Assembly: GCA_964458565.1 (NCBI GenBank) | Contig: CAYWJO010000002.1 | Span: 32,001 to 96,000, forward strand | Origin: an uncultured archaeon | Lineage (GTDB): Archaea; Asgardarchaeota; Thorarchaeia; Thorarchaeales; Thorarchaeaceae | Direction of reading: 5' to 3' | Length of the DNA: 64,000 nucleotides | Shown: positions 1 through 64,000 of the stretch, in pieces | How positions within the stretch are numbered: the first letter of the stretch is position 1 | Layout: the number at the start of each line of letters is the position of its first letter | The notes under the pieces: model-generated | Database searches by the model: none | What the model saw: the letters and a program-made list of their open reading frames with translations, nothing else | What the model was told of the DNA's origin: nothing | Program-made: the position numbers and the translations under genes

Positions 1-912
1 TCCTAATTGGTCTTGAGTTTTTTCAGCGAAGTCCTGAAACTGATTCCGCAAACTCTCTATGTTCTTATCTACGTTCGATAACTTCTCATTTACCTTTGAG
101 ATATCCTTCTGAAGGTCGAATACTGCATTTGTTAGCCGTCTTAGTGTAGTTTCCATTTCCTGAGATGAAACCCCCTCAAATCCGGTATCCTCTCTTCCAC
201 CCTCATTTGGCTTTTGTAGGGATGTTTTTCCAGCACTTCTCGTATCTCCCGAAAGCCATCTGAAGGCATTGACAACAAACTTCTGATTTTCTTTGCTTGC
301 CAATCCCCCTCCCTTCCTAAATATCTCATAACTCCCAATACACATTACTCTGCCTTTTCCAAACTCGGAAATTGCGATAATTGGCTGAGATGCTGGTTCT
401 GATGTGGTTGATGTTGAAGCAATCACCTTAGCTTTCTGTGTTACCTTGAGAGTACACCCCGATGGATATAGCAGTTCTTTCAGACCTGTTGTGACAGCAT
501 GCTTTTCCAGAGATCTGATTAGCACCATTGTTGGAATCCCTGAGTTACTCCTATCGTCCTTTACAGCAGTATTTTCGAACGTGACTCCAAAAATCTCTGT
601 CAATTTACTCATATTATTCATCAATCCCCGGTCTCCACTGGAGAGAGAAAGAAACATGAGACCTCCCCCTTGCTTGACATACTTTGTGAGAGCTTCAATC
701 TCAGGGCCACGAAGTTTGGAGCTATTTGGGCAGCCAAATACTACCACAGACGCCTCCGCGATCTTCTTGTCAAGAATCATGAATTCAGTATATGGTTCAA
801 CATCATAGTCATTGTCACGGAGAAGTGTTCCTAACTCAGAGTAGGTAGAATCAAGTCTTCCACGTTCGTTTTGGGTCTGATCGAAATAGATTCTCTTTCT
901 CCGTTCACTCAA
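1..912 (-). CDS. GIFT (GldG/IFT52-like) domain protein with C-terminal coiled coil; 3'-partial
   Basis: Not in the ORF track because it runs off the edge. Hand translation from TTG at 912 (AGGTG upstream) is open to base 1: MSERRKRIYFDQTQNERGRLDSTYSELGTLLRDNDY...VVFGCPNSSKLRGPEIEALTKYVKQGGGLMFLSLSSGD...FGKGRVMCIGS, then heptad-rich LRRLTNAVFDLQKDISKVNEKLSNVDKNIESLRNQF. Confidence 0.7.
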   Translation of the reverse strand, partial: MSERRKRIYFDQTQNERGRLDSTYSELGTLLRDNDYDVEPYTEFMILDKKIAEASVVVFGCPNSSKLRGPEIEALTKYVKQGGGLMFLSLSSGDRGLMNNMSKLTEIFGVTFENTAVKDDRSNSGIPTMVLIRSLEKHAVTTGLKELLYPSGCTLKVTQKAKVIASTSTTSEPASQPIIAISEFGKGRVMCIGSYEIFRKGGGLASKENQKFVVNAFRWLSGDTRSAGKTSLQKPNEGGREDTGFEGVSSQEMETTLRRLTNAVFDLQKDISKVNEKLSNVDKNIESLRNQFQDFAEKTQDQLG

Positions 913-1027
913 TTGAAACACCTGATTTGTTCTACACTGTGCTAGTGAACTCTACTAAAGAGATTTGTGTAAATTGTTCTCACGCTTTTGCGAACATTTT
1001 ATCACATTGAATATCCGTCAGTTATTC

Positions 1028-1456
1028 ATGTCAAATTCAGAAGACTGCATTTTCTGCAAGATAGTCCGTGGTGAAATTCCATCCACAAAAGTGTATGAGG
1101 ATGATATGGTTTTAGCTTTCATGGACATCTTTCCTGTTTCCAAGGGGCATTGCCTTATTATTCCTAAGAAGCACTACGAGAATATGTTGGATGTCGATTT
1201 GAAAATCATCGCTCATCTTTCAAAGAAATTAGCAGAGCTTACAAGGAAAGTAAACAACGCCTTCAATCCCGATGGAATTCTGAATGTTGTAGCTAATGGT
1301 TCTGGTGCTGGACAAGAAGTCCCTCATTTACACTTCCACATAATTCCTAGGACCAAAGGTAGTCAATTTGGCTTCAGATATCCTGATAATTATCGCGATT
1401 CGATGGCACCAATAGAGGAACTCGAGGAACAAGCAAAAAGAATTGTTGAATCCTAA
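1028..1456 (+). CDS. HIT family hydrolase
   Basis: DCIFCKI N-terminus and HLHFHII histidine triad; start moved to ATG 1028. Confidence 0.95.
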   Translation: MSNSEDCIFCKIVRGEIPSTKVYEDDMVLAFMDIFPVSKGHCLIIPKKHYENMLDVDLKIIAHLSKKLAELTRKVNNAFNPDGILNVVANGSGAGQEVPHLHFHIIPRTKGSQFGFRYPDNYRDSMAPIEELEEQAKRIVES

Positions 1457-1464
1457 GATTAGTC

Positions 1465-1899
1465 CTATAGTTGCATTAGATTCAATCCTGTAGATTCATC
1501 CTTGCCACGGAAGATTTGTGCTTCAACCTCAAAAAGGTGGAGTTCGATTGTTACAGATACTATACATCCTTCCATGAGATGCCCTCCGTAACATCTGCCA
1601 TTTTCATCTGCAACGACCATGTGTGCATGAACGACAATAGAGCCATCTCTTAAAGTTGAAATATTGCCTGCACAGGAAACGACCTCCAAATCCTGTTCTA
1701 ATGAGAAATCTTTGTACTGATTCTCTTCAACGCTGAAATATCCCAATTTTATTCTTGAAACTGCACCAATCAGTGTCAACTGACCGCTCTTCACATCATG
1801 CTTCTCAACAACTCTTTCAATGGTCTTCAGAATGTCTTCTCCTCTCTTCATTCGTGCAACAATGACTCTCTTCGAATTGGTCACAATCGTATCTACCAT
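1465..1899 (-). CDS. PPC/DUF296 domain protein
   Basis: LIGAVS, EVVSCAGNIS, HAHMVVAD..GRCYGGHL; start moved to ATG 1899 to avoid overlap with polB. Confidence 0.9.
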   Translation of the reverse strand: MVDTIVTNSKRVIVARMKRGEDILKTIERVVEKHDVKSGQLTLIGAVSRIKLGYFSVEENQYKDFSLEQDLEVVSCAGNISTLRDGSIVVHAHMVVADENGRCYGGHLMEGCIVSVTIELHLFEVEAQIFRGKDESTGLNLMQL

Positions 1900-2004
1900 A
1901 CCATAATGAAATAACATTGCAACTAATGAAACCAGCGATATGAGATAGAATGTTTTTGGGAAGTGCTTATCAAGGATAGATATCCACAGAACTAATGAAC
2001 TATC

Positions 2005-4812
2005 TTGGTCCGAGACGAAAAGAATATTGAAAATGAACAACCAAGTCTAGAGGACTTCATCGATTCATCAGATGATGCAGTTTCAGAAATTCACGAAATG
2101 GACGGTACTAAGGAATCACTACCTGAAACTGCAGTTTCAGATAATAAATCAAATAATGAAGAGCGCCCACCATCCAGAACCACTGTAGTATTCAAAGATG
2201 AAAATGATGACGACACAGCAGACATCGAGGAAGATGAACCAATAGTTCTCAGGGTTGGTACGCAAGAAACGCCAACTAATCTCTCACCTTCTTATCTTTT
2301 GTCAGTGGACTATGATGGAGCTAAAAATAGAGCTGTTGTAAGACTCTATAATCCTGAAACCAAACGTATCTATTTCTGGTATGATAACACAGATCACAAA
2401 CCATATTGCTATACTGACTTTCCATTGCAGAAAATTCAAGGAAACCCTCGTATTAGCAAGCATCAAGGGTTTGTCAGAGCTGAAACAGTTGATTTGTATG
2501 ATCTCTTGAGGGACAAACCAATACAGATGACGAAGGTTGTTGCTACAGATCCCCTCTCCATCGGTGGACGGCCTGGAGCAATAAGAGAGTATCTACTAGA
2601 GGGTGAAGTTAGCCACGCATGGGAGGCAAATATACGCTATCGGAATTGTTATTCCTATGATATGAATATCATCTCTGGATTTCTTTATGAGATTGTAGAC
2701 GGAAATCTGCGTGCGGTTGCACCAGATATTGACAAATCCGTCATAGATAGATTCACTGAGGCAATCGGTACAGATGAAGAATTACAGGAAGTCATTGACG
2801 AATATGCTCCAATGTTCTTCTCCGAAGTGCCAGATATTCGTAGAATCGCTGTTGATATCGAAGTGTACACACCAGTGATGAATAGGATTCCTGATGCTAA
2901 TACATCTCCATATCCTATCATTGCTATTGGCCTCTCAGATAATGAGCGATTCAACAAATGCTTCGTACTTCGTAGGAAGGGTTACTCCGAAGGAACGAAG
3001 GGCCCCAATTTTCCGGCAGAGCTTGATATCGTATATTTTGATTCTGAAGCAGACATGCTTGTTGAAGCATTTCGGATTATGGATGACTATCCTATTGTGC
3101 TAACATTTGTTGGTGATGCATTTGACCTGAACTATATGTATCATCGTGCTGAGCAATTGAAAATTGATATGAATCGATATTGTCCAATCAAGATGGGGCG
3201 AGATATTGCTCTTCTTGATCGTGGCATACATGTAGATCTCTATCGCTTTTTGAAAAATCCTTCAATCCGTCTTTATGCGTTGTCAGGAGCATATGAACAA
3301 TCCAATCTCGATTCGATTGCTAAGGGTCTCCTTGGCATCGGAAAATTAGAATTGAGTACTGATATCTCGAAATTATCATATATTGAACTCGGACACTATT
3401 GCTGGCTTGATGCGAATATTACCCTCAGGATAACAAGTTATGAGAACAATCTATTGCTCCGTCTCATAATATTGTTGATGCGGATATCACGTCTTTCAAT
3501 GGAAGATGTGACTCGCCTGGGTATATCCTCTTGGATACAATCACTATTTCGTCAGGTTCATAGAACTCGTCATGCAGTGATACCTCGACAAATTGACATC
3601 GAGAGTCTAAAGTCTATTGAGGCTCAGACTGAGGCGATGATAAAAGACAAACGATTCAAAGGTGCAATTGTAATCGAACCAGTAGCTGGTGTTCACTTCA
3701 ACACAACTGTGCTGGACTTTGCCAGTCTGTATCCAACGATTATGAAACAACACAATATCAGCTATGAAACTGTAGACTGCCCTCATGAAGAATGTCGTAT
3801 TGCTAATGACAATAAGGTCCCTGAAACTGATCATTGGATTTGTAAGAAGAGAACCGGAATGATCAGTCAGACTATTGGGTTCTTCAGGGATACACGTGTC
3901 CGTTGGTTCAAGTCTAAAAGTAAGGACAAGTCCATCCCAGAAGAAACCAGAGCTTGGTATTCAGTTGTAGAGAAAGCGCTCAAGGTTTTTGTAAATGCAT
4001 CATATGGAGTTACAGGAGCCGCTCATTTTGAGCTATTCTGTATGCCTGCAGCTGAAAGTGTTACTGCGTATGGTAGAAACGCAATAATCGAAACAAAGAA
4101 CAAAGCAGAATCTATGGGGATTCGAGTCCTCTATGGTGATACAGATTCAGTATTTCTTGATAACCCATCGACGGAACAACAGGAGGAGTTAGTTCGATGG
4201 TCCCGTGAAGCTTTGAGTATTGACCTTGAGGTCGAAAAGACATACAAATACGTGGCACTTTCAGGACGAAAGAAGAACTACATAGGTGTCTATCAATCTG
4301 GCTACGTTGAGGTCAAGGGTCTAAGCGGAAAGAAGAGAAACACACCAGACTTCGTCCAAGATGCATTTCAGGAGATGCTAACTGTTTTGAGTCGAGTTGA
4401 CAATATTGAAGGCTTTGAAACTGCAAAGGGGGCGATTCGCGAAGTGGTCAACAATGTATTGGATCGCCTTGAGGGAAAATCTACGCCATATACACCTGAA
4501 GATTTAGCATTCAGGGTTCAAATGACAAAGCCTATTGACAATTATGGATCGGCAAAACCTATGCACGTTCGTGCAGCGACCATGCTTCGTGACGCTGGAT
4601 ATGAGGTACCACCTGGTACAATTGTGGAATATATTAAGGTAAAGGGTCAAGATGATATCCTTCCTACACAGCTGGCAAAAGAAACAAGCTACTGGGTTGA
4701 TAAAGACAAGTACATTGACACTTTGAGATCTGTCTTTGAACAAGTGTTAGACTCCGTTGGAATCAATTTCGAAGAGCTCTTGGGCGTCACAACTCTAGAA
4801 CAGTTCTTCTGA
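2005..4812 (+). CDS. polB1: Family B DNA polymerase (PolB1 type)
   Basis: Exonuclease DIEV; DFASLYP, KVFVNASYG, YGDTDS, KKNY; PolB1-type N-terminus (YDG...DNTDHKPYC); PIP-like C-terminus TTLEQFF; acidic N-terminal extension. Confidence 0.95.
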   Translation: MVRDEKNIENEQPSLEDFIDSSDDAVSEIHEMDGTKESLPETAVSDNKSNNEERPPSRTTVVFKDENDDDTADIEEDEPIVLRVGTQETPTNLSPSYLLSVDYDGAKNRAVVRLYNPETKRIYFWYDNTDHKPYCYTDFPLQKIQGNPRISKHQGFVRAETVDLYDLLRDKPIQMTKVVATDPLSIGGRPGAIREYLLEGEVSHAWEANIRYRNCYSYDMNIISGFLYEIVDGNLRAVAPDIDKSVIDRFTEAIGTDEELQEVIDEYAPMFFSEVPDIRRIAVDIEVYTPVMNRIPDANTSPYPIIAIGLSDNERFNKCFVLRRKGYSEGTKGPNFPAELDIVYFDSEADMLVEAFRIMDDYPIVLTFVGDAFDLNYMYHRAEQLKIDMNRYCPIKMGRDIALLDRGIHVDLYRFLKNPSIRLYALSGAYEQSNLDSIAKGLLGIGKLELSTDISKLSYIELGHYCWLDANITLRITSYENNLLLRLIILLMRISRLSMEDVTRLGISSWIQSLFRQVHRTRHAVIPRQIDIESLKSIEAQTEAMIKDKRFKGAIVIEPVAGVHFNTTVLDFASLYPTIMKQHNISYETVDCPHEECRIANDNKVPETDHWICKKRTGMISQTIGFFRDTRVRWFKSKSKDKSIPEETRAWYSVVEKALKVFVNASYGVTGAAHFELFCMPAAESVTAYGRNAIIETKNKAESMGIRVLYGDTDSVFLDNPSTEQQEELVRWSREALSIDLEVEKTYKYVALSGRKKNYIGVYQSGYVEVKGLSGKKRNTPDFVQDAFQEMLTVLSRVDNIEGFETAKGAIREVVNNVLDRLEGKSTPYTPEDLAFRVQMTKPIDNYGSAKPMHVRAATMLRDAGYEVPPGTIVEYIKVKGQDDILPTQLAKETSYWVDKDKYIDTLRSVFEQVLDSVGINFEELLGVTTLEQFF

Positions 4813-4860
4813 AATCTCTAATCGGAAACCTTTTTACCTTATTAATAACTATAGTTAACC

Positions 4861-5256
4861 ATGACCGATATTCATGACTTGATTAAAAAAGACAGTATTA
4901 TTTTCGAGTTCAATGTGAAAAATCTTGATCGTTCGAAGAAGTTCTATCAAGAGATATTTGGATTTGAAATGCTTTGGGACGGTGGAGATGAAGTTGGTTG
5001 GTGTCAACTCAAACTTCCAGTACCTGGAGCTACGCTTGGTTTGAATCTACTGCGTGAAGGTGAAGTCAAACCTGGTGCCGCATCCCTCTATTTTGATACT
5101 CCTGACATCGAAGCATTAGAAAAAGCCCTCAACAAAAAGGGTGTTGAAACAAAACCGATACAGGATATTCCCGATATGGTATCAATCCTCACTGCTATAG
5201 ATCCTGATGGTAACGAAATCGGAATTGTGGCACAGCCTCGCGTAAAATCTGATTAA
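4861..5256 (+). CDS. VOC/glyoxalase family protein
   Basis: VKNLDRSKKFYQEIFGF and DPDGNEI motifs. Confidence 0.9.
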   Translation: MTDIHDLIKKDSIIFEFNVKNLDRSKKFYQEIFGFEMLWDGGDEVGWCQLKLPVPGATLGLNLLREGEVKPGAASLYFDTPDIEALEKALNKKGVETKPIQDIPDMVSILTAIDPDGNEIGIVAQPRVKSD

Positions 5257-5401
5257 AACTCCAGCGCAGCTCAATCATTGACGCCTTTACACTGCTTCTA
5301 ACCTCATTTTCCACAAAGTAGTATGGCAAAGAAACTCTTATAGCACAGCGGCAACTTTACGCATTAGGACATCCTATTGGTACCACGAAGGGGTAAGACG
5401 A

Positions 5402-6436
5402 ATGCAACAGAACTTCAGAGAATTCTTTATGCAAAAGCTCCTCATCCTGTTGGGACCGAATGAGTTAGACATGTCAGCTAAGGATTTCATCTCAACCTAC
5501 GCGTCTTATATGACATCAATTGGCATAGTAGGAAAGGCTCCTACTGGTCAGGCATACTATCCCAGTCGTACGGCTCCAGTAGAGGAGGAATATATCCCCT
5601 TCTTCGAAGAGCTTGTTGAATTGACACATTCATTGGATATCCACACTGCTGTCAGTATGGACTTCTACACAGATGGATGGTTTGGTAAAGACCCCAAATA
5701 CCAGACAATGACTGATGTTGGAAAGATTATGCACCATCAGATTTGTCCAAATCGTGAGGAATTCTGGCAGTATGGAGCAGAGATTGTAAAGGAGCTTGGA
5801 TCATATCCAATTGATGAAATTCTGCTACTAGGTGCTGGGTTCATTCGAGACCATTTCTGTTTTTGTAATCGATGTAGAGCAGATTTCGCTCCCCTTGTTG
5901 ACCAGGAACCCAATCGATTGTCCTACAACTACATCATTGAGAATCCTGAATATCATGCAAAATGGCATGAATGGAGAAGTGACATCATCCATAGTGGATT
6001 ACGAGTACTTCAGGACGCAGCCATTGAGATTGATGAAAGTGTTGACAGAAAGGAGTCTTTGAAACTTACAGTTGAAGTACTAATTGATCCCGAGAGTGGA
6101 TTATCTGATGGTGCTATGGGTGAATATGGATATGACTATTCCAAGCTCGGCGGCATCACTGGTAATGTGATGGTCAACCTTTATCCGTGGAGTCCCTTGC
6201 TTCCCGCCAAAGGTAGTAAGGAGTATAATGATTTAGTTGAAAGCCTGTACTTCACAAATGAATTCACACGAAGAGGTGGTAATGCCTCTCTCTTTAGATG
6301 GGGTGTAACTGATATTGAACAACTCCGCGAGTTGAAGGAACTAGGAAAGGATACAGGCATAACACGAATTATGTCTACATTTGGTTATCCCAAAGATTAC
6401 TCGGTCAGACGTGAGAGTGCAATAGGCAGTTATTAG
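5402..6436 (+). CDS. Putative glycoside-hydrolase-like TIM-barrel protein
   Basis: ICPN, CFCNRC..F and WHEWR motifs recall GH42/GHL-type barrels; function unproven. Confidence 0.5.
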   Translation: MQQNFREFFMQKLLILLGPNELDMSAKDFISTYASYMTSIGIVGKAPTGQAYYPSRTAPVEEEYIPFFEELVELTHSLDIHTAVSMDFYTDGWFGKDPKYQTMTDVGKIMHHQICPNREEFWQYGAEIVKELGSYPIDEILLLGAGFIRDHFCFCNRCRADFAPLVDQEPNRLSYNYIIENPEYHAKWHEWRSDIIHSGLRVLQDAAIEIDESVDRKESLKLTVEVLIDPESGLSDGAMGEYGYDYSKLGGITGNVMVNLYPWSPLLPAKGSKEYNDLVESLYFTNEFTRRGGNASLFRWGVTDIEQLRELKELGKDTGITRIMSTFGYPKDYSVRRESAIGSY

Positions 6437-6437
6437 A

Positions 6438-7301
6438 TTATTGCCGTACTCCGCAATATATACAGACATCGATACCTTTGCTTATTGTTCGTCCACATGA
6501 AAAGCAGAAGCTAGGCCTATCATTCGATTTATCATCACTAAATGGACTTAGTTCTCCCTGTTGAAAAAGGGATCCAATGCCTTCGATGTTATCATCTCTG
6601 ATCTTGCAGACTCCATGTCCAGATCCAGTTGTTTTAGGCTCAGGAATTATTCTTTCGCTCCTGTCAACATCTGTAAACGGATTACCCTTGCGGCTAGCAT
6701 CAGTAGCGCTACTTGCGCACCAGGGAATTTGTTGTGTATCTCTTCGATCTGGTTCACCTCTTGACTGAAGTGCTCGATCAAGTGTATCAAAATCACGACG
6801 ATAATCATCTGCTCCATATCCTGGGTCTCTAGCAGGTTGGTTCACCAGATTGTTGTCCCTGATATACGCAGAGCCAAATGACTCGTCCGATGGAATACCT
6901 CTCGCGAGATGTATGAATTTATGATGTGCATCACCTTTCAAGTTCTCATATTCGGAGGTAGTCAATCCCATTATTTCAAGAGCTCTATCTCTCTCAGGAC
7001 AACGTTTGGATAACGGACAGCAGTAAGCAAGGCTTCCATGACAAAGGGCTGCCATTGCTCGTTCCTGTCTGGACTTAAAAATTGGAGTTATAGTCTTTCT
7101 ACCTAGAACTAATGAATCTCCTACTGCACGCATCTCGACATATCCACTCTGTGCCAGCGCCTCAACGATCTCTTTAGCTGGATAGGTTCTGCCCTCTATG
7201 ATAATAAGACCTTCTGTCTTGTCAAGCCGAACAGGTCTCTCTGAGTTTCTGCCTTTCTCGTCGTACGAATATGTCGTGTCAAACACCTCTTGTTTCTTCA
7301 C
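6438..7301 (-). CDS. Cys-motif protein (methanogenesis-marker-9-like unit) with C-terminal zinc ribbon
   Basis: LCHGSLAYCCPLSKRCPERDRALEIMGLTTSEYENLK; terminal FCFSCG...CIYCG. Confidence 0.55.
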   Translation of the reverse strand: MKKQEVFDTTYSYDEKGRNSERPVRLDKTEGLIIIEGRTYPAKEIVEALAQSGYVEMRAVGDSLVLGRKTITPIFKSRQERAMAALCHGSLAYCCPLSKRCPERDRALEIMGLTTSEYENLKGDAHHKFIHLARGIPSDESFGSAYIRDNNLVNQPARDPGYGADDYRRDFDTLDRALQSRGEPDRRDTQQIPWCASSATDASRKGNPFTDVDRSERIIPEPKTTGSGHGVCKIRDDNIEGIGSLFQQGELSPFSDDKSNDRPSFCFSCGRTISKGIDVCIYCGVRQ

Positions 7302-7449
7302 ATTTATCTGGTAAATATCTAGAATTGAATCCCTGTATTACCTCGGTAACTCGCTAAAAGTGAAAAGAATTGAATAGGAAGATATTTTTCACCCCAAATC
7401 CATCAATTTATGAAAGGAGTGTTGGAAACGCTCCACGAGAGGAATTGAA

Positions 7450-7812
7450 ATGGGATTGAAAGCTGAAGGTGCCGCTCAGGCTTACACGCTATTGGGTGGT
7501 TTGGTTCTTGCTATACTCGGATTCAATATGTTAGCTACAGGAATTCAGAATATTGCTGATATAAATAGTCTACTTGATGTAGTTCTTGGAATTGTATTGA
7601 TACTAATGGTTCTATTATCTCTAGATGCATGTGGATTCATCTACTGGAAAGTACAGAAAAGTGGAGTTTTGTTGGCTATCTTCGGATTTGTATCAATGGT
7701 AATCATTGCTCGTGCCCTTCCACTAGATATTCTACAATGGCTCACGAATATCGGTCTTCTAGCCGGTTTCATGATTTTAGTTGCTGGAATTCTATTAATC
7801 TTCAAGAAATAG
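7450..7812 (+). CDS. Small 4-TM membrane protein
   Basis: Four hydrophobic segments; GAGGA RBS. Confidence 0.75.
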   Translation: MGLKAEGAAQAYTLLGGLVLAILGFNMLATGIQNIADINSLLDVVLGIVLILMVLLSLDACGFIYWKVQKSGVLLAIFGFVSMVIIARALPLDILQWLTNIGLLAGFMILVAGILLIFKK

Positions 7813-7919
7813 GATTATTTGGAGCAGATGAACTCAAACCTGCTCCTTATCTTTTCATCCAAGCCTGTATCGCAAATTAGATATGCTGGAGAGATAGCGC
7901 ACAACCCGTCTACTTCAAG

Positions 7920-9281
7920 GTGGGTTCTGTCATGGATGAGAAACATATTCGTATTTTACATCAACTTGGATTCGAGGACATTGATACAAAATCAATGACC
8001 AATGATTATTGGAAGAAGCGTGCAGCTGAGGCATTAGCACTCACAACCCAGGATCGTGATGTTTATGGTTGTCTTGATCACACACGTGGTGATGGTGTAA
8101 AGATTTTTGATGTTGAAGGTACCGAGTATCTGGATGTTACAGGCGGCGTTGCGGTAAGAGCATTTGGACTCAGGTACAAACCCTATCTCGATTTTGAAAT
8201 CGAAATCAATGACGTTATTCATGAGTTACCAGGTATGGATTTTGACGCAATTCCGCAGACCCTTCTTGCAGAGAAACTTGCTCAAATCACACCAGGTAAA
8301 CACAAGAAACAGGTTGTATTCACAACATCTGGAGGGCGTGCAGTAGAGGGATGCATGAAGTCTGCCATGGATCTATCAGGAAAACGGCGTTTTGTAACAT
8401 TCAGACCTGCATTTCACGGACGTACTGGCTATGCACTAGCACTAACATGTTCAAATTCAAAACATAAGTCTGGATTTCCTCAAGGTGTTGATGTGATTCG
8501 TGTATTCTATCCATACTGTTATCGCTGTCCTTACGGTACGACCGAAGAGGATTGCAGTCTTGAATGTGTGGAGGCTCTGAGGTATTCCTTGCAGGTTGAA
8601 GGAAATGATATTGCTGCTACAGTCATGGAGCCTCTTTCAGGTGAAGGCGGGTTAATTGTACCCCCATCAAAAGCTGTCAAGGGTATCTATGAAATTACAA
8701 AGGAAGTCGGTGCATATTTCATGACTGATGAGGTTCAGGCTGGAATGGGTCGAACTGGAAAATGGTGTGCGATGGAACATCATGGTGTTGTTCCTGATTT
8801 CATTAGTATGGGAAAAGCATTAGGTGGTGGATATCCGATGGGTGCCTCTATTGGACCAGCTCCTATGTACACAGGACCCTCTCGACACTCTGAAACATTC
8901 TCTGCTGAACCAAAAATGTCACTTCTCTCTCTTTGGATTCTCAAACATATGGAAGATGGTGATTATCTCAAGAGTAATGCGGAGAAAGGTGCATATCTCC
9001 TAGAACGATTAATGGAACTAAAGGAAAAACATGAGGTTGTTGGCGACGCGCGTGGTCTCGGTCTCATGGTAGGTATCGAGTTTGTGAAAGATAAGAGATC
9101 AAAGGCGAAGGCTCCGAAGCTCCGAGATGCAATTGTGAAAAATGCTGTTAACACGCAGAAATTATGGGTACTTGGAGCTGGGCAGAATGTTATGCGATTG
9201 ACTCCGAGCTATATAATCACGAATGAAAACATCGATGACGCAGTTGATTGCATTGACAAGGCAATCTCTGAATCTACTTGA
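7920..9281 (+). CDS. Class III PLP aminotransferase (GabT/ArgD-like)
   Basis: AFHGRT, EPLSGEGG, DEVQAGMGRTG, PLP lysine in SMGKALGGG. Confidence 0.93.
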   Translation: MGSVMDEKHIRILHQLGFEDIDTKSMTNDYWKKRAAEALALTTQDRDVYGCLDHTRGDGVKIFDVEGTEYLDVTGGVAVRAFGLRYKPYLDFEIEINDVIHELPGMDFDAIPQTLLAEKLAQITPGKHKKQVVFTTSGGRAVEGCMKSAMDLSGKRRFVTFRPAFHGRTGYALALTCSNSKHKSGFPQGVDVIRVFYPYCYRCPYGTTEEDCSLECVEALRYSLQVEGNDIAATVMEPLSGEGGLIVPPSKAVKGIYEITKEVGAYFMTDEVQAGMGRTGKWCAMEHHGVVPDFISMGKALGGGYPMGASIGPAPMYTGPSRHSETFSAEPKMSLLSLWILKHMEDGDYLKSNAEKGAYLLERLMELKEKHEVVGDARGLGLMVGIEFVKDKRSKAKAPKLRDAIVKNAVNTQKLWVLGAGQNVMRLTPSYIITNENIDDAVDCIDKAISEST

Positions 9282-9304
9282 CGGTAATTATAAGAAAAAG
9301 GGAG

Positions 9305-9329
9305 ACTCATGCCCATTTTAGGCATGAGT
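9305..9329. terminator. Hairpin between convergent genes
   Basis: Perfect 9-bp stem ACTCATGCC/GGCATGAGT with 7-nt loop; A-tract on the left gives a U-tract on the minus strand. Confidence 0.6.
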
Positions 9330-9338
9330 ATATCCATC

Positions 9339-9671
9339 CTACTTCAGCAACAATAAGATGGCACCAATGATGACGAGAATGCCACCTAAGTCACTACCAA
9401 AGATTGCCATGAGAATACCAATAATCAAGAGCATAATAAAACTATAATCCATTTTCAAGGCTCTGATTTCAACAACGCCGCTTGTAGCAAGCGCAATCAG
9501 TGATAGGATTATTGCGATTATTGCTTGAATTACTTCATATGCTGAATCTGAGAGGATACCAGAATAGAAGCTGAATCCAATATCTGGTATAAAAAACAAG
9601 ATTGCTTGAATCAAACCGATGATACCACCGATTATAACGAACCATTTGCTAATTTCTTTCATATTTGCCAT
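9339..9671 (-). CDS. Small 4-TM membrane protein
   Basis: Hydrophobic segments; ends GGILVIIGAILLLLK; GGAGTGA RBS. Confidence 0.75.
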   Translation of the reverse strand: MANMKEISKWFVIIGGIIGLIQAILFFIPDIGFSFYSGILSDSAYEVIQAIIAIILSLIALATSGVVEIRALKMDYSFIMLLIIGILMAIFGSDLGGILVIIGAILLLLK

Positions 9672-9906
9672 TTTTAATTCACTCCATCACGTGTTTGTGC
9701 ATTTGGCAGTCTGGAGTTTGAGCTCCTCTTTGCTTCTTCTGCAATTGCATACAAGCTTTCTCGAGAAGATGTATCCACTCCAAAACTGCGCGTGATAATA
9801 TACGATATTGTAAATAGCAGTATATTTGAGTATCGGGAGTTTGAGTTTTAATCGTCAATTGCCGTAATTTTGTCTAAAGCGGCGCCCTTTAATACCACAC
9901 TCAGCT

Positions 9907-11256
9907 TTGTCTGGATTAGTGCATATTAGAGGTTCTTCAATGGATGAAATGTCACTATCAAATACATGCGATAATGTTGAACCAATTTGGGAATTCGAAG
10001 GTGACATTGACCCCTCTACTGAGATACCTCATGGACGTCAGATTCTCATCATCAGCAAAGATCAATCATTTCTCACACACGGTATACATAAGTTCCCAGC
10101 TAAGTTTTTCCCAGAGCTACCAAGATATCTAATCCGTCGGTACTCGAACGAGAATGATGTTGTCCTCGATCCGATGTGTGGAAGTGGTACTGTTGTTCTT
10201 GAAACCCTCCTAAATAATCGTCATGCCATTGGAATCGACATCGACCCCATCGCAAAATTGGTAACAAAAGTAAAAACAACTCCGATTGATGAAGAAGTCC
10301 TTCGATCATTATCCGAGCTTCTTACAACAAGGGTTTTACAACGATACAGGACTAAATACTCTCCAAACATACCTGAGTTTAGCTATCGGGACAATTGGTT
10401 TAGACCATTTGTATTGAAAGAACTAGGGATTATACGAGACACAATTCACGAAATTTCATATCCTGTTTCCAAGGAGTTGTATGATTTTCACAGGACTATC
10501 TTCTCATCAATCATTAGGGATGTATCGAACGCGGATCCACATTGTACTCGGACAGTAATCAGGAAAAAACAAATTCGAAATATCTCCCCTGGTGATACTT
10601 TGATGCACTTCAAACAAGCATTGGTCAATCAGATAGATGCGATGGTGGAATTTACTAATCTTTTCATTGAGAAAGAAATGAAACAATGTGAGATTCCCGA
10701 TACGGATGCAATTGAAACCGGAATAGATGAAAATACAATTAATCTGATTGTAACCTCTCCCCCATATATTAACGCAGTTGACTATCCTCGCACTCATCAA
10801 CTAGAGATGTATTGGTTGGGTCTTGTGCAAGATGGGCCTCTATCGAAGATGAAACGTAAGTATATTGGAACTGAAACAGTGTACAAAGATGAATATGAGA
10901 AATTAAGACAATTAGGCTATAGCTCTCTTGATCCCATTCTTTCCCGCATTTATGCGATTGATTCTCGAAGGGCGTTTATCACATACAAATTCTTCAAAGA
11001 AATGAAAACTCAACTCAAAGAGATGTATCGTATTCTTCAGCCAGGAGGGTACTATTGTCTGGCTATTGGAAACAATGTGATTCGAGGAATAAGAATACGT
11101 TCTCATGATATTCTTACTGAAATTGCCACATCCGAGGATGTTGGATTCATCTTGGAACGGATGTTTTTTTCAGGTCTCATCCGTCATTTCATAAAGATAC
11201 CCCGTCGAGAACGAATGAGTGGAGAATGGGTATTAATTCTCAAAAAGCTAGAATAA
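9907..11256 (+). CDS. Amino (N4-C/N6-A) DNA methyltransferase, apparently orphan
   Basis: HKFPAKF, motif I DPMCGSGT preceding motif IV TSPPY; start probably ATG 9940. Confidence 0.85.
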   Translation: MSGLVHIRGSSMDEMSLSNTCDNVEPIWEFEGDIDPSTEIPHGRQILIISKDQSFLTHGIHKFPAKFFPELPRYLIRRYSNENDVVLDPMCGSGTVVLETLLNNRHAIGIDIDPIAKLVTKVKTTPIDEEVLRSLSELLTTRVLQRYRTKYSPNIPEFSYRDNWFRPFVLKELGIIRDTIHEISYPVSKELYDFHRTIFSSIIRDVSNADPHCTRTVIRKKQIRNISPGDTLMHFKQALVNQIDAMVEFTNLFIEKEMKQCEIPDTDAIETGIDENTINLIVTSPPYINAVDYPRTHQLEMYWLGLVQDGPLSKMKRKYIGTETVYKDEYEKLRQLGYSSLDPILSRIYAIDSRRAFITYKFFKEMKTQLKEMYRILQPGGYYCLAIGNNVIRGIRIRSHDILTEIATSEDVGFILERMFFSGLIRHFIKIPRRERMSGEWVLILKKLE

Positions 11257-11257
11257 C

Positions 11258-11929
11258 TTATTCCAATAATATGGATATCTCCTGGATGACCCCTTGTAAT
11301 ACTATAAGTGATTTCTGAAGTTCTCCTTCTATTTGCAATCCATGATTCGCACGTTCTATTATATAGAACTTGAGACCCACCTTTCCCTGAAGTGTCTTTA
11401 TGATTTCCAAGTCAAAGAATGGGTCTGCAGTACCAATAACTGCAAGTGACTTGGCTTGACTCTCTTTCATGATTTGGGTTAATGACGGATCTGAGAGAAT
11501 TGGTGTTAGGAGGATAGTTTTTGCCTGTTCTAATTCCTTATGAGTTTCAATGAGATGAGCAATAGAACGGGTTCCTAGTGATTTGCCAGCAAGTACTCCT
11601 ATATCACTTAATCCGTTATTTATTGCAGCAAGATATAAGGCATCAATATCTGTCCTCAAATGGTCTTCTCTCTCCTCCTGTGATTTCGAACGGAAGACAT
11701 CATCCTTTGAATAATTATGGTCCATACTAATGACATTGAAGCCCTTCTCTATTAGAGCCTCAATTGTATAGAATAGAATAGGCATAGTAACAGTATATCC
11801 ATATCCGGGGAATACAAGCGCAGTCTCTGTGGTTTCATTTTTCTGACGATATACAGTGATGTGTAGAGGTTTGTAGTATCCTTGAATCTCGATGCTATCC
11901 GTTGTGATAATCCCTCTCACTTCCTGCAT
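11258..11929 (-). CDS. Alpha/beta hydrolase
   Basis: FPGYGY, nucleophile elbow GKSLG, GTADP, ANH. Confidence 0.85.
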   Translation of the reverse strand: MQEVRGIITTDSIEIQGYYKPLHITVYRQKNETTETALVFPGYGYTVTMPILFYTIEALIEKGFNVISMDHNYSKDDVFRSKSQEEREDHLRTDIDALYLAAINNGLSDIGVLAGKSLGTRSIAHLIETHKELEQAKTILLTPILSDPSLTQIMKESQAKSLAVIGTADPFFDLEIIKTLQGKVGLKFYIIERANHGLQIEGELQKSLIVLQGVIQEISILLE

Positions 11930-12036
11930 AAATACAGTCTATCACATTGATGCCAATACTTATCAAGGAATCTCCTATATAATTGCAAAAATCATGGAGG
12001 TATAAAACACAATGGCAACAACTCTCAGGTGGGATC

Positions 12037-12270
12037 ATGTTTGCCCGACGTTCATTTTTAGCTCTACCTCCCTCTGCGAAGTTCCTATACGTGCTTCTTA
12101 AAGAACGACATAGGATTTCCAGGCAAGATCTGATAGACATCACATTCTTGCCACCTCGTACAGTGAATTATGGCCTAAGCAGACTAAAGGACCTTGGTCT
12201 AGTTCAAGATATGGAGCATGCAGAGGACAAGAGAGAACGAGTGTATGAACTTACTCGGAAACCAATGTGA
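12037..12270 (+). CDS. Small MarR-like winged-helix protein
   Basis: LPPSAKFLYVLL...LPPRTVNYGL..L...DKRERVY; AGGTGG RBS before ATG 12037. Confidence 0.85.
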   Translation: MFARRSFLALPPSAKFLYVLLKERHRISRQDLIDITFLPPRTVNYGLSRLKDLGLVQDMEHAEDKRERVYELTRKPM

Positions 12271-12285
12271 TTCTACAGATTCAAA

Positions 12286-12323
12286 GGCATCTCTGGTATT
12301 CCAGAGATGTCACACCCTTTTTT
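12286..12323 (+). terminator. Hairpin plus T-tract
   Basis: GGCATCTCTGG-TATT-CCAGAGATGTC followed by CCCTTTTTT. Confidence 0.6.
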
Positions 12324-12394
12324 CTATCACCTCCAAAACCCTCTTAACTTAGCATCATTGGGACGATGATGAAAATACTCAGAGGGAATTCAAG

Positions 12395-13753
12395 ATGGAT
12401 TTTTATCAGAAAGCAGGGGTTGAGCCTATAGGCAATTTACCTAGGACTCATTTCACATTGGATATTATCCCGAAGAACAAGGATGTACATGTAATTCTCA
12501 TGGGTTGGGTTCATATTATCCGTGACAAGGGTAAAATCAAGTTCTTGATTCTAAGGGACGAACGTGGTGTAGCCCAAATAACAATTCCTCAGAAGAAAGT
12601 ACCCGTAGAAGTGTTCGAAACCTCTGAGCAACTGAAGCCAGAAATGGCTATTGCCGTGCATGGTAAAATTGTAGAAGCAAAACAAGTGGAGTCTGGTGCA
12701 GAGATAATTCCTGACAGAATTCGAATACTGAACACTGCTGAGCGTCTTCCGATTGATGTCGTTGAAGGTAAGGTCGATATTGAACTTGACACTAGGCTCA
12801 ACCATCGTATTCTTGATCTGCGAAAACCTAGTATAAATGCCATTTTTAGAATCCAGCATTCTCTTGTCCGATTTGCCCGAGAATATTTGGAGCGAAATGA
12901 TTTCATTGAAATTCACACACCAAAGATTGTCGCTGAAGCAACGGAGGGTGGCGCAAATCTCTTTGAAATAAAATATTTTGAAAAGAAGGCATATCTTGCA
13001 CAGAGCCCGCAATTCTACAAGCAGCTTATGTTACTTGCTGGATTTGGACGCGTCTTTGAGATCGCACCTGTTTTCAGAGCGGAGAAACACAATACCCGCC
13101 GCCATGTTAATGAATACACTTCATTTGATCTTGAAATGGCTTGGATTAGTGGCGTTGAGGATGTCATGCAGGTCGAGGAGCAAATGCTTCATTATTCATT
13201 TGAGCTGACTGCGAAACACTGTGTTAACGAATTTGACTTACTAAATGTGGATTTCGAGGTTCCGAAGTTGCCATTTGGTCGGATCAAGTATGTTGATGCT
13301 ATTGCCCTTCTCAATGAAAACGGAAAGGAACTAAATATCACCGATGATTTAGATCCTGAGAGCGAACGCCTTCTCGGGGACCTCTTTCCAGAGAAATTGG
13401 GTACAAATATGGTCTTCATCACTCACTATCCACTTGAACTAAGACCTGCATATACCATGCCAAGCTTGACTGATGAAGGAATGACTGAGAGCTTTGATCT
13501 CACTTACAAAGGAATGGAGATTACAACAGGAGGTCAACGTATTCATCTCTATGACCTTCTTGTTGAGCGTTTCAAAGCAAAGGGGTTCAATCCTGATGAT
13601 TTTGGATTCTATCTCGATCCTTTCATGTACGGCGCTCCTCCTCATGGTGGATTAGGACTTGGTGTCGAACGCTTGACCATGCAATTACTTGGAATTGATA
13701 ATATTCGTGAGGTAACCCTCCTCCCACGAGACCGTGACCGAATCACTCCCTGA
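12395..13753 (+). CDS. aspS: Aspartyl-tRNA synthetase (archaeal type, probably non-discriminating)
   Basis: OB fold GWVHIIRDKG (His typical of non-discriminating enzymes), LAQSPQ, FRAE, PPHGGLGLGVERL. Confidence 0.95.
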   Translation: MDFYQKAGVEPIGNLPRTHFTLDIIPKNKDVHVILMGWVHIIRDKGKIKFLILRDERGVAQITIPQKKVPVEVFETSEQLKPEMAIAVHGKIVEAKQVESGAEIIPDRIRILNTAERLPIDVVEGKVDIELDTRLNHRILDLRKPSINAIFRIQHSLVRFAREYLERNDFIEIHTPKIVAEATEGGANLFEIKYFEKKAYLAQSPQFYKQLMLLAGFGRVFEIAPVFRAEKHNTRRHVNEYTSFDLEMAWISGVEDVMQVEEQMLHYSFELTAKHCVNEFDLLNVDFEVPKLPFGRIKYVDAIALLNENGKELNITDDLDPESERLLGDLFPEKLGTNMVFITHYPLELRPAYTMPSLTDEGMTESFDLTYKGMEITTGGQRIHLYDLLVERFKAKGFNPDDFGFYLDPFMYGAPPHGGLGLGVERLTMQLLGIDNIREVTLLPRDRDRITP

Positions 13754-13828
13754 TAATACTTGGTCTTAAAGGATAAACTTGGTGAGTATGATTACCTCTT
13801 TAGAGTAATACCATATGGTGAGAACCAG

Positions 13829-14578
13829 ATGCCTGATAGAGCTCAATCAGAACTATATGCTTCAATAGCGACCCTCGATCAACTCAAGAAACTTTATGAT
13901 GTTGGCGCAGTTGATCCCCGGTCTTACCAGCGTGAAACTGAGGGATTACTTACTGAGGTTAGATTCCATCTTGATGAACTAAGACGAGTTGGGCTTGATG
14001 TTGGAAGATTTATTGAAACTGAACGGCTCTCAGACCAGTTTCCAGACGCTCTTCATATTCTTCAGTTGAGAGATACAAATCCATCAACCTCAGTTCAGGG
14101 TATGACAAAAGAGGAATATTATGATTATATCGGACTTTCCGTTCTCGATGTTGTCACTGCTAATTCCTCTAAAGGATTAATGGGATTGGCTGAGTTGATT
14201 GTTGAGGTAGTGCGAAAACTACCTGAATTGAAGTCAGTAAGTTACAATGATGTTATTGAAGCGGTAAATATGGTCGCTCAACATGGTTTAATCCCTGGTA
14301 TTAGGACTCTCAAAGGTGGAGTAAAGGTTGTTGAGCTTCGGCCTTTGGAATTACGCCGAGATCAGGCTGATGTAATCAATATTGCTGCCTCTAAGGGATT
14401 TGTTACTGTAGAAGAAATAATGCTTGAGTTCAAATGGTCTGAGGATCATGCGCGTCAAGTATTGACTAGTCTAGTCGATGCTGGAATGGCCGTTGCTGAT
14501 ATGAGGTTTTCCACAGGTGGCAGATACTGGTTCCCCGGTTTGCGTTCGAGAGACTCAAGTAGTCAAACGCATCCATAA
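13829..14578 (+). CDS. ESCRT-II Vps22/Vps36 (EAP30)-like protein with Vps28-N-terminal-like region
   Basis: C-terminal tandem winged helices match the Vps22 pattern (YYDYIGLSVLDV..GLMGLAEL..VSYNDVIEAV..GFVTVEEI..FKWSEDHARQVL..LV..G..RYWFPGL). N-terminus ELYASIATLDQLKKLYDVGAVDPRSYQRETEGLL resembles Vps28-N. Start ATG 13829 after GGTGAG. Confidence 0.85.
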   Translation: MPDRAQSELYASIATLDQLKKLYDVGAVDPRSYQRETEGLLTEVRFHLDELRRVGLDVGRFIETERLSDQFPDALHILQLRDTNPSTSVQGMTKEEYYDYIGLSVLDVVTANSSKGLMGLAELIVEVVRKLPELKSVSYNDVIEAVNMVAQHGLIPGIRTLKGGVKVVELRPLELRRDQADVINIAASKGFVTVEEIMLEFKWSEDHARQVLTSLVDAGMAVADMRFSTGGRYWFPGLRSRDSSSQTHP

Positions 14579-14579
14579 T

Positions 14580-15296
14580 CTAAAGTACCAGACGAACTGC
14601 TCCCTTCTGCTTGTCAATCCACTCTGCTAATTCTCTTTCTACAAGAAGCTTGATCACATAATGAATTTCTTTCTCAGGAAGTTTAGCAAAATTTTGTTTA
14701 TTTTCTTGAATCACAATAGACTTCACATCTAATCGAGTTCTACCATTTTCTAAAGCCCATTGATAGATTATATCTGCCCATTCTTCCAAGAAACGCCAAT
14801 ATACTCTCAATTGACGCTTTTTCCCCTCCATCCAAATTCCTACTTCTTTCTCAACAATCTTGTCGCCAATTTTTCTATAAGCATCGGCCTTGTTCTGGAT
14901 GTCTTTGAATGGATATTCTGACACAAACTTTGAGAAGCTAAGGATATGAATTGAGTATTCTTCACACCATTCGAGAACGAAATCGGACCACTCGGATGCC
15001 CACATCTGTAAATCCTCCTCTCTTACAGGAATGTGGTACATCCACTCAGTCTGTGATATGTCTCCCCAGCTTGGTAGTAACCGAGGCTCTTCTACAATCA
15101 TTTCTATTTCTGATTTAGTTTCAACAATACTACCTTTCTCTATCTCAGCTTCTGTTTCGATGATAGGCATTTCTTCGTGAATCATTGATTCCGTTTCAAT
15201 TTGAGTTTCAGTCTCTTGTTCTTCAACTATACCTTCTTTGGCATCGCTCTTATCAACTGACTTTTGTTTTCGCCTGATTCGCTCTCTCTCTCCCAC
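14580..15296 (-). CDS. vps25: ESCRT-II Vps25-like protein with acidic N-terminal extension
   Basis: QMWASEWSDFVLEWC, YPF and VYWRFLEEWADIIYQWA match Vps25 motifs; adjacent to Vps4. Confidence 0.85.
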   Translation of the reverse strand: MGERERIRRKQKSVDKSDAKEGIVEEQETETQIETESMIHEEMPIIETEAEIEKGSIVETKSEIEMIVEEPRLLPSWGDISQTEWMYHIPVREEDLQMWASEWSDFVLEWCEEYSIHILSFSKFVSEYPFKDIQNKADAYRKIGDKIVEKEVGIWMEGKKRQLRVYWRFLEEWADIIYQWALENGRTRLDVKSIVIQENKQNFAKLPEKEIHYVIKLLVERELAEWIDKQKGAVRLVL

Positions 15297-15299
15297 AGG

Positions 15300-16532
15300 C
15301 TAGGAACCCTCCGCCCAATCACTATACTTCTTCACGTCTTCCGGTGACGTTGCTGGTCTAATGTTATCAATGGCGTCTAGAAAATCCTTTCGTGAAACGG
15401 TTCTAAGATCCAGAATCTCGGTGTCATCATCCATTCTTCCGGTGCTTTCAAGTTCTCTAATTGGTTCCATAGCTGCTTCCCGACATACTATACTTAGATC
15501 TCGACCGCTGTATCCTTCTGTTAGCATAGCCATCTCATTAAAATCAACATCAGGCGCGATATCAACACCCTCAATATGTATCTCAAAAATCCGTCTTCTA
15601 GCAATCTTGTCAGGAAGTGGAACATGAATGCGTTTCTCAAAGCGGGAACGTAGAGCAAAATCAATCTCCCATGGTAAATTCGTCGCACCAATGAGAGTGA
15701 TTCTTTCATCTGCTTCACTAGCTAACCCTTGAAGCTCCGTCAACAGTTGTGTCTTTAATCTACGTTCTCCACCAACATCGTCTCCAGACCTCGCTACCCC
15801 AATTGAGTCCAGTTCATCAATAAATATAATCGCAGGCTGCATGCTTCGCGCTCGTTCAAATAGCATCTTGACAAGTTTCTCCGATTCTCCCAACCACTTA
15901 CTTACAATATTTGCTGCTGAAACATTGAAGAATGTTGCACTCACTTCTGCAGCAACCGCACGAGCTATCAACGTTTTCCCGCATCCTGCAGGTCCATAAA
16001 GTAGGATTCCTTTCCATGGTTGTCTTGCTTTACCTCTGAACAACTCAGGGTGTTTCATTGGGGCTACGATTGCCTCTGTGATTGCTTGTTTTGCCTTCTC
16101 AAGTCCTGCTACATCTGCCATACTTCCATGTGGTGTTTCAGTAATGATGGTGTCTGCAATCATATCTCCAAGTCTTTTTCCATCCTCATCATCAGTAGAG
16201 GGGACCGGTCTATCTGACTCAGAGGTTCTTGTATCTTCAACAATTGTTGTTGGGAGTGTGCTTATCCCATCTATTGGCCCTCTTGATTTCTTTTTAATTC
16301 CTGACAGATATCTGACTCTATCAACACATTCCTGAGCTCTATCCAAGTAGTGTTTCCGAACAGAACGTAATGTTGCTGCGTTAGAGAGCTTAATCAATAT
16401 CTTACTCGCTTGCAAGTATTGTCTTGCAGCTTCCTTTTTCATTCCCCTTCTGTCTAGATCGATGGCTTTCTCAAGGAGTTTCCTGAGTCCTTCATCGAGT
16501 CTATTACTACCTGAATCTGACATTTTCTTCAC
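15300..16532 (-). CDS. vps4: Vps4 AAA+ ATPase (MIT + AAA)
   Basis: N-terminal MIT (KAIDLD..EAARQY), GILLYGPAGCGKT, SKWLGESEK, IIFIDELD, GATNLPW, RFEKRI. Confidence 0.93.
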   Translation of the reverse strand: MKKMSDSGSNRLDEGLRKLLEKAIDLDRRGMKKEAARQYLQASKILIKLSNAATLRSVRKHYLDRAQECVDRVRYLSGIKKKSRGPIDGISTLPTTIVEDTRTSESDRPVPSTDDEDGKRLGDMIADTIITETPHGSMADVAGLEKAKQAITEAIVAPMKHPELFRGKARQPWKGILLYGPAGCGKTLIARAVAAEVSATFFNVSAANIVSKWLGESEKLVKMLFERARSMQPAIIFIDELDSIGVARSGDDVGGERRLKTQLLTELQGLASEADERITLIGATNLPWEIDFALRSRFEKRIHVPLPDKIARRRIFEIHIEGVDIAPDVDFNEMAMLTEGYSGRDLSIVCREAAMEPIRELESTGRMDDDTEILDLRTVSRKDFLDAIDNIRPATSPEDVKKYSDWAEGS

Positions 16533-16662
16533 TTCTTCTTAGGATTGTTCTGTTATGAATCAATGTGTATTACTCTGCCATTACCTTTAACGTTACGAAG
16601 GTTTAAACGATGTTTTCTCATGTCTTGTTTGAGGATAAAATTTCTCTGTGCGGTGAATCCTT

Positions 16663-17271
16663 TTGGGTACATTCAAAAAAGCATGGTCTTGGGGTCGTAA
16701 AAAACCCGACATATCTGAGGTTTCTAGTCAATTACGTATTCTAATAAAACAGTTAGAACGTCAGAGAAATAAATTGGAAAAAGAGGAACGTGACACGAAA
16801 GCTCGTGCTATTCGTGCGCGACAAGCAGGTCAGAATGAAGCATATGTGACCTATGCAACTGAAATGGTTCGATTTCGTCGCTATGTTCTTTCAATCGATA
16901 AATCCCGCTTACAGATGTTGAAGATTTTGGCTCATCTAACCCGGGCACAGACAACTGCTAAAGCAGCGAAAGCTATGGAAGATGTTGCTAAAATCCTTGG
17001 AATGCTTGGGGACTCCATGGATGCCTCAAAGGTCATAGAGAATGCTGATGAAATTGCTCGTCAAGTTCAAGAGTTCGAAATCGAATCTGGTATTGCTGAT
17101 GATGCATTCGATTCTGCTATGCCTGAGATTTCTAGTGAAGACATCGCTGAGGCTATGGCTGAAATCGACGCTGAAGTTGGTGGTAAAGCAACTGTTGGAA
17201 AACGTCCGGCGACTGAAGCGGAAGCATTAGAGGATGACATTAAAGCATTGGAACGAGAGCTAGGTGTGTAA
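16663..17271 (+). CDS. ESCRT-III subunit, Vps2/24/46-like
   Basis: Amphipathic N-terminus MGTFKKAWSWGRKK, basic helical hairpin (ARQAGQNEAYVTYATEMVRFRR), acidic C-half, MIM1-like end EDDIKALERELGV; divergent from vps4. Confidence 0.9.
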   Translation: MGTFKKAWSWGRKKPDISEVSSQLRILIKQLERQRNKLEKEERDTKARAIRARQAGQNEAYVTYATEMVRFRRYVLSIDKSRLQMLKILAHLTRAQTTAKAAKAMEDVAKILGMLGDSMDASKVIENADEIARQVQEFEIESGIADDAFDSAMPEISSEDIAEAMAEIDAEVGGKATVGKRPATEAEALEDDIKALERELGV

Positions 17272-17275
17272 CGCT

Positions 17276-18835
17276 CTATAGATCATATCTTCTTTCTGCA
17301 GAGTGTCTCTCAATTTCTCGACGTGCATAATATGAATCTCGCATCAGGCTACGATATCTTCTGATAAAATCTTCAGGAACGATTCTTCCAGCTCTCAACA
17401 TATGAATAGTTTCCCGAATTGCGTCATCAAGCGCTCTTGCATCTCTTCTCATATTATCAAGATTTGGTCTTGTTTGACGCTCGTAATATTGTGGCGGTGT
17501 TCTCTGGCCTATTAGTTGTTCCAAATGGTCGCTGAACCGTTGCTGACTACCATAGTTTTGTGAATATCCAACTTGACGGTCTCTTGACCATTGATCAGTC
17601 TGCGGTTGCGGATAATATCTCGAAGTATCTTGTGCATAACGAGGTCCTGTCATTTTGGAATTCAGTATTGAATATACAATTCCCTCAATTCTTAGTCGAA
17701 TATCGCTGATGTTGGTGTCGGTCTGTTCTAACTTTCTCACACGCTGCATGTCAGTCTGAACATATCGTTCAAATCTACGTGCGATTTCAATGTAGTCTGG
17801 AAGAACTCTTTTCGTTTGATCACTGCAGATAATTTTAAGATCTCCCTGTTTCAACTTCAAAACCAATCGTTTTCGAAGTCGACCATCTTCTTGTATATCT
17901 TTCAGATACAGAAGTGGAAAATCAAAAACGATGTCAGTTTTTTTCCTTACCAACCCCGTTTCAGCAACGAAAATCATTCTTTTATTTGTGATAAAGAGAC
18001 TTCCTGTAGCTTTGTCATTCTTGATAAAATCGCTTCCTGCAAGAGTTATTGGTGAGAACGCGCTCACAGGTAGTTCATTGACTGAAAGTTCAGAGTATTC
18101 GTAAAAGGGTGAGAATTTATCTCTATAATACTTCAACCCATCTAGTTGTTTCTTTACGTCATCCATAGTCAATCGTGCTTGAACCAACGTTTCTTCCACA
18201 AGAGCTCGGTAGCTTATTCCAAGTTCAGTAATTCGATTAACAACTCCTTCAATAAAGGGAAATTGAGATGGACTCCAAGAAGACTGATCAATCAATCCTT
18301 TAGTTTCTGCAACCATCTGTTTAGCTACAATCTCGGCGTGATTTCCAATTCGCTTCTTTATCGCTGGGAATTCAGCATGTATTTCTTCAATTCTCTCTTC
18401 CAACCACTTGTAATGAAGGAAATTAGCCATCCTTAGAGATACCAATAATCTCTTTCCAGCGACCATTCGATTTGTGAATTCCTTAAGTTTCGTGTGTCCA
18501 TATTGCAGGCTCATTATCGCACTACGCATATCATGAGCTAACTCTCTTTGCTTCTCTGATATGTGTACGATTCTACTTGAATGACAGTGAGGGCAAACCT
18601 CCATTGTCCTCTTACCAATCCCAAGGTTCTCAGAGTCGCACTCGGGACATTTCAAGGGATTTTCACCTGGCAATGGGACTCCAAGATTGTGCTGGCAATC
18701 TTTGCACATTCGGTATTCTCTAACTCTCTGTTCCAAACATGCTGAGCAAATTGTAGTTCCGCAGTCCTCACACATATGAGTTGCAGACTGATTCTCACAT
18801 TCCTTGCATGTTAGGTTTGAGGAATCTGCGGTCAT
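17276..18835 (-). CDS. Zn-finger / coiled-coil / GRAM-PH-like / steadiness-box-like protein (putative ESCRT-I subunit)
   Basis: Six CxxC pairs in aa 10-84; helical aa ~95-240; ATGSLFITNKRMIF (aa 276-289); Q/Y/P/R-rich linker; C-terminal ALDDAIRETIHMLRAGRIVPEDFIRRYRSLMRDSYYARREIE. Confidence 0.7.
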   Translation of the reverse strand: MTADSSNLTCKECENQSATHMCEDCGTTICSACLEQRVREYRMCKDCQHNLGVPLPGENPLKCPECDSENLGIGKRTMEVCPHCHSSRIVHISEKQRELAHDMRSAIMSLQYGHTKLKEFTNRMVAGKRLLVSLRMANFLHYKWLEERIEEIHAEFPAIKKRIGNHAEIVAKQMVAETKGLIDQSSWSPSQFPFIEGVVNRITELGISYRALVEETLVQARLTMDDVKKQLDGLKYYRDKFSPFYEYSELSVNELPVSAFSPITLAGSDFIKNDKATGSLFITNKRMIFVAETGLVRKKTDIVFDFPLLYLKDIQEDGRLRKRLVLKLKQGDLKIICSDQTKRVLPDYIEIARRFERYVQTDMQRVRKLEQTDTNISDIRLRIEGIVYSILNSKMTGPRYAQDTSRYYPQPQTDQWSRDRQVGYSQNYGSQQRFSDHLEQLIGQRTPPQYYERQTRPNLDNMRRDARALDDAIRETIHMLRAGRIVPEDFIRRYRSLMRDSYYARREIERHSAERRYDL

Positions 18836-19148
18836 CTAGTTTCCACCTTCTATTCTATCATCAATATGTCAGCTGTAGTCAAGAATAATCCATGTATTAC
18901 GTTGGGAACATTCATGATGCATACGATTTCTGGCAATTGCTAAATTCAATGGGATTGTATCCAAACTTTCAGGAGCGATGACTCACTTTTTGTTGGGATA
19001 TATTTAGCACTCGAAATTAACAACTCAAATTGACGAGGTTGAGGCCTTTGAAGAGAGAGTAGCAGGTTGCTAATATGCAAGAAAAAGCATTTATGTTGAT
19101 ACAGATTCGAAATCTACTGTTTCATTATTGTAAGGTGGGAGAATAATA

Positions 19149-20396
19149 TTGATAAAATTGAAGAAGCGTCTTGTTCTGAGTCCTGTATTTGCCCTTGCGG
19201 TCCTGATATCCATGCTGTTTTTTTGTCCTGTTTCTTCGGTGAAAGTTGATACTTCAACTACATATATTGATAGACTTGATTACTGGCCAACAAATGGATG
19301 GTTCACCTCAACACCTGAAGCACAGAGTATGAATTCAACGCATCTCGAACAGATGAGGGACTTTGTACTTGATAGGGATTGGACCTTTGATTCAATTTTA
19401 GTGATTAGGAACGGCTACATGGTCTTTGAGTTTTATCCAAATCCCGAGTATAATGTGACAACAGTCCATGATTTAGGGTCTGCTGCCAAGAGTATTACTG
19501 GTGCCATTATAGGAGTAGCTCTTGAAAATGGGGATTTTACAAACCTGAATAATACAGTAGTAAGCTTATTCCCGGATAGAATCATTGCTAATCTTGATGT
19601 GGATAAAGAAACAATGACTGTGGAACATCTCCTAACTATGTCATCAGGACTAGATTGGATTGAAGACGGTGATGATTCCGATCTAGCAGCCCTGTTTGAG
19701 CCTATCGATTTTGTTCAATATATCTTGGACAAACCAATGGCACACCCACCCGGTACATATCATTTCTATAGTAGTGCTGATTCACATCTTTTATCCTCAA
19801 TAATTAATGAAACAACGGGCATGTCCGCACTTGAGTACGGCTTTCAAAATCTCTTTCACCCTCTTGGGATTACAGATGTTGAGTGGTGGACTGATTCACA
19901 AGGAGTTTCTATTGGTGCAGGATGGCTCAATATGACACCTCGGGATATGGCGAAGATTGGGTATCTATACCTTCACAATGGTTCTTGGGATGGACAACAA
20001 ATCATTCCATCATCATATATTGAGTCGTCTATAGAGCCACATTTTTGGGACCCCTCTCATAATCTTCACTATGGCTATCAGCTGTGGGTCGATTCCACCT
20101 TGGATGCATTTGAAGCAAGAGGTGCCTTTGCCCAAAGAATTTGGGTGCAACCCAAGAATGATTTAGTTGTAGTTTTCACCGGTCCTGGTTATAACAAATA
20201 CTTGAACTCATCTCGCACAATGACTGGTTCGCCTGAGATTTTAATTAACGGGTTTATTCTACCTGCTCTTCTCTCTGAAACAACAACTACTCCTACGCCA
20301 GAATCATTTCCGATAAGTCTAACAACAATTGGTCTTCTAGCAGGTGCAGCAGTTCTTGTTGTGATAGTCCTTGAGATTTTCAGACGCCGTAGATAA
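19149..20396 (+). CDS. Membrane-anchored serine hydrolase (beta-lactamase/AmpC family)
   Basis: Signal peptide, SAAK (SxxK), HLLTMSSG, YSS, TPRDMAKIG; Thr linker + TM + RRRR. Confidence 0.9.
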   Translation: MIKLKKRLVLSPVFALAVLISMLFFCPVSSVKVDTSTTYIDRLDYWPTNGWFTSTPEAQSMNSTHLEQMRDFVLDRDWTFDSILVIRNGYMVFEFYPNPEYNVTTVHDLGSAAKSITGAIIGVALENGDFTNLNNTVVSLFPDRIIANLDVDKETMTVEHLLTMSSGLDWIEDGDDSDLAALFEPIDFVQYILDKPMAHPPGTYHFYSSADSHLLSSIINETTGMSALEYGFQNLFHPLGITDVEWWTDSQGVSIGAGWLNMTPRDMAKIGYLYLHNGSWDGQQIIPSSYIESSIEPHFWDPSHNLHYGYQLWVDSTLDAFEARGAFAQRIWVQPKNDLVVVFTGPGYNKYLNSSRTMTGSPEILINGFILPALLSETTTTPTPESFPISLTTIGLLAGAAVLVVIVLEIFRRRR

Positions 20397-20640
20397 CCGG
20401 AAAATGGCTTCAAGAAATGGTTTGTAATTTGATTCTCATATTCTTTGGATCAGAATTAGATGAAACCCTAGACCTAGAATACGAAACTCTCATTATTTCC
20501 TAGTTTGTAGACCTAGGGTATGAATATTCCGTGGGTTGCTCTGTGAATATTGGACCCTGCATTATGAATACCAAATTTCGAAAATACCTAGTCCAAAGGG
20601 ATTATATCTGAAGTGAAAACTCTTGCTTTAGGCGATATCC

Positions 20641-22026
20641 ATGGAGGATTTAGCAGAAGCTGCAATTAATGCGGGACTTGATGCGGGTGCATCATTTGTA
20701 GATATCCGGATTGAGAACACCGTCACAACCATTCTCGAAATGACTGATGGTGTTACAAAGAGATCAATGGCATCACGTTTGAAAGGTGCAGGAATTCGTG
20801 CGTTTGTTGATGGTGCTTGGGCTTTTGCGCAAAACACTGACTTAACACTTGATGGTATGCGCGAAGTAGGGACATCGGTAGCAAAGCTTGCAATAGCGAC
20901 TCGAGAAAAGGTCTCCGAAAAGTTTGAGATTGAGGGACCTGTTTTCACGGCTAAGGAAAAGATGGTTGTGAAAAAACCATTCCAAGATGTGTCAATTGAT
21001 GACAAGATAAGTTTCGTCAAACAAATTGACAAACAAGCACGCGAATACGATGAGCGTGTAGTAAACACTCGGACTGTATACGGAGATCTTTGGACTGAGC
21101 TCTTTGTTGTTAATTCATTAGGTACGAGCATTTACCATGAGAATTATCTCCCCCGGATAATTTCAGTTGTGACTGCTAGAGAGGGCAACAATCGCCAGAG
21201 AGGATTTCTATCCATCGGGGCACAAGGTGGTTTCGAAGAGATGGAGAAAGAAAGACCTCAGAATCTTGGAACCGAAGCGTCAAAACTAGCTATAGATCTA
21301 CTATCATCAAAGGCAGCTGAAGGTGGAGTTTACGATGTTGTAATGGATCCCATCTTAAATGGTGTTATGGTGCATGAGGCTTTTGGTCATGCAGCTGAAG
21401 CTGATAACTGGCCAGCACACGCTACAGTTCTCGAGGACAAGGTAGGCGAATGTGTCGGTCCTGACAATCTGAATCTCAGCGATGATCCAACGATGCCTAG
21501 GGAACGTGGGTCGTTTAGCTATGATTGGGAAGGCACAAAGACAAGGAAGCGTCATTTGGTTAAGGGTGGAATTTTAACAGAACTCCTCCATAGTCTTGAA
21601 ACAGCATCTCGTCTTGATATGGAACCCAATGGTGCTGCAAGAGCCCAGAGTTTCATGTATCCACCTCTACCCAGAATGAGTAACACCTTCATGGAACCAG
21701 GTGATTGGGACAAAGACGAGCTCATCGTTGACACAAAGAATGGGATACTTCTGTGTGGTTTCAATTATGGTTACACAGAACCAGCAAAGGGGCAATTCAT
21801 GTTCCAAGCCAATTATGGGTACATGATTCAAAATGGGGAGATTGGGCAAATGGTTCGGGATGTTTCACTCGCAGGACAAATTCTTGAGGTTCTACCCAAA
21901 ATTGATGCAATTGCTAATGACTTTGAGCTCGATAGCGGAACGTGTGGTAAAGGTGGCCAAGGAGTACCTGACATGACCGGAGGTCCACACGCTCGAATTA
22001 TTCAAGTTCCTGTAGGAGGAATGTAG
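20641..22026 (+). CDS. tldD: TldD metalloprotease
   Basis: HEAFGH..E.D, PRMSNT, CGKGGQ. Confidence 0.93.
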   Translation: MEDLAEAAINAGLDAGASFVDIRIENTVTTILEMTDGVTKRSMASRLKGAGIRAFVDGAWAFAQNTDLTLDGMREVGTSVAKLAIATREKVSEKFEIEGPVFTAKEKMVVKKPFQDVSIDDKISFVKQIDKQAREYDERVVNTRTVYGDLWTELFVVNSLGTSIYHENYLPRIISVVTAREGNNRQRGFLSIGAQGGFEEMEKERPQNLGTEASKLAIDLLSSKAAEGGVYDVVMDPILNGVMVHEAFGHAAEADNWPAHATVLEDKVGECVGPDNLNLSDDPTMPRERGSFSYDWEGTKTRKRHLVKGGILTELLHSLETASRLDMEPNGAARAQSFMYPPLPRMSNTFMEPGDWDKDELIVDTKNGILLCGFNYGYTEPAKGQFMFQANYGYMIQNGEIGQMVRDVSLAGQILEVLPKIDAIANDFELDSGTCGKGGQGVPDMTGGPHARIIQVPVGGM

Positions 22027-23376
22027 ATGAAGGAACAAATACTAGACATTGCGGATAATGCGGTTAAATTAGCTACCAAATTTGGTGCTGATCAAGCAGA
22101 AGCATACACATCATTCACTAGATCTTTTTCAATAGAGGTTGAGAACAATGCAATAAAATCCGCAACTGAGAAACGAGATGGAGGATGCGGCATTCGTGCC
22201 GTTGTTGGGAAGAAGATTGGTTTTGCATATGTGACTACATTGGAAGAGAATGATATCAAGGAGGCAGTCGAACAAGCTGTAGCTCTAGCGAACGCATCTG
22301 TAGCCGATCCTGATTTTGTTTCTCTGCCTTCCTATGAAGGATCGTATCCATCGGTTGAGGGGCTCTTTGACAAAGATGTCAAGGATTTAACATCAGAAGA
22401 AGCTGCTGATATTGTTGTTCGAGGAGTAGATTCTACTCTTGAGAACATAAAGAACATCAAAGTTGCTACAGAAGCTTTATTGACCTCTAATTCTGGAGTT
22501 CGCGCTATAGCTAACTCACTAGGGATTTCCCAGGCATCTGAGAGCACTTTGATTTTCATGTATAGCGCTCCCGCAATAAAAACTGATGATGACCAAACAA
22601 CTAGCTATGAATTTCAGATTTCACGTAGACTAGATGAGATTGATCCTGAATACATCGGATATAAAGCAGCACAGAATGTCCTTGGAAATCTTGGCGGCAA
22701 GTCCATTGAAGGAGGGGAATTACCTGTTATTTTCGCGCCTCTTGCTGCAAGTGGCATAATTGGTTTTGGTTTTGGTGGTGCTGTCAATGCTGAAGAAGTG
22801 CAGTATGGCCGATCTTACATTTCAGATGCCTTCGGAGACCAGATTGCAGGTGAAGTTCTTGAAATTACAGACGAAGGACTACTGACTGCTGGAATCTCGT
22901 CACGTCCATTTGACGCAGAAGGCTATCCTTCTCAAAGAACCGAGATTATCGGCTCAGGTGTGCTCAAGAATCTATTACATAACTCCTATACTGCAAATAA
23001 GGACAAAGTTGACAATACCGGAAATGCAAGCCGTCCTGGTTATTCAGGTCTTCCTTCAATTTCACCAAGCAATTTCGTAGTTACTCCCGGAAACGGCTCT
23101 TTGGATGACTTGGTTGATGAGGTCGGTCGTGGAATCGTGTGTCTCAACACTGGAGATCGACCAAACATGACGACAGGTGACTTGAGCGCGATGGTTATGG
23201 AGGGACATTACTTCGAGAATGGAGAAATCAAACATCCTGTGAAAAGCACACTTATCGGAATCAATATGCGTGATGTTCTCAAGAGAGTCACTCTTGTTGG
23301 ATCTGATGTAAAAGCAACATTCTCAATTATTAGTCCATCAATTGCTATAGATTCTGCTAAAATCACTTCTGGATAA
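22027..23376 (+). CDS. pmbA: TldE/PmbA
   Basis: GADQAEAY, PFDAEG, TGNASR; lacks HExxxH; abuts tldD. Confidence 0.9.
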   Translation: MKEQILDIADNAVKLATKFGADQAEAYTSFTRSFSIEVENNAIKSATEKRDGGCGIRAVVGKKIGFAYVTTLEENDIKEAVEQAVALANASVADPDFVSLPSYEGSYPSVEGLFDKDVKDLTSEEAADIVVRGVDSTLENIKNIKVATEALLTSNSGVRAIANSLGISQASESTLIFMYSAPAIKTDDDQTTSYEFQISRRLDEIDPEYIGYKAAQNVLGNLGGKSIEGGELPVIFAPLAASGIIGFGFGGAVNAEEVQYGRSYISDAFGDQIAGEVLEITDEGLLTAGISSRPFDAEGYPSQRTEIIGSGVLKNLLHNSYTANKDKVDNTGNASRPGYSGLPSISPSNFVVTPGNGSLDDLVDEVGRGIVCLNTGDRPNMTTGDLSAMVMEGHYFENGEIKHPVKSTLIGINMRDVLKRVTLVGSDVKATFSIISPSIAIDSAKITSG

Positions 23377-23378
23377 GC

Positions 23379-25316
23379 TTACATTCGCTCAATTGCTGGA
23401 ATTCCTAGTAATTTGAGACAATTGCCTAGGGTCGTCTTGAAGCTCTCTACAAGTGCTAATCTAGCATTCATGAGTCCTTCCTCTGCCTTCAGTACTGGAT
23501 TCGAGTCATAGAACTTGCTATACAATGTTGATAGATTATAACAGTATGCGGCAATGTGATTCGATGCAAAGCTAGTTCCCCATGCATTCTTGGTGAGTCC
23601 TCTAACCACATCCAGAATCTCGTCAGGAAATCTTGACATTGCTTTTAATAGTTCAAATTCGGTGTCTGTAGTGAGAAGTTTCGAATCGGATTCATTTACG
23701 TCGATATGCGCTTTTTCTAGAATCCGTGAAGCTCTTGCATAGGCATATTGAAGATACGGCGCAGCATCGCCGTTGAAATCCAGGGCTTCTTCCCATCTAA
23801 ATGTGATTTTTCTATCGGGGGATGCTTTGAGAAGCATATATCTGACTGCACCCATGCCTACTTGTTCTGCAACTATTTCCTTGAATTCTTCACTCTCTTC
23901 CGGATTCCTTTTCGCTACCTCTTCTTTTGCTAGTTTCTTCGCTTTGTCTAAAACCTCATCACACGAATACTCAATCCATGTGCCTTTTCTGCCAGAGAAA
24001 TCTGCATCATCAAGTCCTACAAACTCATAGGCTATATGATGTGAATTCATACTCTCTTTCTGATGTCCTAACAATTCCAAGATGGTGTAGATTAATTTTT
24101 GAGGATGTGCTTGTCGTGATGCTATGACATTGAATACGACATCCATTTTTCCTAAATCCATGTCATCTCCATGAAGTGTTGACCTATAGATGTCCTTGCC
24201 ATTGGGTTGAGTTTCAAACAGCTCATACTTGAAAGGATCATCAATTAATCCAAATTTCCACATTTGGAAAGCTACATCTGCTCCTGTGTAAGTTCGTGTA
24301 CCATCCGACCTGAAGAGAACTTTGTTAGGTTCTTTCATATCTTTGAATTCTTCAAGTGTATCGAGTTTAGCTACAATGCACCCTGCTTTTTCACCTTCTT
24401 CCACTCTAATGATGTTTTCAGCTTGAAGCATTCTCTCTTTGGCAATCCCAAGTAATCCACTATGCGCAATGACACTTTCCCAAATATGATAGTCATGATA
24501 AATTCCTAATCGGTACGCTGTTTGATTTTGAGCCTTAACACATTGAGATACCATCTCGCTGCTGAATTTGGCTTCGTCCGAATTCAGGTCTTCTAATCTC
24601 CTTGTGACTTCTCTGATTTCAGCTTCAACAATCTTGTCCTTCTCAAATGCATCTTGAACTCCAACATACTCATGACCTAGATAATGGTCGTATTTTATCT
24701 CTCCTTTCTCATCTGCCCTTTTCATCAATTTCCATGCAAGCTGAGCAATTTGAAGTCCAAGATCATTGATGTAATCGATTCTTGTTACATCATAGCCTAC
24801 ACATTCTAAAATGGTTGATAGGGTGTCACCAATTACTGCATTTCTTGTATGCCCGATATGCCATGGTTTCGAGGGATTTACAGCTGGATATTCAATCATG
24901 GCTTTCTTCCCATGATAGTTGTTTGTTTTTCCATAATCTACTCCAAGTTCTGTAATGGTATTGATGACAAGCTCAGCGAATGCTGATCTGTCAAGAAAGA
25001 TATTCACATAAGGTCCCTTATTATCAACTCTATCGAGTATTGATTCATTCTCGATAACAGATTGCAGTTTCTCAACCAATTCGGAAGCAATGATGGTGGG
25101 ATTTTTCTTCAGAATTTTAGCCTGATGAAACGCCACAGTAGTAGCAAGGTCTCCAAGTGCTGAATCCGGAGGAACCTCAACAAGGCCCTCAATAGTCTCA
25201 CTATCAATTGCTGTAGTGTCTGATAAAATACTGATTATCCTCTCATATACGAATTTCCAAGGATTCGTGATGATGGGCTTGTCTTTCAATGCTACATTCC
25301 TCTGTAATACATGCAT
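23379..25316 (-). CDS. argS: Arginyl-tRNA synthetase
   Basis: NPSKPWHIGHTRN, YINDLGLQ, RSDGT, FSGRKG, PYLQYAYAR, terminal ERM. Confidence 0.95.
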   Translation of the reverse strand: MHVLQRNVALKDKPIITNPWKFVYERIISILSDTTAIDSETIEGLVEVPPDSALGDLATTVAFHQAKILKKNPTIIASELVEKLQSVIENESILDRVDNKGPYVNIFLDRSAFAELVINTITELGVDYGKTNNYHGKKAMIEYPAVNPSKPWHIGHTRNAVIGDTLSTILECVGYDVTRIDYINDLGLQIAQLAWKLMKRADEKGEIKYDHYLGHEYVGVQDAFEKDKIVEAEIREVTRRLEDLNSDEAKFSSEMVSQCVKAQNQTAYRLGIYHDYHIWESVIAHSGLLGIAKERMLQAENIIRVEEGEKAGCIVAKLDTLEEFKDMKEPNKVLFRSDGTRTYTGADVAFQMWKFGLIDDPFKYELFETQPNGKDIYRSTLHGDDMDLGKMDVVFNVIASRQAHPQKLIYTILELLGHQKESMNSHHIAYEFVGLDDADFSGRKGTWIEYSCDEVLDKAKKLAKEEVAKRNPEESEEFKEIVAEQVGMGAVRYMLLKASPDRKITFRWEEALDFNGDAAPYLQYAYARASRILEKAHIDVNESDSKLLTTDTEFELLKAMSRFPDEILDVVRGLTKNAWGTSFASNHIAAYCYNLSTLYSKFYDSNPVLKAEEGLMNARLALVESFKTTLGNCLKLLGIPAIERM

Positions 25317-25664
25317 ACCTCATAGCGACTGTTCATAAATCCCTCGCTGTGTGGTTATAGACGGTGATGTTTCACCTCTTATTCTATTAGAAAATATATT
25401 TTATATGGAAAAAACATGTTATCTAACAAAAGAATATCAAAAGAAATATTTCTTCAATTAATAATCGAATTAATTGCAATTCTGTGCAAACCCTTATTTA
25501 TGTTTATTGTCTGCGCAATAGAGAAGCCCGACCAATATGGCAAGGTTTCGTCTCTTGCGCCCCAAGACCCCCCGTTCTCTCTTCACGCCGAAAGAGAGAG
25601 TCAGCAAAGGTACTAAGATAGCTCGAACCGCTTTCACGACTGACGGGTTCGTGATTGCAGGGAG

Positions 25665-26630
25665 ATGATTGGACTGGCCACTAAACAAACGAAAGCAAAG
25701 AACTCGAGGGAGCGTAACCTTAGTGAGGCCAGTTATCTCTGCTCCGCCTGTAGTTCTACCGAAGTATATATTGACTACACCCGTGGTGAAGTCATCTGCT
25801 CTAATTGCGGACTTGTTCTTTCTGACAGATCTATTGATATGGGCCCCGAGTGGCGTGCTTTTACTGCTGATGAGCAGAATTCACGTCAGCGTGTAGGAGG
25901 TCCAGTTGATTGGAGTAAATTCGATCAAGGCTTGACGACCATTATTGGTCGTCAGAATGTCGATGCATCTGGAAGAAAACTAACTTCCACGCGTAGGGCA
26001 CAGATACACAGGCTACGAAAATGGCAGATACGCACTAAGGTCCACTCTTCCGACAAAAGAAATCTCGCTGTAGCTATGACTGAACTCCATCGGATTAGTT
26101 CTCAAATGAGTATCCCCTACTCAATTCGAGAAACCTCTGCTGTCATCTATAGGAAAGCATTACGCAAACGACTCACTCGTGGTCGCACAATTCTTGGTAT
26201 GATTGCGGCATCACTCTATCTAGCGTGTAGAGTACATCAGGTTCCGCGGCCATTGGAAGAAATTGTCGATCAGATACATATCACGCGGAAGGAACTGAGT
26301 CTATGCGTACGTCTTATTCTGAGATATCTCCAGTTGAAGATACCACACTCATCACCAAAGGACTTTGTCCACAGATTTGGTACTGAATTGGGTCTAACTG
26401 GCGAAGCAAAGAAGAAGGCGATTGACATCCTAGAGTTGGCACGTGAAGCTCGGCTCACGATAGGTAAAGATCCGAAAGGTATGGCTGCTGCGGCAATATA
26501 CGTAGCAAGTATTCTCACAGGCTGTCGTAAGACACAGTTAGAGATTGCTCGAACTGCTAGGGTCACTGAAGTGACTGTGCGAAATCGCTACAAAGAGATG
26601 GTAGACCGCTTAGGCATTTCTACCACCTAA
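25665..26630 (+). CDS. tfb: Transcription initiation factor IIB
   Basis: Zn ribbon CSAC..CSNCG, GPEWRAF B-reader, RLRKWQ, GKDPKG, VTEVTVRNRYKE. Confidence 0.96.
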   Translation: MIGLATKQTKAKNSRERNLSEASYLCSACSSTEVYIDYTRGEVICSNCGLVLSDRSIDMGPEWRAFTADEQNSRQRVGGPVDWSKFDQGLTTIIGRQNVDASGRKLTSTRRAQIHRLRKWQIRTKVHSSDKRNLAVAMTELHRISSQMSIPYSIRETSAVIYRKALRKRLTRGRTILGMIAASLYLACRVHQVPRPLEEIVDQIHITRKELSLCVRLILRYLQLKIPHSSPKDFVHRFGTELGLTGEAKKKAIDILELAREARLTIGKDPKGMAAAAIYVASILTGCRKTQLEIARTARVTEVTVRNRYKEMVDRLGISTT

Positions 26631-26637
26631 CACAACA

Positions 26638-26692
26638 TGCAGTGGGAGTTACTGCAAACACCAGATGGACAGGGAAAACCCCTTCCTTGTCC
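26638..26692 (+). terminator. Tandem hairpins after tfb
   Basis: TGCAGT/ACTGCA (26638-26656) and GGACAGGGAA/TTCCTTGTCC (26667-26692). Confidence 0.5.
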
Positions 26693-26846
26693 CTTCACTT
26701 ATATTTGAGTAGTTTGTTTTTACTCTCCGAATGTTTTTCTACAGGGACTGCCAATCAAACAATCCACCAATTTTGACTAATCTTTGCATAAAATAGATAA
26801 GAAAGTTAATGATTCATTATATCAAAACATTAAGCGTGGATGTGAA

Positions 26847-27233
26847 ATGTCAGGGGAATTATCGAAGATATCGAAGTACATCTTTCTTCTCCACTTCATA
26901 GTGGCGTTGATTTTTGGACTCATCTGGTTTGTCGTACCAGAATATTGGAATACACTAACCGGTTGGCCTGAAGAGATAGCCTCAGGACGGATAGTTGGAA
27001 TGGCAACAATAATGGTTGCTATTGGTTGTCTTCTTGGATACAGAGCCACCACATGGAAACAGGTTGAGATTCTTGTTGTAATGGAACTGGTCTACAACAT
27101 TCTCGGAGCTATTGGAATGATCTGGAATGCTATAGCAATACCCACACTCCCGGTAGTTGTTTGGCTTCTAATAGGGCTCCTCGGTTTGTTCGCTGTTCTG
27201 TTTCTCTATGTATTCTTTACTGAGAAAAGATAA
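26847..27233 (+). CDS. 4-TM membrane protein
   Basis: Four hydrophobic helices; start moved to ATG 26847. Confidence 0.75.
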   Translation: MSGELSKISKYIFLLHFIVALIFGLIWFVVPEYWNTLTGWPEEIASGRIVGMATIMVAIGCLLGYRATTWKQVEILVVMELVYNILGAIGMIWNAIAIPTLPVVVWLLIGLLGLFAVLFLYVFFTEKR

Positions 27234-27560
27234 CTAGTCACGAATCTATTGGTCTAGACCCATCCTGGTTTCGCTGAGCAATCACCATTGAGATTGATCC
27301 CTTCGGATCTGGTTGAAGTGGTTAGAAGTATAAGATGATATTAGGCATCACCATCGATATTTGTACTGCTTCAAATTCTCACAATCCTAATAAGACCGCT
27401 AACACACACATATTTCGACAACATCTGACTGTTACGTTTCCTAGGTATTGACTCTAAAATCGAATTCGATTTGCATTAGACAAAAACAGCGCGTGGATCT
27501 AATACTGTCTAGGGGAAACCATCATGGATACCGAGATATTCTATAAATAGAGGAGGATGA

Positions 27561-28700
27561 ATGAGAATGGTGCATTCAGAAATTGATCGCACAAATATTA
27601 TCGATAATGATCGCATTGCAGTTCTAGGTGCAGGGAATACAGGGCTGGGACTTGCTGGTTACTTATCCCTTGAAGGGTTCAATGTATCTCTTTACAATCG
27701 CACGTTTTCAAAAATCAGGGATATAGACAAAGCAGGCGGATTTGAAGTCAAGGGATTATTTGAGGGATTTGCACGTCTTCATAGCGTAACCGATGACCCT
27801 CGTATAGCAATAGCAAAGCGGGGTGTAATTATTATCGCCACCTCCGCTACAGGACATGCTTCTATTGCAGAATCCATTGTTGATAAGCTGTCACCAGGTC
27901 AACTGATTCTATTAATGCCCGGAAGAACTGGTGGTGCACTTGAGTTTTACAATGTTCTCAAGAAGAAAGGTCGAGAAAATGAAATACTTATTGGGGAGGC
28001 GCAATCGAACCTCTTCATCTCTACCTCTGAAAATAGTACCTCTGTACAGATCTCTGGAGAGAAGGAATTTGTTAAAGTCAGCGCAATGCCAGCGATTACA
28101 AATAGGGACTATATTGAGCGTCTGGAACAGTTTCCTCTAAGGCTTAAACCAACAGCTGATGTAATGGAGACTAGTATGAATAATTTTGGAGCATTACTTC
28201 GCCCCGTACCCGTGCTCTTTTCTGCTGGAATTATCGAATCAAAGGGTGGTGGATTCAACCACTTCTATGATGGTATCTCTGAATCTGTCGGGCAATATAT
28301 TGAAAAGATGGATCAAGAGCGATTACGAGTCGCTAATTATTACACAGATTCACCCATTGATATCATCTCTTGGATGAAGGAATCTTATAACGTTGAAGGG
28401 AACAATCTGTGTGAATGCGTTCGAAATACTGCTGCTTACAAAGATAGCATGGCGCCAACGTCCTTGAATCATATTTACCTCAAAGAAGGGCTCTCAGCTG
28501 GTTTGGTACCTATGTCGCATTTAGGGCAATTAGCTGGTGTCATGACACCAATAATTGATAGCACGATTCAGATTGCTTCCAATCTTACTCAGCAACAATA
28601 TCTTGATACGGGACGGACTGTTAAGAAAATGGGTCTTGAAGGCATGGACATCCAACAGGTCAAAGATTATGTCAAACTTGGTGTTCATAGATCCAGCTAA
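27561..28700 (+). CDS. Opine (octopine/nopaline) dehydrogenase family protein, catalytic residues divergent
   Basis: GAGNTG Rossmann motif, PGRTGGALEF, MDQERL, GLVP..LG..GV.TP; see findings. Confidence 0.85.
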   Translation: MRMVHSEIDRTNIIDNDRIAVLGAGNTGLGLAGYLSLEGFNVSLYNRTFSKIRDIDKAGGFEVKGLFEGFARLHSVTDDPRIAIAKRGVIIIATSATGHASIAESIVDKLSPGQLILLMPGRTGGALEFYNVLKKKGRENEILIGEAQSNLFISTSENSTSVQISGEKEFVKVSAMPAITNRDYIERLEQFPLRLKPTADVMETSMNNFGALLRPVPVLFSAGIIESKGGGFNHFYDGISESVGQYIEKMDQERLRVANYYTDSPIDIISWMKESYNVEGNNLCECVRNTAAYKDSMAPTSLNHIYLKEGLSAGLVPMSHLGQLAGVMTPIIDSTIQIASNLTQQQYLDTGRTVKKMGLEGMDIQQVKDYVKLGVHRSS

Positions 28701-28709
28701 TGATGATTA

Positions 28710-29888
28710 TTAGGATACTGTATCCAGTGCAGTTCTAATGTCTCTAAGAAGGTCAATTGGATTCTCTATACCAACAGATAGTCGTACAGTCGATTCAGAA
28801 ATCTGCATTTCCTGTAGTATTGATGCTTCAATCCCATAATGAGTTGTCAATGCTGGAATACTTGCTAGACTCTCGACACCACCTAGAGATACGGCATTGA
28901 GGAATAACTCCAAAGAATCTACAAAGGTTTCAGTCTGTTTCAGTGTGCCATTAATATCAATGGTCAGCATTCCACCAAACCCATTCATTTGTGATCGAGC
29001 AATGTGATAACTTGGATGATTTGTGAGTCCTGGATAGTGAATTCTTGAGATTCGAGTATCCTTGGATAGTTCAGTAGCGAGAAACATCGCGTTTTTATTA
29101 TGTTTTTCAACACGGACTCCCAATGTTTTAAGTCCTCTATCTAGTAGGAATGAAGCAAAGGGGTCTATGGTAGCACCTAATAGCTTTGCAGCCTTGATTA
29201 TATTGTCAATGTAGGGGCTATCTCCTGACACAGTCCCAGCAATAATATCACTGTGCCCTCCAAGATATTTGGTAGCACTGTGAATTATGATATCAACACC
29301 TAATTCATGCGGTCTTTGATTGATGGGTGTTGCAAAAGTATTATCGATGACGCTGATCATCCCATTTGCCCTTGCAGCATCCGCGGCTTTTCTGATGTCG
29401 ATAATACGAAGTGATGGATTTGTTGGAGTTTCAAAATAACAAATCTTTACCCCTCCTTTTGAATCCTCCACCTCATCAACAAAATCATTCAAATCAACAA
29501 ATTCTACGTTGATGCCTTGTTGAGGAAGGACATCTTCAAATAGATGCAATGTACCACCATAAATGGAATCTGAGGTAATCAGAGTATCTCCTTTCTTCAA
29601 GAGACCCGTGATAACTGCTGAAATTGCTCCCATACCTGAAGCGAATGCAAATGACTTCTCAGTACATTCAAGCGCACTAATTTTCTGTTCCACCGCCCGA
29701 GTTGTTGGATTACTCCATCTAGTGTAAACATCCTTGGTTGATTTTCCTTGTACAGATGCAAGCATTTCTTGCTGGTCCTCAAAAACAAATGTCGAAGACT
29801 GATATATTGGTTTTACAGCTGGACCCGATTCCTGTTTTTCATTACCATGTACACATATCGTTGTAGGTGCGCGTTTCAATGGTGTCAT
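28710..29888 (-). CDS. Cys/Met metabolism PLP enzyme (cystathionine gamma-synthase / methionine gamma-lyase family)
   Basis: YTRWSNPT, SGMGAI, ETPTNP, DNTF, HSATKYLGGHSD, SLGGVESL. Confidence 0.93.
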   Translation of the reverse strand: MTPLKRAPTTICVHGNEKQESGPAVKPIYQSSTFVFEDQQEMLASVQGKSTKDVYTRWSNPTTRAVEQKISALECTEKSFAFASGMGAISAVITGLLKKGDTLITSDSIYGGTLHLFEDVLPQQGINVEFVDLNDFVDEVEDSKGGVKICYFETPTNPSLRIIDIRKAADAARANGMISVIDNTFATPINQRPHELGVDIIIHSATKYLGGHSDIIAGTVSGDSPYIDNIIKAAKLLGATIDPFASFLLDRGLKTLGVRVEKHNKNAMFLATELSKDTRISRIHYPGLTNHPSYHIARSQMNGFGGMLTIDINGTLKQTETFVDSLELFLNAVSLGGVESLASIPALTTHYGIEASILQEMQISESTVRLSVGIENPIDLLRDIRTALDTVS

Positions 29889-30001
29889 CTTAAGGCCTCC
29901 CTTCTCTTCAAATACTATGAATCTGAAATTGATATGTTCATTGGTAGGGGCTTATCTACAAAAGTTCATAGCCTTCCACTCAGAGGTGGTTACGAAGTAG
30001 A

Positions 30002-30565
30002 ATGACTGCACAAATTCCTGATGAATTTCGATATAATGGAGATATCTATTCACTGGTAGGGATTGATGGTGAGGGCCTATTCACACCTTTAGATTTTGGA
30101 ATGAATCCATACTCTACATGCACAGCATGTTGGCGGGGTTATGTGATGAAATACGACTGTGTCGATAATCAACTGCTTCTAGTTGGTATGGATGTCAACT
30201 CAAATGAGTCGCCTGATATTAATGGTGTACCACCTATCAAAGGAGCGAATTACTTCGCATATGGATACGTGGATTTGGGTCTGAAAACTCATTTCTCTGG
30301 GAGTCTATTACTTGCGAGAGACTTTATTCAGGAAATGTATGTACACATGGGTTTCCAAAGGCCTATGGCATACAAAGAAGTGTTAGAAATCACAATCAAG
30401 AGTGGTGATATAGTCGAAGTAAGAGATCTTTCAGAGGAGATGGAACAACGTCGTAAAATGGATTCATCAAAAGGCGCACAACCTAAATCACGCTCTGAAC
30501 CTGATGTTAAACAATGGATTGAGGACACATTTTCACTTGACTACAAATCAAATAATGAGGAATAA
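30002..30565 (+). CDS. Conserved hypothetical protein
   Basis: MTAQIPD and CTACWRGY motifs; GAGGTG upstream. Confidence 0.7.
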   Translation: MTAQIPDEFRYNGDIYSLVGIDGEGLFTPLDFGMNPYSTCTACWRGYVMKYDCVDNQLLLVGMDVNSNESPDINGVPPIKGANYFAYGYVDLGLKTHFSGSLLLARDFIQEMYVHMGFQRPMAYKEVLEITIKSGDIVEVRDLSEEMEQRRKMDSSKGAQPKSRSEPDVKQWIEDTFSLDYKSNNEE

Positions 30566-30777
30566 TGAAAATATGCGGGACGTATTCTCCTAGCGAAAGG
30601 AACTACATTTTCGAATAGTCGGCTCTTCATCTCTCATATAGCCAAATGAGATCACATAACAACCCCCCAAGAGAGTAACTATTTAGCTGGTGTAGCCATG
30701 GTGGCACTTGTATCAATATTCACTTATGGATTTATTTCATAAACTGAGGTTATACATGCTTTCAAATCATCGCGAAT

Positions 30778-31671
30778 ATGCTTATTTTCTTAGACACTGA
30801 TTCATATCTGAGGAGAATGTGTGCCTTGACTAATCGACAGTCCATTCATGGTGTATGGCTCATAGAACGTGGATCAGGTCGTAATCTAGTTGCAAGAGCC
30901 TATACCAATATTGATATCGATATGGACCTAATTGCTCCCTTCCTTTCGGCCACACACACATTTATTGATCAAGCCTCCAACGAGTCGCTAAAAACAATCG
31001 ATACTGAATATTCCCGATATGTCTGGGAAGCAAATGACGAGCTCATCTTTGTTATCGCTGTAACAAAAAGTGCAAGGATTGGTCATATGCGCTTCATGCT
31101 GAAATATGCTCTAGATGAATTCATGAGACGAGAAGTGCCCTCAAACTCCGACCTCACATCTCTACTAAGTGGGTGGCATGGCGCTCCGAACACATTCAAA
31201 CATTTTGGAAACTTCATTGATGAGTTAGTAACGCAGTATGAAGAAACGGATGAGAGTTTGTTAGCAGGTAAAACGATGGACTGCCTTGAAGTCTATAGTC
31301 ATCTATATAGAGCTATCCTGAAAGTAGATGTAGATAAGAAACTGCGAAAGAAAATGATGAAGGAGATAAAGAAGAAAGCAGATCGTCTGTCTGAAGAACA
31401 TCCATTGCTAAAGAACGTACCAATTGATGAACATGGCGTGGATGTGCTTACAATCGATGTGTACAAGCTGATGGATGGCACAGATTATAAAAACTTCAGA
31501 ATAGCTCTTGAAGAGTTATTACGTATAATTGCAGAGGTATCACGTGATATTGTTGATCGCGAAACCTACAGAGAGATGCTTTTCGAATTTGCAATGCCTT
31601 ATGTTAAACGCGATCTCGATCGTCTGCAGACTTACGCAATTCTCGATGATGTTGTACGGCATCTCTTCTAA
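30778..31671 (+). CDS. Longin-like domain protein with helical C-terminus
   Basis: IHGVWLIERGSGRNL...DLIAPFLSATHTF...LKTID...LIFVIAV pattern; true start probably 30817-30826. Confidence 0.65.
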   Translation: MLIFLDTDSYLRRMCALTNRQSIHGVWLIERGSGRNLVARAYTNIDIDMDLIAPFLSATHTFIDQASNESLKTIDTEYSRYVWEANDELIFVIAVTKSARIGHMRFMLKYALDEFMRREVPSNSDLTSLLSGWHGAPNTFKHFGNFIDELVTQYEETDESLLAGKTMDCLEVYSHLYRAILKVDVDKKLRKKMMKEIKKKADRLSEEHPLLKNVPIDEHGVDVLTIDVYKLMDGTDYKNFRIALEELLRIIAEVSRDIVDRETYREMLFEFAMPYVKRDLDRLQTYAILDDVVRHLF

Positions 31672-33011
31672 TACTTTGAAAGTGCGATGATTGATCGCTG
31701 GACGATTTGTCCTATTTTACGTTCTGGGAGTACCTTCCTATTCGGATTAAGAACCAATTTGGAATCTTTTGTTGTTGAGTGACTAATGTGATCTTTAGAT
31801 AGAAGTGGAAGAACTTCGAGATTCGTTTTCTTTAGTATCCTATCTATCTGAATTCCAAGCCGCCCCTCGTCTGATTTTATCTCAGGGAGTGTAAATGCAA
31901 CCCTTCCATTTTCTCTCAAAACTGAAGACACGCTTCGAAGTGTTTCATTGTAGAGCTTAGTGAGCTCTTTCAATGCACGGTCAACCTCAGCAACTGAAGG
32001 TGTTGATTTATAGATTGGTCCTAAATATGGTTCAAATGCAACTGCGTCAACTTCTCTCCCAATAAGTTCTGCTGACTGTCGAGCATCTCCCCTAATCAAA
32101 GAGAATTCTAGATGCGAATCAATATCTTTTGCTAACCAAAGAAGATTCTTTTCAGCTCCCTTGATTGCATTTCCATCAATATCAATTCCGATGACGCTCA
32201 TGTCCAGCATCGATGCCTCCATAAGGAGAGTGCCAGAACCACAGAAGGGATCCAGAATTGTATCTCCTCTTTTAGCTCCTGCGAGATTCAAAAGTGTTCG
32301 ACATATCTTGGGGCTTGTACTTGTTTCTGATGAGATGAATGGTCGCGATTCGTCTCTATATTGTTGAAGCTCAGAATCGTATACGACTATCGTTTTTGCT
32401 ATCTTCAATTCTGCTTCAGTAAGTGCTGCAATGATTTCTGAGTTGGGTGACCGTAATAGTCCATGTCGAGCGATTGTCTTAGGCCAAAGCGCAGTATTTT
32501 GTCTTGCAGGTCTTCTTCGATCCGGTTCTGAATATGCAACAAAAGACGCTTTTTGTGCTCCATTGGTCATTAGTTTCTTCTTTATCCATTCATCAAATCC
32601 TAATGTCATTCGCTTGAGGTCAATATTGGATTTTTCATCGATGACAGGATAGGTACTAACTCCAAATTTTATCTTCCTTCCCCTAACAGTTCTCCACACT
32701 CTATCAACCCACTCACACTCCTTCAAAGTGCTTCTATTCTCATTTCTGACTCGTCCCTTAGCTGGGAATGCTCCTTCAACGAGTGTTCGTGGATATGACA
32801 TGACAACCTTGCCTATTTTGAAGCATCCTCCCAATGATTCCTGGATATCAATAATATCTTCTACTTTCAACCTGTCCTCAATAGAAACAATCGCAACATT
32901 TCTTGTGTAATCTCTGAGTTCAAATTGAAGATTTAAATTTTGAAGGAGAACGAGAAGTTCTGCAATACTCAAAGTCCAATTTTTTCCTAATACGAATACA
33001 TAGTCTGTCAT
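31668..33011 (-). CDS. Trm11/TrmG10-like SAM-dependent RNA methyltransferase
   Basis: SPKICRTLLNL, ILDPFCGSGT, GIDID, EPYLGP. Confidence 0.8.
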   Translation of the reverse strand: MTDYVFVLGKNWTLSIAELLVLLQNLNLQFELRDYTRNVAIVSIEDRLKVEDIIDIQESLGGCFKIGKVVMSYPRTLVEGAFPAKGRVRNENRSTLKECEWVDRVWRTVRGRKIKFGVSTYPVIDEKSNIDLKRMTLGFDEWIKKKLMTNGAQKASFVAYSEPDRRRPARQNTALWPKTIARHGLLRSPNSEIIAALTEAELKIAKTIVVYDSELQQYRDESRPFISSETSTSPKICRTLLNLAGAKRGDTILDPFCGSGTLLMEASMLDMSVIGIDIDGNAIKGAEKNLLWLAKDIDSHLEFSLIRGDARQSAELIGREVDAVAFEPYLGPIYKSTPSVAEVDRALKELTKLYNETLRSVSSVLRENGRVAFTLPEIKSDEGRLGIQIDRILKKTNLEVLPLLSKDHISHSTTKDSKLVLNPNRKVLPERKIGQIVQRSIIALSKY

Positions 33012-33886
33012 GCTCTAGCCTTCTCTATCTCTTCATAGAGATATTTCATAAACAATGCCCCTTCCAATGGATTTGGGGATTCAGATATGAATGTAGGGTT
33101 GTATCCCATCTCACTGATAATTTCCATAAGCGGATGGAGGTTGGGACCCCATTCCATTCCAAGCGGTCTATGATTTTTCTCCCCCTTGTTTGTATACTCA
33201 ATTCCTGATGCATGAAAGTGCATGTTATCTGTGAATTCCTTCCCAAGACTATCTTCGAATCTATTTAGAACCTTGAGGTATGATTCTCTATCATCTCCAT
33301 TCCCGCCTTCCCTTGCGTAGAGATGAGCCCAATCGATTGTGGGTATAACTCTATCCAATCCACTACACAGGTTGATGAGTTCATCGATTGATCCAAATGC
33401 TCCTAATTTGCCAGCTATTTCCGGAGCTAAAACCACATCTCTAGTGTCAAAGTCAACTGCATCCCACACATCAACTAGTGCTGCCTTTACTAACTCATAT
33501 GCTTTTTCTGAGGACAAACCACTATATCCTCCTGCGTGAAATACGATTCTCTTTACTCCCATTTTAGGAGCAAATTGGATTGCTTTCAGGAGTCGTCCTT
33601 TGGATCGTTCTCTGATCTCAACATCTCTTGACATTAGACTGATGTAGTAGGCTGCGTGCATACTAAGGAGAATATCATTTTCAGCAGCGAGCTTCTTCAA
33701 TAGCTCAGACTTTTCTTCACTAATCCTAAGTCCATATACTGCAGCATACTCAAACGCATTGATACCCACTTCTTTGAAAATACTGAATACTCTCTTCAAA
33801 TTGCCCTTTGCTTCATCAGGATATCCTGCAGGACCGAATCTTATGATTGACAGAATTAATCCTCCAGTGTGAATATCCATGAGCAA
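33008..33886 (-). CDS. Endonuclease IV family AP endonuclease
   Basis: RFGPAG, HAAYYISL, VFHAG, PEIAGK..FG, IDWAH, HFH.SGI, ISESP; true start is probably near 33853. Confidence 0.9.
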   Translation of the reverse strand: MLMDIHTGGLILSIIRFGPAGYPDEAKGNLKRVFSIFKEVGINAFEYAAVYGLRISEEKSELLKKLAAENDILLSMHAAYYISLMSRDVEIRERSKGRLLKAIQFAPKMGVKRIVFHAGGYSGLSSEKAYELVKAALVDVWDAVDFDTRDVVLAPEIAGKLGAFGSIDELINLCSGLDRVIPTIDWAHLYAREGGNGDDRESYLKVLNRFEDSLGKEFTDNMHFHASGIEYTNKGEKNHRPLGMEWGPNLHPLMEIISEMGYNPTFISESPNPLEGALFMKYLYEEIEKARA

Positions 33887-34371
33887 TATGCATCATTTGG
33901 GTGACTATCTGGTGGACAAAAAACACAATCTGTTTTTATTCTAGAATCGATTGCTTTAGCGAATTCTTCATACTCTATACATCCTACAGGTTTGCAAGGA
34001 AAATCAGGCAGTCCTTTTCTATTTCTAGCTACTTGCACTCGGCACTCATGCATTGTAAAAATCAGGTCCTTCTCATTGGGTCTTTTTGTAGATTGTTTAT
34101 TCAATGTAGCGTATACTCTGAGGTTCAGCGCTCTTTCAAGTGAATCAAGTCCACCCTTTTCAGGAATACCAAATTCTTTCATAATTCTTTTTGCCTCTAT
34201 TGGAGAAAAGAGCCTCCATGCTTCTTTATCCATTTCAATGGCAGCCTCCATACCATACTTCTTCTCTATTGCGAGAAAATATGCGCCATCCATTGCCTGC
34301 CATGCCTTCGCATATGCATCTATTATTTTTAGGAGCATTTCCTTTGATAAGTCCTCAAACATTTCTGTCAC
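33856..34371 (-). CDS. DUF6125-like protein
   Basis: W.A.DG.YF, CRVQVAR.RKG..FPC, C..CPPD.HP..CSW.F. Confidence 0.75.
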   Translation of the reverse strand: MTEMFEDLSKEMLLKIIDAYAKAWQAMDGAYFLAIEKKYGMEAAIEMDKEAWRLFSPIEAKRIMKEFGIPEKGGLDSLERALNLRVYATLNKQSTKRPNEKDLIFTMHECRVQVARNRKGLPDFPCKPVGCIEYEEFAKAIDSRIKTDCVFCPPDSHPNDAYCSWIFTLED

Positions 34372-34467
34372 ACAAACTCATTTTGACCAAGCTCAATATG
34401 AGTGATTGGGTATTCGGAAGCTTTTTGACAAGAACTAATAGCTGAATATCTTGGGATTGGTTTTACC

Positions 34468-35415
34468 ATGAGCGATGCGGAGATTCAATCTACTACTTCC
34501 AGAAAAACAGATCCTAAAGCTTTCATTTCTATATTGCGCCCTCAGAATTGTGTCATTGGTGGATTAACAGTTATTTCAGGTATCGCTCTAGCCTATGGTG
34601 AGCTATACAGACAGTTACTAGAACTAGCGCCTCTATCTACCTACCTGTCTCTTTTCATCATCGGTTATGCTATCTATTTCCTTATAGCAGCGGGATCAAA
34701 TATTGTAAATGACATCTATGATATAGAGATTGACAAAATCAATCGTCCTCATAGAGCACTTCCTAGTGGGAGAATGACTATTCGTCAAGCATGGATATAC
34801 ACAGGTGTTCTAAGTCTAATCGCAGTTCTCCTATCATTCTTAATCGGGTTGATTTCTGTGGTCATTGTTATCGCCTTTGCAATAATCGGGTATAGTTACG
34901 CTGCGAAGGTAAAAACTCTTGGACTTGCGGGAAATTTCATGGTTGCGTTCTCATTTGCTTTTGGAGAGATATTTGGCTCATTCATTTACAGTGAAACATT
35001 CGGAGTACTAGTCATCCCTGTACCTACATGGTTATTCTTCGTAACTGCCTTCATGATTCTTCAAGCACGTGAAACCATAAAGGGTGCAGAGGATGTCGAA
35101 GGTGATGCTTTACGAGATGTAAGAACTATTGCTCGAATTTATGGTTATAGGGCTGCAGCTGGAGTTGCTGCTGTTTTGAATTTCATTGGGGTCATCTGTT
35201 ATGTACTGGTTTGGATTCTTAGCTATGCTGACTGGATACTGTGGCCTTTACTTCTCCTGGGGGCTATAGTTGTATCTGGAGCTGGATTGGCTCCTCTTTT
35301 AGGTCCAGATAAACCGAAAAATCTACTCCTTGGAAGTACTCTAGACAAGATTGGGGCTTTAGTAGGATTAATCGCATTTGTGGTTGTGCCATTGTATGGC
35401 GTAGTTTGGTTCTGA
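34468..35415 (+). CDS. Digeranylgeranylglyceryl phosphate synthase (UbiA family)
   Basis: LRPQN, NDIYDIEIDKINRPHRALPSG, RETIKGAEDVEGD. Confidence 0.9.
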   Translation: MSDAEIQSTTSRKTDPKAFISILRPQNCVIGGLTVISGIALAYGELYRQLLELAPLSTYLSLFIIGYAIYFLIAAGSNIVNDIYDIEIDKINRPHRALPSGRMTIRQAWIYTGVLSLIAVLLSFLIGLISVVIVIAFAIIGYSYAAKVKTLGLAGNFMVAFSFAFGEIFGSFIYSETFGVLVIPVPTWLFFVTAFMILQARETIKGAEDVEGDALRDVRTIARIYGYRAAAGVAAVLNFIGVICYVLVWILSYADWILWPLLLLGAIVVSGAGLAPLLGPDKPKNLLLGSTLDKIGALVGLIAFVVVPLYGVVWF

Positions 35416-35418
35416 CCG

Positions 35419-36231
35419 TCAATGAGCCTGCCAGAATGTCCATGTCAGGACAATCATTACTGCTAAAGATACCATAAACGCCCATAATGTGGATGTGTCA
35501 TGTGCTTCCCGTATTCCAAAAATCAGTAAAAATCCTACCCATAAGAACGAAGCAACTGTCATGTAATCAAGCGTAGTCCAAATCTCAGCTGCCCAAATAG
35601 TGTCGATTACTACTAACCAATCCCCTTGATTATTCACATCCATTGTAGGAAACGTAAAAAGAACCATCAGAATTGCAATAAGTCGGAACAAAATCAAGGG
35701 TATCATACTATATCCGACTATGGACATTGTCTGGTTCTTGTTACCTGTGCCACCTGTAATTTTGAATGCAATGTGCGCAAACGCACTTCCAACAATCAGG
35801 AAAATCATACCTATTAGTAGATTGGGTAGCATACTGATGAATCCAACCATGAAAAACGAAGCACTTGCATCTGTTGTGAGTATACTAACATCTGCAGTAG
35901 TACCTAGCGTGCGATTAACTATAACTGTAACAGTATATTTAGACGAGATTGATAGGAAAAATCCCATCATGATAAGCGCATTGATGATGATAATTATGAA
36001 TGGCCCTGCTTGATCAGGTCTCTGACCTATATCTCGATAAGTTGATGCAGGTCTTCGGATAACCCCCCACATTCTTTCACCTACTCCCATATGCCGGACA
36101 TCCGGGGCGTCAGGTCTCTTTAGCATTGGAAGTATTCGTTCAAGAGTTTCCTCTGCAATTTCTTCTCTGCAGATGGGACAGATTGTTGCATCTGCTGGTA
36201 CCGGTGAATCACAAAACTCACATCGACGCAC
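35419..36231 (-). CDS. Yip1-domain membrane protein with N-terminal zinc ribbon
   Basis: CEFC..CPIC; GVIRRP..TY; GGTG..TMSIVGYSMIP; LIFGIREAH; five TMs. Confidence 0.8.
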   Translation of the reverse strand: MRRCEFCDSPVPADATICPICREEIAEETLERILPMLKRPDAPDVRHMGVGERMWGVIRRPASTYRDIGQRPDQAGPFIIIIINALIMMGFFLSISSKYTVTVIVNRTLGTTADVSILTTDASASFFMVGFISMLPNLLIGMIFLIVGSAFAHIAFKITGGTGNKNQTMSIVGYSMIPLILFRLIAILMVLFTFPTMDVNNQGDWLVVIDTIWAAEIWTTLDYMTVASFLWVGFLLIFGIREAHDTSTLWAFMVSLAVMIVLTWTFWQAH

Positions 36232-36346
36232 GGTTATTACTATCCTCAGAGCTGCTTGTCAGAAATTAAACCCCCAAGCATATAGCGATTTCTCTGATTT
36301 CTAATATGGGGTCTCCCCCCTTTAAGTCCAACCGCAAGATACCTAG

Positions 36347-36937
36347 TTACCACATACCAAATTGTTCGAAAACACGTGTTGAATGAACCACAGTATAGGA
36401 TAACTCAGCTTCCAGAGCACTTTGTAATGCATTGAGTACAACTGTAACAAGGAAAATATCCATGAATGTTGCACTTGGAAAGAATAACGGTACAAGCATT
36501 AGATTGACTGGGACCATAATGCAGATTCTGATTATGTAACCAATCACTATCAATACAAAGTATGATGTCGGGTTTTCAAGATATACGCCGCCCAATCCCT
36601 GACTTCGTATTTTAGTACCGACCCATAGCATCACTATCATTGGAAGTGTTGCAAGGATTTTGAACATGGGTCCAATTCCAGTTGGGTCAAACGGAAGCAG
36701 TGCAATTGTGCCTATAACTGTGCTGAGAAGTCCTACCTCAAGTCCACCAAGCAGGAATGCAATAATCCAAAAAACAGAAACCGGATCGAAGATAGCGATT
36801 CCCCATGAATGTCTAGGCAAGAAAGATACGATGGGTGAAACTGCTACTGACAAAGCTGCCATTAATGCAGCAGTAGTGATTTTCTTTGCTAATACACCTG
36901 ATTTGGACTCACCCAATAGTTCTAAGTCCGAATCCAT
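36347..36937 (-). CDS. ECF transporter S-component-like membrane protein
   Basis: AALMAAL, FDPVSV..AFLLGG..G; start moved to ATG 36937. Confidence 0.7.
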   Translation of the reverse strand: MDSDLELLGESKSGVLAKKITTAALMAALSVAVSPIVSFLPRHSWGIAIFDPVSVFWIIAFLLGGLEVGLLSTVIGTIALLPFDPTGIGPMFKILATLPMIVMLWVGTKIRSQGLGGVYLENPTSYFVLIVIGYIIRICIMVPVNLMLVPLFFPSATFMDIFLVTVVLNALQSALEAELSYTVVHSTRVFEQFGMW

Positions 36938-37046
36938 TGAATGAGTATATTTACCTTCAATTACGCTCGCTGAATTTGAGGTACGTGACTTCCGCATGAT
37001 TCAAGAGCCAACCAAGCTCCCTTATGAATATTATGATAATGAGTAA

Positions 37047-37511
37047 TTACTCATCCGTGAGTAATCGCTGAACTGTTTCTGAAATCTGTGTAAGCCTGCT
37101 AGTCGTTCTATCTTCAAACATCCTCGGTCTATTTAGCATCTGGATTAACTTTCTAAGAGGGTCTATCAAATCAGGATTCAGGCGCCACTCTGCCCAATCC
37201 AATCCGGAAGCTAGTGAGGTTCGACTTAAAATGAGTCTGGTCGAAACCAGTTCATTGAGCCCGTTAAGAATGGTGCCTATAGTAACTGCTCCAACTATTT
37301 CTCTAACCTGACGTACACTTTTGAGAAGGTCTGCTGTAGTAACCCAACCTCCGTCCTCTATTAGGATTCGAAGTACTTTGGCTCGCACCGGATCTGATTC
37401 GATAATACCTTTTAGAGGTGCAAGATTCACTTGATTGAGTCTTCGTTTGTTAAGATGTTCATCTTGCCATGGTATTGTATCTGAACTACCTCGCAGTGCA
37501 CTGAAATCCAT
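37047..37511 (-). CDS. Hypothetical winged-helix-like protein
   Basis: DPVRAKVLRIL..GWVTTADL..EWRLNP pattern. Confidence 0.55.
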   Translation of the reverse strand: MDFSALRGSSDTIPWQDEHLNKRRLNQVNLAPLKGIIESDPVRAKVLRILIEDGGWVTTADLLKSVRQVREIVGAVTIGTILNGLNELVSTRLILSRTSLASGLDWAEWRLNPDLIDPLRKLIQMLNRPRMFEDRTTSRLTQISETVQRLLTDE

Positions 37512-37573
37512 TTTCTACTGACACCATGAAATTGTGTGGATTGTTTTCTTTTGAAAGGGAGTATTATCTCGTC

Positions 37574-37591
37574 TGTGCAACATTATGCACA
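37574..37591. promoter_or_regulatory. Palindromic operator candidate
   Basis: TGTGCA-N6-TGCACA immediately upstream of TTATAT, between divergent wHTH genes. Confidence 0.5.
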
Positions 37592-37624
37592 ACCATTATA
37601 TTCTAGTAGTTCGCATGATAATCT

Positions 37625-38002
37625 ATGAACGCACGAAATGCTTTGGAAAATCTTTTCAACAAGACATTTGAACGTCCATCAGATCTTCTTTGTTGTGCGT
37701 TCGGTCTGAAGAATCATGAAATCGATGCCTATTTCTCACTATTGCCTGGTCCAAGATCTGTTGAGGAGATAACTTCCATTGTAGGAGCTGATAGAAGCAC
37801 AGTTCAACGTGCTTTGAAGAAACTTTTAGATCTCAATCTTGTTATTAGGAAACGAAAGGAAATAGACAGAGGGGGATATTATTTCGAATACAGCGCGATC
37901 TCCGATGTAGCAATTCGGGATCAGATTCTTGAACAGCTTGATCTCTGGTATAAACGAACAAGAAGCTTTTTGTTGGAGAATTGGACGGCCGAAGTTGAAT
38001 AA
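37625..38002 (+). CDS. TrmB-like HTH regulator
   Basis: CCAFGL, DRSTVQRALKKL, GGYYFEY. Confidence 0.85.
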   Translation: MNARNALENLFNKTFERPSDLLCCAFGLKNHEIDAYFSLLPGPRSVEEITSIVGADRSTVQRALKKLLDLNLVIRKRKEIDRGGYYFEYSAISDVAIRDQILEQLDLWYKRTRSFLLENWTAEVE

Positions 38003-38016
38003 TCGGGGTCAATTAC

Positions 38017-38583
38017 GTGAGTCGTATACCATTAAAACTCAACAGTGTGACAATAACAACCCTTGCCATGATTGCCGCACTTGGTATTATAATCAGAATG
38101 ACCGTTAGAATCCCTCTTGTGCCGGAAGTAGTGGAAATAACTCCTGCATTCATGTTTTCTGAGCTCGGTGGTATTATCGGAGGTATTCCTGGGGGCCTTC
38201 TTGTTGGATTTATTGTCGGGTTTGGTGGAGCTATGGCAGGTGGCGAAGCATGGTTGCTTCCCCTGATTGGTAATGTTGCACTAGGAGTAGGAACCGGATT
38301 TGTTATCCATATAATATCAAATCGCGATTCCATTAAATACGCATTACTCACAATAATCGGTGGTGGGATAATTGGAGGTTTCCTAGCAACTCTTGGCATC
38401 ATGGTCTTTCTACTTGGTATCGAGTTCAACCTATCAGTTATACCCGCTCTAATCGATATGTATCAAGCACTTGCTTGGGCTGCCGTAGCACTTCTCGTAG
38501 ACTCCTTCATCATTAGACCTATTATGGGGCAGTATCTTTATCCGAGTGAAGATGAACTTCTACTATATACAGAGGGAGAATAA
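38017..38583 (+). CDS. ECF transporter S component
   Basis: AMIAAL (AxxxA), GIIGGIPGG, six TMs. Confidence 0.75.
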   Translation: MSRIPLKLNSVTITTLAMIAALGIIIRMTVRIPLVPEVVEITPAFMFSELGGIIGGIPGGLLVGFIVGFGGAMAGGEAWLLPLIGNVALGVGTGFVIHIISNRDSIKYALLTIIGGGIIGGFLATLGIMVFLLGIEFNLSVIPALIDMYQALAWAAVALLVDSFIIRPIMGQYLYPSEDELLLYTEGE

Positions 38584-38589
38584 AACAGA

Positions 38590-39246
38590 ATGAATGAAGG
38601 TCGAAAGACCGTAACCATTGACATCCGAAGAGACCTCTTTGGTGCCAATGAAGAGGTGGCTACTCTCAATGCTGAGATGTTTGCTAAGCATGGCGTCAAG
38701 GCTTTTGACATCATGGGGTCCGTAGGTACTGGAAAGACTCAGTTGATTGAGGTAATCTGTGAAAAAATCTCTCAGAAATATCGTGTACTGATGCTAGCAG
38801 GGGATTTGGTAACTACCATTGATGCTGATCGCGTTGCATCTCATGATGTTGATACAATTCAGATCAATACTAGTACTGCCTGTCATCTTGATGCGAGGAT
38901 GATCAGAGTTGCTTTGAGAGACGTGAATCTTTTCGATTATCAAGTTGTCTTCATTGAAAATGTTGGTAATCTAATATGTCCTGCTGGATACAATCTTGGT
39001 GTGGAGAAGAAAATTGTAGTTGTTAGTATCACTGAGGGGCCATATATGGTGAAGAAACATCCTCTCACAATCAAACATTCTGATTTAGTCGTGATTAACA
39101 AAATTGACCTCGCTGATGTGATTGGATTTGACATTGAAGCGCTTGTCAATGATGTAAAAGAAGTTGATGCTGAACTCCCTGTATTCAAAGTGAGTGCTAA
39201 GACAGGAGAGGGTGTTGATGATCTTATCGTAGGTCTTTCTCTCTAG
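38590..39246 (+). CDS. hypB: Hydrogenase nickel-incorporation GTPase HypB
   Basis: GSVGTGKT, CHLDA, ENVGNLICP, SITEG, NKID, SAKTG. Confidence 0.95.
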   Translation: MNEGRKTVTIDIRRDLFGANEEVATLNAEMFAKHGVKAFDIMGSVGTGKTQLIEVICEKISQKYRVLMLAGDLVTTIDADRVASHDVDTIQINTSTACHLDARMIRVALRDVNLFDYQVVFIENVGNLICPAGYNLGVEKKIVVVSITEGPYMVKKHPLTIKHSDLVVINKIDLADVIGFDIEALVNDVKEVDAELPVFKVSAKTGEGVDDLIVGLSL

Positions 39247-39914
39247 TTTGTCAGTTTCTCCTTCAAAATGCTGACAACTCCCTCTATGTGACCTGCACCT
39301 AATATTGCAACAATCTTACCTTCAACATCTCCCAATATGAAATATAGGGCTTCTGCGACATACACATCTCTTTGATGTATTAGAACATCGAATAGGCTTG
39401 GAAACTCTCTTTCGAATTCATCAATTATTTCGTCAATTGATCCTTCTTCCTTCAAGAAGCCCAATATATCAAATGACTCATCTTCAATATCACTACTTGT
39501 ACTTGTAATCATTGATGTCAACTTGTATATTTCGTCGAGTGGAACCTTTGTCATCGCCTGAATAGTTGCCGAGATTGGTCTATCTATGAGAGCAATCTTC
39601 GCACCAATCTCTCGACCTTCTTCTATGGCTGCTAACATTTCAGAACCGATGGCTGAGCCATGAATATTTCCTAGAGACCTCTCTAGAAGAGCAAGCTGTT
39701 GCATTAACCCCTGAACCGAATCCAACGGTTGCTTGGGTTCAACGTCATGTTCTGGTGACATTAGTTCCTCATATCTTTGATGATCTAATTCCACTGCAAC
39801 AACATCTGGTCTGATTTGTCTTACTGTTTTTCTCGCGTTTTCCACACTCTCGTTATCTGTATGAATCACAGGTACGAATATAATACGATTAAGGTCTTCT
39901 TCCAACAATATCAA
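39243..39914 (-). CDS. TraB/PrgY family protein
   Basis: PDVVAVELD..R, GSEM, LIDR, QRD, GAGH. Confidence 0.88.
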   Translation of the reverse strand: MILLEEDLNRIIFVPVIHTDNESVENARKTVRQIRPDVVAVELDHQRYEELMSPEHDVEPKQPLDSVQGLMQQLALLERSLGNIHGSAIGSEMLAAIEEGREIGAKIALIDRPISATIQAMTKVPLDEIYKLTSMITSTSSDIEDESFDILGFLKEEGSIDEIIDEFEREFPSLFDVLIHQRDVYVAEALYFILGDVEGKIVAILGAGHIEGVVSILKEKLTN

Positions 39915-40077
39915 ACCTGAAACAAGTATCTATTTCACTCTTTTTTCTCTTTTGTAAACGCTGCTATCTTTCCGCACTACTTCAGATATGTGTAAACTCA
40001 AGTTTCTGGCAGATGAGAAGCTTTTTCACTCTCCTAACGTGTACTACTATCAAGTATTCTCAGGATGTGGCAGTATA

Positions 40078-40443
40078 TTGTCAGATGATGACCTTGAAAC
40101 CACCTTATCCAAGCTTAAGAATCCCCGAATGATTGCTGGTCGTGTTGTTCTTTATAGTCTCCTTGATGCCTTGCAGGGTCCCCCTACATCTCCGAGTGCT
40201 GTTAGGGATAAGGTTGATTCTCGTTTCAAAGAACGTGATGTATCGAAACAATCTATAACAAACGCTGCTCGTCGTCTTGAAGAAGCTGGTATTATTGAAC
40301 GCACAGATGGATACTCGGTAAACTATGGATATCTCATCTCTCTGCTACTGCATACTGTTATGGAATTGACTGATTGTATCAGAGATATGGAAGATGATAT
40401 TGCGGAATTGAAGGACGCTCTTAAATCCGGAACTTTGCATTGA
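40078..40443 (+). CDS. Winged-helix protein with C-terminal coiled coil
   Basis: VSKQSITNAARRLEEAGIIER; heptad tail; start probably TTG 40078. Confidence 0.6.
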   Translation: MSDDDLETTLSKLKNPRMIAGRVVLYSLLDALQGPPTSPSAVRDKVDSRFKERDVSKQSITNAARRLEEAGIIERTDGYSVNYGYLISLLLHTVMELTDCIRDMEDDIAELKDALKSGTLH

Positions 40444-40555
40444 TTTCAAACAGAGATCCTACCCAAGATAGACCAATGAGTTGTTTAGTTTTCAGATGGT
40501 GTACGTGGAAACACAGCAAAGGTAATTACGAAAAAGTGTAATAATATACTCTGGA

Positions 40556-41650
40556 GTGATGGAGATGTCTTCAAGCAACACAGGGAAGTTTGTTGTAGTA
40601 TTTATCATAATCATTAGTTTAGCATCTGCGACATTTCTGATTATTGGACTGCAATCAATCCTTCCGTCTGGACCTTCAAATTCAACAACAACTGGTACTT
40701 CTACAACCCCTACGACACAATCGACATCATCACCAGAACCAACGCTACCAACAGAACCGACAACAACCCCTACCTTTACAGAACCTGTGATTAATGGGAC
40801 GGAATTCGAAGCAATACAGATTACTGGTGATGCAGATTTTGCTTCAAAAGCAGATCAATATGGTTGGGTTGGTACAGGAAGTTCTTCAAGTCCATTCATA
40901 ATTGAAGGGTTGGAGATTTCGATTAGTACATCTTCACCTTACATATGCATTAGCATCACAGATGTGACATCACATTTCATAATCCGGGAGTGTTTTCTTC
41001 AATCAACAACTAATTGGATTGGTACAGGTGTCGAGCTCTGGAATACAACTAATGGAATAGTTGATTCCTGCTATATTAGCAATTCATCGATGGGCGTCAA
41101 TATGGTCTTCTGTAAGAATATTCAGGTTATAGACTGTGCTATATGGAATAGTGAATATGCATTGAATGTCAGTTTTTCAGAATCCGTAAAAATCATGGGG
41201 AATCAAGTTGTTTTTGCAGAAGCTTGGAACATATTGGTGGATAATACCGATTATGTTGATATTCTGTACAATGATTTTCAATATGGCGGATTTGGAATCA
41301 TGTACTGGTATTCCAACCATGGAGGCATCATTGGTAATAATGTGACCAACAATGATGATGGTATACAAATCGGTGGACCTTGTACGAATGTGACCATATT
41401 GATGAACCGGATTACAGAGAATAATGGTCTCGGGATAAAACTATACGAAAGTACAAGTGGCTGTCATGTCGTAAATAATGAGATTGGTTGGAATACAGGC
41501 AACAATGGAGAAGACGATGGTACGGCAAATATGTGGGATGACGGAATAAGTATGGGTAATGCATGGAGTGATTATGGCGGTGCCGGTGATTATAATATTC
41601 CTGGTTCTGCAGGAAGTGCGGATCACTACCCCACGCTTTTAGAATCTTGA
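40556..41650 (+). CDS. Membrane-tethered parallel beta-helix (NosD/pectin-lyase-like) protein
   Basis: N-terminal TM, T/P/S linker, GTGSSSSPFIIEG, Asn/Ile repeats, GNAWSDY, DHYP. Confidence 0.85.
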   Translation: MMEMSSSNTGKFVVVFIIIISLASATFLIIGLQSILPSGPSNSTTTGTSTTPTTQSTSSPEPTLPTEPTTTPTFTEPVINGTEFEAIQITGDADFASKADQYGWVGTGSSSSPFIIEGLEISISTSSPYICISITDVTSHFIIRECFLQSTTNWIGTGVELWNTTNGIVDSCYISNSSMGVNMVFCKNIQVIDCAIWNSEYALNVSFSESVKIMGNQVVFAEAWNILVDNTDYVDILYNDFQYGGFGIMYWYSNHGGIIGNNVTNNDDGIQIGGPCTNVTILMNRITENNGLGIKLYESTSGCHVVNNEIGWNTGNNGEDDGTANMWDDGISMGNAWSDYGGAGDYNIPGSAGSADHYPTLLES

Positions 41651-41651
41651 A

Positions 41652-42200
41652 TCACTTTGCTAATCTCTTACCAATCCATACAAACAGCAGCAAAAGCACA
41701 ATACCAAACCCAAATCCTAGAAGTACCCATTTTGTAATTGTCACAAGACTAGCAATAGCAACAATTGCTGGTGACAAATTTGGGTACACTGCAATCTGCG
41801 AAGCAATGATCGCATTTTCTAAATAGTCAGCCATTGCTGCAAAGAGTGGAACAATTGAAATGACTCTTAATCGTTTATCATCGGGATAGAGTGAGTTTAA
41901 TTCCATAGTGATACCAATAACCAACGCAAATGAATATCCGAGTGGAAACAATAGGTCTAGTAAATGAACTTGGGACCAAACTTGAAGACCCTCCATGCCC
42001 AGTGTGTCGAAAGCATCCTTTAGATCATCATATCCATATCCAAAATTGGTGTCTGGCATATTTGCTTCTCCGTAGACATCATAAACGAGTGTCTGAGTCA
42101 AGTATCCCATCACTGCAACTACCAGAACACTCGTGATGATTGTTAGAATCAAATTGCGTGTGTTGGAAATTTTATCTAAACGATTCGCTAATCGCTCCAA
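41652..42200 (-). CDS. Membrane protein
   Basis: LD.LFP..Y, ADYLEN, T..KW; four TMs. Confidence 0.75.
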   Translation of the reverse strand: MERLANRLDKISNTRNLILTIITSVLVVAVMGYLTQTLVYDVYGEANMPDTNFGYGYDDLKDAFDTLGMEGLQVWSQVHLLDLLFPLGYSFALVIGITMELNSLYPDDKRLRVISIVPLFAAMADYLENAIIASQIAVYPNLSPAIVAIASLVTITKWVLLGFGFGIVLLLLFVWIGKRLAK

Positions 42201-42254
42201 AGTTCATTATCACCTCTGAGAGAATGTACAATCGACAAGAAAATTCCTTCGATA

Positions 42255-42815
42255 TCATGATATTGAGCACCTCCATTCTAGAGCACGTTTCTCTATGTCC
42301 TGTATAAACTCAGATTTTCCTTCTGTATAACTCTCAATATCCTCAGGATACTGTTTAGCCAAATCTCTCTTGATTCTACAGTATTCCTTAGCTAACTTGG
42401 TATTACATCTTAGATAATCCCTGAAGTTAAGATGGCGGGTGATATGTGGACTGCCTTTTTGGAAGATATGTATATGATGAGATCTATTTTCATTCTCTCC
42501 CTTACTGAAATATCTGCGTCCAGAGATTCCAAGTTCCCCACGAGGTTCATATCCTAGCTCAACCATTATCGAATTTCTCTCATCAACCTTCCCAATATCT
42601 GTGACCTCGACAAGAATGTCGATAATGGGTTTGGCACAGATATCTGGAATTGATGTACTTCCTATGTGATGAATACTAACGAAGAGATCTCCAATCGCTT
42701 TCTCAATTAGCTTCGCTTCGCAAATATATTCTGTCACCCATTTTGGATTATAGTTTTCAAGGATTATCTTTCGTGCCATTTCTAATTCATTGTGGAATGA
42801 TACCATGCGAATCAT
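42255..42815 (-). CDS. GrpB (UPF0157) family protein
   Basis: YNPKW, HHIGSTSIP..AKPIIDI, FRDYLR, Y..GK. Confidence 0.93.
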   Translation of the reverse strand: MIRMVSFHNELEMARKIILENYNPKWVTEYICEAKLIEKAIGDLFVSIHHIGSTSIPDICAKPIIDILVEVTDIGKVDERNSIMVELGYEPRGELGISGRRYFSKGENENRSHHIHIFQKGSPHITRHLNFRDYLRCNTKLAKEYCRIKRDLAKQYPEDIESYTEGKSEFIQDIEKRALEWRCSIS

Positions 42816-43023
42816 ATACCTTATCGTTCTTATAGTGCATTTTGTTGCGATCCTTGATAAGATATTGAATATTAATACTTGAAACTATGGTTGCAATTCC
42901 TAAATAATTGAACTTCTAATTTGATATTCCAAAGACAAATTAATAAGACAATGGATATCAAATTCTCTCGCCACACTTCATAGCAAAAATCATTTCCTTT
43001 TTTGCCTGTGATGACTTAGAAAT

Positions 43024-43098
43024 GGCCTAAGTGGTGTAACGGTAGCATAAGGGATTGTGGCTCCCTTGACGGGGGTTCGATTCCCCCCTTGGGCCCCA
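43024..43098 (+). tRNA. tRNA-His (GTG) with genome-encoded G-1 and CCA
   Basis: Acceptor GCCTAAG/CTTGGGC, anticodon arm AGGGA-TTGTGGC-TCCCT, T arm GGGGG-TTCGATT-CCCCC, C73, CCA; G at -1. Confidence 0.97.
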
Positions 43099-43123
43099 TT
43101 TATTCAATTATTCAGGATGCCAA

Positions 43124-43585
43124 CTAGAACTCCTCGTCTTCCTCAATCCAGACATCCAAGTCGTGGATTTCATCTATTCCAAGTTCTGATAGCTTTGTAT
43201 GAATCTCCTCAATCTCGTCGTTTCTTTCCATCTTCCGCCAATCTCGTCCAGTTTCTCGAGCTGGTTCCACTCCTTTTATGAACCGTTGGCGTATATGCCA
43301 TAGTATATCGAATCGACGGAGCGTGACTCCTAGACGCACTGCCCTCTTTGCTAATGCATCAAGCCGATCAAAAAAGTCCATTGCTCTGTCACAGTCAAGA
43401 ATGGTACTGTTACCGACGCTCTCATTCCAATGTTCTAAGAGTGAACTCTTACCAATACCCCCGATTCCCCCAAGATGTAGAACTACACTTTTTTCTCTAC
43501 AACGCTTGATTGCTTCATCCATCCAAGTTAGATAGGTGTCCCTATTAACGAACACTCGTTCTACAGGTTTATAGTGTTCATACAT
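43124..43585 (-). pseudogene. Truncated STAND/AAA-type P-loop ATPase
   Basis: FVNR and Walker A GIGGIGKS, but the ORF ends at 153 aa without a Walker B. Confidence 0.6.
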
Positions 43586-43743
43586 CCATTCGACCTCAGC
43601 TAGTCACTTTATACAGAGATGGGTCTTAAGAATGTCGTTGAGAGTCCTAACTACCAAGTTCTCACCTTCTCTGAGAACGCACTGGTTCCAGCATGATGAG
43701 AGTAACATATATTTCCCCTGAAATTTCTGAATGAGGGTTCTAT

Positions 43744-44139
43744 TCATTTCTGTCTGTTTATCCAGAGTTTCAATGCTTTTTTAGCAAATTTACCCGTTAA
43801 TTTTTCATAGGCTTGTCTTGGAGCTAATAACAGTACTTCATCAACATCATCACCTGCTACCGGTTCTCCACCATGCGCCTGTGAAACAAACACAATGAAA
43901 ATGAACTGCTTTTCTTTTTTAGAAAATGGATACGATATCAAATACTCACTTATTCTGACTTTGAGATCTGTTTCCTCCAATACCTCTCGAATTGCTGCCT
44001 CCTCAAGACTCTCTCCAACTTCTACAAATCCCCCAGGCAGACCCCATAGGTCCTTGTTCTTTGAACTAACGATTACAATCTTTTCCCCCATCAAGACCAA
44101 CGATGCAACCACTGGAGTTGGATTAATATAATCACTCAT
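43744..44139 (-). CDS. NUDIX hydrolase
   Basis: GFVEVGESLEEAAIREVLEETDL Nudix box. Confidence 0.93.
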   Translation of the reverse strand: MSDYINPTPVVASLVLMGEKIVIVSSKNKDLWGLPGGFVEVGESLEEAAIREVLEETDLKVRISEYLISYPFSKKEKQFIFIVFVSQAHGGEPVAGDDVDEVLLLAPRQAYEKLTGKFAKKALKLWINRQK

Positions 44140-44165
44140 GATAATTTATGAACAACTGACACTCT

Positions 44166-44513
44166 TTAGTCATTCTCTGAAAAGGATCTTGACGTAAACC
44201 TTCCACAATCATCACAGATGATTTCATAATCCCAATATGCGTCGCCGCTATGAGGACTAACACACCAATGAGCATAGATGACCTTCACACTCTCACCTTC
44301 ACAGTTACCGCACCCCTTCATCCAGATTTTACCATTTAACGGATGTGCTTCTATGGACACACCTGATCCTGTGAAGATCATAGTTATCCAATCATTATCC
44401 TCACTTGGTGAGATAGGTTCTTTATACCGCAACTTCCAGTCCTCAGCAGCTATTCTTGGGGTGTCAGTTATCTGTTCGTAGAGCATGTCATTCCACCTGA
44501 ACTCGATTCTCAT
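44166..44513 (-). CDS. Hypothetical Zn-binding protein
   Basis: CGNC and CDDC pairs. Confidence 0.6.
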   Translation of the reverse strand: MRIEFRWNDMLYEQITDTPRIAAEDWKLRYKEPISPSEDNDWITMIFTGSGVSIEAHPLNGKIWMKGCGNCEGESVKVIYAHWCVSPHSGDAYWDYEIICDDCGRFTSRSFSEND

Positions 44514-44552
44514 GGATGCAATGATTCTTGTGTGTTTACATTTTCTATGAGA

Positions 44553-45041
44553 TTAGTCCTTATGAAGTGCAATCCAACAACCCTTCCACCATGATTGAAA
44601 ATCACCCTCTGCGGAAATTGAGATACCTGAGTCTATTCCAATCTTCATTGGCAAATCATTCTTCACTTCTTCGATGTCTATTTCTACAATAGCATACCTT
44701 TCATCAAATTTCCAAGGTTCTGCTACAACACGAGCTTGTCCTTTAACACTAACAGCAATATCTGGAGGACTTACCAAGCATATCATGACTCGTTTGTTTC
44801 TCTTCAGATTTGCCAATGTATCATGATAACGATGAATTACAACACGTAATAATCTGGGTGTGACAGCGTGTAAGCTACCGAAAGGTGCTGTGTGTGGTGT
44901 ATTATTCTCATCAACTGTCGCTATCACCGAGCTTGGATTAAGTACGCCACTAGGTTTCTTCCAAACCTGAAACGCATCATCTCTCAATTCTGACAATCTT
45001 CTCCAGCGTGATTCTCCGCCGTTTTCTTCTGAACCTGTCAT
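44553..45041 (-). CDS. Pyridoxamine 5'-phosphate oxidase-like (FMN split barrel) protein
   Basis: IATVDE..PHTAP, TLANLKRN, VSVKGQA. Confidence 0.85.
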   Translation of the reverse strand: MTGSEENGGESRWRRLSELRDDAFQVWKKPSGVLNPSSVIATVDENNTPHTAPFGSLHAVTPRLLRVVIHRYHDTLANLKRNKRVMICLVSPPDIAVSVKGQARVVAEPWKFDERYAIVEIDIEEVKNDLPMKIGIDSGISISAEGDFQSWWKGCWIALHKD

Positions 45042-45217
45042 TATAATTTCCCCTGAACCTATTTCGAAATGCTTTCAAATAATATTTATTTATCAGTCAA
45101 CATCAACAAAACTTGGATTTCTGGCCATTAGAGCACATCTCTTCCCTATTTTATTCTTTCAATTCCTTGAAAGATTCGTTATATAATATGCTCCCCCTTC
45201 TCAACTTGGTGATGCGA

Positions 45218-46093
45218 ATGAAACGGTTATGGTTTCTAACTCTAGCCATTATTTGTGGAGCGATGTTGTATAGTGTACCAATACAATCGAATTCACTAGA
45301 AAGGAGCATTGACATTGGTGCAATAGATGGCGAGGATATTTCCTTTCCTGTCGCGATCAATTCTCCAATTCAGACACAAGAAAACAAACCAACACACTGG
45401 GCAGTCATAGTTGGAATTAGCGATTACAATGTTATATCTGATCTCCACTTCTGTGATGATGATGCAAACGATTGGTATTATTATCTCTTGGATATGGGGT
45501 ATGAGAATATACTCGTTCTCGGAGATGACACAAGTACCTATGCACAATATGATGGCTTAGCTACAGAGTATAACGCGAAACAGGCTCTACTATATATGGT
45601 GAGCAATGCTGGTGAAAAAGACACAATCTCTTTCATAACCTCTGGTCATGGTGCAGGTGATAGTAGAGGTGCTAGTTTCTTATGTATGTGGGATACCAAT
45701 GCAGGGGAAAATGGTGAGGATGGACGGTTTTGGGATTATGAAGTCGCCTCCATACTCGAACTAGCTGTTGCTTCAAATATATTCGTCTTCATAGATCATT
45801 GTTTCGCTGGTGGATTTGGCGACGATTTAATGTCGATGTCAAATTCAGAGCATGTATACCTAGCTGCAACCTGTGATATAATGGGTATGGGCTGGGATGC
45901 TGGAGAATTTAGCAATGGACTTTGGACCTATTTCTTCTTGGAATATACTCTGATTGGAGCTTTTGACTCCGACCCTGGAACCGAGATGGAAGTGGCATTT
46001 GAGTATGCTGCAGATGCGTATCCCTATCCAAGAGGCGCACACCATCCACAAGAGTATGATGGGAATCTTGCTGAGGCGTTTATTCTGTGGTAG
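45218..46093 (+). CDS. Secreted caspase-family (C14) peptidase
   Basis: Signal peptide MKRLWFLTLAIICG; WAVIVGISDY, L..CDDDA, SGHG, DHCFAGG. Confidence 0.85.
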   Translation: MKRLWFLTLAIICGAMLYSVPIQSNSLERSIDIGAIDGEDISFPVAINSPIQTQENKPTHWAVIVGISDYNVISDLHFCDDDANDWYYYLLDMGYENILVLGDDTSTYAQYDGLATEYNAKQALLYMVSNAGEKDTISFITSGHGAGDSRGASFLCMWDTNAGENGEDGRFWDYEVASILELAVASNIFVFIDHCFAGGFGDDLMSMSNSEHVYLAATCDIMGMGWDAGEFSNGLWTYFFLEYTLIGAFDSDPGTEMEVAFEYAADAYPYPRGAHHPQEYDGNLAEAFILW

Positions 46094-46119
46094 AATATTC
46101 GATATCTTCTAAAGCGAAC

Positions 46120-46167
46120 GGGTTGGAAGGAGTGATGAAGACTTACATTCCGACCCAATTTTTATTT
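46120..46167 (+). terminator. Hairpin plus T-tract after the caspase-like gene
   Basis: GGGTTGGAA...TTCCGACCC then AATTTTTATTT. Confidence 0.5.
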
Positions 46168-46221
46168 CATTCCATCCAACAAATTAGATATACTAATTTC
46201 ATGGAAATTAATGGTTTGTTG

Positions 46222-47085
46222 CTACAGACGCATTTCTGATTCTGGGTCGATATGAATTGTTAAGACTATATTGGGTGATATTTTCTCAAGTTCATTTTCA
46301 ATTTCATCAATAATATCATGGGCTTTTCTCACACTCATTGAATCCTCGACTGTTAGATGAACCTCAGCAAGTATCCTACTCCCTTGTTTCCGAGTTTTTA
46401 AGTCATGAAACTCTATCACTTTGGTTTGGTACTTTGAAAGTACTTCTTCTATTACCTGTTCCTCATCAGGACAAGAGTGGTCCATAAGACGTTTTGTGGA
46501 CCGTAGAACCAATCCAATTCCCATCTTCAGAATTATTGCTGATACAATGAATGCAAGAAATGAATCCATAAATTGCCAACTGGTTACTTGAGCGATAAGG
46601 AGTCCAATCCATACGCCTACTGTTGAAATCACGTCCGATAATAGGTGCTTTGCATCACCCTCTAATGCTACAGACTCATTATGTTTAGCTGTACGCATCA
46701 AGAGAACTGAAATTCCTGCATTGAGAAAAGTAGCTATAATAGATATACCAATCGCAAGATTCAGTTCAAGAAGCCCTGCAGATTCAAAAAGACGTCCTAT
46801 TGCTGTGTTTATTATTAGAAGGGCTGCAGCGATTATGAAAATACCTTCAAGCCCACTTGATATATCCTCAATCTTTTGGTGACCATAGTTATGAGTTTCA
46901 TCAGGTGGTTTCTCTGAAATGAGTATTGAGAATAACATCATGACTGAAGCTAGAATGTTCACAACTGATTCTAAAGCATCGGATAGTAAAGCTACTGAAT
47001 TTGAAACTAAATATGACCAGTATTTCAAACAAAATACAATTATTCCCACCATAATTACAATCAATGCTACTTCTTTCTTTTTCAT
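46222..47085 (-). CDS. Cation diffusion facilitator (FieF-like)
   Basis: SDALES, PPDETHNYGHQK.E, HLLSD, H.LKTR, IH.DP. Confidence 0.93.
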   Translation of the reverse strand: MKKKEVALIVIMVGIIVFCLKYWSYLVSNSVALLSDALESVVNILASVMMLFSILISEKPPDETHNYGHQKIEDISSGLEGIFIIAAALLIINTAIGRLFESAGLLELNLAIGISIIATFLNAGISVLLMRTAKHNESVALEGDAKHLLSDVISTVGVWIGLLIAQVTSWQFMDSFLAFIVSAIILKMGIGLVLRSTKRLMDHSCPDEEQVIEEVLSKYQTKVIEFHDLKTRKQGSRILAEVHLTVEDSMSVRKAHDIIDEIENELEKISPNIVLTIHIDPESEMRL

Positions 47086-47247
47086 GAGTGTGAACCAATC
47101 ATGACTTTTGATTGCATCTTTTAGGTCTTGTTTTCTGAACGTAAGCTATCAACTTTGATATAGCTTATTTTTCTCCATTCAATCAGAATTGATCTCATCA
47201 CTAGAGATTCATTGTGGTATTGTTATAGTATAGAGAAAATGGGTGGT

Positions 47248-47274
47248 ATGAGGGAAGACAAAGCCCTCCCTCAT
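47248..47274 (-). terminator. Hairpin after the subtilase gene
   Basis: ATGAGGGA/TCCCTCAT 8-bp stem about 10 nt past the stop codon. Confidence 0.5.
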
Positions 47275-47283
47275 TTTATGCAG

Positions 47284-48879
47284 TTATGCGGTTGCGCCAT
47301 CGGCTTGTATGAATCCTGCACCTTGAGTGGTCGCATCATAACCAAGATCCACTGCAGTTGCTTGCAGGTGGCCCTCAAGCCATGCAACACTCTGTGCTCC
47401 AAATGCTTCAAACATCAGCGCATAGACTCCAGAGGTCTGCGGACAGCTGAAGCTTGTCCCACTGATGTAATAGTATCCACCATAATAGGGCAAAACCAAG
47501 TTCTCACCTATACCGGTGACATCGACTTTACCTCGAGATGAGAAGTCAGATACGAAGACACCAGAGAAGTCGTTCTCTGGAATATCAGTCCAGATTCCTG
47601 TCGGACCATAAGCACCGGTGAGCCCGACATATCCTGCTGCTGCAACCGATGTTGTATCATCAAGATTGGCTGGGTATGCCGTAGTGTCCGCTGCTGGACC
47701 ATCATTTCCTGCAGAGGTGCAAACTACTATACCATCGTTTTCTGCATTTGCAACTGCGTTGTTCAATGCAGTGTTGGTATAGTCATATCCGAGCGACATT
47801 GACACAACCATGTTGTAACTGCTGAGTGGTCCAGCTTTTAGAGTCCGTGCATAGTTGATACAATCAGCCCAGTTGTTTAACATCTCTGTTGAAGTGACTC
47901 CTCCACCAATCCAATAGAAACATCTGAGCATGACGATTTTAGCATCCTCTGCAACACCCCTAATCCAGTAATCAGTGGTACTATCAAGTCTATATCCAAT
48001 TATTGTTCCTGTAACAGCTGAACCATGCCCCTCTGTATCTTCGTTGTATGCCACATTGTCTTTCCCAAGTTCTTGAGTATAACTACGACAATACTCTGTT
48101 AGGATATTCTCCTGTGGGAAGTAATCAAGCCAATTTGATACAAGCCCTGTGTCAATAATGACAACGACTGTACCTGCACCAGTATAGCTCATCTTCTCAG
48201 TGTCAATGACATCATTCCACCATGGTAGCAATTGTGGAAGCGTGTCTTTTGACCAACCTTGGCTGCCTCTATTATCAACCGTAATTGTGTGTTCATCTGA
48301 ACTAGTAAGATCACCACTATCAGTGGCTTCAGCATAGATTGTATGATCGCCATTAGCATAAGCGGTTGTATCCCAATTGTATGAATATGCGGTTGTAATA
48401 TATGTGTCATCAATGTATATGCCAGGAATAAGATTGGCATCTTCATCGTTTACTGTCACTGAGATTGTGACAGAACCTGATATTGTCGCACCATTAGATG
48501 GATTTGTGATAGTCGCAATTGGTGGATTGTTACCAGTTCCCCCGTTGCTAACTGTTACTGTGATAGTATGTGTCACTCTAGGAGTATATGCATAGATAGT
48601 ATGTGTTCCATCATTGTATGTATTTGTATTCCAATAATATGAATAAGACCTGGCAACATATACACCATCAATATAGATTCTTGGCGTCTTCCAAGCACTC
48701 ACTGTGATAGTCACATAACCTGTTACTGTATCTCCATCACCTGGATTGGTGATGGTGCAAAACTTGGCCATCAACATAGACTAAGGTTCATGGTTAGTTA
48801 CTGTTGTAGCTGTTCCAACGAATATCGAACCAAGAAAGATACTCGCGAGAAACAGTCCTAGCAACATATTTCGTTTCAT
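47284..48879 (-). CDS. S8 subtilase with two N-terminal Ig-like repeats; signal peptide separated by an in-frame TAG (48781-48783)
   Basis: Triad IIDTG, EGHGSAV, GTSFSCP; SAGN oxyanion motif; upstream in frame MKRNMLLGLFLASIFLGSIFVGTATTVTNHEP*SMLMAK. Confidence 0.88.
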
Positions 48880-49084
48880 TTCAAGATACTCCGTTATCTC
48901 CGCATTCTCGAATGGAAAACCGCGTGCGAAGTTCAATTTTTAGAAAACAAAGAGCATTTTATATCATTTCTTTTTTTCTAAAAAGTTATTGAAGCAGAAA
49001 AGTGCATGTTTCCTACCATTTGATTTAATGGTGGCAAAGCCAAGTGTTTAATTGGTAATTGCACACATCAATGAGGTGATTGAA

Positions 49085-50647
49085 ATGTATCATCGCAAAC
49101 GGCTCTTATTCCTAATTGCTATCACATTGCTGATGGCTTCCCCCATATTACTCTCTTTCAGTGAGAAATTAGTGAGTATTGAACAAAGTTACAATTTTAG
49201 TGCTGATACTCCCTTTGCTAGAGGTCCTATTATTTCCAAGGTGACTAACGACTCATTGGTCATATTTTGGAGAACGGATGTTGCCACAGATGCGGAAGTC
49301 GAGTATGGTCTTTCGGATTCCAATTTGGACCAATCAACAGTAAATTCCACACTAGATACGGATCATCGCATTTTGCTTAGTGGTTTGGATCCTGATACCA
49401 AGTATTATTATCGTGTGACCTCGGATTCACTTGAGAGTGAAATCTACCACTTTCGAACTGCGCCGCTGACCATGGACACTTTCAAGCTCGCAGTAATCGG
49501 AGATAACCGGCCTGATACTGGAGATGAACCTGTACAACCAACTGTATTCAAGACTCTGATGGATATGATCATTCTAGAGGAGCCCCATCTTGTTATCATG
49601 ACAGGTGATTTCGTATATCGAGTTAATAATGAACTTGAATCCGATCTTCTTGCTTGGGAGTACCTTACGAACGTAACAGACAAGCTGGGTCATTATGCCC
49701 CAATCCTAACTGTGATTGGAAATCACGATACCGGTGCACATACAGGGACTATTCGTGCCCAATACTATCTGGATGCTTTCGAACTATACAATGAACCATC
49801 GCTATATTACTCGTTTGATTATGCAGGTGCTCATTTCACTTGTCTTAATTCAGAAGAATATGGCTTAGAGGGTCGAATTACTGGTGATCAGTATGATTGG
49901 TTAGTATCTGATCTTGAGTCAACATCACAGCCATTGAAGATTGTAGTTGCCCATCGCCCATTATATCCATGTAACCATATAGGAAGCTCAATGGATGTCA
50001 ATGAAGCAGAACGAGATGCACTTCAGCAGCTATTTGAAGAGAACAATGTCACACTCTTTCTAGCTGGACATGACCATCTGTTCAATAGAATTAACGTTAA
50101 TGGAGTTGTTCACTTCATTATCGGAGGTGGAGGTGCACCAGCATATACAACACCATGGGGTGGTGATTATAATCACTATTTCGTAGCTAATGTCAGTCCA
50201 AGAGAAATTGAGTCTGAAGTAATAAAGCCGAATGGTGAGATAGCAAATGAATACAGGTTGCCTTATGACGGTCCTATAGAGATAGAAATACGTGGTTTTG
50301 GTAATAGATCAATTAAACCCGCTGGATCAATGCCAGAAGTCTATTTCTCAGAGCCTCCAGTAACCACATACTACTCGTGGGATGGAGGTTCGAATTCGAC
50401 AACTCTTACAGGACTTCCGGATGTAAGTGGCTCACACACATTAGATATATTCGCAGAAGATGATCTGGGTGTCTGGGGTCACGAAGTCTTTGTTTTTACT
50501 CGTACGGGTTCAGAGCCCACTACAACTACTACAACTAGTTCTCCCATGCCCGTGGACTTGGGATTGGGACAAATCCTGTTATTTGCGGGTGCTGGAATCG
50601 GAGTTGTCATCATCGTTCTTGTTATAGTCAAATTAAGAACCAAATGA
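49085..50647 (+). CDS. Membrane-anchored purple-acid-phosphatase-like metallophosphoesterase with FN3 domain
   Basis: Signal peptide, LDPDTKYYYRV, GDNR, TGD, GNHD, AHRP, GHDH; Thr linker + TM. Confidence 0.92.
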   Translation: MYHRKRLLFLIAITLLMASPILLSFSEKLVSIEQSYNFSADTPFARGPIISKVTNDSLVIFWRTDVATDAEVEYGLSDSNLDQSTVNSTLDTDHRILLSGLDPDTKYYYRVTSDSLESEIYHFRTAPLTMDTFKLAVIGDNRPDTGDEPVQPTVFKTLMDMIILEEPHLVIMTGDFVYRVNNELESDLLAWEYLTNVTDKLGHYAPILTVIGNHDTGAHTGTIRAQYYLDAFELYNEPSLYYSFDYAGAHFTCLNSEEYGLEGRITGDQYDWLVSDLESTSQPLKIVVAHRPLYPCNHIGSSMDVNEAERDALQQLFEENNVTLFLAGHDHLFNRINVNGVVHFIIGGGGAPAYTTPWGGDYNHYFVANVSPREIESEVIKPNGEIANEYRLPYDGPIEIEIRGFGNRSIKPAGSMPEVYFSEPPVTTYYSWDGGSNSTTLTGLPDVSGSHTLDIFAEDDLGVWGHEVFVFTRTGSEPTTTTTTSSPMPVDLGLGQILLFAGAGIGVVIIVLVIVKLRTK

Positions 50648-50662
50648 CGAGTATAGCTGCAT

Positions 50663-50691
50663 TAAGGTCATTGAATTAATCAATGACCTTA
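50663..50691. repeat. Perfect 12-bp inverted repeat
   Basis: TAAGGTCATTGA-ATTAA-TCAATGACCTTA. Confidence 0.8.
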
Positions 50692-50731
50692 TACATTTGT
50701 TTTAGCTTAACATTACCCGTGACACACTAAT

Positions 50732-51493
50732 GTGAATCTTATTGCAATCATACTAGGAGAAACCAGCATGTGGACGTGTACCAGAAAACAAGCAACAATC
50801 ATTTGTTTGGCTCTCAGTTTCTTAATAATCTTTACACCAATCAAAGCGCAAACTGACTATCCTACCTATGTATTCAATTTTATCGAACTCAAACTTGTGC
50901 AAGAGGAATCAACATCGTTGCTAACTTCTGTACCACTATTCGCATCCGAACCTGAATTAGTTACATTCCTGTCAGATGAAGATGTACTCTTCTGGGAACA
51001 TCTTGGTCCTTTTGATAATAAAATGCAACAGAATACGTCAATTAGTTCATTTGCATTCGTCCGAATCAATGAGACCGGTTTCTTTGAAACAATTATCGGT
51101 TTATCTCCAGACAATCACTCACTCTTATGGATTGAACCTCTATCAAGTGTTGCAGCTGAGAATTTCACTTCATCACTCAATGGATCAATAGAGTTCTTTA
51201 CTAATCAAGACAAATATTGGGGATTGTGTGAGGAAATTTTGGTCCTCCCCGGATCAATAATATCATCCGAATTAGAGAGTGTGTGGAGATACAAATTTTA
51301 TCTGATTGAATCTTCAGAGTTATGGACCTTGTACACTGACTCTATGGGTCATGTTCTTGATGCGGATGTGACGATAACACCTTGTGTATCTTGCACCGTT
51401 TGCCCAATACTTGTTATTCTTGGTTTCACAAGCGTGGTAGTTGTTGTACTAATTGTTATATCAATCAAATCGGGATGGCTAAATAGGACATAA
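50732..51493 (+). CDS. Hypothetical surface protein (signal peptide + C-terminal TM)
   Basis: N-terminal hydrophobic helix; CVSCTVC just before the C-terminal TM; start probably 50768. Confidence 0.65.
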   Translation: MNLIAIILGETSMWTCTRKQATIICLALSFLIIFTPIKAQTDYPTYVFNFIELKLVQEESTSLLTSVPLFASEPELVTFLSDEDVLFWEHLGPFDNKMQQNTSISSFAFVRINETGFFETIIGLSPDNHSLLWIEPLSSVAAENFTSSLNGSIEFFTNQDKYWGLCEEILVLPGSIISSELESVWRYKFYLIESSELWTLYTDSMGHVLDADVTITPCVSCTVCPILVILGFTSVVVVVLIVISIKSGWLNRT

Positions 51494-51501
51494 ATCTAGA
51501 A

Positions 51502-51930
51502 TCAATGATGATGGTCCAACTCTTCGCTCTCTGGCATCGTAAATGTGAATAACCTCGAGAAGGATACACCTGTAATTCCAGATATCCGGTTAGCTAAATC
51601 TTCGATTTGTTTTCTTGTTCCTTTAAGTGCCATTACTTCAAGGCAATGAGCATGTGAAAGATGTATATGAGTGGATGACAGAACCTCTGCTTCAGCTGCA
51701 TGCTGAGCACGAATCATTTCCGCCATTAACTTTGGTTTATGTGTATACACAACCGTGAATGTTGCTGCTTTTCCTTCCTGTTCGAATTCCCATTCCTTGT
51801 CTGAAATGTACATTCTCATTGCATCTCTGATTGCCTCTGACCTTCCAACATAACCAAGTTTCTCAACAATTTGATCGAATTTCGTGAGAAGATCATCAGG
51901 AACCGATACGCCGAATCTCTTCAGTGCCAT
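51502..51930 (-). CDS. nikR: Nickel-responsive regulator NikR
   Basis: RFGVS, RSEAIRDA.R, QH, HIHLSHAHCLEV. Confidence 0.95.
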   Translation of the reverse strand: MALKRFGVSVPDDLLTKFDQIVEKLGYVGRSEAIRDAMRMYISDKEWEFEQEGKAATFTVVYTHKPKLMAEMIRAQHAAEAEVLSSTHIHLSHAHCLEVMALKGTRKQIEDLANRISGITGVSFSRLFTFTMPESEELDHHH

Positions 51931-51950
51931 GACACAAATCACCTAACATA

Positions 51951-51977
51951 GTAACACGATTTATCAAAAAGTAACAC
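51951..51977. promoter_or_regulatory. Putative NikR operator
   Basis: Perfect direct repeat GTAACAC-N13-GTAACAC between divergent nikR and nikM. Confidence 0.65.
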
Positions 51978-52025
51978 ATATAAGAAGATTGCGAAACACT
52001 ATGACAGCACTAGGAAGTGACATCA

Positions 52026-52724
52026 ATGCATGTGCCTGACGGAATATTTCCACTTTGGTTACAGATTCTCATGTATATTATCAGTGGTATAATGCTCGTT
52101 CTTTCTGTTAAGATGATTAATAAGAAATTCGATGACAAGCTCGTGCCCTACATGGGTGTTCTTGCTGCGGTGATATTTGCTGCTCAGCTCATAAACTTTC
52201 CAGTCCCACCATCAAGTGGTCATCTTGTTGGATCCACTCTGCTGGCGGTCATGTTGGGTCCCTGGGGTGGTATGCTTATCATCGCATTAGTCCTGTTTGT
52301 CCAAGCTCTGTCTGGTGATGGTGGTCTCCTGACATATGGTTTGAATTTCTTCAATATGGGCATCTTCTCATGTCTTGTTGGATGGGCACTGGCTCTCGTG
52401 TTATTCAAAGGACTGAAGAGATTCACCGATGAAAAGAGGTCTGTCGTAGTTGCCACAGCAATTGCATCGTATGTTGTAACCGTATTGGCTGCTTTTGTCC
52501 TAGGAATCGAATTGTTCACCACGACTGAGTATGGCATAGCTCTGGTTCCCATTACAGCGATTCATGCAATCATTGGCATTGGTGAAGCTATTCTTACATT
52601 TGTCATTCTTCTCTACTTCGTTAAAGCCAAGCCACAGGTGATCTCATTCTTGAAGGAGAGTGAGGTTTCGGAGATGGCTAGGGTACCAGTAGTGCCTCTT
52701 CCAATCCAACAGGTTGGGGAGTGA
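52026..52724 (+). CDS. nikM: NikM/CbiM substrate-binding subunit
   Basis: N-terminal MHVPDG, SSGHLVG, GDGG, HA.IG.GEA. Confidence 0.93.
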   Translation: MHVPDGIFPLWLQILMYIISGIMLVLSVKMINKKFDDKLVPYMGVLAAVIFAAQLINFPVPPSSGHLVGSTLLAVMLGPWGGMLIIALVLFVQALSGDGGLLTYGLNFFNMGIFSCLVGWALALVLFKGLKRFTDEKRSVVVATAIASYVVTVLAAFVLGIELFTTTEYGIALVPITAIHAIIGIGEAILTFVILLYFVKAKPQVISFLKESEVSEMARVPVVPLPIQQVGE

Positions 52725-53014
52725 TACTCATGAACAAGAACGAAACATTAAAGTATGCATTACCACTCATCGTAGCAATCGTCATAGTATCCAGTATGAT
52801 TCTATTGGGGTTAGCATCCCAGAACCCAGATGGATTTGAGTGGTCGCTCTTCGATGTGGCTGGTGCTGAAGAACCGACGGGTGGTTTTGAAGGAATCTGG
52901 GCTTTCCTAGGGGACGGTGTTTTCATTGAAGCGATTACTGGAATTCTGGGGATTCTTGCGATTCTTTTAATTGGATATGGTGTCTTCTGGTTAACCTCAA
53001 GAAAGACAAAATAG
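52721..53014 (+). CDS. NikN-like PDGLE-domain protein
   Basis: ASQNPDGFE between two TMs. Confidence 0.85.
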   Translation: MILMNKNETLKYALPLIVAIVIVSSMILLGLASQNPDGFEWSLFDVAGAEEPTGGFEGIWAFLGDGVFIEAITGILGILAILLIGYGVFWLTSRKTK

Positions 53015-53028
53015 ATGGAGTACACCAT

Positions 53029-53808
53029 ATGGGTAAGTTTCTATTACCCTTCATCGAAGGGCGAAAGACAGATAGTACGTTTTCGCCCCCTTCCATCTTC
53101 TTATCTGCCTTCATCATGGCTGTCCTGCTTTCAGTGCAGACAGAACTGTTGAACCTATTTGGCCTGATCAGCCTTGTAGTATTAATCGGTACACTGGCAG
53201 GAACACGATGGCGGAGTGTCCTTTCTCTTGCAGCAAGATTTGAAGTTGTCATCCTTTTCTGGATAGTGCTGCTCCCCTTCTCTTATGGGAATTCAATTCT
53301 ATTTACTATTCCCACACCATGGGGTAGTATCTCTGCTTACAGGGAGGGACTTGATCTTGGCTTTCTTATAGGGCTACGTATCTTTGGTATAGTTACACTG
53401 TTTCTTGCAGCCCTCTCCCACATCTCTCTCGGTGAGTTCATTGGTGCACTCAAGACGCTAAGAATTCCTACTGCAATACTAGGATCTCTCCTCATAATGC
53501 TCCGTTATATTCCTCTTTTTCTTGAAGAACGCAGTAGATTACAGGAAGCACAACAGCTCAGAGGATTTCAGAGGGGAACTCGTTTCGAGCGTATAAAGTC
53601 GCTAGGATTCCTTGTTGGTTCAATCATCGACCATGCAATGGACAGAAGTGTTGCAGTGTATGAGGCAATGACCTTACGAGGCTTTGGTCACGGAATGTTC
53701 ATTGTTGGAGTCGGTCCAAGACGGAATGATGTTCTCCTCTTTCTTGGCTTAATCATCTTGATTTTTGGGCTCTTTCATCAACAGATTTTGGAGGTCTTAC
53801 TTGGATGA
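53029..53808 (+). CDS. NikQ/CbiQ transmembrane subunit
   Basis: LRYIPLF, QQLRG, AMTLRGF. Confidence 0.9.
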   Translation: MGKFLLPFIEGRKTDSTFSPPSIFLSAFIMAVLLSVQTELLNLFGLISLVVLIGTLAGTRWRSVLSLAARFEVVILFWIVLLPFSYGNSILFTIPTPWGSISAYREGLDLGFLIGLRIFGIVTLFLAALSHISLGEFIGALKTLRIPTAILGSLLIMLRYIPLFLEERSRLQEAQQLRGFQRGTRFERIKSLGFLVGSIIDHAMDRSVAVYEAMTLRGFGHGMFIVGVGPRRNDVLLFLGLIILIFGLFHQQILEVLLG

Positions 53809-54557
53809 CCTGCGCAATAGAAATCAACAACCTCAACTTCAGTTATGGAACGTTTTCGCTTCAAGATGTATGCATGAGTCTGCATCTTGGTGAGCAGAAA
53901 GCACTTGTTGGTCTAAACGGTTCTGGAAAGACCACGCTCTTTAAGCTGATTCTTGGTTTGCTTGAACCAACATCTGGGACCATCCACATCTTTGAACGAA
54001 AGGTCGAACGAGAGAACCTCTGGGCGATTCGGAAGGATGTTGGATTCCTCTTTCAGAGTCCAGAAGACCAGCTCTTTGCACCAACGGTATGGGAGGATGT
54101 GGCCTTTGGTCCACGAAATCTTGGAATGACTGAGGAAGAAGTTGAGGAGCGAGTAAAATGGTCTCTTGATGTGGTGGGGATGTTGGACTTTATCAACCGT
54201 CCCGTGAATCAGTTAAGCCACGGGCAAGCAAAACGGGTTGCTCTAGCTGGGATTATTGCCATGCGTCCAAAGATACTGCTTCTGGATGAGCCCCTTGCTG
54301 GGCTTGACTTTCCCATGATTTCAGCAATGGTCGACATTATTCAGAATCTTCGAGGTGAGGGCATCAGTGTTCTCTATACAACTCACAATCTCTTCTTTCT
54401 GGAGAATTGGACTGACTCTATGGCAGTCCTGCATGAGGGTAGAATGATCTATGACGGTCCTGTGGAACAAGCTCTAAAGGACCCCAATATCAGTCATCAG
54501 ACTGGTGACTGGGATGAGCTGAGGTGTCGAATGAGGCGATATCGAGGACTGGATTGA
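53805..54557 (+). CDS. NikO/CbiO ABC ATPase
   Basis: GLNGSGKT, FQSPEDQLF, LSHGQ, LLDEP. Confidence 0.93.
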   Translation: MTCAIEINNLNFSYGTFSLQDVCMSLHLGEQKALVGLNGSGKTTLFKLILGLLEPTSGTIHIFERKVERENLWAIRKDVGFLFQSPEDQLFAPTVWEDVAFGPRNLGMTEEEVEERVKWSLDVVGMLDFINRPVNQLSHGQAKRVALAGIIAMRPKILLLDEPLAGLDFPMISAMVDIIQNLRGEGISVLYTTHNLFFLENWTDSMAVLHEGRMIYDGPVEQALKDPNISHQTGDWDELRCRMRRYRGLD

Positions 54558-54604
54558 AACCGCGATATGGTTAAAAAGTGAAGGTGTCAGAGTTCTGTTA
54601 GCAG

Positions 54605-54724
54605 GCGGAGGTTGCCAAGCCAGGTCAAAGGCGCAAGGTTCAGATCCTTGTCCTGTAGGGGTTCGCGAGACTTCCTGTAATTCATAGACTGGAAGCGCGT
54701 ATTCGAATCTCGCCCTCCGCACCA
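54605..54724 (+). tRNA. tRNA-Leu (CAG) with 32-nt intron at 53/54 (54670-54701)
   Basis: Acceptor GCGGAGG/CCTCCGC-A-CCA; anticodon arm CAAGG-TTCAGAT-CCTTG; long variable arm; T arm GCGAG-TTCGAAT-CTCGC restored by removing 54670-54701. Confidence 0.93.
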
Positions 54725-54875
54725 TGTATATTTCTGCTACAGTCAAGCTTGATGCCTATAGACTCTCCTTATCTTACTCAGGTTTTCTTCTATTTCTCAG
54801 TCGGTTTACTCCCACATAGCAGGAAAAACACCGATTGCACAAGATACACCTATGCTGAAAATCAGCTGGTCATCG

Positions 54876-55517
54876 CTAGGTTTTATCACGTAGTCGAAAT
54901 GATGGTATGAGTTTACCTGTCCGTTTCATGTATTCAGTATACTCCTCACCAAACTGGTCAATCATCATCTGCTCTTCACCAGGTATTCTTCTATAGTTTA
55001 CCAATATTGTATACATAAAAAACAGAATAACTAACACATCAAGGGAGATAAGACACAATCCTATTGTATAGACAAACATACCAAGATACATCGGGTGTCG
55101 GACTCTCCTATATGGACCTGTTGTGATTAACTTATGATCTTCGTATATCTCTAGAGCGATTGACCATTGAGAATCAAGATGTCGGTGAACCCAGATTAAG
55201 TAGAGAATTGATATTGATGCCAAAATTGCTCCTGACCACTGAACCCATTCATCAAGTGGAATGTGAGTCCATGTCCACCACGGAGGTGCCAGGAAATACA
55301 AGATAATTCCTAGTACTCCTATCACTGCAAAAACTGCTGCTAGAGCTATCCCGCCTCTCCCCATTTCAGATTCAGCTGTCTTCAGTTTTTCTTTCATGCC
55401 ATCCAGACTGTCATGTGTCTTAGTTTTTCTGCCATAGTATCCTCTAACAACAGCTATACTAATCCATAAGCTGAGTAGTATGATTCGAAAGATGAGATTC
55501 ATATCCAATTTGTTCAC
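54876..55517 (-). CDS. Isoprenylcysteine carboxyl methyltransferase family protein
   Basis: HKLITTGPY..VRHPMY, EE..M...FG..Y..Y. Confidence 0.9.
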   Translation of the reverse strand: MNKLDMNLIFRIILLSLWISIAVVRGYYGRKTKTHDSLDGMKEKLKTAESEMGRGGIALAAVFAVIGVLGIILYFLAPPWWTWTHIPLDEWVQWSGAILASISILYLIWVHRHLDSQWSIALEIYEDHKLITTGPYRRVRHPMYLGMFVYTIGLCLISLDVLVILFFMYTILVNYRRIPGEEQMMIDQFGEEYTEYMKRTGKLIPSFRLRDKT

Positions 55518-55705
55518 CTCATGATTTGCTTCACTCTAAACATCAAAAATTTAGACACATCTAACTTTTTTTACTTTCTCTATCAGAGCAATGGTGTCTG
55601 AATTTCATCTCTCCTACTACTATTATCAGTAGTGAAACCATTTTGTAAATAAACGTGGAAATAAACTGCCATCCAATTTTTAGGATTGCTTCATTTTCAT
55701 ACACA

Positions 55706-55826
55706 CTCCCGTAACAGGAGCTTAAATCATTTGAAATGCTCAAATTACACCTTAGACTGTTATTGACAGTACTAAGATTTGTAGTACGCGGGAAATGGTC
55801 TAAGGAGGAGTTTCAAATGATGGGAG
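55706..55826. other. Nested inverted-repeat element (structured RNA or MITE-like remnant)
   Basis: Nested stems CTCCC/GGGAG, ATCATTTGAAA/TTTCAAATGAT, CCTTAGAC/GTCTAAGG, GTACTA/TAGTAC. Confidence 0.55.
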
Positions 55827-55953
55827 CGCTGACAACGTTTCTCATCATTCTTTTTTTGAACATAAAATCCATACAATTTATGCTGTGTTTGCAATCTCTA
55901 CTCCTTTGTTAATTGGGGGAAAAGCAGGGGCATCTTGATTAAAGAAGGAGAAA

Positions 55954-56376
55954 TCACTCGATATTGATGTATCCCTGTTTTTTAAGAAACTGACCAAATT
56001 CCACATCTGTCTTTTTGATGTGATTGTAAAGCCAATTAATCAAGTATGTGTTGATTGAGTTGCTGAGTGTCTTTGTAGCGCCATCTTCTTTCCAATCTTC
56101 AATCATGGTATTTACCATATTTTTGAATTCATCGTGTTGTTGAAGATGGTCATTCATTGCAGGATATTTTAATCTAGACATGTGTTTTTCCTCTGTCGAG
56201 AAATGGAAATTTGTATACTCGAGCATGAAGTCAATTGTTTTCAAAATCTCTTGTATTCCCTGCTGTGCATCTACTGCCTTAGATAGGTCACTAATTCGGT
56301 CAATGAGCATTTTGTGCTGTTCATCAATCAAATTAATCCCAACAGAAAGGCTATCATCCCATTCAATCTTCGTCAT
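55954..56376 (-). CDS. Bacteriohemerythrin
   Basis: W...SVG..IDEQH, HFSTEE, H...H, WL..HI..D. Confidence 0.95.
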   Translation of the reverse strand: MTKIEWDDSLSVGINLIDEQHKMLIDRISDLSKAVDAQQGIQEILKTIDFMLEYTNFHFSTEEKHMSRLKYPAMNDHLQQHDEFKNMVNTMIEDWKEDGATKTLSNSINTYLINWLYNHIKKTDVEFGQFLKKQGYINIE

Positions 56377-56485
56377 AGTTCAACAAACCCATTATACCCA
56401 GTATAAAGATTTCTGAATCTCGTTATGCTGATGGTTGCTTAATCCGTGTATATCTTCATCACTCAATTGGTCATATTCTGCACTC

Positions 56486-56929
56486 TTACGGTTTAGGTCT
56501 TGGCATAAGGAATAGGGTTTCTACTCTCTCAATACCTTCAAGCTTGTCGATTTTACCTGTCATGAATTTTGATAGGTCATTCATATCCTTTAGTTGTGCT
56601 AGACAAAGAAAATTCGATGGCCCTGTAGTCCAGAAGATTTTGGAAATTTCCTCATACCTCTCAAGAGCTCTATAGATTTGATCCGATGTTCCCGGTTTTG
56701 TAGTTAATAGAATGATGACCTGTATCTCATACCCAAGTTTTCGATAATCTACGTCAATTGTGAATCTCTCTATTATTCCTTTATCTACGAGACGTGCAAG
56801 TCTGTTCCTGATTGAGCTGGGACTAAGAGGAACGATTTTGGCCATCTCTCTGAGTGAAGTTCGAGAGTTCTCCTTGAGTATTTCAATCAGTTTTTGGTCG
56901 ATGTCGTTTCCGCTCTCCAAAAATCCCAC
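56486..56929 (-). CDS. Lrp/AsnC family regulator
   Basis: IDQKLIEIL.ENSR, GIIERFT, TG..F. Confidence 0.92.
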   Translation of the reverse strand: MGFLESGNDIDQKLIEILKENSRTSLREMAKIVPLSPSSIRNRLARLVDKGIIERFTIDVDYRKLGYEIQVIILLTTKPGTSDQIYRALERYEEISKIFWTTGPSNFLCLAQLKDMNDLSKFMTGKIDKLEGIERVETLFLMPRPKP

Positions 56930-57007
56930 CTATTTTCTACTGTATTAACAGTACCTTTGTAACTTGAAGTGAATGATAAAGATTGAGTGTCTAGATATGA
57001 TGGAATC

Positions 57008-57406
57008 TTATGACTTGACTCGTCGAATGAAATGAATATCCATAACAGACCAATACTCAACTTCCACATTAAGTTCAATTTTGGGTGCGATTTCCTCATC
57101 TGTAGGTTTTGGGATGTCGAAAGTTGCGTAAGTTTCAGTATCCATAAGACTCAAAGTTTCACCCATATCAGCGATGATAGTTGCACTACGCTTGTCAATG
57201 ACAGGAACATCAACCATACGGTCCGCTGGCATAATCACGTTTCTCTTTCTATTGTCAAAAAGTCCCTTAGCAGTTATATTCGCCTTAGCAGCTCCATGTT
57301 TACCAGGTTTTGATTTCTCTATACTGATTACTTGGCAGGGTTCATCTTCAATCATGAAATAACTACCTGGTTTCAGGCTTTTGACAATTGATTTCTTGAT
57401 GCTCAA
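57008..57406 (-). CDS. eif5a: Translation factor aIF5A
   Basis: SKPGKHGAAK hypusine loop. Confidence 0.96.
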   Translation of the reverse strand: MSIKKSIVKSLKPGSYFMIEDEPCQVISIEKSKPGKHGAAKANITAKGLFDNRKRNVIMPADRMVDVPVIDKRSATIIADMGETLSLMDTETYATFDIPKPTDEEIAPKIELNVEVEYWSVMDIHFIRRVKS

Positions 57407-57523
57407 TTCAATTCACCAATCCTTTTATGCAGACCTTGGTGAGAATGTGTTCATATTCTATTCAAATACTTTGCGGGGGGTTATAACAGCAACATCAAAA
57501 AGGAAAACATGATGTCGTGATTC

Positions 57524-58411
57524 TTGGTGTCAACTTTGATTGAGGAGAGCCCTCAAATCCTGAGTTCAAAACGAGCTGTTGGTCTCGTTTGTAAACCAGG
57601 TCGCCCTGATATCGCTCAGGTCGCCATTGATGTGGTCGAATACCTACAAAAGAATGATATTGAGGTATTTGTCGACCATGGTTCATGCGAATGTGTACAC
57701 GACAAAGCTACTCTACATCGGATATGTGATATGGATGTTGATTTTGTTGTAACCGTCGGTGGCGATGGTACCATTCTCTATACATTATCGCGTCTAAAAA
57801 CTCGAGAAACGCCTCTATTTTGTATCAATAAGGGTACAGTTGGTTTTATGACGGAAGCCAACACGGAGGATGCTGTAGGTGCATTGGAAAAAGTGTTGAA
57901 AAACGAATGCATTATTGAGAGCAATTTGAATCTTGCATCTGGAGTAGAAGACCGCCGTTTTGAGGATGCATTAAATGAGGTATACGTTGTGTCAATGGTA
58001 CCTGGACGACTTCTGACTTTCAGAGTATTCATCAATGGCATAGAAGTTGATTATGGTAGAGCAGATGGTGCGATGATTGCAACTCCAGGGGGATCAACTG
58101 CATATGCACTCGCAGCAGGTGGATCTGTTCTTACCCCCAGAGTGCATGGATTGATTTTTGTTCCCGTGTGTCCGCCGCGGTTTGAATTGAAATCAATGGT
58201 TATTCCTGATGACTCCCTAATAGAATTGGAATTGGTCAAACCTGAAGCAAATGCTCTCGCAGTGATAGATGGTCAAGTTAGACATGGGGTTGATGCAGGA
58301 AATACCATTTGGATGAAAAAATCCGAAGGTGTGAGTAGATTCATCCGCATCTATGACAATTACTATGATCGTCTAAGAACCAGACTGGAGCCTCGCGAAT
58401 CGGTGAACTAG
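57524..58411 (+). CDS. nadK: NAD kinase
   Basis: GGDGT, ALNE, DG..IATP.GSTAY..AAGG. Confidence 0.95.
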   Translation: MVSTLIEESPQILSSKRAVGLVCKPGRPDIAQVAIDVVEYLQKNDIEVFVDHGSCECVHDKATLHRICDMDVDFVVTVGGDGTILYTLSRLKTRETPLFCINKGTVGFMTEANTEDAVGALEKVLKNECIIESNLNLASGVEDRRFEDALNEVYVVSMVPGRLLTFRVFINGIEVDYGRADGAMIATPGGSTAYALAAGGSVLTPRVHGLIFVPVCPPRFELKSMVIPDDSLIELELVKPEANALAVIDGQVRHGVDAGNTIWMKKSEGVSRFIRIYDNYYDRLRTRLEPRESVN

Positions 58412-58936
58412 ATGACAACAGTCTATGTATTAGATACTTCAGCCTTGCTAAGTACATGGACGCAACAACAACATGAGGTTGTATTTCTTACAACATCGCA
58501 TGTTCTAAGTGAGCTCATGAACCGTCCAAGTAAATCACGAGCTGAATCATTGATCTCTGCAGATCTACTACAAGTCAGAGAACCTGATACCAAAGATATC
58601 TCACAAGTGAAGAAATCAACTAAAGAGAGTGGTGATAGTGTTAGTCTATCTATTACAGATGTTGGTATAGTAGCACTTGCATTAGCAGAATTTAACCTCG
58701 GTGTCAATCCAATTCTGGTGTCCTCCGATTTTGCAGTTCTAAATACTGCACTTCATCTTGGTATATCAATCCTTGATCTCTCTGGGAAGATGCGTGAGCA
58801 ACGCGTCTGGATATACGTATGTCCTGCATGTAAGCATAGAGAAAATCAGCCAGTTCTAAATATGGAATGTCCCACATGTGGTACAATTATGCAACGTAGA
58901 GCCACCAGAAGGTGGAATTTGAGTGAATCGAAGTAA
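58412..58936 (+). CDS. nob1: Nob1-like PIN endonuclease with zinc ribbon
   Basis: VLDTSA, LSITD...ALA, SSDFAVLN, CPAC..CPTCG. Confidence 0.88.
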   Translation: MTTVYVLDTSALLSTWTQQQHEVVFLTTSHVLSELMNRPSKSRAESLISADLLQVREPDTKDISQVKKSTKESGDSVSLSITDVGIVALALAEFNLGVNPILVSSDFAVLNTALHLGISILDLSGKMREQRVWIYVCPACKHRENQPVLNMECPTCGTIMQRRATRRWNLSESK

Positions 58937-58992
58937 TACCTTGGTTATACTACTCGTTATGTTCTGTTGTGTGCAATTCTCAATGATAACGG

Positions 58993-59271
58993 GTGCCAAA
59001 AGTGACAGAGAAACCAATGTTACCAATCAATCGAGACCTAGATGACATCAAGGCACAGGTTCGAAAAGAGCTTGATACAGTACGCGACTTGATGAGCACC
59101 CTATCTTATCATACAAGCACTCCTGGTTGGCGTTCACCAATCCAGCTTCATAGACTACGCAGGGCATTGCGAATTCATTATTTGGCATTGAAAATACGCG
59201 AGACAGCTCCAGTACCTGCAAGTATGAGGAAACTAGCATGGGATTTTGATGCACCTTTTGATTTGAGTTAG
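58993..59271 (+). CDS. Hypothetical helical protein
   Basis: 92-aa ORF filling the gap between convergent genes. Confidence 0.5.
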   Translation: MPKVTEKPMLPINRDLDDIKAQVRKELDTVRDLMSTLSYHTSTPGWRSPIQLHRLRRALRIHYLALKIRETAPVPASMRKLAWDFDAPFDLS

Positions 59272-59273
59272 TT

Positions 59274-59693
59274 TCATTCTCCGATTATCATGACCTCAAG
59301 TTTCCTATCTCTTTGTCTGACATCAAAATCAACAAATGTGATCTGTTGCCATGTCCCCAGAGTCAGCTGATTATTGACAATTGGAACTGTTATACTAGGA
59401 CCAATAATTGAGGCTCTAATATGTGAATGTCCATTTCCATCGTGCCAGCGAAGATGATGTTCATAGACAGCTCCTTCTGGAGCTATTCGTTCCATCGCAT
59501 CTGGAAAGTCTTTCAGAAGTCCGCCCTCGTATTCAATTGTGATTATTCCTCCTGTTGAACCTACACAAAATACTGTACAGATACCATTAGAGAAACCACA
59601 TTCTGAAACAATTCTATTTACTTCTTGTGTGACATCAATCATTTCACAATTACCCTTTGTCTGAAAATGTATCTGCTTATGATAGGTGCCCAT
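59274..59693 (-). CDS. YjbQ (UPF0047) family protein
   Basis: GNGHSHIRAS, LGTWQQI..DFD; GGAGG RBS before ATG 59693. Confidence 0.93.
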   Translation of the reverse strand: MGTYHKQIHFQTKGNCEMIDVTQEVNRIVSECGFSNGICTVFCVGSTGGIITIEYEGGLLKDFPDAMERIAPEGAVYEHHLRWHDGNGHSHIRASIIGPSITVPIVNNQLTLGTWQQITFVDFDVRQRDRKLEVMIIGE

Positions 59694-59712
59694 AGTTTTA
59701 CGCCTCCTAGTT

Positions 59713-61548
59713 TTATCTAATTCCATATCTCTTCGATACTTTGATTCCACTTCTTGGAACTCTATTAGAGATTAACCGGTGTAAGAGATCCCACTTATCC
59801 AGTAGGTCTTCTTCGCGTTCTTGGAGCGTAAGTAGTGCAGCTGTGAAATTTCCGCGCTCCATAGACTTCAATACAGATAAGACGCCAGCAATACTATCAT
59901 CTTGCAATGTCTTCGATAGTGTGTCTAGTTTCTCGAGAAGGTTCTTGATTGTTTCTTTGTCATTTGGATTACGTTCAAAGAGTGTAACAAATACCATATA
60001 ATAATCCTCGAAGGCATCCTTCAATTCCTTGATATCTTCGAATCCTTTAGCTGACTTTCGCAATAACGCGATTCCTAAATCAACAAGCTCGTCTTGTTTG
60101 GTTATTAATACCTCTAGACCTGCAGTTCTAGTCCAGATGGTTGCAAGTTCTTTAACACCAAGATTAATGTAGAATTTAGCAGCTTTTATTGCCATTTCAC
60201 TCGAAATCCGGTGATACTCGATATACATGTCCTCTTCACCAAGAAGCATTCTTCCCTCAGCAGCTTTACTATAGAATTTTGATGCATCCTCAAATTGTTC
60301 GGCTTCTGTACTCTCTTTAGCAAGCTCTACATAGAGTTCCACAGCTCTCTCAAGAAGATTTTTTGCTTCTTTTATGCGCTCCACTTCGTTCAACACTTCA
60401 GCTGCTTCCTCTAGAGAAACTGCCTGCGCCTCTTTATCATCTTGACCTGCTTCCTCTTCAGCTCTTTCAATGTAATAGTTGATAACAGAATCAATCAGTG
60501 TATCGGCTTTTTCTGTGTCTCCCCATTTCCTTAGACACATGGCTTGGTATCTCAGATACTTCTTCTCACTTTCTACATCTCTCTCTTCAGAGGCTTTATT
60601 TTTCAGCTCCGCAAAGAGTCCACTTCCTTTTTTGAATGCCCATTTCGCCTTCATCGGTCGACCAATTTCAGTAAACATCTCTCCAGATTTGACCAAGAGT
60701 GGTGCAACGATTTCTGCGCTTCCTTCCATCTTCAGATATGCTTCTGCGGCTTTACTCATAGCTTGACGAGTTGAAGAAGTGAGTCGTTGAAGTTTAAACG
60801 CTTCATGTGCGGCATCGTAGATATTTCCCGCCTTCTCAAACAGTCCAGCTGCCTCGTATCTCTCTCCAGCTTCCATCATGATACGCGTTCCTTCTGGACT
60901 ATCTCCCACCATCTGGTATATCTGTGCTGCTTCTGCAAGAGCATTTCCTGATTCAAGCAGGTTATTGTTCTCTTTTTCAAGTTCTGCCCATTTCAAGGCA
61001 ACTTTAGATGCTCTATCATAGATACGTTTACCAAGTTCGTCATCTCCTGCTGTATAATAGAGTCTTCCTACTTTTTTCAATAGACTGACTACTGCAGGAT
61101 AATCTTGATCTAATTCTTGAGCGTCAGCCAGATTCTCTAACGCATCTGCGGCTAGAATTGTGATATTACTCCTTTCATTTTCACTTGAAACAAAGTCTGC
61201 GGCTCTGAAATAGAAATCTGCGGCTTTCTTATATTCCGTAGCTTCTTCGGCTACTTTGGCTGCTGTGAGATTAATACTCATAATTTCTTTGTGAATCTCT
61301 GGTGTTCCAGGCATTCTAACTAGCATCAGTGTTGCTTGCTCAGTTGCAATAAAACATTCATCGGCCATGTATAATTCACGATACACGTCACCTATCTCTT
61401 TGTAGAGTACATATGCTTCTTGATAATTACCCTCTTCAGCATAACCTTCTGCTTCTTTCATCAACTGATTTAGGATTTCATTTCTTTCCTTTTTATCCTC
61501 TATATTCCTAGCTTTTTCCAGTTTTTCTTTTAGATTTGTCAAGTACAA
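59713..61548 (-). CDS. Alpha-SNAP/TPR-like helical repeat protein
   Basis: Recurrent A..Y/F..AA helices (KAADFYFRAA, EAGERYEAAG, KAAEAYLK, DASKFYSKAA). Confidence 0.7.
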   Translation of the reverse strand: MYLTNLKEKLEKARNIEDKKERNEILNQLMKEAEGYAEEGNYQEAYVLYKEIGDVYRELYMADECFIATEQATLMLVRMPGTPEIHKEIMSINLTAAKVAEEATEYKKAADFYFRAADFVSSENERSNITILAADALENLADAQELDQDYPAVVSLLKKVGRLYYTAGDDELGKRIYDRASKVALKWAELEKENNNLLESGNALAEAAQIYQMVGDSPEGTRIMMEAGERYEAAGLFEKAGNIYDAAHEAFKLQRLTSSTRQAMSKAAEAYLKMEGSAEIVAPLLVKSGEMFTEIGRPMKAKWAFKKGSGLFAELKNKASEERDVESEKKYLRYQAMCLRKWGDTEKADTLIDSVINYYIERAEEEAGQDDKEAQAVSLEEAAEVLNEVERIKEAKNLLERAVELYVELAKESTEAEQFEDASKFYSKAAEGRMLLGEEDMYIEYHRISSEMAIKAAKFYINLGVKELATIWTRTAGLEVLITKQDELVDLGIALLRKSAKGFEDIKELKDAFEDYYMVFVTLFERNPNDKETIKNLLEKLDTLSKTLQDDSIAGVLSVLKSMERGNFTAALLTLQEREEDLLDKWDLLHRLISNRVPRSGIKVSKRYGIR

Positions 61549-61692
61549 TTTCCTCAGAGGAGATTATGATTATACACTAGTGAATTGTTAACATTCAAAT
61601 ATTAGTTGCTATAGTACAGATTTCCTTCACTATTTCCCCTCAATAAAACTCAAATATGTACAAAGCAACAGTGACTTGGTAGTGTATACCCA

Positions 61693-62793
61693 GTGAGCCC
61701 AAAAATAAGAATCGGTTTGATTGGGACCGGGAACATCGGGAGAGTCCATTTAACTAGTTTTCTTGCATTAAGAGCGGCTGGACTCCTTGATATCGAGATA
61801 GCAGCTCTTTGTGATGTAAATCCCGAATCCCTGAATTCTGTAGCAGAAGAGTATAATCCTAATGCCATTTATACGGATTTTCTTGATCTCATTAATGATG
61901 AGAATGTGGATGTAGTTTACATCTGCACTCCTACGAACCTTCATTCCGATATGGTAAAAGCCGCAGCTGAAGTCGGAAAACCAATAATGTGTGAAAAACC
62001 ATTGGCACACAGTTGTCCACAAGCTAGAGAACTTGTGGCAGTGACTCAGAGCGCAGAAGTGAATACAAGTGTTGGTCTGGTGCTTCGTTACGACCAATTT
62101 CTTCTACACGCGAAAAAATTGATTGAGGAAAATGACTTTGGACGTCCCATGCTAGCCCATATTCGTGATGACCAGCATTTTCCTATTGATTATATCTACA
62201 ATAGCAAATGGCGAAGTGAGCTGTCTATAGCGGGTGGTGGTACTCTTATTGAACATAGTATTCATGATATCGATCTTCTCCGTTGGTTCTTTGGAGATAT
62301 CGAGGATGTTTATGCTAAAATTAGTAACTTTTCTGGGAATGAAGTAGAAGACCACGCATCTCTCATCATGACTCATAGAGGCGGTGCAGTGAGTACCCTT
62401 GATTCTATCTGGCATTGGGTGGAACGTCCGAGTGAGCGTAGAATCGAGTTTTTCTTTGAGAAAGGGTATATTGGAATAAAATTAGAGTCATCCAATCGGT
62501 ATCTTATCTATCATCTACAGGGTGAAAGTCCTGTTAGCGTCGATGGCGAAACTGCCAATATTGCACTTCTAGAGAAACTTGGACTCCACGCACACAATCT
62601 GAATCGAAAAGCCTACGAGGCATTAACCTCTAATGGCGGCGAAAGATACGCTGCAATGAGTTACGACTTTCTAAACTCAATCATGAAAGGTGAGTCGTTA
62701 TCTCCAAGTTTTATGGACGCAGTAAACGCACACAAAATAGTCGATGCGGCTTATACCTCTGCCAATGAAGATCGACCATTCAGTCCGCTTTGA
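61693..62793 (+). CDS. Gfo/Idh/MocA oxidoreductase
   Basis: GTGNIG, CEKP, GGG...H.IHDID. Confidence 0.93.
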   Translation: MSPKIRIGLIGTGNIGRVHLTSFLALRAAGLLDIEIAALCDVNPESLNSVAEEYNPNAIYTDFLDLINDENVDVVYICTPTNLHSDMVKAAAEVGKPIMCEKPLAHSCPQARELVAVTQSAEVNTSVGLVLRYDQFLLHAKKLIEENDFGRPMLAHIRDDQHFPIDYIYNSKWRSELSIAGGGTLIEHSIHDIDLLRWFFGDIEDVYAKISNFSGNEVEDHASLIMTHRGGAVSTLDSIWHWVERPSERRIEFFFEKGYIGIKLESSNRYLIYHLQGESPVSVDGETANIALLEKLGLHAHNLNRKAYEALTSNGGERYAAMSYDFLNSIMKGESLSPSFMDAVNAHKIVDAAYTSANEDRPFSPL

Positions 62794-62797
62794 AGTA

Positions 62798-62929
62798 TCA
62801 AGGGAACCCTCCTGGATATGGTCCCATAAGGAAAAGAGGGCCTCCCATAAGCATCGCTATGATTAAAATAATCACAATGATTATGATAATTCGCCTTCGA
62901 TTACTGGTTCTCTCAAAGAATGGGACCAT
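62798..62929 (-). CDS. 43-aa single-TM microprotein
   Basis: Hand translation MVPFFERTSNRRRIIIIIVIILIIAMLMGGPLFLMGPYPGGFP; GAGTGA upstream. Confidence 0.55.
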   Translation of the reverse strand: MVPFFERTSNRRRIIIIIVIILIIAMLMGGPLFLMGPYPGGFP

Positions 62930-63003
62930 GCTTCATTCACTCTGTTTTGTATGTTTGAACATCCTTAAGTAGAATTTCCCGCTCTCAATTATTCAGAGGT
63001 ACA

Positions 63004-64000
63004 ATGCAGGAAATTCCGCTCGAGAAAATTACTCCATCCAACTATGATGTGATTATTGCAGGTGCCGGAGCTGGAGGATTACTCACAGCGCTAGCACTCA
63101 CAGGACAGGGAAAAAGAGTCTTAATACTCGAAAAAACCAGGCGTCTTGGAGGAGTATGGTTTGGATACAATGTTGATGGTTTCAGAGTGGATAATGGTAT
63201 CCATGTCATAACAAGAGTAAAACATGGTGCATTTGCGAGATTCATGAGAACCCACCTAGATCCCCCTCCTGAGTTCATCCTCCATGAAGGGTGGTATTTT
63301 CGTGTTCATGATAGGGTTGGAACTATACCTTCTACTGTGGGCGAAACGCTTCGTTGGCCTCTCACAGGGCTCAAAGGTCGATTAGGTCTCGCTCGAATTG
63401 GCGCAAAAATAAAGACCATGAAACTTGAAGAGATGGAACAGTACAAGGATATCTCATTTCAGGAATTCATGGAATCAAAAGGAGCAACAAATCAGGTAAT
63501 GCTAGATGTGATGCAGAGTGCAATCTTCATGGCAGCTGGTGTGCCCATAGACCAAGCCTCCGCTTATGAATCACTCCGCACTCTAAAAGATACCGATAAA
63601 GAGTCCACAAAACTTGGCTCCGCGAAACGTCTAATCTTGGGTGGGTCTGAGTATGACGAGGGTTACGTTATAGGTGGAATGAAGGGGCTCGTTGAAAGCG
63701 TTATTGAAGCCATCAATGGCGATTATGTGCTGAATGCAAATGTAGAGGTGATAACTGAAGAAGAGGGTAAAGTCACAGGTCTTACTGTAAATGGTGTGAA
63801 GATTGAACACACCACATTTGTGAGTAATATTCCCTTATGGTCGATGCCTGCCATCATAAAGTCTGAGAATCCGGAGGTCACATCATTCTTCAAAGAATGG
63901 GATCACATGATAGTGACCAAAGGATTGACTGTTTGGCTCTGTCTAGATGAGATTGTCATTGGAGACCGACAATCTCGGGTATTAGTTCGTCCGAATCCAA
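63004..64000 (+). CDS. FAD-dependent oxidoreductase (phytoene-desaturase-like), 3'-partial
   Basis: Not in the ORF track; YDVIIAGAGAGGL..A..G..VLILEK..LGG, GFRVDNGIH. Confidence 0.85.
   Translation, partial: MQEIPLEKITPSNYDVIIAGAGAGGLLTALALTGQGKRVLILEKTRRLGGVWFGYNVDGFRVDNGIHVITRVKHGAFARFMRTHLDPPPEFILHEGWYFRVHDRVGTIPSTVGETLRWPLTGLKGRLGLARIGAKIKTMKLEEMEQYKDISFQEFMESKGATNQVMLDVMQSAIFMAAGVPIDQASAYESLRTLKDTDKESTKLGSAKRLILGGSEYDEGYVIGGMKGLVESVIEAINGDYVLNANVEVITEEEGKVTGLTVNGVKIEHTTFVSNIPLWSMPAIIKSENPEVTSFFKEWDHMIVTKGLTVWLCLDEIVIGDRQSRVLVRPNP

Follow-up and report, generated by a model that had tools for sequence, protein, structure and literature searches.

Five tightly packed genes at positions 13829-18835 of the window (the whole 64,000-nucleotide stretch analysed, from an uncultured archaeon of the Thorarchaeaceae) very probably represent a conserved and already published ESCRT locus of Thorarchaeota, the products of which would form a chain leading from an adaptor to ESCRT-III (Table 1). 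Pfam searches, PDB profile searches and hhalign upheld all five domain assignments made in an initial annotation of this DNA, and its open reading frame positions and gap sizes match the recomputed frames, with gaps of 1, 3, 130 and 4 bp from g1 to g5. g1 and g2 are convergent, vps4 and vps25 run in the same direction, and the ESCRT-III gene is divergent from vps4 and convergent with g5; the block thus comprises four transcription units, not one operon. Positioned 3 bp downstream of vps4, vps25 is probably co-transcribed with it, and the divergent spacer presumably holds the promoters of both vps4 and the ESCRT-III gene. Synteny of the block extends to the Thorarchaeota relatives examined: the same order and orientation, including the AspRS and PmbA/TldD flanks, are found in loci L003 (BAJATHOR), L004 and L005, with g5 identities of 54% in L003 and 46% in L004 and L005.

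Table 1. The ESCRT block, in positions of the window.
Feature	Position	Strand	Size
g1 Vps28N-Vps22	13829-14578	+	249 aa
g2 Vps25	14580-15296	-	238 aa
g3 Vps4	15300-16532	-	410 aa
vps4/ESCRT-III divergent spacer	16533-16662		130 bp, AT-rich
g4 ESCRT-III, Vps2/24/46 class ("ESCRT-IIIA")	16663-17271	+	202 aa
g5 Znr_CC_PH_SB	17276-18835	-	519 aa

Both the cluster and its fused proteins have been described before. Hatano 2022 (Nat Commun, PMC9192718) lists ThorAB25_08990-09030 plus ThorAB25_07240, which were cloned for yeast two-hybrid analysis. ThorAB25_08990 (SB), ThorAB25_09000 (ESCRT3A), ThorAB25_09010 (Vps4), ThorAB25_09020 (Vps25) and ThorAB25_09030 (Vps22) are the same five genes in the same order as here; ESCRT3B is likewise unlinked, and ubiquitin is absent in both. 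Long strings such as LLVSLRMANFLHY and ASIATLDQLKK are identical between the printed ThorAB25 sequences and g5, g1 and g2, and ThorAB25 represents another genus or species (g5 homologues about 50-60% identical) with the same architecture. Makarova 2024 (mBio, PMC10936438) introduced the family names Znr_CC_PH_SB (cog.011556) and Vps22# (cog.002769), the latter being a steadiness box fused to Vps22, and g5 and g1 do not differ from these in kind. Table S3 of that study assigns residues 1-70 of Thor Vps22 to the VPS28 N-domain with a probability of 99. Its authors also regard Znr_PH_CC_SB, as the family is written there too, as probably belonging to ESCRT-I, its PH domain being membrane-associated. 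The domain fusions having been in print in 2022-2024, the cluster is not an undescribed system, and the initial annotation, which regarded it as the best candidate for one, was mistaken on this point. That this is a novel, newly re-wired ESCRT system is consistent with the label "hypothetical protein" given to homologues of g5 and g1 in databases, and with the sub-threshold Pfam scores of the fused modules, but the prior publication of the cluster (PMC9192718), of both fusions (PMC10936438) and of the lack of ubiquitin makes this extremely improbable.

The g1 product is of the Vps22# (cog.002769) type, and both the Vps22 core and the Vps28-type N-domain are present. A Vps28 N-domain, consisting of the steadiness-box hairpin and extra helices, occupies aa 1 to ~85 and is followed by the Vps22 tandem winged helix at aa ~93-240. 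Alignment of homologues, of which there are 135, places the start at the ATG at 13829 in preference to a TTG further upstream, at 13760, and a GGTGA lies 8 nt upstream of this start. The Vps22 portion matches Pfam EAP30 (2.8e-15, 57 bits, cut-off 26.8) and, in PDB profile searches, SNF8/Vps22 (2e-19) rather than Vps36 (0.65). Pfam VPS28 matches weakly (aa 30-110 of a 272-aa frame), and an hhalign comparison with 15 canonical Asgard Vps28 proteins gave a probability of 98.5% (E 2.9e-15, 78 columns), pairing g1 residues 7-84 with Vps28 residues 1-78 of 190. The C-terminal bundle of Vps28 is missing from g1, this alignment covering only Vps28 1-78 of 190. AF2 models residues 2-54 as a hairpin and also shows two winged-helix domains; Foldseek matches this model to 6vme_X, a chain of the ESCRT-I headpiece (TM 0.69, rmsd 2.3 Å), and to 2zme_A (6e-9).

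In g5, at the other end of the block, three zinc sites occupy residues 10-85 and a stalk of three helices residues 92-241; the PH domain (256-353) and further helices (363-391) follow, and a disordered linker (395-455) leads to a putative steadiness-box hairpin of Vps23 type (459-518). The zinc ribbons are formed by 12 cysteines in six pairs (C10/13, C22/25, C30/33, C44/47, C63/66 and C81/84), invariant or nearly so among 30 homologues, and this region gives weak matches to DZR, B-box, RING and FYVE. The AF2 model has an overall pLDDT of 77, with about 90 for the hairpin (459-518) and 87-94 across its residues 461-510; the stalk helices (92-135, 142-178 and 189-241) mostly score 79-94, falling to 65 at the 136-141 break. 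The PH domain is modelled as a beta-sandwich (256-336) and a helix (339-353); its fold is confirmed by Foldseek matches to PH domains (E ~1e-5) and to the Vps36 GLUE domain (2cay_B, TM 0.55), and it weakly matches Pfam bPH_3 (0.012). The steadiness box itself scores below threshold against Vps23_core (E 0.0055, 17-21 bits, cut-off 26.8). Its putative assignment draws on agreement among methods and on better-scoring orthologues: PDB profile searches find the yeast Vps23 core in three constructs (E 0.01, 0.03 and 0.06), and two orthologues from another family (G022:C133 and G118:C69) clear the Vps23_core cut-off with 31.0 and 30.2 bits.

The three remaining genes encode more conventional ESCRT components. 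g2 is identified as Vps25 by its match to Pfam ESCRT-II (PF05871; 5.1e-14, 53.1 bits, cut-off 27, aa 100-187), which is preceded by an acidic, low-complexity N-terminal extension of ~75 aa, also found in the orthologue ThorAB25_09020. g3 has the domains of a Vps4 AAA+ ATPase: a MIT domain (weak, 19.9 bits against a cut-off of 30), AAA (1e-39, 136 bits), the lid (AAA_lid_3, 1e-13) and Vps4_C (24.8 bits, cut-off 21.3). g4 matches Pfam Snf7 (4.9e-14, 52.8 bits), and its best solved relatives are CHMP2A (1.5e-7), then CHMP3 and CHMP1B, in agreement with the Vps2/24/46 subtype proposed for it earlier; a MIM1-like C-terminal helix was recognized by eye only. A genome-wide search for a Snf7-type ESCRT-III, as the initial annotation had suggested, found one: an unlinked second gene of Snf7/ESCRT-IIIB type on contig C4, with Heimdall ESCRT-IIIB and Snf7 as best matches.

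Ubiquitin (PF00240) had no match in the whole genome, a MAG that is 93% complete, and neither did UEV or E2 (PF05743/PF00179), in searches for which no positive control gave a signal. The absence of ubiquitin, UEV and E2 noted previously for the window thus extends to the whole of this assembly, although at 93% completeness absences from this genome alone are not proof. Ubiquitin was also found in 0/17 genomes of the same family and 0/1 of the sister family, and its detection in 88/121 genomes of the phylum sample provides a positive control for that search. The statement in the initial annotation that Thorarchaeia lack ubiquitin is borne out, and Hatano 2022 (PMC9192718) likewise describes Thorarchaeota as being without it. 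A canonical Vps28 above the Pfam cut-off is present in 82/121 genomes of the phylum sample, and none was found in this genome or in any of the 17 family members sampled (0/17), so that the stand-alone Vps28 considered previously did not materialize in any of them. Both ubiquitin and Vps28 are present in most other Asgard families sampled. The 163 homologues of g5 are nearly all labelled Thorarchaeota, and the Znr_CC_PH_SB family as a whole occurs in 80 of the 121 Asgard genomes sampled, some of them from families in which ubiquitin, Vps23 and Vps28 are also present. This coexistence indicates that the protein was retained by Thorarchaeota and not invented as a substitute. The earlier proposal that zinc-finger and PH modules would replace ubiquitin recognition should therefore be put more mildly, the protein not being a replacement specific to Thorarchaeota.

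In the mechanism that we favor, Znr_CC_PH_SB would act as the sole ESCRT-I-like adaptor, with its PH and zinc modules binding membrane or cargo. Its Vps23-type hairpin may pack on the Vps28-type N-terminal hairpin of g1, mimicking the Vps23-Vps28 contact of the eukaryotic headpiece. The contact between the Vps23 core and the Vps28 N-domain in ESCRT-I is structurally established, and entries containing it (2F66, 2CAZ, 2P22 and 6VME) were matched in the searches performed here; the predicted pairing is a reasonable inference from homology to these headpiece hairpins. Vps22 would then homodimerize and bind Vps25, Vps25 would nucleate the unlinked ESCRT-IIIB followed by the ESCRT-IIIA of the cluster, and Vps4 would take the polymer apart through its MIT domain. 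In its available text, Hatano 2022 (PMC9192718) reports contacts between Asgard Vps25 and ESCRT-IIIB proteins, self-interaction of Vps22 in Heimdall-, Loki- and Thorarchaeota, and an interaction of the SB protein in Loki- and Thorarchaeota. The Thor partner is there called "Vps28", and the six cloned proteins, as given in that text, include no separate Thor Vps28.

The g5 hairpin could instead engage the winged helix of Vps22 or Vps25, or ESCRT-III directly, and not the Vps28-type hairpin. Such a contact is known from Crenarchaeota, where CdvA binds the CdvB winged helix. The sub-threshold score of the g5 steadiness box would allow for such a mode, as would the sequence resemblance of steadiness boxes to CdvA hairpins (Makarova 2024, PMC10936438; 2023 preprint). 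Still, g5 has no match to Pfam CdvA (PF18822) at E up to 1, while Vps23_core did match, the profile search retrieves the yeast Vps23 core three times, and the domain kept on Vps22 is specifically the Vps28 N-domain, the known partner of Vps23; together these points render a CdvA-like mode unlikely. To a similar degree, it is doubtful that g5 has a narrower role, being neither the sole nor perhaps the main upstream adaptor, with other helical proteins feeding ESCRT-II. A candidate is a 411-aa helical protein encoded on contig C4, which is conserved across Thorarchaeota (295 homologues), has several orthologues with precomputed BAR matches, and is similar to the Thor "BAR-SB" protein already in print, for which BAR and Vps28 matches are given in Table S3 of Makarova 2024 (PMC10936438). 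Two of its orthologues have weak Vps28-like matches (E 0.006-0.009), and the Vps28 C-domain 2j9w is matched at E 0.11, but all of these are below threshold and none occurs in the copy of this genome. Moreover, its gene is unlinked to the ESCRT cluster and adjoins a D-aminoacyl-tRNA deacylase gene, whereas, in the Thorarchaeota loci examined, synteny between g5 and the ESCRT genes is strict.

Compared with eukaryotic ESCRT-I/II (Vps23-Vps28-Vps37-Mvb12; Vps22-Vps36-2xVps25), the Thor system shares a putative Vps23-type hairpin, the Vps28-type N-domain, the tandem winged helices of Vps22 and Vps25, a GLUE-like PH fold, two ESCRT-III classes and Vps4. It is without UEV, ubiquitin, Vps37, Mvb12, Vps36 and the Vps28 C-domain, the PH domain belongs to the ESCRT-I-like protein and not to Vps36, and Vps28-N is covalently joined to Vps22. 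With the crenarchaeal Cdv system (CdvA-CdvB-CdvC) it has in common ESCRT-III, Vps4 and an adaptor that bears a helical hairpin and, in the Thor case presumably, binds membrane. Cdv, however, lacks ESCRT-II, the winged helix is part of CdvB itself, and g3 scores far under the NCBIfam CdvC equivalog cut-off (265 bits against 650).

The distribution of g1 bears on the origin of its fusion. In the phylum sample, whole-length profile matches are confined to its own order, and outside that order positions 4-85 match a separate vps28 gene immediately upstream of vps22. Given this arrangement in other Asgard archaea, g1 looks like an in-frame fusion of neighbors. The chances are about even that it arose by an in-frame deletion joining adjacent vps28 and vps22, in which precisely the C-domain of Vps28 and the N-terminal helices of Vps22 were lost. 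The fusion is already in print; its origin from neighbors and the implication thereof were not found spelled out in the Asgard ESCRT literature searched.

Asgard ESCRT bears on the origin of eukaryotic membrane trafficking, and Thorarchaeota provide the natural example of ESCRT-I/II/III machinery lacking ubiquitin. The overall picture is unchanged by this further example of a published cluster, and what it adds is comparative: the fusion partners are neighbors elsewhere, and the zinc/PH/SB adaptor coexists elsewhere with ubiquitin, Vps23 and Vps28, both of which help to frame binding experiments. If the deletion did occur, g1 would be a natural "Rosetta stone", the two lost pieces being the non-covalent ESCRT-I/II docking pair of other Asgard archaea, and Thorarchaeota would have been left with a minimal, ubiquitin-independent, three-polypeptide route from membrane to ESCRT-III.

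The five ESCRT genes of this Thorarchaeaceae archaeon lie where the initial annotation had placed them, as open reading frames (g1 to g5, see the table) with successive spacers of 1, 3, 130 and 4 bp. The true start of g1 is the ATG at 13829, at which 30 homologues begin, not the TTG at 13760 further upstream, and this ATG is preceded by GGTGA, 8 nt upstream. The genes g1 and g2 are convergent, as are g4 and g5; vps4 and vps25 run in the same direction with 3 bp between them, and vps4 diverges from the ESCRT-III gene. The five-gene locus is compact, yet it is divided into four transcription units. The synteny expected in relatives was found, as both order and orientation (PmbA/TldD, g5, ESCRT-III, Vps4, Vps25, Vps22, AspRS) are kept on contigs with 54% and 46% identity in g5. 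The AspRS-type and PmbA/TldD genes also adjoin the ESCRT cluster in distant Thorarchaeota contigs, so conservation extends beyond the five ESCRT genes.

Genes of the ESCRT locus and its flanks (window coordinates)
Gene	Product	Position	Strand	Placement
	aspartyl/asparaginyl-tRNA synthetase (AspRS)-type	12395-13753		upstream of g1
g1	Vps28N-Vps22	13829-14578	+	
g2	Vps25	14580-15296	-	
g3	Vps4	15300-16532	-	
g4	ESCRT-III, Vps2/24/46 class (ESCRT-IIIA)	16663-17271	+	
g5	Znr_CC_PH_SB	17276-18835	-	
	beta-lactamase-fold			flanking
	PmbA/TldD	20641-22026		beyond g5

Pfam, profile, hhalign and AF2/Foldseek results also bear out the domain reading of the five genes in the initial annotation. In Pfam, g1 matches EAP30 (2.8e-15) and, weakly, the VPS28 N-terminal domain. 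A g1 profile built from 30 homologues matches human SNF8/Vps22 at 2e-19 and Vps36 at just 0.65, and residues 7-84 of g1 pair with residues 1-78 of Vps28 when aligned by hhalign with 15 canonical Asgard Vps28 sequences (probability 98.5%, E 2.9e-15). The AF2 model of g1 (pLDDT 80) opens with a hairpin (2-54) and short helices, which a disordered linker (81-88) separates from two winged helices. With this model, Foldseek returned human and yeast Vps22. It also matched the N-terminus to 6vme_X (TM 0.69, rmsd 2.3 Å), one of the chains of the human ESCRT-I headpiece; at 101 residues this chain is taken to be VPS28, the only construct of such length in that entry. The C-terminal bundle of Vps28 has no counterpart in g1. 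The 135 homologues of g1 and the 163 of g5 are nearly all labelled Thorarchaeota and "hypothetical".

The Pfam matches of g5 are all sub-threshold, and its alignment of 30 sequences contains six conserved Cys pairs. In the AF2 model (pLDDT 77), zinc modules are followed by three long helices and by a PH-type sandwich that ends in a helix; a disordered linker then leads to a confidently predicted C-terminal hairpin. Foldseek returned PH domains, the Vps36 GLUE domain among them. The g5 family profile matches three crystal constructs that contain the yeast Vps23 core (E 0.01-0.06), a conserved G-R-L-V-P-E-D-F-I-R-R-Y-R motif of the family aligns with the turn and second helix of Vps23, and the C-termini of g5 orthologues in another Asgard family pass the Vps23_core Pfam cut-off. 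In a large protein library, the family forms about 120 representative clusters. A search for a free steadiness box (SB) protein with the g5-SB profile yielded no more than a chance match, in a 783-aa gene read in an alternate frame. A 175-aa protein of another genome (G005) falls just under the Vps23_core cut-off (25.3 bits) and was set aside, as its orthologue here has no such match. This orthologue is a 177-aa helical protein (G000 C15:29574-30107; L053:2072-2605, - strand) with generic helical matches alone.

The remaining genes encode Vps25 with an acidic extension in front (g2, 5e-14), Vps4 (g3) and a Snf7-family protein whose nearest solved relatives are CHMP2A, CHMP3 and CHMP1B (g4). 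A second ESCRT-III gene (G000 C4:103898-104554; L017:5898-6554, +), with best matches to Heimdall ESCRT-IIIB and Snf7, sits alone between inositol-monophosphatase and HAD-hydrolase genes. It is unlinked to the cluster, and so is its AB_25 counterpart, ThorAB25_07240.

In the genome that carries this locus, which is 93% complete, so that absences mean "not found" and are not proof of absence, the search for ubiquitin, a UEV or E2 fold and a stand-alone Vps28 found none, g1 itself being the sole weak PF03997 match. A 411-aa all-helical protein (G000 C4:6890-8122; L016:3891-5126, +), adjoining a D-aminoacyl-tRNA deacylase gene, was considered as a Vps28. It is conserved across Thorarchaeota (295 homologues); several orthologues carry precomputed BAR (PF03114) matches and two have weak full-length VPS28 matches (E 0.006-0.009). 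The candidate was rejected, as the G000 copy has no Vps28 match and the best match of the family profile to the Vps28 C-domain has E 0.11. It may be the thorarchaeal "BAR-SB" of Makarova 2024 (Table S3, KXH73277.1; PMC10936438); the SMTZ1-45 and SMTZ1-83 orthologues have other accessions.

Among 121 genomes sampled across the phylum (17 of the own family, one of its sister family), ubiquitin was found in 88, in 0/17 of the own family and in 0/1 of the sister family. This agrees with the initial annotation, according to which Thorarchaeia lack the ubiquitin system, and with Hatano 2022 (PMC9192718), in which Thorarchaeota seemingly lack ubiquitin. Canonical Vps28 passes the cut-off in 82/121 genomes and in 0/17 of the own family; the sister-family match is borderline and falls on the fused gene. 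The g5 family is present in 80/121 genomes, including 17/17 and 1/1 of the two families, and also occurs in families with ubiquitin, Vps23 and Vps28, where it frequently shares a contig with them. In the sister-family genome (G112), the Vps28N-Vps22, Vps25 and Vps4 genes lie together (L015, G112:C64:29000-37000), with a 239-aa ORF (faint bPH_3 match) and a 453-aa ORF next to vps22; the Znr_CC_PH homologue is on a separate contig (G112:C23:69665-71050). The one flanking ORF scanned, L015:6292-7005, encodes a metalloenzyme/phosphodiesterase-type protein and gave no Snf7-family match; a 140-aa ORF adjoins vps4.

As to the origin of g1, matches to its full-length profile in the phylum sample are confined to the own and sister families. 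Elsewhere, g1 positions from about 72-94 onward match Vps22, and positions 4-85 match a separate gene. Eighteen non-thorarchaeal loci from 12 families, picked because the two matches sat near each other on a single contig, serve as illustrations and not as a survey. All 18 have a canonical vps28 immediately upstream of a co-directional vps22, separated by -38 to 448 bp at 17 loci and by 1408 bp at the remaining one. The Vps28 N-domains at these loci are matched by the thorarchaeal N-terminal profile (E 1e-11 to 1e-20), which never matched the N-terminal region (~95-115 residues) of the Vps22 proteins there. The simplest reading is that two adjacent genes fused in frame to give g1, with loss of the C-domain of Vps28 and of the N-terminal helices of Vps22.

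The suggestion of an undescribed system does not stand; the thorarchaeal five-gene ESCRT cluster is already known. Hatano 2022 (PMC9192718) lists ThorAB25_08990 (SB), 09000 (ESCRT3A), 09010 (Vps4), 09020 (Vps25), 09030 (Vps22) and 07240 (ESCRT3B), and all six were cloned for yeast two-hybrid; the sequences printed for AB_25 include clear orthologues of g5, g1 and g2. Both unusual families appear in Makarova 2024 (PMC10936438), where Znr_CC_PH_SB (cog.011556) is considered a likely part of ESCRT-I that was probably already present in the Asgard ancestor, with a PH domain expected to be membrane-associated, and Vps22# (cog.002769) is Vps22 fused to a steadiness box, residues 1-70 of the thorarchaeal protein being a VPS28 N-domain (probability 99, Table S3).

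On G118:C69:44246-52973 and similar contigs of ubiquitin-bearing Asgard families (G029:C17, G096:C19, G053:C138), a stretch of about 9-21 kb holds ubiquitin, vps28, vps22, a gene of ~263 aa with a Vps23 core at its C-terminal end and a Znr_CC_PH_SB homologue of 499 aa. Three hairpin-bearing proteins thus coexist in these families, which invites the idea of Znr_CC_PH_SB as a Vps37 stand-in within the headpiece.

What the analysis shows directly is the gene content and domain homology of the locus, its synteny and its lineage pattern. By analogy with the eukaryotic headpiece, the putative Vps23-type hairpin of g5 would pack onto its Vps28-type counterpart in g1. The chief alternative is CdvA-like, with the g5 hairpin binding a winged helix or ESCRT-III instead. 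In the Asgard proteins assayed by Hatano 2022 (PMC9192718), contacts were seen between Vps25 and ESCRT-IIIB and between Vps4 and ESCRT-III. The PH domain and zinc modules of g5 would engage membrane or cargo. Vps25 would then nucleate the unlinked ESCRT-IIIB, after which ESCRT-IIIA and Vps4 from the cluster would act.

Follow-up and report, generated by a model that had tools for sequence, protein, structure and literature searches.

A gene from an uncultured archaeon of the order Thorarchaeales encodes a protein in which the N-terminal domain of Vps28, a subunit of ESCRT-I, is joined to the tandem winged-helix core of Vps22, a subunit of ESCRT-II. The gene is found in a stretch of 64,000 nucleotides (the window) from contig CAYWJO010000002.1 of assembly GCA_964458565.1, a metagenome-assembled genome of 3.7 Mb in 93 contigs that is 93% complete. 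In the source databases, its close homologues carry the label Thorarchaeota. When the explanation is taken as a whole, with the deletion route and the pairing with the neighbouring protein Znr-PH-CC-SB included, the gene product is likely to be the Thorarchaeal ESCRT-II stalk subunit, in which the N-terminal hairpin of Vps28 has taken the place of the helical domain that usually begins Vps22. The Vps28-N/Vps22 architecture of Thorarchaeota was already recorded in 2024, and the present gene is a confirmed example of it and not a discovery.

Organization of the Fusion Gene

The open reading frame (ORF) begins with an ATG at position 13829 of the forward strand and ends with the stop codon at 14578 (249 amino acids and the stop). 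It was assigned from the ORF and its translation, from the Pfam EAP30 and VPS28 profiles, and from orthologues present in 43 of 43 family genomes. An alternative TTG upstream at 13760 gives a longer frame; the ATG at 13829 is preferred because M1 is near-invariant in 41 aligned orthologues.

On the same strand, the Vps28 N-terminal domain (amino acids 1–80, positions 13829–14068) is followed by a linker (amino acids 81–93, positions 14069–14107) and by the Vps22/SNF8-type tandem winged-helix core (amino acids 94–240, positions 14108–14548). The linker is variable in sequence and length, with gapped and poorly conserved columns in the alignment of orthologues, and is predicted to be disordered, with pLDDT values below 50 for residues 81–88. 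It is located 3′ of the Vps28-N segment and directly ahead of the first winged helix (WH1), which is aligned with SNF8 residue 95. The linker is the join of the two ancestral proteins.

Identification of the Winged-Helix Core

The core was identified with Pfam EAP30, the human SNF8 structure, and Foldseek. The EAP30 profile matches residues 92–224 of the fusion protein with an E value of 2.2e-15 and 57.4 bits (cut-off 26.8). Residues 96–239 align with residues 71–216 of human SNF8 (3cuq_A) at 24% identity (E 2.6e-16), versus an E value of 0.08 for Vps36. The full-length AF2 model (70 sequences) has a mean pLDDT of 85.6 and contains two winged helices. The best matches to this model in the PDB are human and yeast Vps22, with 2zme_A (E 6.4e-10) ahead of 3cuq_A and 1u5t_A. 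The winged-helix part is Vps22-like and not Vps36-like. The original prediction of an EAP30 tandem winged helix in the second part of the protein is borne out, and its label of Vps22/36 is narrowed to Vps22.

The alignment with the EAP30 profile begins at profile position 83, and the EAP30-type N-terminal helical domain (profile positions 1–82) is absent from the fusion protein. The Foldseek matches of the full-length model were confined to winged-helix proteins, among them the chains of Vps22 and Vps36. A separate model of amino acids 1–92 was needed, since the full-length search was silent on the N-terminal domain.

Identification of the N-Terminal Domain

The N-terminal domain was characterized using phmmer, hhalign, AF2, and Foldseek. 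In a phmmer search against 1.84 billion representative proteins, amino acids 6–80 aligned with the full-length Vps28 protein P0211 with an E value of 3.9e-8 and 40% identity. The alignment is ungapped over 75 amino acids and spans both helices of the hairpin and the FP.A motif. A second full-length Vps28, P0250, was matched in the same library at E 2.6e-6. P0211 and P0250 are both full-length Vps28 by the Pfam VPS28 profile (55 and 44 bits, respectively). The same Pfam profile aligns amino acids 7–87 of the fusion protein with positions 2–80 of 188 at E 0.0024 and 18.1 bits, which is below the cut-off of 24.5 bits. The orthologue from the sister family, a protein of 265 amino acids encoded beside Vps25 and Vps4, is above the cut-off with 26.9 bits.

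Profiles were constructed for the N-terminal domains of 40 Thor orthologues (Thor-N) and for those of 32 full-length Vps28 proteins (Vps28-N), the latter consisting of 30 sequences from 13 other Asgard families together with P0211 and P0250 and containing no Thor sequence. Two separate canonical sets were used for Vps22-N, of which the second and cleaner comprises 28 Asgard Vps22 N-termini. Comparison of Thor-N with Asgard Vps28-N by hhalign gave 99.6% and E 5e-24 over 81 columns, versus 0.4% with each of the two Vps22-N profiles. The Vps22-N profiles gave 99.8% against each other as the positive control, and Asgard Vps28-N gave 0.4% against the cleaner Vps22-N profile. When the six-frame ORFs (22,052) were searched with the Asgard Vps28-N profile, the fusion ORF was the sole significant match (E 6e-18, 64.9 bits). 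Used alone, the Thor N-domain matches all 30 Vps28 ORFs from the 13 families (E between 9e-17 and 3e-8); the Vps22 ORFs beside them gave no match.

The AF2 model of amino acids 1–92 has a pLDDT of 85 and a pTM of 0.72; AF2 pLDDT values across the Vps28-N domain (amino acids 1–80) are 86 to 96. The model of amino acids 1–92 consists of a hairpin (H2–24 and H30–53) followed by short helices at 58–77. In a Foldseek search of the PDB, ranks 1–12 are all Vps28-N chains (TM 0.55–0.74) from the yeast and human ESCRT-I core or headpiece structures 6VME, 2F6M, 2CAZ, 2F66, and 2P22. The rmsd to these chains is mostly 2.3–2.7 Å, and the probability falls to 0.30 at rank 13. No Vps22 or Vps36 chain is found among the top 50 fold matches. 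In a PDB sequence-profile search, used as a check of chain identity, the top four matches are yeast Vps28 (E 0.004–0.006). Amino acids 5–80 are a true Vps28 N-terminal domain, in agreement with the assignment of the first ~80 residues in the original prediction. The outcome that would have refuted that prediction, a better score as the ordinary Vps22 N-terminus and no match to VPS28, did not occur. The accompanying description of ESCRT-I and ESCRT-II in one polypeptide holds in part: a Vps28 N-domain is joined to an ESCRT-II body, and this is not a whole ESCRT-I.

A steadiness box of the Vps23 type, or a generic one, was also considered for the N-terminal domain and was rejected. The Thor-N profile gave only 2.1% by hhalign against the steadiness-box profile of Znr-PH-CC-SB, and the Pfam Vps23_core profile matched nothing on the fusion protein at E ≤ 1.

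Distribution among Asgard Archaea

The distribution of the fusion was determined in a sample of 201 Asgard genomes, where f1 denotes the family of the window and f2 the sister family of the same order. Matches over residues 1–245 are confined to f1 (43/43) and f2 (1/1). An uninterrupted ORF extending from residue 1–6 to at least residue 241 is present in f2 and in 40 of the 43 f1 genomes; it is broken or partial in G152, G155, and G087. Orthologues within the family are 59–89% identical. Outside of f1 and f2, all of the matches listed begin at about residue 60–135, which corresponds to the winged-helix part. Most other Asgard families have a complete Vps28 (Pfam profile positions 2–188, E values of 1e-10 to 1e-18), and in f1 the Pfam VPS28 profile gives weak N-terminal matches only (best E 6.3e-5). 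The distribution of the fusion is complementary to that of free Vps28. Over 100 protein clusters in the NCBI, JGI, ENA, and Logan collections also have this architecture (64–100% identity).

These results bear on two other explanations of the gene. The N-terminus could be an ordinary Vps22/EAP30 helical region, or a generic coiled coil, that resembles Vps28 by chance. Helical hairpins are prone to many weak matches, the N-terminal region is equal in length to that of human SNF8, and the Pfam VPS28 score of the single protein lies under the curated threshold. A chance resemblance is nevertheless refuted by the ungapped phmmer match to full-length Vps28 at a library-wide E value, by the independent Asgard Vps28-N profile that selects this ORF from the whole genome, by the hhalign values, which are far lower for the ordinary Vps22 helical region than for Vps28-N, and by the Vps28 chains that lead both PDB searches; we regard this explanation as very improbable. 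A still smaller probability is assigned to an artefact, in which two neighbouring genes were joined by misassembly or a frameshift. A chimeric call of this kind is conceivable, given that vps28 adjoins vps22 elsewhere among the Asgard archaea. It is refuted by the recurrence of the same unbroken ORF throughout the family and in the sister family, and by the protein clusters from four sources. Coding remnants of Vps28-C or Vps22-N are not present, and the junction coincides with a domain boundary, where the model has a flexible linker.

Gene Order and Origin of the Fusion

Gene order around Vps28 was drawn at 30 loci, which come from 13 other Asgard families. At 28 of them, vps22 directly follows vps28 and is encoded on the same strand. 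The gap between the two genes is usually a few bases, and in two families an ORF of 94–98 codons lies between them. No intermediate between the vps28-vps22 pair and the fusion was found. Both halves of the fusion protein are closest to their counterparts in families f15 and f8, which fits vertical descent.

Since vps28 lies just upstream of vps22 elsewhere, one deletion across the pair could yield the fusion. An in-frame deletion of ~600 bp in an ancestral vps28-vps22 pair would have removed the C-terminal bundle of Vps28 and the N-terminal helices of Vps22, and the non-covalent link between ESCRT-I and ESCRT-II would have become a peptide bond. We infer this single-deletion route from the distribution and the present-day gene order.

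ESCRT and Ubiquitin Components Not Found in the Genome

The C-terminal domain of Vps28 was sought with an Asgard Vps28-C profile among the 22,052 six-frame ORFs of the 93% complete genome, and no match was obtained (best E 0.2). The Thor-N profile gave 0.4% against Vps28-C by hhalign, and the Pfam VPS28 match to the fusion protein stops at position 80 of 188. The absence of the Vps28 C-terminal bundle from the protein, as originally proposed, is confirmed, and the bundle was not found elsewhere in this genome. Six-frame searches for a separate Vps28 with the Pfam VPS28 and Asgard Vps28-N profiles gave nothing beyond the fusion ORF. Further proteins with the Thor N-domain or with a box of the Znr-PH-CC-SB type were not found at E < 0.1 in the six-frame genome. 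Pfam Vps23_core matches the box of Znr-PH-CC-SB and gives one additional match on contig 42 (E 0.12).

Pfam searches of the same genome for UQ_con (E2), ubiquitin, and UEV returned no matches. The UQ_con and ubiquitin searches were positive in three other Asgard genomes, which have separate Vps28 and Vps22 together with E2/UEV-like and ubiquitin genes. The present genome agrees with the absence of ubiquitin from Thorarchaeota that is given by Hatano et al. (2022, PMC9192718), and with the reported absence of UEV-Vps23 from Thorarchaeota (bioRxiv 10.1101/2023.07.25.550441).

A divergent module resembling Vps28-C may be present elsewhere in Thor genomes, given a match of a Thorarchaeota protein, "BAR-SB", to the structure 2J9U_A. 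This structure is presumably that of the C-terminal domain of yeast Vps28. The match was obtained with HHpred at 84% (Makarova et al. 2024, Table S3, PMC10936438).

Neighbouring Genes and Predicted Binding Partner

The fusion gene is part of a compact ESCRT locus. The gene for the ESCRT-II subunit Vps25 (positions 14580–15296, reverse strand; Pfam ESCRT-II PF05871, E 5.1e-14) is convergent with the fusion gene at a distance of 1 bp. It is followed by the gene for the AAA ATPase Vps4 (positions 15300–16532, reverse strand), with MIT, AAA, and Vps4_C domains at E values of 7.8e-4, 1e-39, and 2.2e-5, respectively, and by a gene for an ESCRT-III protein of the Snf7 family (positions 16663–17271, forward strand; Pfam Snf7, E 4.9e-14). 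Znr-PH-CC-SB is encoded at positions 17276–18835 on the reverse strand. This protein of 519 amino acids contains zinc ribbons, a PH-like domain, a coiled coil, and a C-terminal steadiness box (Pfam DZR, B-box, bPH_3, and Vps23_core, all weak), and its architecture is the same as that of cog.011556 (Makarova et al. 2024, PMC10936438). It occurs in every family genome (46/46) and is located 2.5–3.5 kb from the fusion gene where both positions are listed.

The steadiness-box hairpin of Znr-PH-CC-SB (amino acids ~458–519; positions 17279–17464, reverse strand) was located by alignment, by Pfam Vps23_core (amino acids 467–508), and by the predicted interface (amino acids 477–506). Orthologues were taken from the family genomes, and a search with the C-terminal 140 amino acids gave 7 proteins. 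Within the aligned C-terminal 90 residues, conservation is highest in the hairpin, with F490, R492, R493, Y494, and L497 invariant.

Eukaryotic Vps28 has its N-terminal hairpin packed on the Vps23 steadiness box in the headpiece of ESCRT-I, and its C-terminal domain contacts ESCRT-II (Makarova et al. 2024, PMC10936438). A complex was predicted between amino acids 1–92 of the fusion protein and amino acids 430–519 of Znr-PH-CC-SB, each with its own alignment. The ipSAE was 0.83 in three runs versus 0.00 for the best of three controls; ESCRT-I cores have been solved, so the score may reflect likeness to them. Of 80 solved complexes, 58 attain the ipSAE mark, as do 2 of 110 mismatched pairs. The contacts agree by at least 95% between runs, and the pLDDT of the partner is 72–73. 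On the N-domain side of the predicted interface, 10 of 20 residues are at least 90% conserved (E8, A11, A14, T15, Q18, L19, D29, S32, E36, and L40), as are 7 of 16 on the steadiness-box side (R481, E488, F490, I491, Y494, M498, and R499). From these models, Znr-PH-CC-SB is the predicted partner of the fused Vps28-N domain. The retained hairpin would pair with the steadiness box of Znr-PH-CC-SB as Vps28-N does with Vps23 in the eukaryotic headpiece. Znr-PH-CC-SB, which presumably binds membrane or cargo, would then be coupled directly to the Vps22 winged helices and from there to Vps25, ESCRT-III, and Vps4, without ubiquitin.

The hairpin might instead serve mainly for self-association, as a replacement for the Vps22 N-terminal helices that joins a pair of fusion proteins into the ESCRT-II stalk. 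This role is compatible with docking on Znr-PH-CC-SB, and we think it improbable as the main function. It is favored by the location of the hairpin, which occupies exactly the position of the canonical helical domain (residue 96 corresponds to SNF8 residue 95 in 2zme_A), and by the N-terminal helical domains of eukaryotic Vps22 and Vps36, which are thought to promote their mutual interaction (Makarova et al. 2024, PMC10936438). Thor Vps22 is also described as self-interacting by yeast two-hybrid (Hatano et al. 2022, PMC9192718). The N-domain, however, has no similarity to canonical Vps22 N-termini that is detectable by hhalign, and its most conserved face is the one predicted to contact the steadiness box.

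With Znr-PH-CC-SB as the putative partner, we lean by a small margin toward a derived fusion that is specific to the Thor order and that arose by one deletion in adjacent vps28-vps22 genes. In Thor genomes, where ubiquitin, UEV-Vps23, and Vps28-C are not detectable, Znr-PH-CC-SB and the fusion protein would constitute a ubiquitin-independent ESCRT-I/II module of two proteins in place of five eukaryotic subunits.

Relationship to Published Systems

Residues 1–70 of the Thorarchaeota Vps22 KXH75178.1 were assigned to PF03997, "VPS28 protein (N-terminal domain - SB)", at an HHpred probability of 99 (Makarova et al. 2024, mBio, Table S3, PMC10936438). In the same work the Asgard Vps22 family (cog.002769, "Vps22#") is stated to be SB-fused, and Znr_PH_CC_SB is also described. 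The present protein has the features of Vps22# (cog.002769), with a Vps28-N-like hairpin followed by two winged helices and a gene within an ESCRT cluster. ThorAB25_09030 was cloned as "Vps22" and ThorAB25_08990 as "SB" (Hatano et al. 2022, PMC9192718), and no Thor protein in the test set is labelled Vps28. The fusion protein has the same architecture as ThorAB25_09030 and the conserved start SEL[YF]ASIATLDQLKK in common with it. The gene differs from the published Thorarchaeota "Vps22" in being from a different genome; the lineage is the same, and so are the neighbours Vps25, Vps4, ESCRT-III, and Znr-PH-CC-SB.

The generalization of 2024, in which Asgard Vps22 is SB-fused, differs from the distribution obtained here. 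In the sample, the Vps28-N-type domain is found in the Thor order only, whereas Vps22 of other Asgard archaea begins with an EAP30-type N-terminus, in which no similarity to this domain is detectable. If the Thor-specific reading is true, the generalization of an SB on Asgard Vps22 would be valid, at the level of sequence, for Thorarchaeia alone. The additions to the published record are modest. The domain is specifically Vps28-N, and neither a generic SB nor an EAP30 N-terminus, and is restricted to one order. Further additions are the complementarity with free Vps28, the gene-order route, and the predicted conserved interface with Znr-PH-CC-SB, which is testable.

Eukaryotic Vps22/SNF8/EAP30 (3CUQ, 2ZME, and 1U5T) and the fusion protein have the tandem winged-helix core in common, and the fusion gene adjoins vps25; unlike in eukaryotic Vps22, the EAP30-type N-terminal helical domain is gone and has been replaced. 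A GLUE-containing Vps36 paralogue was not observed. The N-terminal hairpin is homologous to that of Vps28 (2F6M, 2CAZ, 2P22, and 6VME), with 40% identity to Asgard Vps28 and 21–25% to yeast and human Vps28-N, but the fusion protein differs from Vps28 in lacking the C-terminal four-helix bundle, the half that binds ESCRT-II.

Asgard ESCRT is the main model for the origin of the eukaryotic ubiquitin-ESCRT pathway. The Thor fusion indicates that the hand-over from ESCRT-I to ESCRT-II can be covalent and can dispense with the C-terminal bundle of Vps28, in a lineage where ubiquitin is not detectable. The system is compact and is suited to the reconstitution of upstream ESCRT recruitment in vitro. 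The Heimdallarchaeota UEV-Vps23-Vps28 fusion HeimAB125_14070 (Hatano et al. 2022, PMC9192718) similarly combines Asgard ESCRT-I modules in one polypeptide. That fusion remains within ESCRT-I and keeps the ubiquitin-binding UEV, whereas the Thor fusion crosses from ESCRT-I to ESCRT-II in a genome where neither ubiquitin nor UEV is detectable.

Genomic Context of the Fusion Gene

The ORFs upstream of the fusion gene (13829-14578, plus strand) occupy window positions 11983-13753 on the plus strand and encode a MarR-like winged-helix protein of 95 aa, which is small and has weak Pfam hits, and an aspartyl-tRNA-synthetase-like protein of 452 aa. In the sister family of the same order (genome G112), a tRNA synthetase gene of class II (D/K/N type) likewise lies approximately 2.2 kb upstream of the fusion gene, and two opposite-strand ORFs intervene between the two genes. 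The ORFs located 5' of the fusion gene in G112 (L032:2909-5001, minus strand, opposite to the fusion gene) encode proteins of 239 aa, with a weak match to the bacterial PH domain, and 453 aa. No single gene for Znr-PH-CC-SB, the predicted partner of the fusion protein, was seen within this upstream interval. The partner arrangement in the sister family may differ from that in the family of the window.

Vps28 in Other Asgard Families

In other Asgard families, the genes for E2/UEV-Vps23core, Vps28, and Vps22 are co-directional and appear in this conserved order (L019:738-3126, L011:714-3147, and L026:753-2811). The vps28 and vps22 genes are separated in two of these families by an unannotatable ORF of 94-98 codons (L019:2088-2372 and L011:2098-2394), and a Pfam scan of the former provided no match. 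In families f5 and f13, Vps28 is embedded within longer ORFs (e.g., L024, L031, L012, and L013) of approximately 470-490 and 311-314 aa, respectively. The match to Vps28-N begins at residue 116-119 in f13 and at approximately residue 280 in L024. The long f5 form may correspond to the UEV-Vps23-Vps28 fusion that has been described for Heimdallarchaeia.

The profile for the steadiness box of the Thor Znr-PH-CC-SB (window 17279-17464, minus strand) was aligned to the Asgard Vps28-N profile by hhalign at a probability of 80.8% (E 1.3e-5, 36 columns) and to the profile of the Thor fused N-domain at only 2.1%. These profile alignments offer a weak hint that the Vps28-N and steadiness-box hairpins share a common origin.

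Additional EAP30-like Protein and an Interrupted Fusion Gene

A second EAP30-like protein of 778 aa is encoded in the genome of the window at L068:1050-3386 on the minus strand (G000:C3:136049-138385). The C-terminal part (aa 575-755) matches EAP30 with an E-value of 7.9e-6, just short of the cut-off, and aa 482-549 weakly match the Ig-like CarboxypepD_reg. The adjoining gene (L068:3487-4458, minus strand) encodes an SPFH/flotillin protein. At least nine further genomes of the window's family, as well as the sister family, encode proteins of 780-830 aa in which this C-terminal EAP30 match recurs. The 778-aa protein may act either as a second stalk subunit resembling Vps36 or as a distinct adaptor.

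In genome G155 of the same family, the fusion gene (G155:C13:104466-105193) appears as three overlapping reading-frame pieces that correspond to query residues 3-67, 67-150, and 147-244, which points to frameshifts from sequencing errors or to a pseudogene.

Follow-up and report, generated by a model that had tools for sequence, protein, structure and literature searches.

The gene at positions 17276-18835 of the window (the whole stretch of 64,000 nucleotides from an uncultured archaeon that was analysed here) is the Thorarchaeota orthologue of the Asgard-specific 'SB' or Znr_CC_PH_SB protein, cog.011556. Its domains are real, and their arrangement is not new. The family was named Znr_CC_PH_SB by Makarova et al. 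(2024, mBio; PMC10936438), who regard it as probably a component of ESCRT-I whose PH domain binds membrane, while the orthologue ThorAB25_08990 ("SB") was tested by yeast two-hybrid by Hatano et al. (2022, Nat Commun; PMC9192718), in whose supplementary domain key for the Asgard ESCRT-I proteins RING, CC and PH are drawn. Both the architecture and the role deduced from it are thus already in the literature, and the novelty implied by a preliminary description of this DNA does not hold. On balance it is likely that the SB protein works as an adaptor of this published family, which would be placed on the membrane by its PH domain and would couple an ESCRT-I-like adaptor to ESCRT-II through a predicted steadiness-box pairing.

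The features of the gene and of the locus around it, with residue numbers of the encoded protein and the basis of each assignment, are as follows.

17276..18835, minus strand: whole gene Znr_CC_PH_SB, 'SB' protein, 519 aa (open reading frame list and translation)
18560..18835, minus strand: zinc module with six CxxC pairs (three zinc sites), residues 1-92 (cysteine conservation, Pfam, profile matches)
18113..18559, minus strand: 'CC' region of three long helices, residues 93-241 (AlphaFold2, pLDDT 95-98)
17756..18103, minus strand: PH domain of GRAM/GLUE type, residues 245-360 (domain model with pLDDT 88.8, structural matches)
17639..17755, minus strand: two short helices after the PH domain, residues 361-399 (AlphaFold2, helices 363-371 and 377-391)
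17471..17638, minus strand: Q/Y/R/P-rich linker, predicted disordered, residues 400-455 (pLDDT 38-59)
17279..17470, minus strand: Vps23-type steadiness box, residues 456-519 (profile and structural matches)
16663..17271, plus strand: ESCRT-III of the Snf7 family (Pfam Snf7, 4.9e-14)
15300..16532, minus strand: Vps4 with MIT, AAA and Vps4_C (Pfam AAA 1e-39, Vps4_C 2.2e-5, MIT 7.8e-4)
14580..15296, minus strand: Vps25 homologue (ESCRT-II) with an acidic N-terminal extension (Pfam ESCRT-II, E 5.1e-14)
13760..14578, plus strand: SB-Vps22, an ESCRT-II EAP30 tandem winged helix with an N-terminal steadiness box (Pfam)
13829..14095, plus strand: Vps28N-like hairpin of SB-Vps22, residues 24-112, the predicted partner (Pfam and complex prediction)

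The open reading frame stands as originally placed, on the minus strand with 519 codons for amino acids, an ATG start and a stop codon at 17276-17278, and it is present as one copy in the window's own genome. There are 163 homologues, mostly from Thorarchaeota at 50-78% identity. Those with named hosts come from Thorarchaeota, Promethearchaeota or Baldrarchaeia, together with single MAGs labelled Lokiarchaeota and Hodarchaeota; some are called 'B-box zinc finger protein' by NCBI. Their lengths range from about 460 to 900 aa, the additional residues of the longer ones lying after the PH domain and before the steadiness box. Within the phylum, a profile search finds the family in 193 of the 201 genomes sampled, which places it among the most widespread ESCRT-associated Asgard proteins, and in 42 of the 43 genomes of the family to which the host belongs.

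The assignment to cog.011556 is based on sequence termini, synteny and architecture. Both the N-terminal and the C-terminal strings printed for ThorAB25_08990|SB (Hatano supplement, PMC9192718) are present in protein P0051, which aligns with the window protein over 96% of the length at 57% identity (E 9e-192). A Lokiarchaeial homologue, matching the family profile at E 1.4e-153, is flanked by L35Ae and MetE-Snf7, and the order L35Ae, gene, MetE, Vps20 is common to it and to the published cog.011556 member of Lokiarchaeum GC14_75. The module order is the same as that published, namely three zinc sites, helical region, PH domain, linker and steadiness box; the ESCRT neighbourhood is also the same, and nothing essential differs. 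The Asgard restriction of cog.011556 and its ESCRT link fit the window gene, as judged by the profile search within the phylum. Some details of the published description can be refined. Zinc sites one and two look cross-braced in the manner of a B-box or RING finger and not like a pair of separate ribbons, the PH domain belongs to the GRAM/GLUE type, and SB-Vps22 probably supplies the hairpin with which the steadiness box pairs. In the published text and supplements that were searched, the locus tag of the two-hybrid Lokiarchaeota steadiness-box protein was not found.

The zinc module carries cysteines at positions 10/13, 22/25, 30/33, 44/47, 63/66 and 81/84. The six CxxC pairs are real, in agreement with the preliminary description: all twelve cysteines are at least 90% conserved in an Asgard-wide alignment of 69 sequences, and eight are invariant in an alignment of the N-terminal region (68 rows). 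This is far beyond chance. Against Pfam, the SB protein gives zf-B_box (PF00643) at E 1.8e-3 and 18.9 bits, where the cut-off is 24.1, and DZR at E 1e-3; across the 69 members, B-box matches at E 0.01 or better are found in 25 (best 1.3e-5), and ANCHR-like B-box matches in 12. The N-terminal profile matches the RNF4 RING in the PDB at E 5.5e-7, and the TRIM2 B-box as well, while a protein-atlas look-up with residues 1-92 gave no usable match. In proteins P0180 and P0195 the pairs C10/13 and C30/33 have been lost together by substitution and the other four kept, which supports a cross-braced first site. The likeliest arrangement of the module is a B-box/RING-like binuclear finger with a cross-brace (C10-C47) and, after it, a zinc ribbon (C63-C84).

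The spacing C-x2-C-G-x3-C-x2-C is common to FYVE, B-box, RING and PHD fingers. It does occur at residues 22-33, so that the FYVE-like spacing initially remarked on is present, but B-box, RING and PHD fingers have it too. Like the FYVE fingers of Vps27/Hrs and EEA1, the module is rich in cysteine and probably cross-braced. It differs from them in what defines their binding of PI3P, since the WxxD, R(R/K)HHCR and RVC motifs of the PI3P pocket are absent from the sequence, which near C22 reads ATHMCEDCG and has no basic motif. The lack of an RRHH motif had been observed correctly. The FYVE profile matches are weak (EEA1, 1hyi, E 0.011; RUFY1, E 0.016), and Pfam FYVE (PF01363) gives E 0.52 and 10.9 bits against a cut-off of 27.8. 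With B-box and RING scoring better, we rejected FYVE identity, and with it the attribution of this module to ESCRT-0.

The helical region is modelled by AlphaFold2 as a bundle of long helices (92-136, 144-178 and 189-241). The one structure found to match it, over model residues 99-235, is a designed helical bundle (5j0l_A, Z 9.5). BAR-PH or another known fold was considered for helices 92-241; in the search with the whole model, DH-PH matches had a TM of about 0.2, a likeness of architecture only, and no BAR domain was among the matches listed.

The PH domain consists of seven strands (256-336) and a C-terminal helix (339-353). The segment 245-355 is thus modelled as a PH fold, and GSLFITNKRMIF (residues 278-289), previously read as a GRAM/GLUE-type signature, lies within it; G278, T283, F289 and G294 each reach at least 90% conservation in the 69 aligned sequences. 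In structure the domain comes nearest to GRAM and GLUE domains. Foldseek finds the Lam6 GRAM domain at E 1.3e-4, the Vps36 GLUE domain 2cay at E 1.9e-4 (TM 0.57), the EAP45 GLUE domain, and MTMR2 with TM 0.64. VIA-align gives MTMR2 Z 12.7, Lam6 Z 11.9 and ubiquitin-bound EAP45 GLUE Z 10.4, and it also matches PTB domains, those of CCM2 (Z 11.1) and IRS-1 (Z 10.5). The GLUE matches tie with the GRAM domains. By sequence profile, the best match in the PDB is 3dcx (E 0.0097), a bacterial PH domain whose function is unknown, with 2cay at E 0.082. Pfam assigns GLUE (PF11605) in 2 of the 69 members (best 4.3e-5), GRAM in 7 and bPH_3 in 27, and the protein-atlas look-up gave leads below 0.9 only (bPH_3, GRAM, Vps36). 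Eleven K/R positions are conserved phylum-wide (275, 285, 286, 297-299, 319, 322, 323, 334 and 353). PH-like folds also bind peptides or ubiquitin, or have no known ligand. Because of the conserved basic residues, and because the closest folds are lipid-binding GRAM and GLUE domains, the predicted PH domain is expected to bind membrane.

The linker that follows varies in length across the family. A PPxY late-domain motif within it (PPQY at 447) was dismissed as chance, being absent from 17 Thorarchaeota orthologues.

The C-terminus forms a helical hairpin in the AlphaFold2 model (459-481 and 487-518), and the Vps23/TSG101-like steadiness box proposed for it from the letters is borne out. The Pfam Vps23_core match of the single sequence is sub-threshold (E 5.5e-3, residues 467-508), and 12 of the 69 members have a Vps23_core match, the best at 7.2e-6. 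The family profile is significant against both yeast Vps23 (2f66, E 5.3e-8) and TSG101 (6vme_B, E 1.2e-4), with Vps37B at E 0.13. In structure, the hairpin matches chain 6vme_C of the human ESCRT-I headpiece with Z 9.7 and an rmsd of 2.0 over 65 residues. This open reading frame is the only Vps23_core-like match of any strength in the window's genome, apart from one at E 0.12 in a 528-aa acidic coiled-coil protein, which was considered as a second steadiness-box protein and taken as noise.

The gene lies in a five-gene ESCRT locus, with Snf7, Vps4, Vps25 and SB-Vps22 all within 3.5 kb, and the same ESCRT neighbours surround the gene in a relative. The Snf7 gene is convergent with it, the stop codons being 4 bp apart; a second Snf7 paralogue is found elsewhere in the genome. 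SB-Vps22, whose true start is probably at 13829, matches Pfam VPS28 (E 3.1e-3) at residues 30-110 and then EAP30 (E 2.8e-15), and it is the only Vps28N-like match in the window's genome.

The steadiness box of the SB protein probably pairs with this Vps28N-like hairpin, a prediction drawn from the modelled complex, from a natural fusion and from the fact that each hairpin is the sole match of its kind in the genome. Complex prediction with residues 452-519 of the SB protein and residues 24-112 of SB-Vps22 gave a score of 0.80 (best of three controls 0.01), a mark attained by 58 out of 80 complexes of solved structure and by 2 out of 110 mismatched pairs according to rough counts with self-built alignments, and one that may mirror the likeness of the modelled pair to the solved Vps23-Vps28 headpieces 2f66, 2caz, 2p22 and 6vme. 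The contacts agreed 100% between three runs, with partner pLDDT of at least 82. The fusion occurs in one Asgard genus, in three species at 59-64% identity, and joins the zinc-helical-PH module directly to a Vps22-type EAP30 domain, with neither steadiness box present; in two of the three species Snf7 adjoins the fusion gene.

In the arrangement that we favour, the basic PH domain, possibly aided by the zinc module, would place the SB protein on the membrane. Its steadiness-box hairpin would pack on the N-terminal, Vps28N-like hairpin of SB-Vps22, coupling the ESCRT-I-like adaptor directly to ESCRT-II, which in turn would recruit Vps25, ESCRT-III and Vps4. In this way the SB protein would probably tie the membrane-remodelling machinery to the membrane. 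Targeting would be by recognition of membrane or cargo and not by ubiquitin, given that ubiquitin (PF00240) was found in none of 13 genomes of the host's family, nor in that of the window, and that searches of the latter, which is 93% complete, gave neither a UEV nor an E2 (the UEV and E2 searches of the genome were run without a positive control). Pfam likewise finds no UEV in the SB protein itself. A ubiquitin-independent membrane adaptor, as the preliminary description put it, is therefore plausible. Ubiquitin is found in 73 of the 101 genomes of the phylum sample, and the SB family occurs also in Asgard lineages that possess it, so ubiquitin independence is a property of the host and not of the protein.

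Comparison with Vps23/TSG101 reveals a similar C-terminal half. Both have a steadiness-box hairpin at the C-terminus, which in the SB protein is predicted to pack on a Vps28N-like hairpin, and both have long helices and a flexible linker ahead of it. Where Vps23/TSG101 has its UEV domain, however, the SB protein has a zinc module and a PH domain, in a host family where ubiquitin was not found; and whereas the helices of Vps23 form a heterotrimeric stalk, those of the SB protein form, in the model, a bundle within one chain. Three hairpins make up the eukaryotic headpiece; the window's genome yielded two candidate hairpin proteins, and neither a Vps37 nor an Mvb12 partner was found.

The same modules could instead serve to recognize proteins. 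The SB protein would then be a cargo or protein-recognition adaptor, in which the PH-like domain, the zinc module or both bind protein or peptide, or in which the latter is a RING/B-box interaction or ligase module, and membrane contact would be supplied by other subunits. The RNF4 and TRIM2 profile matches point this way, as do the RING finger in the published ESCRT-I domain key (PMC9192718) and the many PTB or other protein-binding domains among the top PH matches, including EAP45 GLUE with its ubiquitin. This is nevertheless unlikely, as the best structural matches of the PH domain are lipid-binding and its basic surface is conserved; a ligase, moreover, would be without a substrate system in this genome and its relatives. 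We think it still less probable that the SB protein acts in cell division like CdvA, as a membrane-bound recruiter of ESCRT-III and Vps4 to the division site, with a steadiness box that self-associates or touches ESCRT-III directly and no ESCRT-II bridge. Such a role would suit the adjacent, convergent Snf7 gene and the Snf7 neighbours of the Lokiarchaeial and fused relatives, as well as a published proposal of common ancestry for the steadiness box and the CdvA hairpin and published possible interactions from ESCRT-I/II to ESCRT-III that bypass Vps25 in Thorarchaeota. On the other hand, both the interface in the predicted complex and the natural fusion indicate Vps22 and not ESCRT-III, and neither a PRC barrel nor a CdvA-type ESCRT-III-binding peptide was seen in the SB protein. 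A role in division concerns the cellular process, and is compatible with an ESCRT-II bridge.

The chimera originally proposed, a previously undescribed combination of an ESCRT-0-type FYVE finger, a Vps36 GLUE domain and a Vps23 steadiness box, has very little probability. What it has in its favour is the FYVE-compatible spacing at residues 22-33 and the weak EEA1 and RUFY1 matches, which are outweighed by the poor Pfam FYVE score, the missing PI3P motifs, the better fit of RING and B-box, and the fact that the architecture is published.

For the published-family adaptor reading, the finding itself adds little, since architecture and general inference were in print. It should be useful to experimenters through the predicted SB-Vps22 pairing and the natural EAP30 fusion in one lineage. 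It also suggests caution over gene models: many gene calls in the family begin at an internal methionine, so that the first CxxC, and hence the first zinc knuckle, is missing, and the published two-hybrid sequence seemingly begins in the same way. The family is not known to have a eukaryotic orthologue. The SB protein is the best candidate for bringing archaeal ESCRT to the membrane, especially in Thorarchaeota, where ubiquitin is lacking, and the question of membrane recruitment bears on the origin of the eukaryotic sorting pathway.

There is also a resemblance to Vps36 (EAP45). GLUE is among the top structural matches of the PH fold, and the fused Asgard genus has a Vps36-like order of PH and then EAP30. 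It is possible, although doubtful, that the zinc-helical-PH module and SB-Vps22 jointly correspond in archaea to Vps36, and possibly gave rise to it, with GLUE descending from this PH domain. [quoted passage not shown] GRAM and bacterial PH domains, however, match the SB-protein PH domain as well as the Vps36 GLUE domain does. The zinc fingers of yeast Vps36 are also associated with its PH domain, but are inserted in it, whereas those of the SB protein are N-terminal. Vps36 carries PH and EAP30 in one protein; in the window they are encoded by separate genes (17276-18835 and 13760-14578), whose products are joined by prediction through their steadiness boxes, and the covalent link is seen only in the other genus.

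The window protein is encoded in a compact ESCRT locus, together with Snf7, Vps4, Vps25 and SB-Vps22:

17276–18835, minus strand: window protein, 519 codons (ORF list and translation)
16663–17271, convergent with the window protein gene: Snf7, with 4 bp between the stop codons
15300–16532: Vps4 (Pfam)
14580–15296: Vps25 (Pfam)
13760–14578: SB-Vps22, a Vps28N-like N-terminus fused to EAP30 (Pfam)

The SB-Vps22 ORF is listed with a TTG start at 13760. Nearly all of the 46 aligned orthologues start at the methionine that is residue 24 (13829), and the true gene probably encodes about 249 aa. In the Vps25 homologue, the ESCRT-II domain is matched at residues 100–187 and is preceded by an N-terminal extension, about 95 residues long and very rich in E, T and I.

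A word-index search found 163 homologues of the window protein, mainly from Thorarchaeota MAGs and at 50–78% identity, all annotated as 'hypothetical' or 'B-box zinc finger protein'; further, distant relatives, 460–900 aa long and 19–33% identical, came from an exhaustive HMMER search. The family profile is present in 193 of the 201 sampled genomes of the phylum and in 42/43 of the window's own family, with a single copy in the window's genome. Makarova et al. (2024, PMC10936438) described this family as Znr_CC_PH_SB (cog.011556), whose members combine a PH domain and a steadiness box with three zinc ribbons and a coiled coil; it is not found in eukaryotes and is probably ancestral in Asgard, and they regard it as likely to belong to ESCRT-I, with membrane association expected of its PH domain. 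In the table of that paper, the member from Lokiarchaeum GC14_75 has L35Ae on one side and MetE-Vps20 on the other, and a Lokiarchaeial homologue matching the family profile (E 1.4e-153) has the identical gene order. The two-hybrid sequences listed by Hatano et al. (2022, PMC9192718) include 'ThorAB25_08990|SB', close to ThorAB25_09020 (Vps25) and ThorAB25_09030 (Vps22). Their supplementary figure 8 presents proteins resembling ESCRT-I from Heimdall-, Odin- and Lokiarchaeota, with RING, CC, PH and steadiness boxes in the domain key. Judged by sequence, the window protein is a member of this published family, since its homologue P0051 (57% identical) has both printed termini of ThorAB25_08990. 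Family and architecture were thus published earlier, and the novelty implied by the preliminary description falls away. The interest of an already known family is modest, and rests on a fusion to EAP30, a predicted interface and a caveat about start codons.

The AlphaFold2 model of the window protein, made with the 69-sequence Asgard-wide alignment A1, has a mean pLDDT of 87.9 and a pTM of 0.68. It consists of:

residues 1–91: small β-rich zinc region
residues 92–136, 144–178 and 189–241: three long helices
residues 256–353: seven-stranded domain with a C-terminal helix
between this domain and the linker: two short helices
residues 400–455: disordered linker
residues 459–481 and 487–518: helical hairpin

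As originally described, the zinc region contains CxxC pairs at six places (10/13, 22/25, 30/33, 44/47, 63/66 and 81/84). In A1, conservation is 90% or more for each of the twelve cysteines, and likewise for G278, T283, F289 and G294 in the seven-stranded domain. Single-sequence Pfam matches here are sub-threshold (DZR at 30–84, E 1e-3; zf-B_box at 7–35, E 1.8e-3; FYVE, E 0.52). A profile of residues 1–95 matches RING (RNF4, E 5.5e-7), B-box (TRIM2) and PHD fingers, which are generic cross-brace fingers, and FYVE fingers more weakly. The basic motifs that define FYVE are absent from the sequence, and the proposed identification as a FYVE finger is rejected. In two homologues, P0180 and P0195 (the latter from a Baldrarchaeia cluster), C10/C13 and C30/C33 are jointly lost, being substituted at unchanged spacing, while the other four pairs are kept. 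The pattern suggests a cross-brace, in which C10/13/30/33 make up a single site on either side of C22/25, with a zinc ribbon after it.

Twenty-three relatives, including P0031, P0037 and P0051, were called from an internal methionine just ahead of C22 (MCEDCG...), and so are without the first CxxC. At one such locus (L027:5789-5998), the reading frame stays open upstream, where a likely TTG start precedes the codons for the first CxxC (...CRSC...). The published two-hybrid construct of ThorAB25_08990 may also be without one zinc knuckle, because the sequence as printed in the supplement begins at the same internal methionine (Hatano et al., 2022, PMC9192718).

The seven-stranded domain, which contains the strand motif GSLFITNKRMIF at residues 278–289, gave only a sub-threshold single-sequence match to Pfam bPH_3 (residues 274–335, E 0.012); among 69 family members, bPH_3 was matched in 27, GRAM in 7 and Vps36_ESCRT-II in 2. 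Residues 238–368 folded separately had a pLDDT of 88.8. GRAM and GLUE structures head the matches of the modelled domain, both in Foldseek (Lam6 GRAM, 1.3e-4; yeast Vps36 GLUE, 1.9e-4, TM 0.57; human EAP45 GLUE, 3.6e-4; MTMR2 PH-GRAM, TM 0.64) and in VIA-align (MTMR2, Z 12.7; Lam6, Z 11.9; EAP45 GLUE, Z 10.4; 143 chains at Z of at least 8). The model thus bears out the suggestion of a GRAM/GLUE-like PH fold, with that group closest, and GLUE is not singled out within it. Eleven positions in the domain are K or R in at least 60% of sequences, which would be consistent with a surface facing an anionic membrane. A rival reading is that the adaptor binds protein and not lipid.

The assignment of the C-terminus as a Vps23/TSG101-type steadiness box holds. 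The single-sequence match to Pfam Vps23_core (residues 467–508, E 5.5e-3) is sub-threshold; the profile of alignment A2 (the C-terminal 65 residues) matches core structures of yeast Vps23 (E 5.3e-8) as well as TSG101 (1.2e-4) and Vps37B (0.13). The whole hairpin superposes on chain 6vme_C of the human ESCRT-I headpiece over 65 residues (rmsd 2.0), with a Z of 9.7, a range in which helical matches need cautious reading. The same profile matches residues 97–155 of PDB 8whn_A, a 161-residue 'Ribophorin 1 superfamily protein' (E 1.3e-4); 8whn is reportedly cited in a paper on Asgard ribosome-translocon machinery.

In the window's genome (93% complete), the sole Vps23_core match of any strength is the window protein, and the sole Vps28N-like match is the N-terminus of SB-Vps22. 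A 528-aa acidic coiled-coil protein (L003:991-2577, on G000:C42), with a possible C-terminal winged helix, gives a weak Vps23_core score (E 0.12) that is probably coiled-coil noise, and was rejected as a steadiness-box protein. The predicted complex of window protein residues 452–519 with SB-Vps22 24–112 scored 0.80 (best of three controls, 0.01), a score attained by 58/80 solved complexes and 2/110 mismatched pairs, these counts being only rough as the report's own alignments were used. Runs agreed in 100% of contacts, and partner pLDDT was at least 82. The high score may come partly from likeness to Vps23–Vps28 headpieces, because these are solved.

A fusion found in nature also supports a physical link between the window protein and SB-Vps22. 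Three species of another Asgard genus, one with small genomes, have the Zn-helical-PH module fused to an EAP30 tandem winged helix in proteins of 601–608 aa (P0149 with its cluster mate MFX1485568.1, plus orthologues sharing 59–64% identity; a contig end truncates the third). The fusion loci are L017 (G053:C138:83400-85202), L018 (genome G044), L019 (genome G061), L004 and L024. The order, PH then EAP30, is like that of Vps36, and there is no steadiness box on either side in the fusion proteins. The fusion gene adjoins an OB-fold gene and Snf7 in 2/3 species. Everywhere outside this genus, the two halves are separate genes.

Beyond the domains and genomic context, we infer a mechanism in which the PH domain would place the window protein at the membrane and the steadiness box would dock onto the Vps28N-like hairpin of SB-Vps22; ESCRT-II would then recruit Vps25, ESCRT-III and Vps4, in this host without ubiquitin. 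A Lokiarchaeota steadiness-box protein interacts with Vps22, and Vps22 self-interaction is reported in Thorarchaeota (Hatano et al., 2022, PMC9192718). Because of the latter, one could speculate that one adaptor and a Vps22 dimer together supply as many hairpins, three, as the eukaryotic headpiece has. The other rival to this adaptor mechanism is a CdvA-like role in division.

Thorarchaeota are described as having no ubiquitin (Hatano et al., 2022, PMC9192718). PF00240 (ubiquitin) was found in 0/13 genomes of the window's family, nor did the window's genome yield a match, against 73/101 of the phylum sample, and therefore the search works; ubiquitin absence is lineage-wide among the sampled genomes of the family. 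Two further searches of the window's genome, for UEV and for E2, had no positive control and gave no match.

Between the window protein gene and a PmbA/TldD pair lies a 415-aa ORF (19149–20396) with hydrophobic segments at both termini. By comparison with L027, a related locus from Thorarchaeota where the orthologue and the PmbA/TldD pair are immediate neighbours, it appears to have been inserted in the lineage of the window.
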